DNA of 46,453 bases from Verrucomicrobiia bacterium. Lineage in GTDB: Bacteria > Patescibacteriota > UBA1384 > CAILIB01. Below, one piece after another: positions 1 to 46,453 of this stretch (its first letter is position 1; each line of letters begins with the position of its first letter). A program made the position numbers and the translations under genes. Location of the stretch: NCBI GenBank assembly GCA_035460805.1, contig DATHWI010000120.1, positions 1 to 46,453 on the forward strand. Reading direction: 5' to 3'. Below the pieces are notes generated by a model. It searched no databases. It was not told where the DNA came from and saw nothing but the letters and a program-made list of their open reading frames with translations.

Positions 1-136
1 TGGATGAGATGGAGTGTTTTGGCCGCCTTCATGGGGCCGGTATGCACAGTGAGGAGGTGGCGGTACTTCTTTGCAGGCATGGGGGTTGGTTACTTTTTTC
101 AGCATAGCCCATCCATAAGAAAAAAGTGCTGAATAT

Positions 137-167
137 AAAAAGCCTCCAGACTGGTTAGTCCGGAGGC
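137..167 (-). terminator. Rho-independent terminator of the 155..1225 gene
   Basis: Minus strand reads GCCUCCGGACU-AACC-AGUCUGGAGGC followed by UUUUU. The hairpin includes the stop codon. Confidence 0.6.
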
Positions 168-1225
168 GGTGGGGTGTTCTGCAAATATTCCAGGAACTCC
201 ACGGGGAACTCGTTGAGAAGGCAATGGATACCCGCCCGGTTGTAGGTAGGGATCATGCGGAATGGCCCTCCCACATGGTACACACGCTTGCGCCCGAGCA
301 GCTTGTTAAGGAGCTCGGAGAGTTGACCCTCCCCGCCCGTCACAATGGTGCGCCCATCCTCCAATTGCATAAAGCCAAGGGAGAGCGGGACGCGGAGCGG
401 CCGTGGCATGATATGCATGATCACGCCCGCCTTTTCGCACTGCTCCCGGATCTGCTTGAAATGTTTCTCGCGGAAGGCGGGGGTTACCCGCACTATCTTC
501 TTCCCGGAGACTACAGGAACGTACCGGTAGTCTATGAAGAGGTGAAGCGAACCGTCCTTTGCCTCCAAGAGGCCCATAGAACGGTCCAGATGGTCATCCC
601 AGATGTAGCCGGGGTCATCCCCCCTATTAACGTACATGAGGTTGTTGGGGACTTGGATGACGGTAAGCCCCGCCTCCTGCAGGTCCTTGTGGTACGGGTA
701 GGTCTCACAACCCTCCCCCGAATGAAAGGACATGAAGGTGGGGACAACTGCCACATGCTTGCGAATGTGAATCCTCCCACCCTCGCCTAGTGGCGAACGT
801 TTCAGCCTGTACTTCCCAATTTTGTCGGGAAGAGGCCCCAGGTTAGCCGCAGTATTCACGAGGATGGTCTCATTGGGCAGCACCACCGCCAAGTCGCGGG
901 GGTACAGCGCATGGGAACCGCTCTTCTCCAAGGCGGGAACGGGCAGCCACCGGTCTGGGCTGGCAATCTCATCGATAAGCTTCACCAGCCTGGGGTAGAG
1001 CCGTCGTTCACATATCCGCAGTATGGAAAAGTCGACACCAAATTCGTGCAGGGTGGAACTTAACGAAGCGTACTCCGCCATTTTCCTTCCAAGGACACGG
1101 GGAAAGGTACTAAGCCGATTCCAGTTCTTTTCGTAAAGCTCCTGCTGTCCGGCAGGCCACCACGGGAACACGGAGGGATCCATGCCGTAAATGGGGGTTC
1201 CAAGTACTAGTTTTTTATCCGTCAA
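155..1225 (-). CDS. Hypothetical enzyme, possibly guanidino-group-modifying (deiminase/amidinotransferase-like) fold
   Basis: 356-aa ORF with a TTG start and AGGAG 7 nt upstream. C-terminal NRAGIHCLLNE resembles the catalytic G-x-H-C motif of agmatine/arginine deiminase-type enzymes. The product call rests on motif memory only. Confidence 0.7.
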   Translation of the reverse strand: MTDKKLVLGTPIYGMDPSVFPWWPAGQQELYEKNWNRLSTFPRVLGRKMAEYASLSSTLHEFGVDFSILRICERRLYPRLVKLIDEIASPDRWLPVPALEKSGSHALYPRDLAVVLPNETILVNTAANLGPLPDKIGKYRLKRSPLGEGGRIHIRKHVAVVPTFMSFHSGEGCETYPYHKDLQEAGLTVIQVPNNLMYVNRGDDPGYIWDDHLDRSMGLLEAKDGSLHLFIDYRYVPVVSGKKIVRVTPAFREKHFKQIREQCEKAGVIMHIMPRPLRVPLSLGFMQLEDGRTIVTGGEGQLSELLNKLLGRKRVYHVGGPFRMIPTYNRAGIHCLLNEFPVEFLEYLQNTPPPPD

Positions 1226-1365
1226 AGTGCACTCCTGCCGCAGGTTGCGAGCAAGGAAGATATATCAAAAAATGAGGCTCTGGTAAAGGATAATGGAAAC
1301 CCATCCCTAGTACTCAACCTAAAAACCGTACTATGATTACTAGGTATACCCTTTAAGTTGCCTCC

Positions 1366-1884
1366 ATGGCCCAACCCGACCTCCACGCGCATGAGGGAAA
1401 ACTCAGCCGTAGGCGTGAGATAATCACCAGCTACAAAGCCCGCTCCGACGCCCGCCGGACCGTTTGGGAACGCACGGCAGACATGCTCACTTCCCGCTTT
1501 GGCACCGTGGCCTTCCTTACGCTCAACGCAATTTGGTTTATTGTTTGGGTACTGTGGAATACAGGCATGGCGGGAATGACTCCTTTTGACCCCTACCCAT
1601 TTGGTTTCCTGACGATGGTGGTCTCCCTTGAAGCCATCTTCCTGGCGATCATCGTCCTCATTTCCCAGAACCGTGCGGCGCACATTGCCGATATGCGGGA
1701 AGAGATTGAGCTGCAGGTCAGCATGATTGCCGAAGAGGAAATTACCAAGATCATGAACATGCTCTGCATGCTCCTGGACAAGCACGGTATCGATATCTCC
1801 CATGACCCAGAGCTGACGCGCATGCTTAAGCCCATCAAGAACAGTGAGATTGAACGGCGGATAGAAGACGAGCTGCACCAATAG
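1366..1884 (+). CDS. DUF1003 family membrane protein
   Basis: 172 aa with two TM helices. FDPYPFGFLTMVVSLEAIFLAIIVLISQNR matches the DUF1003 signature. A terminator follows. Confidence 0.85.
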   Translation: MAQPDLHAHEGKLSRRREIITSYKARSDARRTVWERTADMLTSRFGTVAFLTLNAIWFIVWVLWNTGMAGMTPFDPYPFGFLTMVVSLEAIFLAIIVLISQNRAAHIADMREEIELQVSMIAEEEITKIMNMLCMLLDKHGIDISHDPELTRMLKPIKNSEIERRIEDELHQ

Positions 1885-1911
1885 AAAAAGGCCTCTCAGA
1901 GGCCTTTTTTT
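1885..1911 (+). terminator. Rho-independent terminator (symmetric, possibly bidirectional)
   Basis: AAAAA-GGCCUC-UCA-GAGGCC-UUUUUUU directly after the stop at 1884. Confidence 0.8.
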
Positions 1912-2002
1912 GATTCCCACACCTTGACATAACCCTTACTTCCCGATACTCTGCGCCCACTCACCTGTTACGCCCTTGAGGCTGAAGGATGGGAGGAATA
2001 GA

Positions 2003-2710
2003 ATGTTCAACTTTTTCAAAAGAAGAGAGGATGAACCCAGCGAGAGGGACATCGAGAGAGCAAGCAACCAGGCGCCCACCATCAAACTGGTGGATGCCAT
2101 ATTGCAAGAGGCCGTTGCCATCAGGGCCACGCACATTTACTTAGTGACCGTCGCGTCAACCCCACCTAGTCAGCGGGACTACCGGTGCGTTTCCGTCGAG
2201 TTTGGCTGCGCAGACAGCCGGCTCGATGGCATGACCATTCCCGCCAGCCTCGGCCCCACTATCCTGGGGAGGCTCCGTGTCTTGCGGGACAACCCAGCAG
2301 AGCGAAGCGCGATACTGCGGGTCGGCCAACCGGAAGCAACCTACGAGGTGGCCCTCACGGAGGACAAGTACCCCGTGACCATCACCCTCACGCCCGCGAA
2401 GGAGTGGAAGAAGGCTAGCTTCCAGGTTGCCTACGAAGCCATCGAGGCAGCAGCGGCAGCTGGGTCCCATGTGGCAGTAGCTCCCCTAACGAAGCTCAGT
2501 GTCACCGACAGCGAGGAAGAGCGCAAAATCCTCGGCGAGATTGCCTCACCTGAGCTTTGGCGCCACCTCAGCTCCTTGGACAAGGAGACGTTGGCCGCAG
2601 ACTGGTGGTTCGCTCGTGAGTACGAGAAGTGCATCATTGCCGCCAGCATCAAGCTGGGCGACGGTGGGGAGCCTACCCTCCTCAACTGCATCGTGGTCAA
2701 CCGCGAGTAA
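2003..2710 (+). CDS. Hypothetical protein with a GspE/PilB N-terminal-domain-like segment and no ATPase core
   Basis: ATG at 2003 is preceded by GGGAGGA (the ORF opens at 1976). APTIKLVDAILQEAVAIRATHIYL resembles the conserved N-domain motif of type II secretion/type IV pilus ATPases. No Walker A or B motif is present in the 235 aa. Confidence 0.7.
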   Translation: MFNFFKRREDEPSERDIERASNQAPTIKLVDAILQEAVAIRATHIYLVTVASTPPSQRDYRCVSVEFGCADSRLDGMTIPASLGPTILGRLRVLRDNPAERSAILRVGQPEATYEVALTEDKYPVTITLTPAKEWKKASFQVAYEAIEAAAAAGSHVAVAPLTKLSVTDSEEERKILGEIASPELWRHLSSLDKETLAADWWFAREYEKCIIAASIKLGDGGEPTLLNCIVVNRE

Positions 2711-2726
2711 CCCGTTGCACACCCAA

Positions 2727-2751
2727 AGAGAGCCCCGTGGCTCTCTTTTTT
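2727..2751 (+). terminator. Rho-independent terminator
   Basis: AGAGAGCC-CCGU-GGCUCUCU followed by UUUUUU. Confidence 0.8.
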
Positions 2752-2756
2752 CAATA

Positions 2757-2780
2757 GGAAAAGGCGCCCCGTGAGGCGCC
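2757..2780 (-). terminator. Rho-independent terminator of the 2785..3009 gene
   Basis: Minus strand reads GGCGCCUCACGGGGCGCC followed by UUUUCC, a short U tract. Confidence 0.55.
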
Positions 2781-2784
2781 TTTC

Positions 2785-3009
2785 TTACTCTTTGCTCCGA
2801 TCGCGTGAGCGGTCGGTGCGGAGATCTTCCTTGGTCTGCAGGCGGATGTCATAGACACCACCCTCGTCCTTTGTCCGTTCGCAGTACTGGTCGTAGGCAG
2901 TTTTTGCCGCCTCGCGGGTAGGGTGTCCCCCTATCCAGACAAGCGACTCGCCGTCCGCAGAACTGTACGTTACGTCGTAGACGTACCAAAGCATCTGACC
3001 ATCGTTCAT
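2785..3009 (-). CDS. Small hypothetical protein (74 aa)
   Basis: ATG start with AGGAGGACAG upstream and its own terminator. No recognised domain. Confidence 0.6.
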   Translation of the reverse strand: MNDGQMLWYVYDVTYSSADGESLVWIGGHPTREAAKTAYDQYCERTKDEGGVYDIRLQTKEDLRTDRSRDRSKE

Positions 3010-3104
3010 TACTGTCCTCCTGTTTACCCAGGAGAAGCAGTAACTACTGACGCTTTCTCTTTCCTAAGTTAACAGGCGGATGGTAGCACTTTTGCTCCCA
3101 ACTG

Positions 3105-3851
3105 TCAATTAGTATTTGGCTCCCAGAGGCTCATAAACAAGCTCTCCATGCTTGCCACAATGGACTGGTGCTTAATCATCACCACTAACGGTGGCGTACC
3201 TGAAAACAAATAAAGCTTGTTCCCCATAATCCAAAGGGAGGCATCAAAGTCGACACCCTCTGGCAGCTGGCGGAGCTCAATCCGCTGTTTGGCCAGCTTC
3301 TGCGGGTCAACGTCGCCCACACTCCCCGCAGGAACAAGGGTCTTGGTGGAAATGCCGCGCCGGTCTTTCATGTTGAGCATGGCGTAGTAGTACTCGTCGC
3401 TGAGGACTTTTTGGTAGTTCCCGCTGAGTGGCGAGTCTATGGTCAGAATTTCATCACCTTTTTTGAGGGTGGCAATCTCCCGCTCAATAAAACTACGGAT
3501 CGCATCGCGCGTATCCAACACCTTTACCGCAGGTACTGCAGAATCTGCCCGGTACATGTCGGTCAAGAGCAGGTTCAAATGGTCAGCAACCACCAACTTA
3601 GCCTCCAGAGTTTCCTTAAGGACATTGGGCGATTCGACCCAATAAGAAATAACCCCCTTGTACTTATTGGCACTGACAAAGCCCCCTTCCTCGAGCCGGG
3701 AAAGGATGCTGATGACAGTAGTCCGGGACAGGTCCACCTTCTTGGCTACTACACTGGCCTTTGCTTCACCAAGGGTAGTAAGGGCGGCATACACCTTGGC
3801 CTCGTTTTTACTGAGGCCTAATTCCCTCAACGTGCTGCGTAGTTTTTCCAT
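3105..3851 (-). CDS. TrmB-family transcriptional regulator (paralog 1)
   Basis: N-terminal winged HTH LRELGLSKNEAKVYAALTTLGEAKASVVAKKVDLSRTTVISILSRLEEGGFV. The ~250-aa length is typical of TrmB. Confidence 0.85.
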   Translation of the reverse strand: MEKLRSTLRELGLSKNEAKVYAALTTLGEAKASVVAKKVDLSRTTVISILSRLEEGGFVSANKYKGVISYWVESPNVLKETLEAKLVVADHLNLLLTDMYRADSAVPAVKVLDTRDAIRSFIEREIATLKKGDEILTIDSPLSGNYQKVLSDEYYYAMLNMKDRRGISTKTLVPAGSVGDVDPQKLAKQRIELRQLPEGVDFDASLWIMGNKLYLFSGTPPLVVMIKHQSIVASMESLFMSLWEPNTN

Positions 3852-3867
3852 AAGGATAGCAAGATAG

Positions 3868-3885
3868 TGTCGAATATTATCGACA
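3868..3885. promoter_or_regulatory. Palindrome TGTCGA-N6-TCGACA, candidate TrmB autoregulatory operator
   Basis: Perfect 6-bp inverted arms 17 nt upstream of the TrmB start. They fill the spacer between a candidate -35 TTTACT (3885-3890) and -10 TATCTT (3861-3866) on the minus strand. Confidence 0.45.
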
Positions 3886-4013
3886 GTAAAATACTCCTTT
3901 TACAGGTTTATGTCTAGTTATTTTAAGAAAATAAATTCTTTTTAAGATTTTCTTCTTCAGAAAACAGATCATCGAAGCGTAATCGGTCTTTGACAACCTG
4001 TCCTAAGGAAATC

Positions 4014-5039
4014 ATGAAAACTAACTACCTGTTCCCTGGAACCTTCTCTCCCCCAACCTATGGGCACGCCGCCTTAGTCAGCGAAGCTGCACAACACCTT
4101 CCCCACCTCACCGTTGTCTGTTCAGAAAACCCCACCAAGTCCGCCTCCTGGTTCACCCCAGAAGAGGCGGTAGGGCTCTGGCAGGCTTACTCCCTGCCCC
4201 GCAATGTTTCCATCACTACGCTTGCTGCCATCAGGCAGGAAAAGCTTAACCCCCGGTCAATTGTGATGGTCCGCGGGATCCGCGACGAATCTGATGTCGA
4301 AGCAGAGCGCGGCGTCATGCAGTACAACCGGGAGCACTTTGGCATTACCAAGTTCCTCTACCTGCACTGTGCGCCAGAGTTTGCCGATGTCTCCTCTTCC
4401 AGTGCACGCGTTGCCGCTGAAGGACTGGATTTCACCACGCTTGCCCATCTGTGCTCTCCCCTAGTAGTAACCAAGCTCCTGGAGCACACACTGGGAATAG
4501 CCAACCTTTTCCTGGTTGTGGGGAAGCCGGGAAGTGGGAAATCAACCCTTCTCACGGAGTTCTGTTCCCAGTACCCGGAGGCCGTCCGTATTACCACTGA
4601 CGGATTCAACCACACTCTCCGGCCACTCCTGGAGGCGGCCTTCCCCGGCAAGGAACTGCTTGCCGTAGCAAAGGACCAAGAAGCCGCCCTTATTGCGGCT
4701 ATCAAGGAGCCGTGGCTTGCCCTCCTCCGCGAGGAGCTTCTCAAGTGCAAGGGTATGAGCCATGTGTTTGTAGAGGCAGCTTATGGTTTGCAACCCAATA
4801 AGGAGCTCTTCCGTCTCTTAGGCGGCAAGGCTATCTACGTTGGCTGCACTACCCGGCGCTGCACTGCGCGCAACCACAAGCGAGGGACACCGGAACTCCT
4901 TCCCTTCGTTCCCCGTATTCCTGGTTGGGCGGCTTCCAAGCAGATTGCCCAGCGGCACAACCTTTCCCTTGCCCGTGTCTCTACAGACACCGGCCTTGAC
5001 CAGAGCATTGCCCAACTGGAGGCCATACTCAGGAGATAA
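4014..5039 (+). CDS. coaD: Pantetheine-phosphate adenylyltransferase (CoaD) fused to a C-terminal P-loop kinase-like domain
   Basis: FPGTFSPPTYGH (nucleotidyltransferase HxGH motif), VRGIRDESDVEAE and VSSSSARV align with PPAT. The downstream half carries VVGKPGSGKSTLL. ATG 4014 has AGGA upstream (the ORF opens at TTG 3990). Confidence 0.85.
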   Translation: MKTNYLFPGTFSPPTYGHAALVSEAAQHLPHLTVVCSENPTKSASWFTPEEAVGLWQAYSLPRNVSITTLAAIRQEKLNPRSIVMVRGIRDESDVEAERGVMQYNREHFGITKFLYLHCAPEFADVSSSSARVAAEGLDFTTLAHLCSPLVVTKLLEHTLGIANLFLVVGKPGSGKSTLLTEFCSQYPEAVRITTDGFNHTLRPLLEAAFPGKELLAVAKDQEAALIAAIKEPWLALLREELLKCKGMSHVFVEAAYGLQPNKELFRLLGGKAIYVGCTTRRCTARNHKRGTPELLPFVPRIPGWAASKQIAQRHNLSLARVSTDTGLDQSIAQLEAILRR

Positions 5040-5040
5040 C

Positions 5041-5445
5041 ATGTACCCACTTTCGTTTGTCCCGTTCGTACTTGGACACTTAACTGCAGACTACCTGCTC
5101 CAACCCAGGGCCATGGCACTGCAAAAGTCAGCCAAGGGGCTCAAGGGCTTTGGCTGGTGCACACTTCACTGTGCGGTCTACACACTATGTATCTGCGCAT
5201 TCGTACAGTTCTGGAACCCGGTCTTCGTTGCCTTGGTGTACTTTACCCACTACGCAGTGGACCGCTACTCCCTGGCCACCTATTGGCTCCGGCTCATTCA
5301 GGGGCGGGACATCTCAGCGGCCCACTTGGACACAACCAGTGCCCACCGGGAGATAGACATCTCCTTTGCCTGCCTGGTCTACGCAGTTACCGACAACACC
5401 ATCCACCTCATTACCCTTTGGATACTTATGAGGATGTTTGCCTAA
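5041..5445 (+). CDS. DUF3307-like integral membrane protein
   Basis: 134 aa with several TM helices and GHLTADYLLQ / HYAVDRY motifs. The ATG lies 1 nt after the coaD stop. Confidence 0.7.
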   Translation: MYPLSFVPFVLGHLTADYLLQPRAMALQKSAKGLKGFGWCTLHCAVYTLCICAFVQFWNPVFVALVYFTHYAVDRYSLATYWLRLIQGRDISAAHLDTTSAHREIDISFACLVYAVTDNTIHLITLWILMRMFA

Positions 5446-5475
5446 CCCCTAGGGATCACGCACGTGGTCCCTTTT

Positions 5476-6264
5476 TCATTTCTTGGCAGCATCCCAAAGC
5501 GCATCAAACAATGCGGTGTAATTTGCTGCCAAGTTGCGGTTAGTAAGCTTAATGCCGGACAAGTCCCCTTCCCGTAGGGAGAGAATGACCACTACGTCGC
5601 CTAAACTATATTGGGCAAAAGCAGTGACTGCATTCTTTTGGGTTAGGTATTTGGTTTGTGTATTTTTTCTTTGGGCATAGTAAGCCGCCTTGCCCCTCTC
5701 CAACGGCGAGCCATTCACCAATAGTTTGGTAGCAAGGTTCTTTTCTTGCTTCAACCGGGCAACCCGCTGCTTCCACGCATCTTCAAAGACAAAGGCCCAA
5801 GTAGGAGACCAAACAAACTCATCCCGAATGAGCCTGAGTTCCGCGCCCTCAGGCGCTTGGCGCAGCATCTCCAAATAGGTACGCTTCAGCCCCTCCTGCC
5901 CCTCAAAGAAGATGGCCTGCGGCACCAGGTTGTCGTTCTTACTGAGTGATTCAATTGCTACCTGGAGGCCGTTAAGCAGGCTGACGCGCCCATTGGCCCG
6001 CTCCTGCTCGGTTTTCACAAACTGCTCCAAAGAATCGTACCCAAGCGCCTCGAACTGCTTAACATCGTTCTTATATGTTGTACCTACCAAGCCTTTGGCA
6101 ATGAGGGAGCTTAAAGTGGTGTACACACTGCTGCGCGACAAGCCGAGGCGCTTGGCAACCACAGTTGCGCTGCTTGGTGAGTGCTCGAGCAATACCGCTA
6201 AAACCTTTGCCTCGTAGTCACCAAGCCCCAAGGCCTGCAAGTTGGAAGGGAGTTGAGTATCCAT
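5476..6264 (-). CDS. TrmB-family transcriptional regulator (paralog 2)
   Basis: N-terminal LQALGLGDYEAKVLAVLLEHSPSSATVVAKRLGLSRSSVYTTLSSLIAKGLV. Confidence 0.85.
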   Translation of the reverse strand: MDTQLPSNLQALGLGDYEAKVLAVLLEHSPSSATVVAKRLGLSRSSVYTTLSSLIAKGLVGTTYKNDVKQFEALGYDSLEQFVKTEQERANGRVSLLNGLQVAIESLSKNDNLVPQAIFFEGQEGLKRTYLEMLRQAPEGAELRLIRDEFVWSPTWAFVFEDAWKQRVARLKQEKNLATKLLVNGSPLERGKAAYYAQRKNTQTKYLTQKNAVTAFAQYSLGDVVVILSLREGDLSGIKLTNRNLAANYTALFDALWDAAKK

Positions 6265-6270
6265 ATCTGT

Positions 6271-6288
6271 TGTCGTTTACGTACGACA
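6271..6288. promoter_or_regulatory. Palindrome TGTCGT-N6-ACGACA, candidate TrmB operator
   Basis: Perfect 6-bp inverted arms 7 nt upstream of the TrmB paralog 2 start. It has the same TGTCG-N8-CGACA layout as 3868-3885. Confidence 0.45.
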
Positions 6289-6353
6289 GATTGTACACTT
6301 CACTTTCTCCTTTTACAATCGGGGCAGGCCTAAGGGCTGTAACGGAGGTTCCT

Positions 6354-6854
6354 ATGAGTCCCCTGAATGTACTGCGTGCCATTGAGCAGGAGCTCCCCCT
6401 CCTTCTCCAAGACGAAACCAAGTGGAAGGGCGTTGATGTCACTTACCACCCTCCCCGGGTAGAGCGACTCTGGCAACAATGGGGCAGCTACCGCATCTAC
6501 CTGCACCGGGTTCATCCCTGCACAGAGGAAGAGGCCCTGCTTCACCCACACCCTTGGCCGCAAGCCGTCAAGGTATTGAGTGGGAGATATGAGATGGGCA
6601 TTGGCGTAAGCCCGGACCTTATAGCGCCACCCATTGTCTGCCGGACTACTACTGAGGGGGTGTTTGAATATGAGATGGACCACCCACACGGGTGGCACTA
6701 TGTCCGGCCACTTGAAGGGTCCAGCATGTCCATCATGGTGACCCTTCAGCCATGGGAACGCGAAGTCATTAAAAGCTCCAACCCACTTCCAGAACTGGGA
6801 ACAGCGAACCGGGCAGAGCTCTTCCAGTTCTTTCGTGAACGGTACCCAGCCTAG
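6354..6854 (+). CDS. Hypothetical protein (His-rich, possibly cupin-like)
   Basis: 166 aa. The ATG has GGAGG 6 nt upstream (the ORF opens at 6165). LLHPHPWP and HPHGWHY segments are present. The fold assignment is unverified. Confidence 0.65.
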   Translation: MSPLNVLRAIEQELPLLLQDETKWKGVDVTYHPPRVERLWQQWGSYRIYLHRVHPCTEEEALLHPHPWPQAVKVLSGRYEMGIGVSPDLIAPPIVCRTTTEGVFEYEMDHPHGWHYVRPLEGSSMSIMVTLQPWEREVIKSSNPLPELGTANRAELFQFFRERYPA

Positions 6855-6865
6855 TGCCTTTTCCA

Positions 6866-6889
6866 TACCCCTCTCTGAGGGGTATTTTT
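6866..6889 (+). terminator. Rho-independent terminator
   Basis: UACCCCUC-UCU-GAGGGGUA followed by UUUUU. Confidence 0.75.
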
Positions 6890-6894
6890 CTATT

Positions 6895-6924
6895 AAAAAA
6901 GGACCCAGCAGATTTGCTGGGTCC
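6895..6924 (-). terminator. Rho-independent terminator closing the Ubl/E1/JAB/E2-like operon
   Basis: Minus strand reads GGACCCAGCA-AAUC-UGCUGGGUCC followed by UUUUUU. Confidence 0.8.
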
Positions 6925-6949
6925 CATTATGTGTTCCGGACTAGTCCGG

Positions 6950-7180
6950 TTAGTTCCCCTTGACCTTGGTCAACAGGAGGACGGTTTGGCCGTCCTCCAG
7001 GACCGTGTCTTTGCCCACGGGGGTCGTGTTCACGCGGAGCTGAAAGCCCTCTGCGTTTTGGAGTTGCGCCGACTTGAGGGCGTCGGCAACGGTTGAACCG
7101 GCAGGCAGTGCGATGGACTTGATTTGACCAGGCACTTTGCCGATTTTGATGGTGATTGTTTTGCTACTATCCTGCGCCAT
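6950..7180 (-). CDS. Ubiquitin-like / ThiS-MoaD-like beta-grasp protein (76 aa), C-terminus KVKGN
   Basis: The size and the tail ...VLEDGQTVLLLTKVKGN resemble beta-grasp Ubl tails. GGAGGAG sits 12 nt upstream. The start is 3 nt after the E1 stop, making it the last gene of the operon. Confidence 0.75.
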   Translation of the reverse strand: MAQDSSKTITIKIGKVPGQIKSIALPAGSTVADALKSAQLQNAEGFQLRVNTTPVGKDTVLEDGQTVLLLTKVKGN

Positions 7181-7183
7181 TTC

Positions 7184-7873
7184 TTACAAACTCCTCCCCA
7201 TAATGAATGAGGACCTCAACCCGAAAATGATTTCGTGCTCGGGCACGTCCTCACTCTTACCTTGATCGTGGGCGAACCAGCGCATGAGCTGCCAGACTGC
7301 GAGTCCGGAAACAATCTCTGCGCTCGGCCCGACCGAAATGTTCGTGCCGCAAGCGGCAACTTCGACGCCGGCTTCGGCATCGTCGTAGAGCGTCTCTTCC
7401 CACATGCGGACATGCTGGATTTGAAACGGGACGATGCTATAGATCCGACCGTTGTCGGTACCCATGCGCGTCTCAATCATGAGGGAAACATGGGGCTTCA
7501 GCTTGATGGCCTTGCCCCAGATCTCCTTTCGGGAACGCATGGTGTCCGTCATGAGGAACACCACGTTGCCCAACTGCTTGCTGCCGTCGGCCGCAAACGG
7601 ATACTGCGTAATTACGGTACCCGTGCTGCGCTTGACGATCTCCGCAAGGGCCTCGACTTTGAGCTGACCGATATGGGCAGTGTCATACACCTGGTTGGCG
7701 ATGTTATGCTCTTCGATCTTGTCAAAGTCCCAGACGTGAATGTTCTGAATGCCTAGCTTGGCCAGGCTCAGGACCACACGGCTGCCAGTGGCGCCGGCGC
7801 CGATTACATCGACGCGACGCTCACCAAAGGCCTCGGGCGAGAAGATTTCGCGGTGGCTAGAGGCATCAACCAC
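7184..7873 (-). CDS. ThiF/MoeB-type E1-like adenylyltransferase (minimal, 229 aa)
   Basis: RVDVIGAGATGSRVVLSLAKLGIQNIHVWDFDKIEEHNIANQ is the E1 dinucleotide-binding and ATP motif. There is a single Cys (VEVAACGTNIS). The GTG start has AAGGAGG upstream and overlaps the JAB stop by 8 nt. Confidence 0.9.
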   Translation of the reverse strand: MVDASSHREIFSPEAFGERRVDVIGAGATGSRVVLSLAKLGIQNIHVWDFDKIEEHNIANQVYDTAHIGQLKVEALAEIVKRSTGTVITQYPFAADGSKQLGNVVFLMTDTMRSRKEIWGKAIKLKPHVSLMIETRMGTDNGRIYSIVPFQIQHVRMWEETLYDDAEAGVEVAACGTNISVGPSAEIVSGLAVWQLMRWFAHDQGKSEDVPEHEIIFGLRSSFIMGRSL

Positions 7874-15466: not shown

Positions 15467-16483
15467 ATGTCCAAGCAACCCACCTTCACCCCACCTGCCT
15501 GGCTTAGGAATTCCCACCTCCAAGTGATGGGAAGCGTGTTTATACCCCGGCACATCACCCTGTTCCCTTCGGAAGACAGGTATTTCGACCTGGCAGACGG
15601 CAGCAAGCTGGTAACAGAATGCACCTGGCAGAAGAACCGGCGGCAAGCCACTACGCTCCTTATTGTGCATGGGCTCAACGGCTCCACCATAAGCTCGTAC
15701 ATCCGCGGCACTGCCAGCAAGGCATACGAGGCTGGCTTCAATGTTGTCCGGGTTAATTTGCGCAACGGTGGAAACCGGGAAGAAATGAGCAAGACCCTCT
15801 GCCACGCCGGGCAAAGTGATGATATATCGACCGTCGTGAGGGAACTCATACACCTGGACCAACTCCCCCGCATTGGCATCATTGCCTTTTCCTTTGGTGC
15901 CAATATTTCCCTCAAGGCAGCCGCTGAGTGGGGTGACAAAGCCCCGCCCCAAGTAGTAGGCATAGTTGGCGTCTCCCCACTTATCGACCTGGATGCCACT
16001 ACGGATGCCCTGGACCACAAGGCGCCGGCCATCTACCGTTACCAGCTCCTGAAAGGGCTTAAATCCATGGTGCGGGAGCGGGCCAAGCTCTTCCCTGGGC
16101 AATACGACACCTCAGGGCTGGCATCCATCAAACATTTGCGTGCTTTTGATGATATGTACGCGCCGTATAACGGCTTCAAGGATGCTGCCGATTACTACGC
16201 TAAAGCCAGCTGCCTTCCCCATTTGGGAAAGATTACCATCCCCACCCTTCTCATCTCCTCTGAGGACGATGCGGTCATTCCCGTGAAATCTTTCAGACAG
16301 GTAGACAACCCTCATATTCAGCTTCTCATTACCAAGCATGGCGGACACGGTGGATTTATTTCCCGTGAATCTGGAAAGGACCCCGACCGGCACTGGGCAG
16401 AAACCCGGGCCGTAGAGTTCTTTAGCGTAAAGAGTCCAGGTATCGCGCCGCATACCTATCCGCAAAAAGCTCCTTCTCCATAG
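15467..16483 (+). CDS. Alpha/beta hydrolase (YheT/ABHD-like)
   Basis: LLIVHGLNGS (oxyanion HG), nucleophile elbow IAFSFGAN, SSEDDAVIP and HGGHGGF follow the catalytic-triad layout of this family. Confidence 0.85.
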   Translation: MSKQPTFTPPAWLRNSHLQVMGSVFIPRHITLFPSEDRYFDLADGSKLVTECTWQKNRRQATTLLIVHGLNGSTISSYIRGTASKAYEAGFNVVRVNLRNGGNREEMSKTLCHAGQSDDISTVVRELIHLDQLPRIGIIAFSFGANISLKAAAEWGDKAPPQVVGIVGVSPLIDLDATTDALDHKAPAIYRYQLLKGLKSMVRERAKLFPGQYDTSGLASIKHLRAFDDMYAPYNGFKDAADYYAKASCLPHLGKITIPTLLISSEDDAVIPVKSFRQVDNPHIQLLITKHGGHGGFISRESGKDPDRHWAETRAVEFFSVKSPGIAPHTYPQKAPSP

Positions 16484-17048
16484 AGGAGCCAGCTTCAAAC
16501 CGGGCAACGCCTCGCTTTCTATCTACATGGTGCCCAATTTCGTGCAATAACGAGCGGCGCTGCGTGTTCCGCACCGCCTCTTTTTTAATGTGGATACGAT
16601 ACCCACGCGCATGATGCTCAATGGTATGGCCTTCAGACTCCAGCCGCTCAAGCTCACGCCTGTCGTCTGGAGTGAGCGAAGAAGACCATTCAAAGACTGA
16701 TGCTGGGTTAGTGGCGTACAGGGCAATAGCCTCGCCCGTTTCGCGACCCACATTCAGGTCCCAATAGTAAGTAGCCCAAGCCGATTCAATCTTTTCTTGC
16801 TTCTTGGTTGGCTGCAGTTGCATGACCCACTTTACACCGGCGATATCTTCCTTTGGCACTCGTTTTAAAACAGTAACAATATCCTCCTCAGAAAGGGCAT
16901 GGGCAAAGCCAGGGAGTGGTTTTTCCAGAAAGAAAACAGGGTCTTGCCCCTTGCCGAATGGACGCGAATGAGACGCCTTCTCCGGATCATAGAGACGGCT
17001 GGCAAAGTTGTAGGTTGGAACCTCAAAACGGTCGAGGGAATGGCTCAT
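16422..17048 (-). CDS. Hypothetical HExxH protein (putative zinc metallopeptidase)
   Basis: 208 aa with LLHEIGHHVD near the C-terminus. Its 3' end overlaps the convergent hydrolase gene by 62 nt. Confidence 0.7.
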   Translation of the reverse strand: MSHSLDRFEVPTYNFASRLYDPEKASHSRPFGKGQDPVFFLEKPLPGFAHALSEEDIVTVLKRVPKEDIAGVKWVMQLQPTKKQEKIESAWATYYWDLNVGRETGEAIALYATNPASVFEWSSSLTPDDRRELERLESEGHTIEHHARGYRIHIKKEAVRNTQRRSLLHEIGHHVDRKRGVARFEAGSSMEKELFADRYAARYLDSLR

Positions 17049-17111
17049 GGGGATAGCTTGTAGAGGCCACGATCATAGCACAATGGGTGAACTGGGTGTA
17101 TATCAATAGTG

Positions 17112-18215
17112 ATGTCTAAAATCCTCTTTACAGCCGGTCCTATCCCTACCCGCCTTGATTCGGTCAAATACCTAACCAATAGGTTCCGGGGTGGATTGGC
17201 AGTGGCAACGGCAGAAAAACTGCAAAGCATGGGCCACCAGGTTACACTCGTTGCCTGGAAGTATGCCGACCTTAAGACGACCCTTCCCATTATTCGGGTG
17301 GAGGATGTCCATGACTACTATAAGACCGTGCTAGCGACTCAAGCAGATGCGTATGTACTAGCAGCGGCAGTAGCAAACCTGGGGCCACTCAGTCCCCTGC
17401 CCGGCAAGTTCCCTTCACACAACTACAGGGTGGGCGATGTGTTTCCCATAGACTTCACTATCATGCCCCGGGTGGTTGATGAGCTGAAAAACGCTTACCC
17501 AACGGCCACACTCATTGCCTACAAGCTATTTGATGGCTCAGACGAAGAACTGGTAGCGGCGGCACAAAAAACCCTCTTTGAAAGTAGGGCGAACTTAGTT
17601 TTTGCCAATCACCCCCAGTGGGCGAAGGAACGGAAAATTGCAGTTACCGCAGATGGTGCTGCATTTGGCATCTCTTTTGACGACCACGTGGACTTAATGG
17701 ACCGCCTCATTCGGGCGGCCTTTTATCGAACAGAGGTAAGGAATGCCGCACTACCACGCCTGGGTGAAGAAGATGCTTTCATAATTGAGCACTATCCCAA
17801 GCATAAACAAGCAGGCATGACCTTTGGCACCTTCGCCATCCGCACAGCACAAGGCTTTTTCACCACTACGCGTGGCAAGAAAGCTGGTGAGAAAGAAGTT
17901 GCGTTTGTTTACAACGTAGACCATGCGGAGCGGGTAGTGCATGCGAACAAGAAAGCCACCTTGAACGCCCCACTTCTCCATGCCCTTCTGGAAAGGAACC
18001 CTCACATTCACTTCCTTATTCATAGCCATGAGCTCATTGGGGACTTGGTACAGCAGGATTACCAGTTTCCTGGGACAGATGGCGACCTGCTCAATGCCCT
18101 TTCTACAAAAGAACCCTACTTCCTCATCCAACTGCCCCATCATGGGTACATTGCCGGTTTCTCCGACTTTTCTTCCTGCAAGAAGTTCATTTTGAGCCAT
18201 GGGCATGTGGGATAA
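17112..18215 (+). CDS. CoaB-like (phosphopantothenate-cysteine ligase fold) protein fused to a class II aldolase/adducin-like domain
   Basis: FTAGPIPTRLDSVKYLTNRFRGGLAVATAEKL...AAAVANL...NLVFANH aligns with the CoaB domain of Dfp. The C-terminal GTFAIR..TTTRGKK..HFLIHSHE..LPHHG resembles class II aldolase motifs. Confidence 0.85.
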   Translation: MSKILFTAGPIPTRLDSVKYLTNRFRGGLAVATAEKLQSMGHQVTLVAWKYADLKTTLPIIRVEDVHDYYKTVLATQADAYVLAAAVANLGPLSPLPGKFPSHNYRVGDVFPIDFTIMPRVVDELKNAYPTATLIAYKLFDGSDEELVAAAQKTLFESRANLVFANHPQWAKERKIAVTADGAAFGISFDDHVDLMDRLIRAAFYRTEVRNAALPRLGEEDAFIIEHYPKHKQAGMTFGTFAIRTAQGFFTTTRGKKAGEKEVAFVYNVDHAERVVHANKKATLNAPLLHALLERNPHIHFLIHSHELIGDLVQQDYQFPGTDGDLLNALSTKEPYFLIQLPHHGYIAGFSDFSSCKKFILSHGHVG

Positions 18216-18801
18216 CTATCGCAGCACCTTTCCCAAGCGGTACATTACGCCTGGCTTTTTTGATGAGTATCTAGAAAATTGTTTACGGCAAAGGCATCCG
18301 AAAACCATCCTGGACATAGGGGGTGGAACAGAAGGAACGGCTGCCCTGCAAGAGATTGGCGTACCAACATACCTACTGGACCCTTTTGTGAAAGGGAAAC
18401 CAGATTGGATTACGGAAAAAGTCCCCTGGGATACAACTTTGACTTTTGACGCGGTGGTAGCACGGGGAAGCATAAACTACCTGACAAAGGAGGAGCTGCT
18501 GCGTACACAGGAAATGCTCAACCCGGGCGGAACGTTTATTGCCAACACCTTTCTCAATCCTCCCCCGGAAGAATGGGGTGAGCGGCCATATCAAAACAGC
18601 CTAGGGCACACGGGCATCGAGCGGTCACGTTACAACCCGAGCACATCTTCCATTGAGCACGTTCTCATCCCCAGTAAGGGAGAGCCAATTGAGCATTCGT
18701 TCTTCTACTACTCCCCCGAAGAGTACCGCGCGCTGTTCCCCAGAATCACTCTTACAACCTACAAAGGCAACTCCGTAATCCTAACCTGGACAAAACCCTA
18801 G
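18199..18801 (+). CDS. SAM-dependent methyltransferase-like protein
   Basis: 200 aa with ILDIGGGTEG (motif I). The start overlaps the upstream stop by 17 nt. Confidence 0.7.
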   Translation: MGMWDNYRSTFPKRYITPGFFDEYLENCLRQRHPKTILDIGGGTEGTAALQEIGVPTYLLDPFVKGKPDWITEKVPWDTTLTFDAVVARGSINYLTKEELLRTQEMLNPGGTFIANTFLNPPPEEWGERPYQNSLGHTGIERSRYNPSTSSIEHVLIPSKGEPIEHSFFYYSPEEYRALFPRITLTTYKGNSVILTWTKP

Positions 18802-18823
18802 CATCCTGGCTACTATTCAGGCA

Positions 18824-19024
18824 GTGCATAGGAAAACCTTTACCCCGCTAGACCACCTCGTCCTAGGGTTAAGCCCTATTATGCTTGCCGTCTCGTTCCT
18901 CAACGCCCTTGGGTCACAGCCTGCACGCACCCTTCCCCATACCGCACACCTGGCACTGACCGCCCTTTCAGTTGCAGGGATGTTCATCTATACCCAGTTG
19001 GGCTCGCCAAGCCTGGCCCGCTAA
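18824..19024 (+). CDS. Possible small membrane protein
   Basis: 66-aa ORF with a GTG start and two hydrophobic segments. It lies just before the terminator. Support is weak. Confidence 0.3.
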   Translation: MHRKTFTPLDHLVLGLSPIMLAVSFLNALGSQPARTLPHTAHLALTALSVAGMFIYTQLGSPSLAR

Positions 19025-19028
19025 ACTC

Positions 19029-19058
19029 ACTCCCCAACCACATGGACGGGGAGTTTTT
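19029..19058 (+). terminator. Rho-independent terminator
   Basis: ACUCCCC-(12-nt loop)-GGGGAGU followed by UUUUU. Confidence 0.65.
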
Positions 19059-19127
19059 CCTATCTAACCCCCTTGGGATATTCCTCTCGGTATAGTAAGG
19101 TGGACGTACACATGTAAAGACGCCGCA

Positions 19128-19982
19128 ATGAATACGGACCAGGCATACCAAAAAGAAATTGTTTCCTACTATAACGCGACCCAGTTTGACTACCGGGCTG
19201 TTTGGGAGCTCGACAAAACTCTGGCCATTCACTATGGCTACTGGGACGAAGAGGTAACCAACTTCGCCGATTCCCTCATCCGCTTCAACGAGATCCTGGC
19301 CCAGAAGCTTCGTTTGGATGCCGCCGATTCCGTCCTAGACGCAGGCTGCGGCGTGGGCGGAAGCTCTATTTTCATGGCCAAAGAGTATGGATGCTCCGCC
19401 ACTGGCATTAGCATTTCTGAACAACAGGTTGCCGATGCCAAGGCCAATGCGGAAAAGGCTGGCTTATCGGGGAAGACCACCTTTATCCAGGGAGACTACC
19501 TTAACACCCCTTTCCCCGCTGAATCGTTCACCGCTGCCTTTGGCTTGGAAAGTGTCTGCTACGCCGAGGATAAAACGGCTTTCTGCAAAGAAATGTACCG
19601 CGTCCTTAAAAAGGGCGGACGCGTCACCATTGCTGATGGCTATCAAACAGAAACACCACGTGGCGCTGCAGGCACTAAAATGATGCGGAAATGGCTAGAC
19701 GGTTGGAAGGTAAAGGACCTTGAAACGCCGTCCGGCATCAAAAGGGCGCTTAAGGATGCTGGGTTCAAGAACATCCAGTACGAAAATGTGACGCCGCAAG
19801 TTTGGCGATCCGCCGTGCGTTTGTACCGCTTCTCATTCCCCGCCTTTCTTGTTACTGGCATTGGACAGCTTATCCGGCTACGGAGTGGCATTCAGACAGG
19901 GAATGTAGTGGCTGCCCACTACCAGTACCGGGCCATGAAGAAAGGCTTGTGGGAATACGGCATTGTGACCGCTGAAAAATAG
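19128..19982 (+). CDS. Class I SAM-dependent methyltransferase
   Basis: VLDAGCGVGGSSIF (motif I) and LKKGGRVTIAD. 284 aa. Confidence 0.9.
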   Translation: MNTDQAYQKEIVSYYNATQFDYRAVWELDKTLAIHYGYWDEEVTNFADSLIRFNEILAQKLRLDAADSVLDAGCGVGGSSIFMAKEYGCSATGISISEQQVADAKANAEKAGLSGKTTFIQGDYLNTPFPAESFTAAFGLESVCYAEDKTAFCKEMYRVLKKGGRVTIADGYQTETPRGAAGTKMMRKWLDGWKVKDLETPSGIKRALKDAGFKNIQYENVTPQVWRSAVRLYRFSFPAFLVTGIGQLIRLRSGIQTGNVVAAHYQYRAMKKGLWEYGIVTAEK

Positions 19983-19987
19983 CAAAC

Positions 19988-20016
19988 AAAAAAAGCTCCC
20001 GCAGGGGAGCTTTTTT
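19988..20016. terminator. Bidirectional rho-independent terminator
   Basis: AAAAAAA-AGCUCCC-GCAG-GGGAGCU-UUUUUU lies between convergent genes. Confidence 0.8.
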
Positions 20017-20025
20017 CTATGGGCA

Positions 20026-20202
20026 TTACCCAATCCACTCAGTATCAACCTTGTAGCCCACATATATGCCGGCAAGGCCTCCGAGTGCTGTAGCTATGAC
20101 AGACCAAAAAGACAGGACGCCGGCACCCAGCAAGCTGGCGATGTAGCCGCCAAGGGACGAGCCTAGGAAAAGCCCGATCCAAATAAGTGGGCTTGTGCGC
20201 AT
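20026..20202 (-). CDS. Small Gly-rich two-TM membrane peptide (58 aa)
   Basis: ATG 20202 has GGGGA upstream and lies 4 nt after the upstream stop (the ORF opens at 20220). Sequence LIWIGLFLGSSLGGYIASLLGAGVLSFWSVIATALGGLAGIYVG. Confidence 0.6.
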   Translation of the reverse strand: MRTSPLIWIGLFLGSSLGGYIASLLGAGVLSFWSVIATALGGLAGIYVGYKVDTEWIG

Positions 20203-20206
20203 AGGG

Positions 20207-20665
20207 TTATTCCCCGTCAAATGCGCGTTTCAGCTCTGCCACTTCAATTTTTTTCATGCCCATCATGGCCTGAATGGCACGCCCGGCCTTCTCACGGTCT
20301 TCCGCGCCAAGGTATTCACCCAAAGCCTTGGGGATGATCTGCCACGACAAACCGAACTTATCCTTCAGCCAGCCGCAACGGGACTCCTCACCGCCATCGG
20401 CAGTAAGCTTGGACCAAAGGTCATCCACCTCTTCCTGCGTGTCACAGCTTACAAAGAACGATACCGCTTCGTTGAATGTATACATTGGGCCTGCATTGAG
20501 GGCCATAAATTCTTGCCCGCGCAGCGTGAAGGTGACGGACATGGCCTTTCCGCCGGGGCCAGGCATGATACTGCCCACTTCCCCATCCTTGAAGACGGAA
20601 AGGTAAAAGTTCATTGCCTCTTCGGCGTTGTCATCGAACCAGAGGAACGGGGTAATCTTTCCCAT
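20207..20665 (-). CDS. VOC/PhnB-like protein (3-demethylubiquinone-9 3-methyltransferase domain family)
   Basis: ITPFLWFDDNAEEAMNFYLSVFKD and CGWLKDKFGLSWQI are characteristic of this family. Confidence 0.9.
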   Translation of the reverse strand: MGKITPFLWFDDNAEEAMNFYLSVFKDGEVGSIMPGPGGKAMSVTFTLRGQEFMALNAGPMYTFNEAVSFFVSCDTQEEVDDLWSKLTADGGEESRCGWLKDKFGLSWQIIPKALGEYLGAEDREKAGRAIQAMMGMKKIEVAELKRAFDGE

Positions 20666-20753
20666 TTCGTTTTAAATTATGTTTAATAATGTGTCCTCAC
20701 AATAGCAAAAGAAAAGGGCACCCCCTAAGGGGTGCCCAGTAACAACGATCATG

Positions 20754-21533
20754 CTACGCGCGTGCCAGGTCGAACTTCCGCTCCGCGACCATGTCGACGT
20801 AGCGGACTACGTCGATGATGAAGTTGTAAACGAAGTGAACCAGGATGGCCGCCGGCAGCCCGAACTGGAACATGATCCAGAACAGGTACATACCGCCGAA
20901 CCAGCTATTGACCCATCCGACGAATCCCTGGTACTTGTGGCCGTCCCGGAAGAAGGCGTTGGTAACAAGGATAGCGGCACCAAGGTACCAGACCTCCGGC
21001 TTCACCAGGTATTCCTCCAGGTAGCCAAGCGTGAACCCATTGGCGATTGGTCCGAAGAAGTGGAGATGAAGCCACTTCGTAAGGCCCGTAAGGCCGGCGA
21101 ACCCACCTAGGAAGTAATTGGTAATCTCGACCACCACGATGCCGTTCATGAAGAGGATCCACCGGAACCCTATCTCTTCAAAAATACCGGCTCTCAGGCT
21201 AGTAAAGGCGCCCGCCACGAAGTGTTGTTCCGCCCGGGCGTTCACCTTCGGGTTATTGCGGGTGAAGATCGAGTAGAGGGCAGCAAGGGCTGCTCCCCAA
21301 ATGAAGACCGGCACGCCGGCCTGCAACCAGTCCAACACCGTCCCCTCCTTGATCCCCCAGAGCTCGAAGTACGAGAAGGGGATGAAGTCGGGCCAGATGA
21401 GCTCGATTAGCGCAACCGACAAGAGTGCGGCGATAGATTCTGCAACCCAGTTCCTTCTTTTCTTTTCCTCGGGAGGGTTGATGGTAACCGTAACACCTCT
21501 TCTCGAATACGAACTCATTAACGCCACCTCCAA
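20754..21533 (-). CDS. CPBP (CAAX/Abi) family intramembrane glutamic endopeptidase
   Basis: Polytopic membrane protein with EEIGFRWILF and a distal HFVYNF motif. Confidence 0.8.
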   Translation of the reverse strand: MEVALMSSYSRRGVTVTINPPEEKKRRNWVAESIAALLSVALIELIWPDFIPFSYFELWGIKEGTVLDWLQAGVPVFIWGAALAALYSIFTRNNPKVNARAEQHFVAGAFTSLRAGIFEEIGFRWILFMNGIVVVEITNYFLGGFAGLTGLTKWLHLHFFGPIANGFTLGYLEEYLVKPEVWYLGAAILVTNAFFRDGHKYQGFVGWVNSWFGGMYLFWIMFQFGLPAAILVHFVYNFIIDVVRYVDMVAERKFDLARA

Positions 21534-21643
21534 GCAGCATGTTCAGGTTCTCAAGCCCTCTTTCTGTGGACGATCCGCAGAGGAGTAGCAAAGACGTGCA
21601 GAAATGTACCACACTACAGGGGTTTTGTCAATCAGGTTAGAGG

Positions 21644-22441
21644 CTACAAGCTGAACCCGTAGTGCTTAAGGAGAAGCTGCAATCCTTCCTCCGCATCAGG
21701 GTGGGAGCCTAGCCGGCTCTTCCCCTTCCCATATGCCACCTCTGCACCGAATAGGTCGGCAAACGCCTCATCCGACACCCTCACCATGCTAGGATCTGGA
21801 AATTTGTCCTTCTGCACCTCCCTCACCCGCTCCACTAAGTCGGGGAAGGAAAAGACAAAGTCATCCCACCATTTCCGTGCATTGTCATTAAGAAGGGAGA
21901 GATGCACTGTGTGGCCTACTTCGTGAAAGAAATACTTCTCGGCCAAGTCCTTAAGGAAAGGCTGCGCGTTCTCCGGTACTACCCCCTCTTCTACGCCTTC
22001 CTTCTTAGCGTAGCTGGCTGCCAACGTTGCCGCGTGGTCTTCTGGTGGACATAGGTAGACTATGTGCTGGCCTCCCAGGTTGTAAGCAAAACCGGGCAGC
22101 TTGCCATCCATTTCTACCCCCTGCTCCTCCGCGATAGCCCTGATGACTGCTGCGGAGTCCTCGTCGTAGGCATGAAAAACATATCCCCGCCCCAGAAGAA
22201 GCGGCTCCAAGGTAGGCCATGGGACCTTCTGCTGCAGCTTGATCTGTGCCTCCAGGCAATCAAATATCGCATCGCCTTGCCGTACCACGTCTACAGGCAG
22301 TTCCCGGAAATCAACGCCGGTACGCTCGGTGAGACCCTCCTTCAGCTCTTCAATCCGCGCGACAGTAATTACCTCAAAAACGGGGGCTGCTTCCTTTTTT
22401 GGCGTTGGCGCCTCGATCACTCCCCGTTCTGCTGTATGCAT
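21644..22441 (-). CDS. Hypothetical HExxH protein (putative metallopeptidase)
   Basis: 265 aa from ATG 22441 (the ORF opens at 22492). FFHEVGHTVH motif. Confidence 0.7.
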   Translation of the reverse strand: MHTAERGVIEAPTPKKEAAPVFEVITVARIEELKEGLTERTGVDFRELPVDVVRQGDAIFDCLEAQIKLQQKVPWPTLEPLLLGRGYVFHAYDEDSAAVIRAIAEEQGVEMDGKLPGFAYNLGGQHIVYLCPPEDHAATLAASYAKKEGVEEGVVPENAQPFLKDLAEKYFFHEVGHTVHLSLLNDNARKWWDDFVFSFPDLVERVREVQKDKFPDPSMVRVSDEAFADLFGAEVAYGKGKSRLGSHPDAEEGLQLLLKHYGFSL

Positions 22442-22503
22442 ACCGTTATAGTAAGGGAAATGGAGAAAATAAAAAAACCGCCTGCATGGCAAGCGGCCAG
22501 GTA

Positions 22504-23022
22504 TTAGAGGAGAATTTCCCCTACTTCATCCCAATCAAGGGCATGTCTGACCCGGCTTAGGTGGTGCGCAAATTCCCTGCGATCCCGTTCTTGGTTCCCA
22601 AACAGGATCTGTAAAACCCCCGGGTCCACCTTGTGGATGTGGTAAAGAACCTTCAGGCGGTCGTCTATGAATACATCCAGGCCAAGCTTCAAGCAAATGG
22701 GCCCCTTTTCTTCTACCATGCGGCAAAAGTACACGTTAGCCGGCAGGATCCCAGTCTGGGCGTAGACCTTATTGTGATCCAACCACTCCAAAGTACGTTG
22801 CTGCGTCCCCCTGCCACACTTTGAGACTATCGCCACATGTGGTGCGCCATACTTGGCTACAAGTTCCCGTAGTACGGGAAAGCAATTGCGGGTTTCCCGC
22901 GCGTTCAGGTAATTGGGACCGCGCAGAAAGTCCGTATCGGAGCCGTCATTAGCCCCATCCATGATGACGTGTCCCATGTCGATGCCGATTCCTCTGACCG
23001 GCCTATTTGTTAAGTGTTCCAT
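22504..23022 (-). CDS. Hypothetical protein, HAD-like layout with a degenerate motif I
   Basis: ATG 23022 has GGGGGTG upstream. GIDMGHVIMDG sits where a DxD motif is expected, and VFIDDRLKVL resembles HAD motif IV. The assignment is weak. Confidence 0.6.
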   Translation of the reverse strand: MEHLTNRPVRGIGIDMGHVIMDGANDGSDTDFLRGPNYLNARETRNCFPVLRELVAKYGAPHVAIVSKCGRGTQQRTLEWLDHNKVYAQTGILPANVYFCRMVEEKGPICLKLGLDVFIDDRLKVLYHIHKVDPGVLQILFGNQERDRREFAHHLSRVRHALDWDEVGEILL

Positions 23023-23135
23023 TTTCACCCCCACGGTAACACAGGGTTTCGTGAAACAGAAAGGCGGGCAAGTGTGTTTCTTGTAAAAATTCCCAGAATA
23101 ACAAGTCCTGGAGGCTGTTTTTTAAGCGCCAGCCC

Positions 23136-23164
23136 TTGACATAAAGCATATATTTCCCTATAAC
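23136..23164 (+). promoter_or_regulatory. Sigma70-like promoter
   Basis: TTGACA-N17-TATAAC. Confidence 0.6.
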
Positions 23165-23191
23165 AGTCTGGCATTGGCCTTGGAGAAATAC

Positions 23192-23338
23192 ATGAAGAAA
23201 ACCCTCCTGCTCGCCCTTCTCGTCGTTGCCTGTCTCGCTCCCCTGGGATGCATGCCTCCTAAGGAAGAGATCCAGCCCGCGGATCGCATGGTAACGCCAA
23301 ACGTACAGCGGCAGAACGCCGAACTGAACGGCGACTGA
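23192..23338 (+). CDS. Small lipoprotein (48 aa), below the ORF-track size cut-off
   Basis: MKKTLLLALLVVACLAPLGC signal peptide with a lipobox. GGAGAAATAC precedes the ATG. It has its own promoter and a strong terminator. Confidence 0.7.
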   Translation: MKKTLLLALLVVACLAPLGCMPPKEEIQPADRMVTPNVQRQNAELNGD

Positions 23339-23355
23339 CCACGTGCGAACTACCA

Positions 23356-23386
23356 GCCCTGCCAGAACTTCTGGCAGGGCTTTTTT
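23356..23386 (+). terminator. Rho-independent terminator
   Basis: GCCCUGCCAG-AACUU-CUGGCAGGGC followed by UUUUUU. Confidence 0.85.
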
Positions 23387-23391
23387 GTTTT

Positions 23392-23428
23392 AAAAAAACC
23401 GCAGCCTACGTTTGTACGTAAGCCGCGG
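23392..23428 (-). terminator. Rho-independent terminator of the lipoprotein operon
   Basis: Minus strand reads CCGCGGCUUACGU-ACAA-ACGUAGGCUGCGG (with G-U pairs) followed by UUUUUUU. Confidence 0.65.
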
Positions 23429-23455
23429 CAGAAATGCACCGTCACCGGAAGCCGG

Positions 23456-25123
23456 TCACCTGACCGGGTTGGTGAGATTTTTGAAGTGTTTGACGAAGTT
23501 CGTCGGCGAGTTGCGGGTATCACCATACGTGAAGCTGACGCGGTGGCCAACCTGGGTAAAGATGATGTCCATCACATCCGGGTCGTATGCGCTCAACATC
23601 TCCAGATGAAAAGTCATGTGCTTATACTTCTCCCCGGCAAGCTTGAAGTAGAAGTGTGTCCCTTCATCATCCCTAATGGGATACTTGGGCATTTCCGAGA
23701 TCACTCCGTCGGCAGGAGTCTCAACCAGGGCGGTCGAACCCACGTTGGTGGTGATGTGACGGAAAACATGGTGTTCGTACTTGTTGTACGCACCAGCCAC
23801 CTGCTCGTCCCACACCACATCGTCGATGTTGGCATCAGGTAGAGCCTGCATAAGCACGCATCCAGCGTAGGTTGCGCCAGTGATGGTTTCCTCGTTCTCT
23901 TCCCGTGCAGGGAATTCAACGTGCATCACCAGGCTTCCCACCCAAGTGAGGTGCCCGTAGAGCAGGTGCAGCGTCATATCCTCGACATGGTAACCCTTCC
24001 ACTCAAGCGCATCGTTGATGACCTGGGTCACCTGCGACGGCGTAGTAAAGCTGTACTTGCCCGATAGCGGGTAGTAGTGAGCCTTGAGGGTCCGGGTGGA
24101 AACGGTAATGACACCGTAAGCACTGTTGTCGCGCTGGGCACTGGTCATAATGCCAACATATTCCAGCTCGGTGCCGGCCGCATTGGGCAGGACTTCCAAG
24201 CCGTGCGGGTCTAGCACCATGCGGCCTTTCTCAGACCACAGGCCCCAGTTTTCCGGGTTGTAACCCCAGGCGTTGATGTACTGGGTAACCAGGTCCTTTG
24301 AGTAGACCCGGTCTGCCCACTTTGGCACATCCTTAGGGTCACACTTCACTAGGTCTTCGGGTTTGTCGTCCTCCGCATTTATGACAAACGCGTTTTTGAC
24401 GGTTGGGAAGTAGTAGTTGTTCGTACTGCCAGCGCTGATATGCGCCTCGTTGTACGTGCCAATGTAGTAAATGTCCCACGTCCCGTCTTCCACCTCCGGC
24501 AGAATGTCGTCGATGTAGAGCCGGGAACGCTTGTCCTGGCCCGATACGTCGATATTGCAACTGTTGTAGAGGAACCGCATGATGTACCGTTGGTCAAAAT
24601 ACGAGTCCCTGTAGTGCAGTTTGATCTGGTACGGCCTGCCTTTGGCGTTGCGCAGGCGGACTTGGGCAGGCTTGTTAGGGTCCTGCGCGTCCACCACCAC
24701 AATGCCGGGGCAAATGCCCTTGAGCTGGTCGTAGGCAGCCTGGTCCTTATTGGTAAAGCCAAGCAGCGCTATGTAGTACTGGTGGCCGTCCACCATCTGT
24801 TCGGTGTACTGTTCCGGCTCCCAGACGCTGGAAATTGGGAAATCGTAGCCGATTGCTTTCGCATCAGCCACGTCCACCGTTTGCATTGCCTCCAAGCCCT
24901 TGGCAACCGCCATCTCGTGCGAGACGTGGGTGATTTGGGTGGAGGTGAGGTCGGGAAAGGTGTTCTCGGGTTCGACGGTCACTTTGAGCAGACTCTTGGC
25001 ATACACCCGTTCTGCTTTGGTAAACGACGTTTCCAACCTATTGTCTTTGCCGCATGCGCAGCCAACCATCGCCAAAGCGATGACTCCTAGTATTCCTATT
25101 TGGGAAAGCAATTTCTTTTTCAT
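23456..25123 (-). CDS. Large lipoprotein of unknown function (555 aa)
   Basis: MKKKLLSQIGILGVIALAMVGC signal peptide with a lipobox. No recognised domain. Confidence 0.85.
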   Translation of the reverse strand: MKKKLLSQIGILGVIALAMVGCACGKDNRLETSFTKAERVYAKSLLKVTVEPENTFPDLTSTQITHVSHEMAVAKGLEAMQTVDVADAKAIGYDFPISSVWEPEQYTEQMVDGHQYYIALLGFTNKDQAAYDQLKGICPGIVVVDAQDPNKPAQVRLRNAKGRPYQIKLHYRDSYFDQRYIMRFLYNSCNIDVSGQDKRSRLYIDDILPEVEDGTWDIYYIGTYNEAHISAGSTNNYYFPTVKNAFVINAEDDKPEDLVKCDPKDVPKWADRVYSKDLVTQYINAWGYNPENWGLWSEKGRMVLDPHGLEVLPNAAGTELEYVGIMTSAQRDNSAYGVITVSTRTLKAHYYPLSGKYSFTTPSQVTQVINDALEWKGYHVEDMTLHLLYGHLTWVGSLVMHVEFPAREENEETITGATYAGCVLMQALPDANIDDVVWDEQVAGAYNKYEHHVFRHITTNVGSTALVETPADGVISEMPKYPIRDDEGTHFYFKLAGEKYKHMTFHLEMLSAYDPDVMDIIFTQVGHRVSFTYGDTRNSPTNFVKHFKNLTNPVR

Positions 25124-25127
25124 CGTT

Positions 25128-26165
25128 CTACCTACTGAGCTGACTGTTAGGCGCAGCCCCCTGCCACCCGTCTTTCAACGGGATAAGCTTGACGTCACTC
25201 TTAAGGGCCTGCCAAAGCTGGCCGTGTTCATCGATCCGGAAGATGAGGGCGATCTTGTTCTCAAAACTGAACGGTTGGTTAACGTTCAGGTGGAAGGTTG
25301 ACGGGTTTGCCGTATCATCCTCAAACGTCACCGAGCTGCCCTTGGCCTGGTGGCTGGTAACGTAAAAGCTCGCCGACTGGGTCCACGATGGATCCGCGGG
25401 GCTTACCGTCCACTTGGCCGAATAACGGGGGGTTCCCGTGTCGGTCAAAAGCGCCATGTTGTTCACATGAGGCTTGCCGCTCAAAGCCATTCCCTGTTCA
25501 TAGGTTAGCCAGGGGCCAAAGTCCTTCTCTTGCACCTGTGTTTCCGTTGGCTGGTAAGCCGGCGGGGTAACGGGCGCAGTCACGACAGGTTTAGCATTGG
25601 GATGTACCTGCGTGACAATCACGGGGGTCCCAATGACCAACATGGAGATGAGGGCCCAGGTAAAAAGCGCATACGGAGTGACCACCAAGGCAAACCAAGC
25701 CGCAGCAAGAAGCTCGCCTGGGTCCCAGGTAATTCGCCGATAGACCTCGACGGCCGAGTGTCCCGCCTTTTGGAGCGGTACAAACAACCAGTCAGTTGGG
25801 ACATCGACATATCCCCGGTTGGCTTTTGCCGCCGCCGAGAACTTCCAACTCAAGAAATACACCTTGAAGTGGAGCAGATACTGTCGCCAGATATCGCCCA
25901 CCGAGTAGTACATTTGAAGTTGGTTCCGGTACACGCGTTGTTTGATTGTCCACATGATGCCGTCGCGGAGGGCGGCAATAAGCAGTACAACGAACGCAAT
26001 CATGGCGGCCAACGTGATCCCTAACGTGTAAAACGGCAGGATGATCAGCGGAGGCAGCTTTACACGGGTAGTGCTCTCTTTGGGTTTATCCTCGGAGAGC
26101 AAGGGGTAATCCCCTAAAAATGAACGGAGTTCTTCCTCCGCATCCTGTTGAAGAACATTCGACAC
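25128..26165 (-). CDS. Membrane protein with a C-terminal extracytoplasmic domain (345 aa)
   Basis: GTG start with GGAGAAGGA upstream. There are several TM helices, then a Pro-rich linker (VTPPAYQPTETQ) and a beta-rich domain. The stop lies 4 nt before the lipoprotein gene. Confidence 0.8.
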   Translation of the reverse strand: MSNVLQQDAEEELRSFLGDYPLLSEDKPKESTTRVKLPPLIILPFYTLGITLAAMIAFVVLLIAALRDGIMWTIKQRVYRNQLQMYYSVGDIWRQYLLHFKVYFLSWKFSAAAKANRGYVDVPTDWLFVPLQKAGHSAVEVYRRITWDPGELLAAAWFALVVTPYALFTWALISMLVIGTPVIVTQVHPNAKPVVTAPVTPPAYQPTETQVQEKDFGPWLTYEQGMALSGKPHVNNMALLTDTGTPRYSAKWTVSPADPSWTQSASFYVTSHQAKGSSVTFEDDTANPSTFHLNVNQPFSFENKIALIFRIDEHGQLWQALKSDVKLIPLKDGWQGAAPNSQLSR

Positions 26166-26271
26166 AATCCTTCTCCTTCAGTTTCAAGTTGTGAAACTGC
26201 AATAACTCAGCGCACCCTATCAAAAAGGGGTCAGGGTATCAAGCTTCCAGAGGGGTTCTTCCAAAAAGAAA

Positions 26272-26904
26272 CTACTTGCCCTTACCCGATTCCCTTCGCA
26301 CTTGGACCAGTACAAAAATACTGAGCAGCGCCGAAAAAAAGCACCAGGTAGAGAGGAAGCTTTGTGTATAGAGGTACGCGGCAATGGCTGCAGCCACAAA
26401 GGTGGCTATCCCCAAGGCGTTCACCACCTTCCTACTTGAGAGAAGCAGGGCAAAACTGGTGGCCAGGAAATAAAAGGGGGCGGGGGTAAAGGGGTACGGT
26501 TCCGAAGCATAGTACCCTAGCCCAGGCCCCACGATATGTGCAGTAAACGGATATCTCAGGACATGCCACAAAAGGTAGGCCGAAGTAGCGGCGCCAAGGA
26601 CGACAAGCGGAAGGATAAGCTTTCTCCGTTTGAAGTTTGTTTCCAAGAAGTACACGGCAAGGGGCACCAGTAAAGGCCATGCTGCCTTAGCAAAGACCAG
26701 GTAGGTAGTGGTGGCACAGGCATGAAGCTGCCCCTGGCCAAAAGTGATCCAGACTACGCCCTCTGCCAGCTGCTGCAGCCCAAAAACCAGCGGGATTGCC
26801 GCAAAGAGCAGGGCCGAGCGGCGCTTGGTCTGACGCATGGCATACAAACCTGCAGCGCTTAGTACAACACCAGCGGTAAAGCTGGCTTCAGGAGAAAAAC
26901 ACAT
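26272..26904 (-). CDS. Polytopic membrane protein of unknown function (210 aa)
   Basis: About six hydrophobic helices. The start is 2 nt after the cca stop. Confidence 0.75.
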   Translation of the reverse strand: MCFSPEASFTAGVVLSAAGLYAMRQTKRRSALLFAAIPLVFGLQQLAEGVVWITFGQGQLHACATTTYLVFAKAAWPLLVPLAVYFLETNFKRRKLILPLVVLGAATSAYLLWHVLRYPFTAHIVGPGLGYYASEPYPFTPAPFYFLATSFALLLSSRKVVNALGIATFVAAAIAAYLYTQSFLSTWCFFSALLSIFVLVQVRRESGKGK

Positions 26905-26906
26905 AA

Positions 26907-28568
26907 TTACTCTTTATTTCCAGCCAGCTTAGGGCGCCAACCCCGCTCCAGGGCTAGCTCCAGTGTCTCAATGGCATCTTTCTGTGGGCTTTCCCGGAGG
27001 ATGCCCATCACGTCATCGTGGTCGTAATCCAAGGTATCGCGCAGTTCGTTAGCCAGCCTTAGGATATCCTTAAAGCTCTTCCCTGGTTGGTACCCTATCT
27101 CAACCAACTCCCTACCCATAAGCAGGTCGGCAGGCTTGCCCTGCTCCACATCCACTTCTCTGGCGCGCTCCATGAGCCAAGGTCCGGCGGAGAAATCGTC
27201 AGGCATCTTCAGGTTCCCTTCCCCATCAGGGAATGGACCCCTGCCCAAGTAATCGGCTTCGGCCACCATTACCAACTCTTCCATGGTAGCTGGGTAGATC
27301 CGTGCCGCTAACCGGCGGATAGCACCTTTGCCTATCGCGTTCCCGTGCTCCACCTCTGTTTTATAGAGCTGGTGAGGCATCATGTGGTCGCGTACCAAGT
27401 TAAGCACCTTTTGGCGCTGAATATTGCCTTTGCCAACTATCCCAATGGAGTCCAGGAACCGCTCAGTAGGTTCCACACCCGCCGCCTCATGCCCCAACGC
27501 CCTGATGTGGCCATCTATATGCTCCGTAGTGGCGGGTTTCCCAAGGTCGTGACAAAGGTCTGCCAAAATTACGGTAAACGCCTTCTCCGGATCAGTACCC
27601 CTTTTCTTAATGCCTTCGGCGCCCTTGTCGACCACCATCAGGGTGTGGGTCCACACATCCCCTTCAGGGTGAAACTCTGGGTCTTGCTCAGTCTCCGCAA
27701 GCGGTGGGAAATCTGGGTATGTTTCATGGAAAATACCCATTTCCATGGCCATTTTTAACCCCTTGGAGGGCACTTCGGACTTTAAGAGCAGTTTTTGCCA
27801 CTCTGCCACAAACCGTTCACGGGACAGGTGCTTGAGGTGAGGAACCATGTCACGCATCACTTCATAGCTCTCAGGGTCTATGGCCAGGTCAAAGCGCCCC
27901 ACAAACTGAATGCCGCGCATAACGCGAAGGGGGTCATCGGCAAAAAGTTCCGCATCGGTAACGCGCAGTATTTTTTCTTCCAGATCCTTCACCCCACCAT
28001 GCGGGTCATAAATGTCGCCGGTCAGCGGGTTGGCGCAAAGGGTGTTGATGGTGAAATCCCTGCGGCGTGCTGCCTCTTTGATGCTCATGAAGGGGTCAAC
28101 GGTAACCTCCACGTCCGTGTGTCCGTCACCTGTCTTGGAATCTGTGCGCGGAAGGGAGATGTCCAGGTCAAAGCCCTGCTCGGTAAACAGCTTGCGGATA
28201 CCAAAGGCCTTCCCCACCTCGCTAACCTCGCCAAATTGCGCCGCTACTTCCCCAACCTCTTCAGCCTCCAAGCCAAACACTTCGATGTCAAAATCTTTCG
28301 GGACCTTTCCCGCCAAGTGGTCGCGGACACAGCCACCCACCAAGAAGGCTGCTCCGCCCCGTGCCTGCACTTCAGCGGCAAAGTCGGCCACCACCCTGTA
28401 GGCTTCCGCCTCCCGCTCTAAGCCCTTCTCCTGGAACAGGCCCACAAACTCCTCAACCAATGGAAGGCGCTGCCCCACAATATATTGGTCATCATTCTCA
28501 CCAAAACGCTCAACTTCCATTTGTTCGGGAGCTGGGATAGAGGGTTTTGGGACTTCGCGCTGGTTCAT
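26907..28568 (-). CDS. cca: CCA-adding tRNA nucleotidyltransferase with an HD domain
   Basis: FLVGGCVRDHLAGKVPKDFDIEVF, RRDFTINTL and HD-domain LCHDLGKP motifs. Confidence 0.9.
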   Translation of the reverse strand: MNQREVPKPSIPAPEQMEVERFGENDDQYIVGQRLPLVEEFVGLFQEKGLEREAEAYRVVADFAAEVQARGGAAFLVGGCVRDHLAGKVPKDFDIEVFGLEAEEVGEVAAQFGEVSEVGKAFGIRKLFTEQGFDLDISLPRTDSKTGDGHTDVEVTVDPFMSIKEAARRRDFTINTLCANPLTGDIYDPHGGVKDLEEKILRVTDAELFADDPLRVMRGIQFVGRFDLAIDPESYEVMRDMVPHLKHLSRERFVAEWQKLLLKSEVPSKGLKMAMEMGIFHETYPDFPPLAETEQDPEFHPEGDVWTHTLMVVDKGAEGIKKRGTDPEKAFTVILADLCHDLGKPATTEHIDGHIRALGHEAAGVEPTERFLDSIGIVGKGNIQRQKVLNLVRDHMMPHQLYKTEVEHGNAIGKGAIRRLAARIYPATMEELVMVAEADYLGRGPFPDGEGNLKMPDDFSAGPWLMERAREVDVEQGKPADLLMGRELVEIGYQPGKSFKDILRLANELRDTLDYDHDDVMGILRESPQKDAIETLELALERGWRPKLAGNKE

Positions 28569-28610
28569 GCAGTAAGTATATCAGAGCACCCCTTTGCTAT
28601 ACTTGGAGCA

Positions 28611-29597
28611 ATGGAAAACAGCACTACCCCTCCCTCTGAGCGGATACACTTCAAGAACACACCGAGGCTCTTAGAGCATGAAGCCGATCAAGAGTTTAAC
28701 GCCCGCAGGCTTGCCCTTGTACCGAAGGTGGAGCGCTTCCTCGAAGAGGAAAGCCTTTTTGAAGGAAAAGAATTATCAGTGGAGTTTGCCCAGACCGGAG
28801 TGTCATCGTTAGTGTGCTTTGTGGAGTGTGATGGAAAAAAATACGTGCTCAAAGTACCTCTCTCCCACACCATGGGTGAGGCGGAGGCATTGTTCCTGAA
28901 AAAATGGGAAGCCGCAGGCGTAAAGACGCCGCACGTGTACGGAGATGGCAGGTTGGGAGATCACCCCTACCTTCTCATGGAATTTGTGGAAGCACCTGTA
29001 TTAGAAGATGCAATTGCTGGCGGTACCGCCCCTGAAACTGTGTGGCGCGACATGGGGCATACCCTGGCGCAAATGCACACCACCCAGGGGTCGGGTTTTG
29101 GCCGGATAGCCAATGGCAAGCCGCAGTACGACACCTTTGAAGGCTGGCTTTTCAGTGACAGTACCCAAAAGCGGGTTACCACAATTCAAAACCAGGGTCT
29201 TTTACGGTCTGAGCACGGGCCAATTGCCAAGGTAATTAATATGCTGGTGGCCTACTCTGAACAGCATCCAGAAAGTACTTTTTGTCATTTCGATTTCACC
29301 CCACCCAACCTTTTGGCAACCACCCCTCTCACGGTTATAGACCCTGACCCCACCCTGAACTATGGGGTAATGGATATTGCCCGCACCATCTTTAACATGC
29401 ACTGCAGCGGCTTTGCGGAGCAGGCTATGCGCATAAAAGAGGGTTACTTTGAAAAAGCTGAGGTGGACGAAAAGGTTTTGCAGGCGGCTATCGTCCTCAG
29501 TGCCCATTGGAAATTTTTCTTTTGGCAAAAGACAGGCAGAGAAAAGGAAATGGCAGAAGCTAGGGAGTTTTTGGCCGCAGGTTGTCACCTCCTCTAG
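28611..29597 (+). CDS. Aminoglycoside phosphotransferase (APH)/choline-kinase-like kinase
   Basis: ATG 28611 (the ORF opens at 28485 inside cca). KYVLKVP, LLMEFVEA, catalytic loop FCHFDFTPPNLL (H-x-D-x4-N) and VIDPD. Confidence 0.8.
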   Translation: MENSTTPPSERIHFKNTPRLLEHEADQEFNARRLALVPKVERFLEEESLFEGKELSVEFAQTGVSSLVCFVECDGKKYVLKVPLSHTMGEAEALFLKKWEAAGVKTPHVYGDGRLGDHPYLLMEFVEAPVLEDAIAGGTAPETVWRDMGHTLAQMHTTQGSGFGRIANGKPQYDTFEGWLFSDSTQKRVTTIQNQGLLRSEHGPIAKVINMLVAYSEQHPESTFCHFDFTPPNLLATTPLTVIDPDPTLNYGVMDIARTIFNMHCSGFAEQAMRIKEGYFEKAEVDEKVLQAAIVLSAHWKFFFWQKTGREKEMAEAREFLAAGCHLL

Positions 29598-29613
29598 GTA
29601 GCCAGAGGTAGAG

Positions 29614-30321
29614 CTACTTCAGCAACTGAGATGCATGAAGCAGTAGTTCTGCTTCATTTCGTACCGGGCCCGCCAAGTCGCGGAGACGCTCTATCTCCCT
29701 GCTTATCCCCGCAGAAGAAATGAGTTCTTGAGAGTAGACAGCAGAAAAGTATATTTCTACGTCATGCTGGCTTTCAACCTCTTTTATTCCACCCTGTTCA
29801 TGTAATGATTGCATTTCCACATACTGCACCGAGAGGCCAGCGTGTCTTTGCCCTAGTTCTTCTAAATACTCTTTGAAGGGAATAGGGCCATCTGTCACGT
29901 AGTACTGCAACCTACCCTTAATGGGTTTTCCGGATAGATCAAGGTCCGCCAAAAGTGACCTAATAGCGCCTATACCCACGCCTCCCGCTACAAATAATGC
30001 GGGGTTTGGGCTGTCATGATACGTAAAGTGTCCCTGCGCAGGGGTTACTTGGACCGTTCCCCCAACGGGGAGGCTACGGAGCGCCCGCTTAAATGTACTC
30101 CCCACCTCAGACGCATGGGTGATGAACTGGATATCCTTTTCTTGTGATGCCGTCACCATACTTAGGGCGCGGGTAATCCCCTTGTCATCTGGGTTTGGGT
30201 GATCCAAAAATACCACTACATGCTGTCCCGCAATCCATTGAAAGCCATGGGGCTTATGAAAGGTAAAGAGGCAAATATCGCCGGAAAGTACCTGCTTATC
30301 TTTCAGGGTAAGGCTAGTCAT
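29614..30321 (-). CDS. Ferredoxin-NADP reductase-like FAD/NAD(P)-binding oxidoreductase
   Basis: ITRALSMVT (an R-x-Y-S-type FAD motif) and LFVAGGVGIGAIRSLL (an NAD(P) motif). Confidence 0.75.
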   Translation of the reverse strand: MTSLTLKDKQVLSGDICLFTFHKPHGFQWIAGQHVVVFLDHPNPDDKGITRALSMVTASQEKDIQFITHASEVGSTFKRALRSLPVGGTVQVTPAQGHFTYHDSPNPALFVAGGVGIGAIRSLLADLDLSGKPIKGRLQYYVTDGPIPFKEYLEELGQRHAGLSVQYVEMQSLHEQGGIKEVESQHDVEIYFSAVYSQELISSAGISREIERLRDLAGPVRNEAELLLHASQLLK

Positions 30322-30432
30322 TTTTTATTCTTACCGCCTCTCAAGAGCTAAATCCTTGAGACCGTCGGGGCTTTCAGTCTCCTTTTTCATAGCTGGACTA
30401 TAGCATACTGACCCCTCATTTTCAGGGCAAAG

Positions 30433-30462
30433 AAAAACCGCCACCCCTTGTGAGGGTGGCGG
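30433..30462 (-). terminator. Rho-independent terminator of terC
   Basis: Minus strand reads CCGCCACCCUCACAAGGGGUGGCGG followed by UUUUU. Confidence 0.8.
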
Positions 30463-30471
30463 CATCGGGAC

Positions 30472-31575
30472 TTACGCTCCCTTGACGGGAGCGGGTTCAG
30501 GTTCGACCGCAGTAGGTGCGACTTCCAGCTCGTCGAGAGCGGGATCAAAGGCCAGCGTTTCCGCCGTCTCGATCTCGATCACCGGCATTTCTTCTTCGGG
30601 CTGGCGCGGGAACATCGCCGAAACGATGATGCTACCACCCAGGAAGACGGCCAGAACGGCCAAGCTGACTGCCGCTCCGACGTGAAAGCCGAAGGGCGAC
30701 GCGACCATTTTGAAGCCGATCCATCCGAGAACGCCGGTCAGGCCCCAGCTCAACGCCCAGAACTTAGCTGCTACCGATTGGTAGACAAAGAAGAGGGCGC
30801 GCAAACCGAGGATGGCGAAGACGTTGCTGCTGTACGCGATGAACCGGTCAGGGCTAATCGCAAGCACGGCAGGCACCGAATCGACCGCGAAGATTAGGTC
30901 CGTACATTCGATGAGGATGATAATCGCTGCCATCAGCGTCAGCACCTTCTTGCCGTTCACCTTGGTGACCAACTTGTGGCCATCAAATTCGTGGTGAACT
31001 GGCAGCCACTTGGAGATCATCTTCCAAAGCCACTTGTCAGTGAACTCGATCTCTTCTTCCAGCTCGTCTCCACCTCTCGCTTCCTGGAATGCTTTCCAAG
31101 CGGCGCGAATGAGGATAAGGCCGAAGATGACGCCGATCCACTCGTAGCGCTTGAGCGCCTCGAGACCGACGAGGATAAAGATCAACCGGAAGATGATAGC
31201 GCCGGCAATACCGTAGTTCAACATCCGCCGATACAGCTCCGGAGCTACTTTGAAGCTTCCGAAGATGAGCGAAATGATGAACAGGTTGTCCATGCTCAAC
31301 GCTTTCTCGATGGCCATGGCGGCCAGATACTCGCCGCCGGCTTGGCTGCCGATAAGCAGGAAGATGGGAATGCTGAAGGCGAGCCCGGCGATCAAGTAGA
31401 TAACCGACCATCGTACCGCTTCAGCAAAGCCTATCTCGTGATCAGACTTTGTGTGCTTCCACTCGACGAAGGCGTAGACGGCCAGACAGGCTGCCAGGAA
31501 GGCATACCAGGGCCAACCCACGTTGTACTCGACATGTTGCACCACTTGCGCAAACGGTAACTGTAAAGGTTCCAA
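30472..31575 (-). CDS. terC: TerC-family integral membrane protein
   Basis: ALSMDNLFII and AVDSVPAVLAI half-motifs in a polytopic protein. TTG start with GGAGGAG upstream. Confidence 0.9.
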   Translation of the reverse strand: MEPLQLPFAQVVQHVEYNVGWPWYAFLAACLAVYAFVEWKHTKSDHEIGFAEAVRWSVIYLIAGLAFSIPIFLLIGSQAGGEYLAAMAIEKALSMDNLFIISLIFGSFKVAPELYRRMLNYGIAGAIIFRLIFILVGLEALKRYEWIGVIFGLILIRAAWKAFQEARGGDELEEEIEFTDKWLWKMISKWLPVHHEFDGHKLVTKVNGKKVLTLMAAIIILIECTDLIFAVDSVPAVLAISPDRFIAYSSNVFAILGLRALFFVYQSVAAKFWALSWGLTGVLGWIGFKMVASPFGFHVGAAVSLAVLAVFLGGSIIVSAMFPRQPEEEMPVIEIETAETLAFDPALDELEVAPTAVEPEPAPVKGA

Positions 31576-31610
31576 TCAGTCTCCTCCGCGGTTTTTTTCC
31601 GCGAGCGCAA

Positions 31611-31639
31611 ATACTAGCACATATCCCAGATTTTGTAAA
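31611..31639 (-). promoter_or_regulatory. Sigma70-like promoter for terC
   Basis: Minus strand reads TTTACA-N17-TAGTAT. This leaves a leader of only ~30 nt containing the hairpin CGCGG-A7-CCGCG next to the SD. Confidence 0.55.
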
Positions 31640-31892
31640 GTACCTAAACCTGGTTAAGCACCTTAGCTATCCACTAGCGTTTATGGGGTGCCGCCTCATT
31701 GTGCTTTTTAGCCCTTTTTGCTACTCTGCATCCGCATTTGAAACCATGCTCTAAGGAGGCAGGCTCATCGTATACATTTCAAAATCAGGTCAGAAAGTTC
31801 ACCTTAGTCTCAGGATTAACGGCCGGGCACACGGCCAGCACATTGCACGTCAAATCAAACCACACCTTAAGGAGGCCTTTGACCGCGTTGAG

Positions 31893-32279
31893 GTGTACAC
31901 CCCTGGTACTCACCGCCTTACCGTAGAGCTTCCCCGGGTACTGGGGAGCCTCCGTGTCGTTGAGACGCAGGAGGGTGACGAAATCTTTTACGCCTGGCGA
32001 GTAGGAAGGGAATGGCCTAGCCGTTTCGTCCGGAACAAGCAGGCAGTACCCACGCGCCAAATTACCCTCATCCTGAAGGTGGCGAACAACCTTGAACATG
32101 CAAACCTGCTCGACTGCTACTTAGGGCCGCACGCCCCAGCGGAACCCGAGTCAAAGAGACGCACTTCGGAAAGCGAAGAGTTCTGGCGGAACCATGCCTT
32201 TGTCTGGGACCCAGAAGGAATCAAGGAAGGGAGCGAAATCCCTGAGGCCGCCTACTTGGCCAGCCGCAGCGAAAGATGA
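31893..32279 (+). CDS. Hypothetical protein (start uncertain)
   Basis: 128-aa ORF with a GTG start. It ends 8 nt before a strong plus-strand terminator. It competes with the antisense ORF 31785..32099. Confidence 0.4.
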   Translation: MYTPGTHRLTVELPRVLGSLRVVETQEGDEIFYAWRVGREWPSRFVRNKQAVPTRQITLILKVANNLEHANLLDCYLGPHAPAEPESKRRTSESEEFWRNHAFVWDPEGIKEGSEIPEAAYLASRSER

Positions 32280-32287
32280 TCAACCCC

Positions 32288-32313
32288 AAGGGAGCACTCT
32301 GTGCTCCCTTTTT
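32288..32313 (+). terminator. Rho-independent terminator
   Basis: AAGGGAGCAC-UCU-GUGCUCCCUU followed by UUU. Confidence 0.8.
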
Positions 32314-32324
32314 CATAGGCATAT

Positions 32325-32349
32325 AAAAAAGAGGGCGTGTAAGCCCTCT
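32325..32349 (-). terminator. Rho-independent terminator
   Basis: Minus strand reads AGAGGGC-UUACAC-GCCCUCU followed by UUUUUU. Confidence 0.75.
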
Positions 32350-32366
32350 TAAGGTTTGGGTATTCC

Positions 32367-32699
32367 CTAGGTGGACGCCGCCAGGGGCGCAACCTTTTTG
32401 CCCTCAACCATAATTTCGAACCAGTTGAGTATCTTTGGGTCGGCCAGGTTTACCACCTCGCCGGTTATCTCCCAGATGCCGCCCCCGACCTCTTGGACAA
32501 GCTGGTCAATGGACCAGGTAAACGGCCCGCAGCGGACGTACTCGCCATCGTACCCAATCGGCACCTCCTGGCCTACTTCTAGGCCAAGCTGGCCAACGGC
32601 AGGATGCGAACCCCGTAACACGGTCCCTCGCTGTAAGCCAATGCTATTGGCCGGGAAAGTGAGTGGAACAGAACTCAATGGACACCTCCTGTGGGTCAA
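32367..32699 (-). CDS. Hypothetical protein (start uncertain)
   Basis: 110-aa ORF with a TTG start and no early ATG. It has its own terminator. Confidence 0.5.
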   Translation of the reverse strand: MTHRRCPLSSVPLTFPANSIGLQRGTVLRGSHPAVGQLGLEVGQEVPIGYDGEYVRCGPFTWSIDQLVQEVGGGIWEITGEVVNLADPKILNWFEIMVEGKKVAPLAAST

Positions 32700-32758
32700 A
32701 GGGTTTATACCAGTAAGCTAGGTCTGGGTCAATGAGTACGGGCTCTGGTAGCCATCCC

Positions 32759-33328
32759 TTAGGGGAAGAGGAGTAGCTTCACCTGCTCCCACTTCAGGGC
32801 AAGAAGCACTAGGAATGCGAGATTAGAAAGCGGAAAAACCACCAAGTTCTCAAACCACTTCCCGGTAATGATCCGCACACCCTCAAAAGGGCGGGGCGGG
32901 ATGCCAAACATCCGCTGACCCGGAAAGAGGAGCGGAATACCCTGGACAGTCACCATGTCGGCAACAAGGTGACTTACGTATGCCGCCATTCCCGCTGCCC
33001 GGACCAGTCCCATGTCTATCCCCCACCCCACTGGTGCCGAATTCCCTAGGAATGTCAGGCCATACCATACCAAGGCACAACCCAGAAGCGAGTGGGTAAG
33101 GTTGCGATGATCCAAAAAGAGTGCGGCAACTTTCCCTAAGTACCTACCCGTGGGAATTACCCGCCAAAAATCTGTCAGTGGCTGGTCTACATCTGGCAGT
33201 AAGGCCAAGAGGTGCGAGGTCACCAAGACCGCCGCAAACGTGGCAGGTTGGTAATGCGGGGGCGCTAGGGAGAGATAGGTCGCCAACCCGGCAGTGAGGC
33301 CAACGATTTGGTGGGTACGACCTAGCAT
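32759..33328 (-). CDS. Membrane-bound metal-dependent hydrolase (YdjM/DUF457 family)
   Basis: LGRTHQIVG, LLPDVDQP and HRNLTHSLLG motifs with TM helices. Confidence 0.8.
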   Translation of the reverse strand: MLGRTHQIVGLTAGLATYLSLAPPHYQPATFAAVLVTSHLLALLPDVDQPLTDFWRVIPTGRYLGKVAALFLDHRNLTHSLLGCALVWYGLTFLGNSAPVGWGIDMGLVRAAGMAAYVSHLVADMVTVQGIPLLFPGQRMFGIPPRPFEGVRIITGKWFENLVVFPLSNLAFLVLLALKWEQVKLLLFP

Positions 33329-33330
33329 GC

Positions 33331-33819
33331 TTACACCTTGTAACCAAAGTGCCGGACATCTTCCTCTATCCCGCCTGTGGCACGGTAAAACGCCAGTGCC
33401 CCATCGTCCACAATGTCAGCTTGCACGTATATCTCTGAAACATTGAGGCCGCGGGCGTGGTTTTTTAACTCCTCCAGGAGTTGCCGGCCAATTCCTTTCC
33501 GCTGATGACTCGTGAGGATAGCCAAATCGTACAGGTACATCTCATGCTTCTCCGCGTATACGGACGGCAACACATAAGCAGTCAGTCCGCCTACTATACG
33601 ACCCTCGTGGTATGCAGCCAAGAAGACAATCTCAGGGTTTTCCAGAAGGGATTGTATATGGGCCGAGGGTGGCAGGATAAAATTAGACAATTCAAAAACC
33701 TCTTTGTAGAGCTCAATGAGGCCGGTAAGGTCCGGGAGGGTGTCAACGCGCCTGTAGGTAAAAGGAGAGTTCATACCGGTATTATCCCATTTATTTGGTG
33801 GATAGTAACAAAGCAGCAA
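33331..33819 (-). CDS. GNAT acetyltransferase, AAC(3)-I-like (aminoglycoside 3-N-acetyltransferase type I family)
   Basis: LTAYVLPSVYAEKHEMYLYDLAILTSHQRKGIGRQLLEELKNHARGLNVSEIYVQADIVDDGALAFYRATG closely parallels, from memory, the AAC(3)-Ia segment [71 protein letters not shown]. Confidence 0.85.
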   Translation of the reverse strand: MLLCYYPPNKWDNTGMNSPFTYRRVDTLPDLTGLIELYKEVFELSNFILPPSAHIQSLLENPEIVFLAAYHEGRIVGGLTAYVLPSVYAEKHEMYLYDLAILTSHQRKGIGRQLLEELKNHARGLNVSEIYVQADIVDDGALAFYRATGGIEEDVRHFGYKV

Positions 33820-33821
33820 CT

Positions 33822-33847
33822 AAAAGAGAGGGCCATGTGGCCCCCTC
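33822..33847 (-). terminator. Rho-independent terminator
   Basis: Minus strand reads GAGGGGGCC-ACAU-GGCCCUCUC followed by UUUU. Confidence 0.7.
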
Positions 33848-33873
33848 ATAGATTTACCCGTTAGGTAATCTTC

Positions 33874-34062
33874 CTACAGCTCTCTCAGTCTCTGCCGGAA
33901 AGCCTTAGCCTGCGGTGAGTTCTGAATTTTCAGCAGATCAGATTTGGAAAGCCCGTCGTAAACGGAACCCGCCATTACCATCCGCTCCTTAGGCCTGCCA
34001 ATGCCAAAGGAGGCACGTACACGCAGAAAGGCTGCGTACCCTTTTGTTATCCACCTGAACAT
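33874..34062 (-). CDS. Small hypothetical protein (62 aa)
   Basis: The ATG has AGGAG 7 nt upstream. It has its own terminator. Confidence 0.6.
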   Translation of the reverse strand: MFRWITKGYAAFLRVRASFGIGRPKERMVMAGSVYDGLSKSDLLKIQNSPQAKAFRQRLREL

Positions 34063-34169
34063 CCCCTACTCCTTTTGGTAGCTTACATTGAGCCCTGCTC
34101 AGTGCGCTTATCCATACGTTAAGTGTATATCAGGAAAATGAGGAATGCGTAATGGGCTGATTAGCACAT

Positions 34170-34195
34170 AAAAAGAAGGGCCCATTGGGCCCTTC
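34170..34195 (-). terminator. Rho-independent terminator
   Basis: Minus strand reads GAAGGGCCCAAUGGGCCCUUC followed by UUUUU. Confidence 0.8.
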
Positions 34196-34212
34196 CATAG
34201 TCTTCTTACCAA

Positions 34213-34584
34213 TCACTGGGGCGCATAGACTGCGGACTCCCTTGTGATGTAGGTTGCCGCCCTCTCCAGAAAGGTGTCCTGGTTCAGTCCGCCAACGTTG
34301 ATTCCGTTAAGAACAATGTCGGCGATGAGCGACTGCAGCTCTTCAGGAAGCTTTCCTTCCTCGTGGCGGGCGGCAATCAAATCCGCCAATTCCGGTCGGA
34401 GGACTTCTTCCTTCTCGCCGCCCCCAAGGGGTGGCCGTCCAGAGTGAGCCAGGACCATCTCGTGCCGAAGTTTCTGGTCATTGATCTGCGTGGTGCAGAT
34501 AAGCCGGTACTCGTTGAATGCCATGTGAGGCTGGCTCTGGAGCCGGCCATCGGCCGCGTCCATGCCGTAACCATACTTGGTCAT
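34213..34584 (-). CDS. Hypothetical protein (start trimmed to the first ATG downstream of the predicted TSS)
   Basis: The ORF opens at GTG 34677, but that codon lies inside the promoter spacer. ATG 34584 is the first in-frame ATG after the predicted transcription start. Confidence 0.5.
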   Translation of the reverse strand: MTKYGYGMDAADGRLQSQPHMAFNEYRLICTTQINDQKLRHEMVLAHSGRPPLGGGEKEEVLRPELADLIAARHEEGKLPEELQSLIADIVLNGINVGGLNQDTFLERAATYITRESAVYAPQ

Positions 34585-34668
34585 ACCAACGGAAACGCTG
34601 ATGGTGGAATCTGGACGACACTGGATGGTCGTCCCAAAGAGGATAATCCTTTTCAAAATCACACCGTG

Positions 34669-34697
34669 GTTATACACTATTTTGCCTCTTTTGTCAA
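34669..34697 (-). promoter_or_regulatory. Sigma70-like promoter
   Basis: Minus strand reads TTGACA-N17-TATAAC. Confidence 0.6.
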
Positions 34698-34786
34698 TGA
34701 GAAAGAGGCTCTAGGATATAAAAAATCTCAGGTAACGTACCTGGGTGCTAATGATTAATGCCGTAGCCATCCCAACCCAGCAATAC

Positions 34787-34814
34787 AAAAGACCACCGGG
34801 AGAATTCCCGGTGG
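34787..34814 (-). terminator. Rho-independent terminator
   Basis: Minus strand reads CCACCGGGAAUUCUCCCGGUGG followed by UCUUUU. Confidence 0.8.
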
Positions 34815-34828
34815 CCGTAACTCAACAG

Positions 34829-35233
34829 CTAGATATCTCCAGGGCACCATGCGCAAAACGCTACGTGCTCAAGAGCTTCTCTTAACCGCTGAAGATTGGG
34901 AGCCCTGATGTACTCAGGGGTGAGATCCACATCGTTCCACCAAAGGTGGCTCGATATGCCGAAGCATTGAGACTCGTCGCTGTTTCCAGCATCGAGATCA
35001 ACCACTTCACTATCCCATTCCCCGAACCCGAGGGCAGTGCTGTCTACGATCCAGTCGCCATTCTTCTCTGTCATGTTGTTACCAACAATCTCAAAGTAGC
35101 CTGACTCCCGTTCCGAGACCTCAATCCAGTTACCCAGCCAAAGAGACGAAGCCTCTCCAACCAAGAACTCGACTGAGTTACCCAAGGACCCAAAACCCCG
35201 ATGTGACAAGAAAATTCGGATTACGTTAGACAT
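34829..35233 (-). CDS. Hypothetical protein (134 aa)
   Basis: ATG start with its own promoter and terminator. No recognised domain. Confidence 0.65.
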   Translation of the reverse strand: MSNVIRIFLSHRGFGSLGNSVEFLVGEASSLWLGNWIEVSERESGYFEIVGNNMTEKNGDWIVDSTALGFGEWDSEVVDLDAGNSDESQCFGISSHLWWNDVDLTPEYIRAPNLQRLREALEHVAFCAWCPGDI

Positions 35234-35291
35234 TAGTGGTGTCTACTCGTATCCAGAAGGCTCTACCGCATCCTTTTTCTTTGTCCGAGGG

Positions 35292-35320
35292 ATACTACCA
35301 CCTTAGAGGCGATTTGTCAA
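35292..35320 (-). promoter_or_regulatory. Sigma70-like promoter
   Basis: Minus strand reads TTGACA-N17-TAGTAT. Confidence 0.6.
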
Positions 35321-35330
35321 TCCTAGAGCC

Positions 35331-35362
35331 AAAAGAAAAAGGTGCCACACGTGTGTGACACC
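35331..35362 (-). terminator. Rho-independent terminator
   Basis: Minus strand reads GGUGUCACA-CACG-UGUGGCACC followed by UUUUUCUUUU. Confidence 0.85.
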
Positions 35363-35369
35363 TCAGAAC

Positions 35370-35861
35370 CTAGGCCGCCCGGTTTACCCAGGGCGTGACC
35401 CATTCGCCATCCGGATCACCCTGGACGCCTTTGGGAGGAATATCCCTCCAGCCATTCCAAGACGGCTTGTCTGGAAACCCGTACCCGCCCCACTTGGCAA
35501 AGTCCTCCAGGTGCATCCATAGGGAGTTTCGGAACTCAAAACCGTGAGGATAGACGCCAATGGCATCCAGTTTTTCTTCACAGTCCAGGAAGAGCGCCAT
35601 CGCCTTTTCAGGTTGAATTACGATTGGCTCGCGCTTTGGCGCCTCTGTCACATTTAAGGTGGGCAGGTCTTCCAGTTGGGCCATAAGGAAGTCTGGCTCC
35701 CCTCTCTCTTCCGTCAGCACCTCGCGGAAAAGCAGTACGGAAGGCGAAACGTTTTCTGTTGGCGTAGCGGGTGAGAGTTGAGGGCAAAGCGGCACCCCGT
35801 GCGCCGCAAACATCCCCTTAATAATGTCAAAACACTGTTCCTGCTCCTGCAGAGTAATCAC
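35370..35861 (-). CDS. Hypothetical protein (163 aa)
   Basis: GTG start with AAGGAG 7 nt upstream. It has its own terminator. Confidence 0.7.
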   Translation of the reverse strand: MITLQEQEQCFDIIKGMFAAHGVPLCPQLSPATPTENVSPSVLLFREVLTEERGEPDFLMAQLEDLPTLNVTEAPKREPIVIQPEKAMALFLDCEEKLDAIGVYPHGFEFRNSLWMHLEDFAKWGGYGFPDKPSWNGWRDIPPKGVQGDPDGEWVTPWVNRAA

Positions 35862-35948
35862 GTAATTCTCCTTCTCCGTCGTGCCGGAGCCATACCTGTT
35901 TTATAGGGATAAGATGCTCCAAGAGCAAGTTTTCCTACTCTTATCAGA

Positions 35949-35977
35949 TTGACAAATAGGCTTGAACATGCTACTAT
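35949..35977 (+). promoter_or_regulatory. Sigma70-like promoter
   Basis: TTGACA-N17-TACTAT. Confidence 0.6.
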
Positions 35978-36022
35978 CCTGCTCATGTTTAGCGTGATGG
36001 ATAACGCACGGGAGCGGCCCTA

Positions 36023-36400
36023 GTGGCAGCACCCCCTTGCAGCGCAGATTTGGCATATGGGTTCAGGATCCGAGACGAACACGGTGACGATGAATTCCGT
36101 GGCCCTAACAAGTCCACAGACGAGTACGCCAAGTTCCCCTGGATCGAAATGGTCCAGAACATACCCCATACGGCCAAATGCCCTGTAATGATCATGTCCC
36201 ATGGCACGTCAGATTGCCGATGCTACGCCCTCGTAGTGGAGGAATCCTGGCAGTCCATAGAGACATGGGACACCCTGGAACTTAGGCAAAAGCTGGAGGC
36301 CAAGCCTGAGTGGTCCACCACTCTGGAACAGTTCTGCACCGAGCACAACATTCCGTTCGTAGCTCCGCAGTTCCTCCTCACAACAGAACCTTCCTGGTAA
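36023..36400 (+). CDS. Hypothetical protein (start uncertain)
   Basis: 125-aa ORF with a GTG start and GGGAG upstream. A terminator follows directly. Confidence 0.5.
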   Translation: MAAPPCSADLAYGFRIRDEHGDDEFRGPNKSTDEYAKFPWIEMVQNIPHTAKCPVMIMSHGTSDCRCYALVVEESWQSIETWDTLELRQKLEAKPEWSTTLEQFCTEHNIPFVAPQFLLTTEPSW

Positions 36401-36404
36401 ACAA

Positions 36405-36429
36405 CGGGCGCCCAATGGCGCTCGTTTTT
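36405..36429 (+). terminator. Rho-independent terminator
   Basis: CGGGCGCC-CAAU-GGCGCUCG followed by UUUUU. Confidence 0.75.
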
Positions 36430-36567
36430 CTTTGTCCCCCTATCTTGCTAGGCTGAACCCATGCAACCTACGCTCCATATAGTGAGGGTAACAGAAGCTG
36501 GACAAGCCTTACTTGTCCAAGTGGCACAAAGCTAGCATCAGAGGAGGCGTTCTGCCTTAATAAAGCC

Positions 36568-36783
36568 ATGAATGAGTATTGGCGGAAACGGATTAACCTA
36601 GCTTTTTCTTCACCACTAGGTGGAGACCCCGACTGGGACAGGGATGAGATGGGGCCACGCGTTAGCGATAACCCCCGCTTTCTCCAGCGGTTGTCTGACC
36701 AAGCCGAGAGTGAATCAGGCAGCCCCCTCAGCGATGATGACTACCAAAAAATTGCGGCCAATATGATGCCCACTGCAGGTTGA
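36568..36783 (+). CDS. Small hypothetical protein (71 aa)
   Basis: ATG ORF followed by a terminator. There is no convincing SD. Confidence 0.4.
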   Translation: MNEYWRKRINLAFSSPLGGDPDWDRDEMGPRVSDNPRFLQRLSDQAESESGSPLSDDDYQKIAANMMPTAG

Positions 36784-36808
36784 ACTGCCACCATGCACGC
36801 TCCCCCTA

Positions 36809-36840
36809 AGCCTTGTCCGAGACGACAAGGCTTTTTCTTT
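36809..36840 (+). terminator. Rho-independent terminator
   Basis: AGCCUUGUC-CGAGAC-GACAAGGCU followed by UUUUCUUUUU. Confidence 0.75.
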
Positions 36841-36916
36841 TTGAGTGTCGCCCGTACCTACCCCCTTCCCATAAAGCTGGTATATTAGGCGCACACGTCA
36901 TATCAGCATACTTCCC

Positions 36917-37345
36917 ATGGGCACTATTAAAACCGTTGTGAGCGATGCAAGTGTAGAACGCTTTATCCAAACAGTGGAAGACGAGAAGAAGCGGGCCGAC
37001 GGCACTACCCTCTTGGAAGTGTTTGCCCGCATAACCGGCGAAAGCCCCAAGATTTGGGGCACCAGCATTATTGGCTACGGCCAGTACCACTACAAATCTG
37101 AGAAAAGCCGCCAGGAAGGCGACTGGTTTTTAACCGGTTTCTCCCCCAGGAAAGACAAGCTTACGCTCTACATCATGTCCGGGTTTGAGAACTATACGGA
37201 CTTGCTGGGCAAGTTGGGCAAGCACAAGACAAGCCAGGGCGGGTGCCTCTACATTAACAAGCTTGCCGATATCGATATGGATGTTTTGGAGACGCTTATC
37301 GCCACATCTTTTGAGGATATGAAGAAGCTCCATCCTGCTACCTAA
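36917..37345 (+). CDS. DUF1801 (YdhG-like) domain protein
   Basis: 142 aa. The overall pattern (FIQTVEDEKKRADGTTLLEVF...KIWGTSIIGYGQYHYK...LTLYI) matches the family as I recall it. Confidence 0.8.
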   Translation: MGTIKTVVSDASVERFIQTVEDEKKRADGTTLLEVFARITGESPKIWGTSIIGYGQYHYKSEKSRQEGDWFLTGFSPRKDKLTLYIMSGFENYTDLLGKLGKHKTSQGGCLYINKLADIDMDVLETLIATSFEDMKKLHPAT

Positions 37346-37361
37346 GCTAGGTTGGGATAAG

Positions 37362-37389
37362 AAAAAGACCAGGCCCACAGGCCTGGTCT
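37362..37389 (-). terminator. Rho-independent terminator of the 37404..37754 gene
   Basis: Minus strand reads AGACCAGGC-CUGUGG-GCCUGGUCU followed by UUUUU. Confidence 0.7.
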
Positions 37390-37403
37390 ATGTGATATTC
37401 AAC

Positions 37404-37754
37404 CTAGTTACTCTCCAGTAGGTCCCAGAGGATATTCTCTAACTCTTCCCTGGAGATGTCCGGGTTTTCCTTGAAAGCACCTGTCAGTGCCTCTACCCGT
37501 TTTGCCCCTAACTGATGGAGAAGCTCTGCAGTGCGCGAAACCTTGCCCACTTTTGCGGCGTCGCGCGTACCAGCCAAGAACCTGAGGCCTTGGGATTCAT
37601 TGTCAAAGAGGCGGGAGATCCGTTTGGATTTTTCCCCATCTTTCACAATGTACTGCACACGCCACTTGCCTGCGCGCCTTCCCGACATCACCTGCCGGCA
37701 TGATCCCTCGTTGTTCTTGGCCCGCGACCTGGTTACGCCTATAGCCTTTGTCAT
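37404..37754 (-). CDS. Hypothetical DNA-binding protein, possibly AP2-like
   Basis: The ATG has GGAGGTGG upstream. RRAGKWRVQYIVKDGEKSKRISRLFDNESQGLRFL resembles the G-K-W-R-A-x-I...G-x-F-x-T-x-E-E-A pattern of bacterial and phage AP2 domains. The assignment is weak. Confidence 0.6.
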   Translation of the reverse strand: MTKAIGVTRSRAKNNEGSCRQVMSGRRAGKWRVQYIVKDGEKSKRISRLFDNESQGLRFLAGTRDAAKVGKVSRTAELLHQLGAKRVEALTGAFKENPDISREELENILWDLLESN

Positions 37755-37853
37755 CTTTTACCACCTCCGGCATCCTTTGCCACCGGCAGAGTATCAAAAG
37801 GAGGTTTTGCTGTACAGGTTGGCCAGACGTTTTAAAGGTTTGGGGGCATAGCG

Positions 37854-37877
37854 AAAAAGGGCCCCGTATGGGGCTCT
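37854..37877 (-). terminator. Rho-independent terminator ending the 39.7-to-37.9 kb transcription unit
   Basis: Minus strand reads GAGCCCC-AUAC-GGGGCCC followed by UUUUU. Confidence 0.6.
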
Positions 37878-38138
37878 TTGGTATTCTGCAATCTTTTAAG
37901 ACGATGTGGCTGTCAGCCGTGACTCCCTCGTCCCGCAGGACGAGGGCGAGCCACTCCACATGCACGGTTGCAAGTGAACAAACTTGGTAATCTCCCACAT
38001 GGCTTTACGCGCATGGAGGACTACCTGGGGGATTCCTGGGGCCGTGCACGGCTCCCACAGGATCTCGCAGCTGTCCCTTGGGTGGTTTGTAGCACCCCAC
38101 GCTCATACGCGTCCGCAGCGATTGTTGAAGGAATGGTA

Positions 38139-38188
38139 GTTTCCCTCTAGTTCAGGCTCCACTCGTTGAGTGAAGCCGGATAAGAAGG
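38139..38188. repeat. Intergenic repeat R1, copy 1
   Basis: GTTTCCCTCTAGTTCAGGCTC (21/21 identical to 38936-38956), then a related tail ...AGTGAAGCCGGATAAGAAG. Confidence 0.85.
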
Positions 38189-38299
38189 TCGGTTTAGATA
38201 AAGGCACATACATACAGAAAGCCCTTTCTCCCTCGCACCGATTGCGAGTAATTCTGTCGTTTCTTAGCTGTCGACTTCGCGGCGGGAATTAACCACCGA

Positions 38300-38318
38300 A
38301 CCGTTCTCGGTCAGCGAG
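38300..38318. repeat. Intergenic repeat R2, copy 1 (immediately 3' of the stop at 38320)
   Basis: ACCGTTCTCGGTCAGCGAG, 19/19 identical to 38990-39008. Confidence 0.85.
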
Positions 38319-38319
38319 T

Positions 38320-38886
38320 CTAGAGCATCACCAGCTCGTACTCAGGCTCAACCTTGCGGGGGGATGAAGGAACCTCCTCCGGAAAGGCCTGATCTCCGAA
38401 GAGATACAGCCCTATCCGGGGGTACAGCACCATCCTCTTCTCCGACAAAGCCCGGAAAAGAACACAGGATCGCCCTTCTTTGGTAAGTGGACAGAAATCC
38501 ACCACCTCAAGGAGCAACTCCCCCATTCCGCTCCCATGAGCACTCCGGTACACATGGGTGAGCCATGGATACTCTCGGGAGTGCTTACAGGTGCCCGCAA
38601 GCTCGCCGCCCGGAGACCCGAGGGCATAGACGACATTTCTGCCCTCTATTCCACCGGATCCCCCGTACACGCTGACATCCGTCAGGACTATCAGCGTCTC
38701 CTTCTCCGTTACCGCCGAGCGGTGCAAGAGAATGGAGATGACCGACTCCTTATAGAAGGTCAGGTGACGGGACCGCGGGTGAGACGCACTGTGCTTCTCC
38801 AGAGACTCTACCCATTTCTGGGTGTTCTCAGGCAGGCCAGCTAAGACAGGAAAGGTAGCGAGAATTTCTTCTTGAGTTCGTTTCAT
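38320..38886 (-). CDS. Hypothetical protein (188 aa)
   Basis: The ORF opens at ATG 38898. The second ATG, 38886, has better spacing from the AGGAGA in the shared leader. No recognised domain. Confidence 0.7.
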   Translation of the reverse strand: MKRTQEEILATFPVLAGLPENTQKWVESLEKHSASHPRSRHLTFYKESVISILLHRSAVTEKETLIVLTDVSVYGGSGGIEGRNVVYALGSPGGELAGTCKHSREYPWLTHVYRSAHGSGMGELLLEVVDFCPLTKEGRSCVLFRALSEKRMVLYPRIGLYLFGDQAFPEEVPSSPRKVEPEYELVML

Positions 38887-38935
38887 AATAGTTTCCATCT
38901 CCTAGCGTCGGCCGCAACCCTGTAAAATTTCGGAG

Positions 38936-38987
38936 GTTTCCCTCTAGTTCAGGCTCTACCCCACAAGGAGTAAAGCCAGATAAGAAG
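38936..38987. repeat. Intergenic repeat R1, copy 2
   Basis: GTTTCCCTCTAGTTCAGGCTC, then ...AGTAAAGCCAGATAAGAAG. Confidence 0.85.
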
Positions 38988-38989
38988 TG

Positions 38990-39008
38990 ACCGTTCTCGG
39001 TCAGCGAG
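38990..39008. repeat. Intergenic repeat R2, copy 2 (3' of the stop at 39036)
   Basis: ACCGTTCTCGGTCAGCGAG. Confidence 0.85.
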
Positions 39009-39035
39009 CTAGCTAGCAGCCCTATGAGGGATCCC

Positions 39036-39602
39036 TCAGGCGGGAAGCTTGAGCACCTGTTTACACGCCTGTTGAAAGGCGGCAAGCCAGTACTCAACTC
39101 TTTCCTTCCTGTAGTCCGGCTGCATCCGCACCTCCTCAGTATGCTCGTACCCATGGGAGATGTGCTTCCCGTCCGCCCCCTCATAGAGTGGAGTCTCCCA
39201 CCCCAAGTACACACAAACGCACTCCAGCCTCTCGGCATGGTGGCCTTCACTTGTACAGTGGATGTAGGGAACTCCCTGTTCTTTGGCTTTTTGAGCCAAA
39301 AGAACACCGCTGGGCTCCTCCTCTGAGTGAGCCCTAGCAATCTCGAATGAGCTGTAGAAGTTGTCCTTATAGGACGTCTTCTCTGCTGCCTTCAAGATTC
39401 CCAGCCACAAGCGACGCATTTCGAGAATGCTAGCCTGGCCCTTCGGAAGGTGAATGTCGATCATTGCGAGATCGACCCCTCCCTCCTCCAGTCGCGCCTT
39501 ACCTTCCTCATAAGAGGTGGCAGTTACGACCTGATGGCCAAGCCCGATCAGGGCGGTAGCGGCGACGTCGGCGAATCTATCATCAATAACCAAAATTCTC
39601 AT
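39036..39602 (-). CDS. CheY-like receiver (REC) domain protein with an unrecognised C-terminal domain
   Basis: MRILVIDDRFADVAATALIGLGHQVVTATSYEEGKARLEEGGVDLAMIDIHLP is a receiver-domain N-terminus with a candidate phospho-acceptor Asp. ATG 39602 is 10 nt after AGGAGA (the ORF opens at 39689). Confidence 0.75.
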   Translation of the reverse strand: MRILVIDDRFADVAATALIGLGHQVVTATSYEEGKARLEEGGVDLAMIDIHLPKGQASILEMRRLWLGILKAAEKTSYKDNFYSSFEIARAHSEEEPSGVLLAQKAKEQGVPYIHCTSEGHHAERLECVCVYLGWETPLYEGADGKHISHGYEHTEEVRMQPDYRKERVEYWLAAFQQACKQVLKLPA

Positions 39603-39697
39603 ATCTTTCATTCTCCTAGCGCCGGCCGCTACCCAATCTTCAAAGTTCATGTGCTGTAGTGCGGTCTGCTTTCGCTTCTCACACTTCAACGAGCAGC

Positions 39698-39726
39698 ATT
39701 ATAGCTCACAGAGCCTACTTTGTCAA
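39698..39726 (-). promoter_or_regulatory. Consensus sigma70 promoter
   Basis: Minus strand reads TTGACA-N17-TATAAT, a perfect consensus. It predicts an ~85-nt leader. Confidence 0.7.
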
Positions 39727-39746
39727 TAAGTTTAGGCGTTTATCTA

Positions 39747-39775
39747 TTGACTTATTAGGTTAATAAGCGTAGAGT
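39747..39775 (+). promoter_or_regulatory. Sigma70-like promoter for TrmB paralog 3
   Basis: TTGACT-N17-TAGAGT, back to back with the minus-strand promoter. Confidence 0.55.
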
Positions 39776-39805
39776 ACTCTAATAACGACTAATACTTTCG
39801 TCATT

Positions 39806-40558
39806 GTGGATTTACCTGAATACCTCAAAAAACTCGGTCTTGGAGCCAAAGAAGCCCGTACGTACCTGGCCTGTCTTGAGCTTGGGGAATCCAATATTGT
39901 CCCTATTGCTGAGAAGGTTAAGCTTCCCCGCACCTCAGTGGCCTACCTCTTAGAGAAGCTCCAAGAAGAGGGCCTCATTGAGATTCTGGAGCGCCGGGGC
40001 CGCAAGCACTACATTCCGTATCCCCCGCGGAACATCCTTACTAAGTTTAAGGAGAAGGAAGAGCAGGCTAAGGAGCATAGCGCCTCGTTTGCCCAACTTG
40101 TCCCAGAGCTGAACCGGTTATACGAAAACACGCCCCACCAGCCAAAGGTGCGCATCTTTAAGGGTGAAGAGCTGCGGGACATCTATGAGGAAATGCTCAA
40201 CACCAAGCCAAAAGAAATCTGTTACGTAGGAAGTACCAAGCAGATTGAAGAGGTGGTGGGTGCCCGCTTTCTCCAGGATTGGGTAAAGCGCCGGGCGGCT
40301 GCCGGTATCTGGACCCGCGCCATTAGGGTAAAGAGCGAGGAACCTAAGGACTCGGTGTATGCCGCCGGTAAAGAGGGGCAGCGGGATGTCCGTTACGCCC
40401 CTACCGGGTTTAAGAGCCCTGCTAATATCCTCATCTATGGCGATACGGTTGTAGTAGTCACTACTGCAAAGGAGAGTTTTGGTGTAGTGACCACCTCCCC
40501 AGATTACGCCACCAGTATGCAGAGTTGGTTTGAGGAGCTGTGGGAAAAGTGTGCATAA
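39806..40558 (+). CDS. TrmB-family transcriptional regulator (paralog 3)
   Basis: LKKLGLGAKEARTYLACLELGESNIVPIAEKVKLPRTSVAYLLEKLQEEGLI. GTG start. Confidence 0.85.
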   Translation: MDLPEYLKKLGLGAKEARTYLACLELGESNIVPIAEKVKLPRTSVAYLLEKLQEEGLIEILERRGRKHYIPYPPRNILTKFKEKEEQAKEHSASFAQLVPELNRLYENTPHQPKVRIFKGEELRDIYEEMLNTKPKEICYVGSTKQIEEVVGARFLQDWVKRRAAAGIWTRAIRVKSEEPKDSVYAAGKEGQRDVRYAPTGFKSPANILIYGDTVVVVTTAKESFGVVTTSPDYATSMQSWFEELWEKCA

Positions 40559-40559
40559 G

Positions 40560-40587
40560 AAAAAAGGGAGCCAGTTGGCTCCCTTTT
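40560..40587. terminator. Bidirectional rho-independent terminator
   Basis: AAAAAA-GGGAGCCAGUUGGCUCCC-UUUU lies between convergent genes. Confidence 0.8.
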
Positions 40588-40624
40588 GGGTTCATCAATC
40601 TCTCGGTTAGGGTTCATTGCACCC

Positions 40625-40852
40625 TCAGGCCGACCACGCGTCTCTTTTGGATCTCGGCATCCACTCACCCTTTTCGTTGAACAGGGGGTGGGTCAGGCTT
40701 ACCGTTCCTATGACCGTGATGATCACAACCTGGAGATAAGACAGGTTAAAACCAAGGAGGTTCAGGACAAGGGTCGAAATCCCGATGCGGGTTACGATCC
40801 AGAGGACGTCGACGATTGTTAAGGGCTTATTGGTTTTTGTGTTTACTAGCAT
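40625..40852 (-). CDS. Small two-TM membrane protein (75 aa)
   Basis: The ATG has GGTGAAGGA upstream. There are two hydrophobic helices. Confidence 0.55.
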   Translation of the reverse strand: MLVNTKTNKPLTIVDVLWIVTRIGISTLVLNLLGFNLSYLQVVIITVIGTVSLTHPLFNEKGEWMPRSKRDAWSA

Positions 40853-40909
40853 GTTTTTCCTTCACCTTTTTTGGTGATGCGGCTATTAAACTCTATAAAT
40901 GCGTTTTTG

Positions 40910-40938
40910 TTGACTATCTCGCCACATTATTGTATAAT
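40910..40938 (+). promoter_or_regulatory. Sigma70-like promoter for TrmB paralog 4
   Basis: TTGACT-N17-TATAAT. The ~57-nt leader contains a TGTCGA half-site at 40971-40976. Confidence 0.65.
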
Positions 40939-40995
40939 TTAACAGATCTAAATTAGAAATATTAATAGTTTGTCGAGAATTATCCACGATATAAT

Positions 40996-41718
40996 ATGAG
41001 CATAGAACGCCTCCTTTCCAGCTTTGGGCTCCGTGAAAAGAAAGCCGCTGTATACCAGGCAGTCCTGGAGCGCGGCTCTTCTACCGTGCTTCCCCTCGCC
41101 CAACGGGCAGGGATTAACCGGACTACTGCATACGATATCCTTGAAGACCTTCAGATCAGAGGCTTGGTTATCTATAAGGAGATCCGGGGCCGTCGCTACT
41201 ACCAGGCTACTGACCCCCGCCGGTTTAAGCACATCTTGGAACAGCAGCAGAAAGAGGTTGAGCAGTCCCTCCCCGAGCTCCTTGCACTCTATAAGCCGTC
41301 AAAAGAGAAACCAGCCACCCGCTTCTTTGAAGGCAAGGAGGAAATTGCCCTTATTTACCAGGAATTACTCAAAGCATCGTCTATCGATGCATATGGCGAT
41401 TTCACCCGTATCAACTCCTTTTACCCTGATTTTCCCAAGTACGTGCAGCAGCAGATCAACCGTGGCATTAAGATCAGGGATCTCGTACCCTTTGGCACCA
41501 AGTTGGATGAACTCTCTTCCCAGTACCGGTCGCCAAAGCAGGAACTTCGCTACCTACCAAAAGATATGAACCTGGAAACGGATACCATTATCTTTGGCGA
41601 CTCTGTAGCGTTTATCTCTTTTGGTGAGACTGTGCACGGGCTGATTGTAGATAGTAAGGCCATCACCGCCACTCAGCGGAGGCTATTTGAGAATCTCTGG
41701 GAAATAGCCAAGGCTTAA
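40996..41718 (+). CDS. TrmB-family transcriptional regulator (paralog 4)
   Basis: LSSFGLREKKAAVYQAVLERGSSTVLPLAQRAGINRTTAYDILEDLQIRGLV. Confidence 0.85.
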   Translation: MSIERLLSSFGLREKKAAVYQAVLERGSSTVLPLAQRAGINRTTAYDILEDLQIRGLVIYKEIRGRRYYQATDPRRFKHILEQQQKEVEQSLPELLALYKPSKEKPATRFFEGKEEIALIYQELLKASSIDAYGDFTRINSFYPDFPKYVQQQINRGIKIRDLVPFGTKLDELSSQYRSPKQELRYLPKDMNLETDTIIFGDSVAFISFGETVHGLIVDSKAITATQRRLFENLWEIAKA

Positions 41719-41767
41719 ACCAGGTTTCTGACAGCCTGAATTTCTCCTATTGGTATACAATAATGCC

Positions 41768-43891
41768 ATGGATCACGAGTCATTCAGCCGCATCCCCCCT
41801 TCACCAGAGGAGAGTAAGGTAGCCGAGACGGCCGTACGCACCCCCGAAGAGGAGCGTGCCTTTTTCGAACGCCTCCAATCCATTATTCGAACAATTTCGG
41901 AACGCCCCGACTTAGTGGTCACCACTAAGATGTCCCCCGACATACAAGCCCAGATGCAAGCCGAGGGCAAAGATCCGAACGATGCTTGGTACCTGTATAC
42001 GGAATACGACCGAGTAAGCCGTAAGCCAATCCGCCAACACGTGCGTGTCCCCGAGCAGATAGTGGATTCACCCGACTTTGCGCGAGGTGCTGCAGCCCAC
42101 GAAGCAGGACACGTACTTATTACGCGATATGGTGAATTTGTACCCAGGGCGGTCATGCAGGAACTTGGCTTTCACTCGTTAATGGCAGCAGCCGAGGAGC
42201 GGCCTACTGACCATGTGGTCCGGGAACGTTACGAGGGAGCCGGAGCCTGGGTGGACACTACCCGTAAGGAGTTAATTGCCAAGGCGGGAGTACCGGACCC
42301 TACCTCGAAGCTGTTCCCGCAAGCCCCACGCTTTGCCCAGCTGTGTGATTTGATTGTATTCGACCGATATCACGAGGAAGAAGCGAAAGCCGCTTACTAC
42401 AGCGAAGAGGCCCTTGCTGCCTACGCCAAAATTGATCCCGTGGTGCGAAAAATTGAATCAACACTACCTGCCCCCGGTTCGAGTGAGAAGGAAGTGCGCA
42501 ATAAGGCCATTGAGCGGTACCAAATAGTATATCGAGAACTCTGGCCCATCCTTAAGCCAATGATGGAACAGGACCGGCAAGAGCAGGCCGAGCGCAACTT
42601 GCTTGAAGAAGAGCATGCTGACCATATCCCACAAACTGCAGCCGAGGCTATCGAGCGGATCCTAGACGAAGCCCTTACAGCCGATGGGGAACAAATGCAG
42701 GAACTTTCCCGTGAATTGGTTGAAATTCTCAAGGAAATTTTCGCTATGCTGCCACGCGAGGTGCAAGAAGAACTCCTTCGTCAGGCAACGGAAGAAATGG
42801 AACGGATTGAGGACGAGATTGTAAATGGTTTTGATGCCCGCCTTACCGAAAACCCACCCCTCACCCACTCACAGGTAAAACGCGTCGATGAAATAGAACG
42901 CACGGAAGCTAAACGAAGAGAAGACATTCGCAAAGCAGAAGAAGAAAGGGAGCGGCTCGCACAACCACTCGAGGCGATAGAAATTGGGGGTTCATTAGGT
43001 GAGTATGAACAAGCCTACTCGGCGGTCCGCGAGCTAGACGAGGAGCTGTACGCACGGTTGAGCGAGATTCTGTACCCGAACATTAGAAAGGACGTTAAGC
43101 TCCGTTCAAGTGGCGGCAAACTTAACCTTCCCGCCGTATTCAGGTGGAAAGCCCAGCGAGCCGCAGGAAACACAGGAAACGACAAGATATTCGAGTCAGT
43201 CATTACCCCTGAAGCAAAAGACTATGCATTCGAAATCTTAGTCGACCTTTCAGGCTCCATGAGCCAATCAGGCTACGACGACGATGATGACTATTACGAT
43301 GACGGTGAATATGACAATGAGAAGCCACCAGAGAAGAAACACCTCAGGAAAGTTGATGAGGCATTACGTGCGGTAGCCCTACTCTCTGAAGTACTTGAGC
43401 GCCTGGGTGTCCCGTTTGAGGTCACGGGCTACCAAAACATAGCCTTCACCCTTAAGTCATTTGAAACAGAGTTAGATGACAACTCAAGGACAAGCCTCGG
43501 CTCAATACCGCTTGAGGTCGAAAGTGAGAACCCAGGCGGCAACAACAGGTCGGGCAGCAATAACGATGGCCCCTGTCTCATGACGGCAGCCGCATCGCTG
43601 GCAGCCCAACAAAACAAAAAGAAGTTCCTCCTTGTCCTCTCAGACGGGTTGCCAACCGGTGGAGGGACCATAAATGGGGAGCGCCTCGATCCATACCAAG
43701 CACTGACGCAGGCTGTGGCCCACATCAGCAGCCAAGAAGATATCCACTTGGTTGGCATTGGCGTAGGAGAAGGAACTGACCACGTCGCTAATTACTACCC
43801 TACTGCCCTTCCCAATATCCGCGCAGAAGTATTGGCGGAGCAGCTTGGCGCACTCCTGGAAGACATTATTCTCCGGCCAGAAGCATACTAA
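41768..43891 (+). CDS. HExxH-motif protein with a Glu/Arg-rich helical linker and a C-terminal vWA (MIDAS) domain, CobT/NorD/CbbO-like
   Basis: AAAHEAGHVL (42098-42112), MIDAS VDLSGSMS (43244-43258), an acidic insert DDDDDYYDDGEYD, and LLVLSDGLP. The first ATG is at 41768 (the ORF opens at TTG 41750). There is no clear SD. Confidence 0.85.
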   Translation: MDHESFSRIPPSPEESKVAETAVRTPEEERAFFERLQSIIRTISERPDLVVTTKMSPDIQAQMQAEGKDPNDAWYLYTEYDRVSRKPIRQHVRVPEQIVDSPDFARGAAAHEAGHVLITRYGEFVPRAVMQELGFHSLMAAAEERPTDHVVRERYEGAGAWVDTTRKELIAKAGVPDPTSKLFPQAPRFAQLCDLIVFDRYHEEEAKAAYYSEEALAAYAKIDPVVRKIESTLPAPGSSEKEVRNKAIERYQIVYRELWPILKPMMEQDRQEQAERNLLEEEHADHIPQTAAEAIERILDEALTADGEQMQELSRELVEILKEIFAMLPREVQEELLRQATEEMERIEDEIVNGFDARLTENPPLTHSQVKRVDEIERTEAKRREDIRKAEEERERLAQPLEAIEIGGSLGEYEQAYSAVRELDEELYARLSEILYPNIRKDVKLRSSGGKLNLPAVFRWKAQRAAGNTGNDKIFESVITPEAKDYAFEILVDLSGSMSQSGYDDDDDYYDDGEYDNEKPPEKKHLRKVDEALRAVALLSEVLERLGVPFEVTGYQNIAFTLKSFETELDDNSRTSLGSIPLEVESENPGGNNRSGSNNDGPCLMTAAASLAAQQNKKKFLLVLSDGLPTGGGTINGERLDPYQALTQAVAHISSQEDIHLVGIGVGEGTDHVANYYPTALPNIRAEVLAEQLGALLEDIILRPEAY

Positions 43892-43893
43892 CG

Positions 43894-44063
43894 AAAAAAG
43901 CCCCCCACACGGGGAGGGCTAGAAATGTTTGTGAGTTTGGGTTCTCCACCGGATTGGCTACCAGAGTGCACCATGGCTAGGTGCGGGGAAAACCCTACGA
44001 GTGACAAGGGCGGGATATTCGCATCCCGCACAACAGAACTTGATTATTAAATCAAATTTTGAT
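43894..44063 (-). ncRNA. Candidate small RNA, copy 1 (~170 nt)
   Basis: It runs from the predicted TSS, 7 nt after the -10 at 44070-44075, to the minus-strand terminator GCCCUCCCCGUGUGGGGGGC-UUUUUU (43894-43919). It contains the conserved core with two UAGCCA-loop hairpins. The ends are approximate. Confidence 0.5.
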
Positions 44064-44069
44064 GATGAG

Positions 44070-44098
44070 ATACTAACATCTTTTCGCCAAAATGTCAA
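44070..44098 (-). promoter_or_regulatory. Sigma70-like promoter of sRNA copy 1
   Basis: Minus strand reads TTGACA-N17-TAGTAT. Confidence 0.6.
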
Positions 44099-44177
44099 GA
44101 AGCTATGGAGCGTGGCTTTTTCGAAAGCTGACGTTACCCATGGAGGGTACTATTCTCCGGCCAGAAGCGTACCAAAG

Positions 44178-44328
44178 AAAAAAGCCTCCTTATTTAAGGA
44201 GGCTGTGAATTCGGACTTATGTTCAGTCTTCCACCGGATTGGCTACCAGAGTGCACCATGGCTAGGCGCGGGAACACTTACGATGACGAGACGAGATGTG
44301 GGCCATCTCTTACATACCACATTTTGAT
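44178..44328 (-). ncRNA. Candidate small RNA, copy 2 (~151 nt)
   Basis: It runs from the predicted TSS after the -10 at 44335-44340 to the minus-strand terminator GCCUCCUU-AAAU-AAGGAGGC-UUUUUU (44178-44203). The ends are approximate. Confidence 0.5.
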
Positions 44329-44334
44329 GATGGG

Positions 44335-44363
44335 ATAGTAACACGTTTTCGCTAAAATGTCAA
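44335..44363 (-). promoter_or_regulatory. Sigma70-like promoter of sRNA copy 2
   Basis: Minus strand reads TTGACA-N17-TACTAT. Confidence 0.6.
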
Positions 44364-44463
44364 TGGGTTATGGGGTTTTTAGCTATCCTCAGGGATTAAC
44401 CCTACCTGTAGAGAGGTAAAAACTTTTCGCTCAGAGGCGGCGCCTGCTACACTAAAGCTACAT

Positions 44464-44862
44464 ATGGATGAAACATTGAAGGAAAAATTGCAGGATTACC
44501 TAGAGGGGCTTTCCTCAATCCACCTCGCCGACCATGTCGCCTTGGGAGCGGTTGTCTTCCCTGGCCACTTCCGACCAGAAGTGAACAGCAACGTTCGTGA
44601 AGCAGGCATCCCTGTAGAAGAACTGAACCATTTCGACCATTCCTTCTCCAGGCCGGTTGTTGAGTCGGCACTTAGGCAAGGCGAAGCCATTGCCCTTAAT
44701 TGCTCCAGTGAGCCCCAAGCCTCCTTCCTGTCATTTCTTCGCTCAAACCTAGATACTGTCACAGCCCAGTTCAACGGTACCGTACTTCTCCTCCTTTCGG
44801 ATGAGCAGTATGCCCACCTTCCCCTGCAGGAAGAACTTACATCCGTCTGTTCCCTCGCATGA
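44464..44862 (+). CDS. Hypothetical protein (132 aa), translationally coupled to the AAA+ gene
   Basis: ATG start. Its stop overlaps the next start (ATGA). Confidence 0.65.
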   Translation: MDETLKEKLQDYLEGLSSIHLADHVALGAVVFPGHFRPEVNSNVREAGIPVEELNHFDHSFSRPVVESALRQGEAIALNCSSEPQASFLSFLRSNLDTVTAQFNGTVLLLLSDEQYAHLPLQEELTSVCSLA

Positions 44863-46453
44863 GTACAGGCAACTTTGAACGCCCTTCTCTGCCATCTGCA
44901 GAAATTGAGCCAACCCAGCGGTTTGAAAAGCCACACGTACTTCAAGACGTGACGTTTGAAGTACGTCCCAAAGGAGCGAACAAGTTTGAGTACCGAAGCA
45001 GTTCTCCAGACAGGAAACTGGTTGTCCTCTCCCTAGACAGCGACCCGCCCGTTACTGGCATGATTTATGACGTGGAGGTCATAGACGACAGTGCACCGGA
45101 CAACCCAATGGGAGGGAAATATACGGTACGGCTGTACTTTGGCAGTGGGGAAGAATTGGACGGACAAGAACTCCCCTTACCCTTAGTTGAGAACCAAACT
45201 GAGCAGCAACCCCGCAAGCCCCGCCCACTAGAGGTTAGCCCAGACGGTGAGACGCTCTATGTCCTCTCCACCGAGATACCGTACAACCAAGAGGGCGGCA
45301 CCCGGGTGCCGTCTCGGGAGCGCTTCACCCACTTCATGTTAGATGAGCGGACACTTCGTACAATCGAGAAGGTCGCCACCGCAGTAGAACTGCAGCAACC
45401 ATGTCTCCTGGAAGGTGAGACTGCTGCGTCTAAGACCAGCTCCATCGAGTACCTGGCCATGGCGTCAAACCATAATGTCATCCGCGTCAACCTTAATGGC
45501 CAGACAGACACCTCCGAACTTATTGGTAAGTTTGTACCGAACGACGGCAGGCTTGAGATAGAGTTTTCCCAAGCACTAGCGAGTGAGCATCTCATTGGTG
45601 ACGAATCACGTGCCATTATTACTGCCGCCCAGGAAGATGGTCGCGCACTTACGCTCTTGGAATGTCAGAAAATCGCCCATAACGAGCAGATTGAGATCCC
45701 AGAATGGCGCTGGAAAGACGGTGTAGTGCCGGAAGCTATGAGATCTGGCGCCTGGCTCATCTTAGATGAGATCAACCTTGCGGAACCTCAAATCCTAGAG
45801 CGCCTGAACTCCGTACTTGAAAAAGACCCTTCGCTTTTTCTTTCAGAAAATGGCGGCGCAACTATCGGCCCAGAAGGAGATCTACCAACGCACGAGAATT
45901 TCCGCATTTTTGGCACCATGAACCCTGCTAGCTATGCGGGGCGTTCAGCCATGTCTCCTGCCTATAAAGACCGCTGGACCAGCTACATGTACGTTCCTTC
46001 CCCTGGCGAGGGTGACTACCTGGATATGATGAAGCTGCTTGTCTACGGTATCCAGCCGCAGGTCACCATAGACGGCACTGCTTACAAAGAAGATGACCGA
46101 GAGCCAGAGTATCCCCAGTTGTCGGAAATTGAGAATCTCCCTATTTTTCTAGCCCGACTAGCCAAGTTCCAGATAACAATCGAGGAGATGGCACGCGTGG
46201 GAACCATAGGTCGCACACGCAAGGAAAAGTACGTATTCACTCGCCGCGGGTTGCTAGAGATGCTCAATTACGCCGAGAACAAGAGCTTACTTGATCGCTC
46301 CAGTGGTAAGCGCGTGACAGTAGCCGACGACCCTCAGCGCATCCTCTCCAAAGCGGTTACGTACTACTTCTTGGATAAAATCACTGATTCGGATGACCGG
46401 AAGAAGGTGCAGGACCAGCTTGATGCAATTGGCCTCCTTTCCAATAGTTGGCT
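44859..46453 (+). CDS. AAA_5 (MoxR/CbbQ/NorQ/midasin-like) ATPase, 3'-truncated by the window end
   Basis: The frame is open from ATG 44859 to the window end. It is absent from the ORF track because no stop is reached. Walker A-like LLEGETAASKTS (45414-45437), Walker B WLILDEINLAEPQILERLNSVLE (45756-45776) and FRIFGTMNP. There is a ~185-aa N-terminal extension. Confidence 0.85.
   Translation, partial: MSTGNFERPSLPSAEIEPTQRFEKPHVLQDVTFEVRPKGANKFEYRSSSPDRKLVVLSLDSDPPVTGMIYDVEVIDDSAPDNPMGGKYTVRLYFGSGEELDGQELPLPLVENQTEQQPRKPRPLEVSPDGETLYVLSTEIPYNQEGGTRVPSRERFTHFMLDERTLRTIEKVATAVELQQPCLLEGETAASKTSSIEYLAMASNHNVIRVNLNGQTDTSELIGKFVPNDGRLEIEFSQALASEHLIGDESRAIITAAQEDGRALTLLECQKIAHNEQIEIPEWRWKDGVVPEAMRSGAWLILDEINLAEPQILERLNSVLEKDPSLFLSENGGATIGPEGDLPTHENFRIFGTMNPASYAGRSAMSPAYKDRWTSYMYVPSPGEGDYLDMMKLLVYGIQPQVTIDGTAYKEDDREPEYPQLSEIENLPIFLARLAKFQITIEEMARVGTIGRTRKEKYVFTRRGLLEMLNYAENKSLLDRSSGKRVTVADDPQRILSKAVTYYFLDKITDSDDRKKVQDQLDAIGLLSNSW

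Follow-up and report, generated by a model that had tools for sequence, protein, structure and literature searches.

Several described systems are built from adjacent paralogous small RNAs, each with its own promoter and terminator, among them PrrF1/PrrF2 of Pseudomonas, OmrA/OmrB of E. coli and AbcR1/AbcR2 of the Rhizobiales. In these pairs a short, nearly identical functional core lies amid diverged sequence. Short motifs repeated in loops on variable stems are known from the sponges CsrB and RsmZ, and the RsaE/RoxS and LhrC-type sRNAs present repeated identical loop motifs that are able to seed pairing. Two further systems have to be considered. The gene for Ro60, a protein with TROVE and vWA domains, is accompanied by genes for non-coding Y RNAs or YrlA, and the thrS operator of E. 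coli contains two anticodon-arm mimics, stem-loops with the same 7-nt loop that suit a dimeric reader, ThrRS. To our knowledge, regulatory RNAs of Candidate Phyla Radiation (CPR) bacteria, for example the Saccharibacteria, are almost unexplored.

The window (the whole stretch of DNA that was analysed, 46,453 nt) contains two adjacent units which resemble the PrrF, Omr and AbcR pairs in their arrangement and in their conserved core. They have no sequence or Rfam relationship to these sRNAs, their conserved part is a pair of hairpin loops instead of a single-stranded seed, the host is probably a CPR bacterium, and the units are linked to a protein gene cluster. With CsrB and RsmZ they share the repeated loop, and in one related locus (L004) the motif is found in another, longer RNA of the same genome as well. 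However, the motif is (U)AGCCA or CCGCCAUA and not GGA, and it is present in two to four copies and not in up to about 20; the loops of the window, UAGCCAU and UAGCCAAU, contain no GGA or ANGGA, and Rfam gave no match to CsrB, RsmY or RsmZ. In contrast to the C-rich loop seeds of RsaE, RoxS and LhrC, the loops described here complement NUGGC, that is, a start codon plus GC, and not a Shine-Dalgarno sequence. The lineage of the window organism may lack Hfq. As in the Ro60 systems, non-coding RNA genes stand beside a gene for a vWA/MIDAS protein, but here this protein is an HExxH-vWA protein accompanied by an AAA_5 ATPase. UAGCCAU resembles the tRNA-Gly(GCC) anticodon loop at positions 34-37; position 33 is an A and not the universal U, the RNA stands alone and is not an mRNA leader, and there is no adjacent synthetase gene, all of which differs from the thrS operator.

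Two predicted sibling RNAs with twin loops

A consensus scan of positions 43300-45000 returned only two promoter-like sites, both on the minus strand and both exactly where the sequence-only reading had placed them (Table 1). They are 82% identical, spacer included. The transcription start of sRNA2 was placed 7 nt after the -10 box. Each unit ends in an intrinsic terminator which had been described as functional in the minus orientation only, and this agrees with our scan: six T follow the stem on the minus strand, whereas the plus-strand hairpins run into TAGAAATGTTTG and GTGAATTCGGAC, with no U tract. Ordinary protein genes in other parts of the window are preceded by the same promoter consensus, as at 35949 and 35320, and intrinsic terminators like those of the two units close many of the window genes; the signals thus fit the organism. 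The region is base-for-base identical in two further assemblies of the same organism (ENA ERZ23203616 and GCA_041287945.1; three assemblies in total), showing that the tandem arrangement is not a one-off assembly artefact.

Table 1. Position, strand and basis of the features of the window.
Feature	Position	Strand	Basis or remark
Two TrmB-family winged-helix regulators	39806-40558, 40996-41718 (span 39806-41718)	+	upstream of the cluster
Gene 1, 707 aa: N-terminal HExxH (metallopeptidase-like), C-terminal vWA/MIDAS (CobT/NorD/Midasin-like)	41768-43891	+	Pfam/NCBIfam, alignment, model
Predicted sRNA1 transcript, ~171 nt: conserved 5' end, two 5' hairpins, three-way junction, terminator	43893-44063	-	sequence reading and folding
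sRNA1 intrinsic terminator, 8-bp stem 43899-43920, then U6	43893-43920	-	terminator scan; 2 nt from vWA stop codon
sRNA1 predicted junction: enclosing stem GGGUUUUCC/GGAGAACCC around hp1 and hp2	43939-43995	-	folding
sRNA1 hp2, CUGG-UAGCCAAU-CCGG	43949-43964	-	P(unpaired) of motif 0.84
sRNA1 hp1, GCACC-UAGCCAU-GGUGC	43968-43984	-	P(unpaired) of motif 0.98
sRNA1 putative promoter, TTGACA-N17-TG-n-TAGTAT	44070-44098	-	consensus scan 10/12, TG extension
Decayed duplicate of last ~13 codons (~40 nt) of vWA gene	44136-44176	+	counterpart 43852-43891
Predicted sRNA2 transcript, ~152 nt: conserved 5' AUCAUCAAAAU, 5' hairpin, three-way junction, terminator	44177-44328	-	sequence reading and folding
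sRNA2 intrinsic terminator, 9-bp stem 44183-44204, then U6	44177-44204	-	terminator scan
sRNA2 predicted junction: enclosing stem AGUGUUCC/GGAAGACU around hp1 and hp2	44225-44278	-	folding
sRNA2 hp2, CUGG-UAGCCAAU-CCGG	44234-44249	-	P(unpaired) of motif 0.78
sRNA2 hp1, GCGCC-UAGCCAU-GGUGC	44253-44269	-	P(unpaired) of motif 0.95
sRNA2 putative promoter, TTGACA-N17-TG-n-TACTAT	44335-44363	-	consensus scan 10/12, TG extension
Gene 2, 132-aa protein, divergent from sRNA2	44464-44862	+	position conserved in nine loci
Gene 3, AAA_5 ATPase (MoxR/CobS/dynein-type), 534 aa	44859-46453	+	domain search; runs off window end

The two units carry an identical core, as had been noted: 33 nt at 43949-43981 and 44234-44266 are the same, and none of 100 shuffles reproduced such a match. 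A 43-nt core block is 98% identical between the copies, compared to about 81% in the flanks. The sole substitution in the core exchanges an A-U for a G-U pair (GCACC/GGUGC versus GCGCC/GGUGC), so that the pairing is kept. Folding agrees with the two adjacent stem-loops displaying UAGCCA within an enclosing stem that had been proposed, the motif being unpaired with probabilities of 0.78-0.98, and the fold z-scores were -4.1 for sRNA1 and -2.2 for sRNA2. The two units are paralogous neighbours built around a common core, and each is equipped with a promoter and a Rho-independent terminator. This is the anatomy of tandem sibling sRNAs, and the units are best read as genuine, independently transcribed sibling small RNAs, with transcription predicted from these signals. 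We consider it probable that they are real sRNAs of a real family.

Comparison of the copies suggested how the pair arose. The repeat unit had been given as ~284 bp, which holds for the 3' part (spacing 284-285 nt) but not for the promoters, which are 265 nt apart. A 5' hairpin is present in both copies as described; however, the two hairpins are not of unrelated sequence, since GCGGGAU/AUCCCGC and GAGAUG/CAUCUC align, with one compensatory change from G-C to A-U. Pairwise alignment matched the 5' parts in part only, and a 17-nt insertion forms an extra 5' hairpin in sRNA1. The terminator stems of the two units also differ by compensatory changes. Positions 43852-43905 and 44136-44189 form a repeat (family D2) with 81% identity, and the decayed 3' end of the vWA gene within it indicates that the unit arose by tandem duplication of a block consisting of the vWA 3' end, terminator, sRNA and promoter.

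Related units in other genomes

The family had not been recognised from the sequence, and a cmscan of the whole window against Rfam 15 likewise gave no match at the gathering threshold. At E <= 10 the sRNA region returned chance-level matches only, well below threshold, and in the related loci described below Rfam matched tRNA and tmRNA-like sequences only, all outside the units. No copy of the exact core was found in GTDB species genomes, JGI metagenomes or IMG/VR. Purine/pyrimidine-degenerate twin-hairpin patterns, which were too rigid in spacing and stem class, had no match in the same three collections; a looser two-loop pattern gave 120 chance matches in IMG/VR, none of them with stems, and blastn against plasmid and phage collections found nothing similar.

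Identities as ANTAR, Y RNA, ToxI, tmRNA or tRNA-like elements were rejected for the window by Rfam and ARAGORN. An ANTAR-target dual hexaloop does not correspond to loops of 7 and 8 nt that are surrounded by an enclosing stem and separated from the terminator by more than 25 nt, and a role as an ANTAR-target leader is not compatible with the lack of a gene downstream on the sRNA strand and of an Rfam match. The RNA of a type III toxin-antitoxin system (ToxI) was discarded because the repeats are full transcription units of ~285 nt and not an array of ~36 nt, and there is no downstream gene on the same strand. A Ro60-like nature of the vWA protein was rejected since no TROVE domain was detected by Pfam, NCBIfam or fold search; thus this is not a Y RNA/Ro60 system, and no Y RNA/YrlA module was found in the units among Rfam models. 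Judged by these comparisons, the predicted sRNA units appear to belong to a new family, unannotated in Rfam 15, of a familiar kind of molecule.

Relatives were reached through the vWA protein. The contigs of 18 non-self BLASTP homologues (34-43% identical) were fetched and scanned for hairpins with 7-8-nt loops containing GCCA, and the sequences were then read. Promoter-to-terminator units were detected beside homologous vWA/small-protein/AAA_5 clusters in six further loci, with vWA proteins 39-43% identical to that of the window. In the neighbourhoods of the vWA homologues, where linkage was examined, units are present within 1.7 kb of the AAA gene in 7 of 11 independent homologous loci. This goes beyond the sequence-only reading: the family is genomically coupled to an AAA_5/vWA-metalloprotease cluster. 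Two homologous clusters (L132 and L133) have no such RNA in the available stretch, and two loci (L005 and L136) have a large RNA but no small unit there. Clusters without the RNA are contiguous, with gaps of 15-44 nt.

The arrangement of the units differs between loci, but promoter, terminator and motif are on one strand within each of the seven. L128, L138, L139 and L140 contain one minus-strand unit each, immediately upstream of the AAA gene and divergent from it, with a TTGACA-N17 promoter, a predicted RNA of 170-260 nt, a strong terminator and two to four loops. The minus-strand units of L004, four in tandem, occupy the interval between the small-protein and AAA genes. In these five loci 1-7 nt separate the -35 box of the RNA from the start codon of the AAA gene, which is on the opposite strand. 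L001 has three plus-strand units directly downstream of the cluster, two of them with clear promoter and terminator; eight TAGCCA were counted in 932 nt, compared to 0.23 expected.

Loops with UAGCCA are present in four of the six further loci, one of which adds AAGCCAG and UAUCCAU; the loops of L139 are CAGCCAU and UAGCCAC. The same loop motif recurs on quite different, unrelated stems, in L001 for instance as GGUCGC-UAGCCAU-GCGACU, UUGGC-UAGCCAU-GCCAA, GAGUUGC-UAGCCAC-GCAACUC and AGCAGCGGU-UAGCCAA-ACCGUUGCU. Loops are mostly uniform per genome and differ between genomes: UAGCCA accounts for four of four in the window and seven of seven in L001, while the conserved loop of L004 is CCGCCAUA, with a single deviating hairpin (CCUCC-UAGCCAA-GGAGG). 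L004 also contains a large non-coding region of ~0.9 kb, separate from its sRNAs and conserved in L004, L136 and L005. CCGCCAUA occurs at six loops over the four sRNAs and the large RNA of L004, two of them in the large RNA, and in L005 both large-RNA hairpins read CCGUCAUA, the two loops having changed in concert on stems that are unrelated. No conservation was seen among the ORFs that follow the large RNA in these three loci, and blastn detected no homologue of this RNA in the window.

Covariation had been named as a test of the structure, and the related loci show it in the form of a common loop on differing stems that still pair. The 18 UAGCCA-type hairpins of seven loci, a set partly chosen for having stems by a stem-requiring scan, were aligned without gaps; 78.9% of the cells are paired (49.9% after shuffling) and 24 double-sided changes were counted (6.5 after shuffling). 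The covariation score was 0.725 compared to 0.186 for shuffled alignments; none of 500 shuffles reached 0.725, and slid-register controls stayed at or below 0.22. TAGCCA occurs 4.9 times per kb inside the units and 0.24 times per kb in the remaining 354 kb (both strands, a 20-fold difference), and it is displayed in a loop (7-8 nt, closed by at least 3 bp) at 16 of 21 sites inside the units but at only 7 of 84 outside (Fisher p = 1e-9); these enrichments are partly post hoc, because the sRNA intervals of some loci were drawn after the motif had been seen. In whole-transcript folds 16 of the 19 scored UAGCCA are unpaired with a probability of at least 0.56, 13 of these at 0.8-1.0; in L128 and L138 the motif is paired with an internal complementary GGCUA. 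Taken together, the sequence-level tests proposed along with the idea that the repeated loop motif is a functional element of sRNAs all favour it.

The partner gene cluster

MoxR/CobS-like ATPases with vWA-metalloproteases form a widespread class of machines, the substrates of which are mostly unknown. When 19 homologues of the vWA protein were aligned, an HExxH near the N-terminus proved invariant. Pfam and NCBIfam assigned CobT_C/vWA only, and an AlphaFold (AF2) model (pLDDT 80.9) matched only the MIDAS domains of NorD and Midasin (Rea1/MDN1). The 132-aa protein has no homologue by word-based search and no Pfam or PDB match, and no recognisable RNA-binding domain was found in any protein of the module. 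L004 and L136, too, have a TrmB gene beside the cluster. The neighbourhood of the cluster can, in addition, hold a tmRNA-like molecule that consists of the tRNA-like domain alone.

PADLOC did not detect a defence system; it reported a weak, sub-significant match of the vWA protein to DruC (E = 0.00019) and matches of the two TrmB proteins to CARF/Csa3/CasR models through the winged-helix region. Viral relatives of the vWA protein were not found. The TerC protein of the window is 66% identical to a relative from Candidatus Saccharibacteria, the only named relative of a window protein, and we tentatively take the host to be a Saccharibacteria-like CPR bacterium. Many genes in the window and in the related loci look leaderless, with a -10 box 6-9 nt ahead of the start codon.

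What may read the loops

The loops of 7-8 nt (UAGCCAU and UAGCCAAU in the window), at least two per RNA, would be the functional elements of these RNAs, presented on freely changing stems. A loop that is conserved while its stems are free to change, and that is present at least twice per RNA, points to recognition by a factor acting in trans, and many loops tracking one specificity per genome are the pattern expected of a single co-evolving protein reader. Since the linkage to one gene cluster is conserved, this cluster may well encode the reader or the machine that is regulated. We propose a family of GCCA-loop hairpins which would be tied to a three-gene module of a vWA-metalloprotease, a protein of ~130-150 aa and an AAA_5 ATPase, with sRNA promoters back to back with the ATPase genes (or those for the small protein plus ATPase). 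The loops would dock a protein sequence-specifically, most plausibly one encoded in the module (either the small protein or a domain of the vWA protein or ATPase), and the sRNAs may act as ligands, decoys or regulators of the AAA+/vWA machine. We favour this reading tentatively and regard it as quite possible that the loops are protein docking sites and the sRNAs ligands, decoys or regulators tied to the AAA_5/vWA-metalloprotease module.

The main rival reading is that of trans base-pairing sRNAs, the loop seeds of which would kiss (A/U/G)UGGC(UA), a start codon plus GCN, and repress or activate translation. Every loop variant complements a start codon plus GC (GCCAU/AUGGC, GCCAA/UUGGC, GCCAC/GUGGC and CCGCCAUA/UAUGGCGG), which would suit the leaderless look of many genes in the window and the related loci, and repeated loop seeds are established in RsaE and LhrC-type sRNAs. 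The internal GGCUA that pairs with the motif in L128 and L138 hints that base pairing of the motif matters, and an ORF at 15038 starts with ATGGCTA and is followed by three more TGGCTA within 60 nt. But none of the cluster genes begins with AUGGCUA, and the window as a whole shows no enrichment of TGGCTA (32 compared to about 23 expected, 4 of the 32 being the complements of the sRNAs), the 6-7-nt seed having been judged on these 46 kb. A genome-wide switch of the loop between UAGCCA, CCGCCAUA and CCGUCAUA would need many targets to change together, and the tight linkage to one gene cluster is left unexplained by pairing in trans, so that we consider this mechanism somewhat unlikely. In a second rival reading the units act in cis on the cluster. 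They would obstruct read-through transcripts or pair with them and compete with the AAA promoter, by transcriptional interference, a bidirectional terminator or an antisense duplex, and the loops would only speed kissing. This would account for the position of the units: they are antisense to the cluster in six of the seven loci, the unit terminator directly adjoins the upstream gene's stop codon in the two loci checked (the window and L128), the -35 box is next to the start codon of the AAA gene in five, and homologous clusters without the RNA are contiguous. In the six loci the units are intergenic between same-strand cluster genes, so that antisense overlap would exist only upon read-through of the cluster. 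The three units of L001, however, follow the cluster and share its strand. A purely cis mechanism needs no conservation of the loop, because complementarity is automatic, yet the loop is kept across organisms with vWA proteins that are only ~40% identical; moreover, read on the plus strand, the terminators have no U tract. Action in cis is thus improbable.

Two further explanations concern the core itself. It had been stated that there is neither a Shine-Dalgarno sequence nor a conserved ORF, which stands in so far as the ORFs diverge outside the core, but short ORFs do cross the core on both strands, and a small peptide (MVHSGSQSGG... on the minus strand or ...PPDWLPECTMAR... on the plus strand) might be encoded; the plus-strand ORF was called as a 41-aa gene in one assembly, and that of copy 1 has GGAGGG 7 nt ahead of its ATG. 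Copy 2 has no usable Shine-Dalgarno spacing, the copies diverge in sequence and frame immediately beyond the core, and the single substitution in the core replaces Cys by Arg in the plus-strand reading, with no synonymous change over 36 nt despite a flank divergence of ~19%. In the other loci the stems beside the motif differ completely, showing, in keeping with the sequence-only reading, that the core is not conserved as coding sequence; a motif between unrelated stems means that no peptide is conserved, and a coding function is scarcely credible. A DNA-level element, such as a TrmB operator, a REP/MITE-like repeat or a hairpin site of a recombinase, would fit intergenic inverted repeats that occur several times per locus and the TrmB genes close by in three loci. 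Here the spacer, that is the loop, is conserved while the arms vary, the opposite of a dimeric operator or REP element, the motif always reads UAGCCA on the strand of promoter and terminator, and no transposase or integrase was seen adjoining the units in an unsystematic look; such an element appears very improbable.

A more far-reaching version can be formulated, in which the GCCA-loop RNAs would be dedicated partners of a MoxR-type AAA_5/vWA-metalloprotease machine in CPR bacteria, serving it as cofactors, substrates or allosteric regulators in an RNA-protein system with a genome-specific loop code (UAGCCA, CCGCCAUA or CCGUCAUA) common to the sRNAs and the structured RNA of ~0.7-0.9 kb. We know of no AAA_5/vWA system that uses RNA as a dedicated partner, and this version we regard as doubtful, clearly on the unlikely side.

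What began as an observation in a single genome is now a small RNA family, backed by comparative evidence, with a clear motif and a defined partner in the genome. If it is true that a protein of the module reads the loops, this would be the first RNA link for such machines and a handle on their function. If the loops pair instead with a start codon plus GC, the family would illustrate a way for sRNAs to control leaderless mRNAs. In both cases the GCCA-loop family is ready for a covariance model and simple binding tests.

Translation starts and the vWA protein

Many genes in the window and in L001 and L128, two contigs carrying homologues of its vWA protein, appear leaderless, because they combine a TATAAT-like box 6-9 nt ahead of the start codon with the lack of a Shine-Dalgarno sequence; other genes have clear GGAGG sites. 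The vWA gene of the window (41768-43891, plus strand) belongs to the 'CobT-like vWA' family, which is rare (19 clusters in 5.8 billion proteins). An HExxH motif (H111, E112, H115) and further acidic residues are invariant in all 19 members, a pattern suggestive of a fusion between an N-terminal zinc metallopeptidase and a MIDAS domain.

Features of the window and related contigs
Feature	Position	Strand	Remark
TATAAT-like box close to start	window, e.g. genes at 40996, 41768, 33774, 26907-28568		start at 28568 for the last
TATAAT-like box close to start	genes at L001 6001, 8152; L128 10292
Gene-free region	L004 ~3700-4643	-	conserved islands, promoter in front
Gene-free region	L136 ~3600-4453	-	conserved islands, promoter in front
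Gene-free region	L005 ~1300-1988	-	conserved islands, promoter in front
Short tmRNA match	L004 3409-3476	-	RF00023, 59.8 bits
Short tmRNA match	L136 2473-2543	-	RF00023, 53.3 bits
tmRNA 3' end	L136 13483-13509	-	RF00023, at contig end
Array of four promoter-to-terminator units, two subtypes	L004 8810-10470	-	within vWA/small-protein/AAA cluster
Hairpin UGCCCGAC-UUNG-GUCGGGCA, then CUUUCCUCUC	L004 1049-1068, 2278-2297, 3573-3590	-
Same hairpin	L136 3587-3605	-
Gene call, 90 aa	L138 3083-3355	+	opposite predicted sRNA
Gene call, 41 aa	L006 12158-12283 = window 43925-44050	+	opposite predicted sRNA
ORF beginning ATGGCTA	window 15038-15100	+	four TGGCTA in 60 nt
Internal GGCUA in sRNA family member	L128 10760-10785	-	pairs with a UAGCCA copy
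Internal GGCUA in sRNA family member	L138 ~3180-3285	-	pairs with a UAGCCA copy

RNA elements of related contigs

Three further contigs with vWA homologues (L004, L136 and L005) share a gene-free region of ~0.7-0.9 kb, which is preceded by a TTGACA-N17-TACAAT/TACACT promoter and contains strongly conserved islands. Twin hairpins within it carry identical loops, CCGCCAUA in L004 and L136 and CCGUCAUA in L005. Rfam gave no match for this region, and conservation does not extend to the downstream ORFs. It is a candidate for a large structured RNA.

The short tmRNA matches in L004 and L136 span just 68-71 nt and consist entirely of the tRNA-like domain, an acceptor stem with G3:U70 and a T arm, with helix P2 closed by a 3-4-nt loop and the mRNA-like part absent. 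The L004 element ends in 3' ACCA; ARAGORN called neither. The 3' end of a normal tmRNA is cut off by the L136 contig end, and the region may therefore represent an island adjoining ssrA.

The units of the L004 array are separated by additional repeated hairpins, namely GGUGCC-GGUG-GGCACC and a 10-bp stem immediately ahead of each -35 box. Elsewhere in L004 and L136, the UUNG hairpin and its trailing sequence precede several small unconserved ORFs.

Complements of the UAGCCA loop

The automatic gene calls opposite the predicted sRNAs, in L138 and in L006 (a contig that shares this stretch with the window), are probably spurious. The window ORF at 15038, a probable membrane protein gene, carries four copies of TGGCTA, which is complementary to the sRNA loop; the copies stem from repeated Gly-Tyr codons. 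This ORF may be an sRNA target, or the match may be coincidence. Some sRNA family members also contain the complement themselves, and in L128 the pairing forms a perfect 9-bp hairpin (UUGUGGCUA/UAGCCACAA). Such an internal GGCUA may mimic whatever the UAGCCA loop pairs with.
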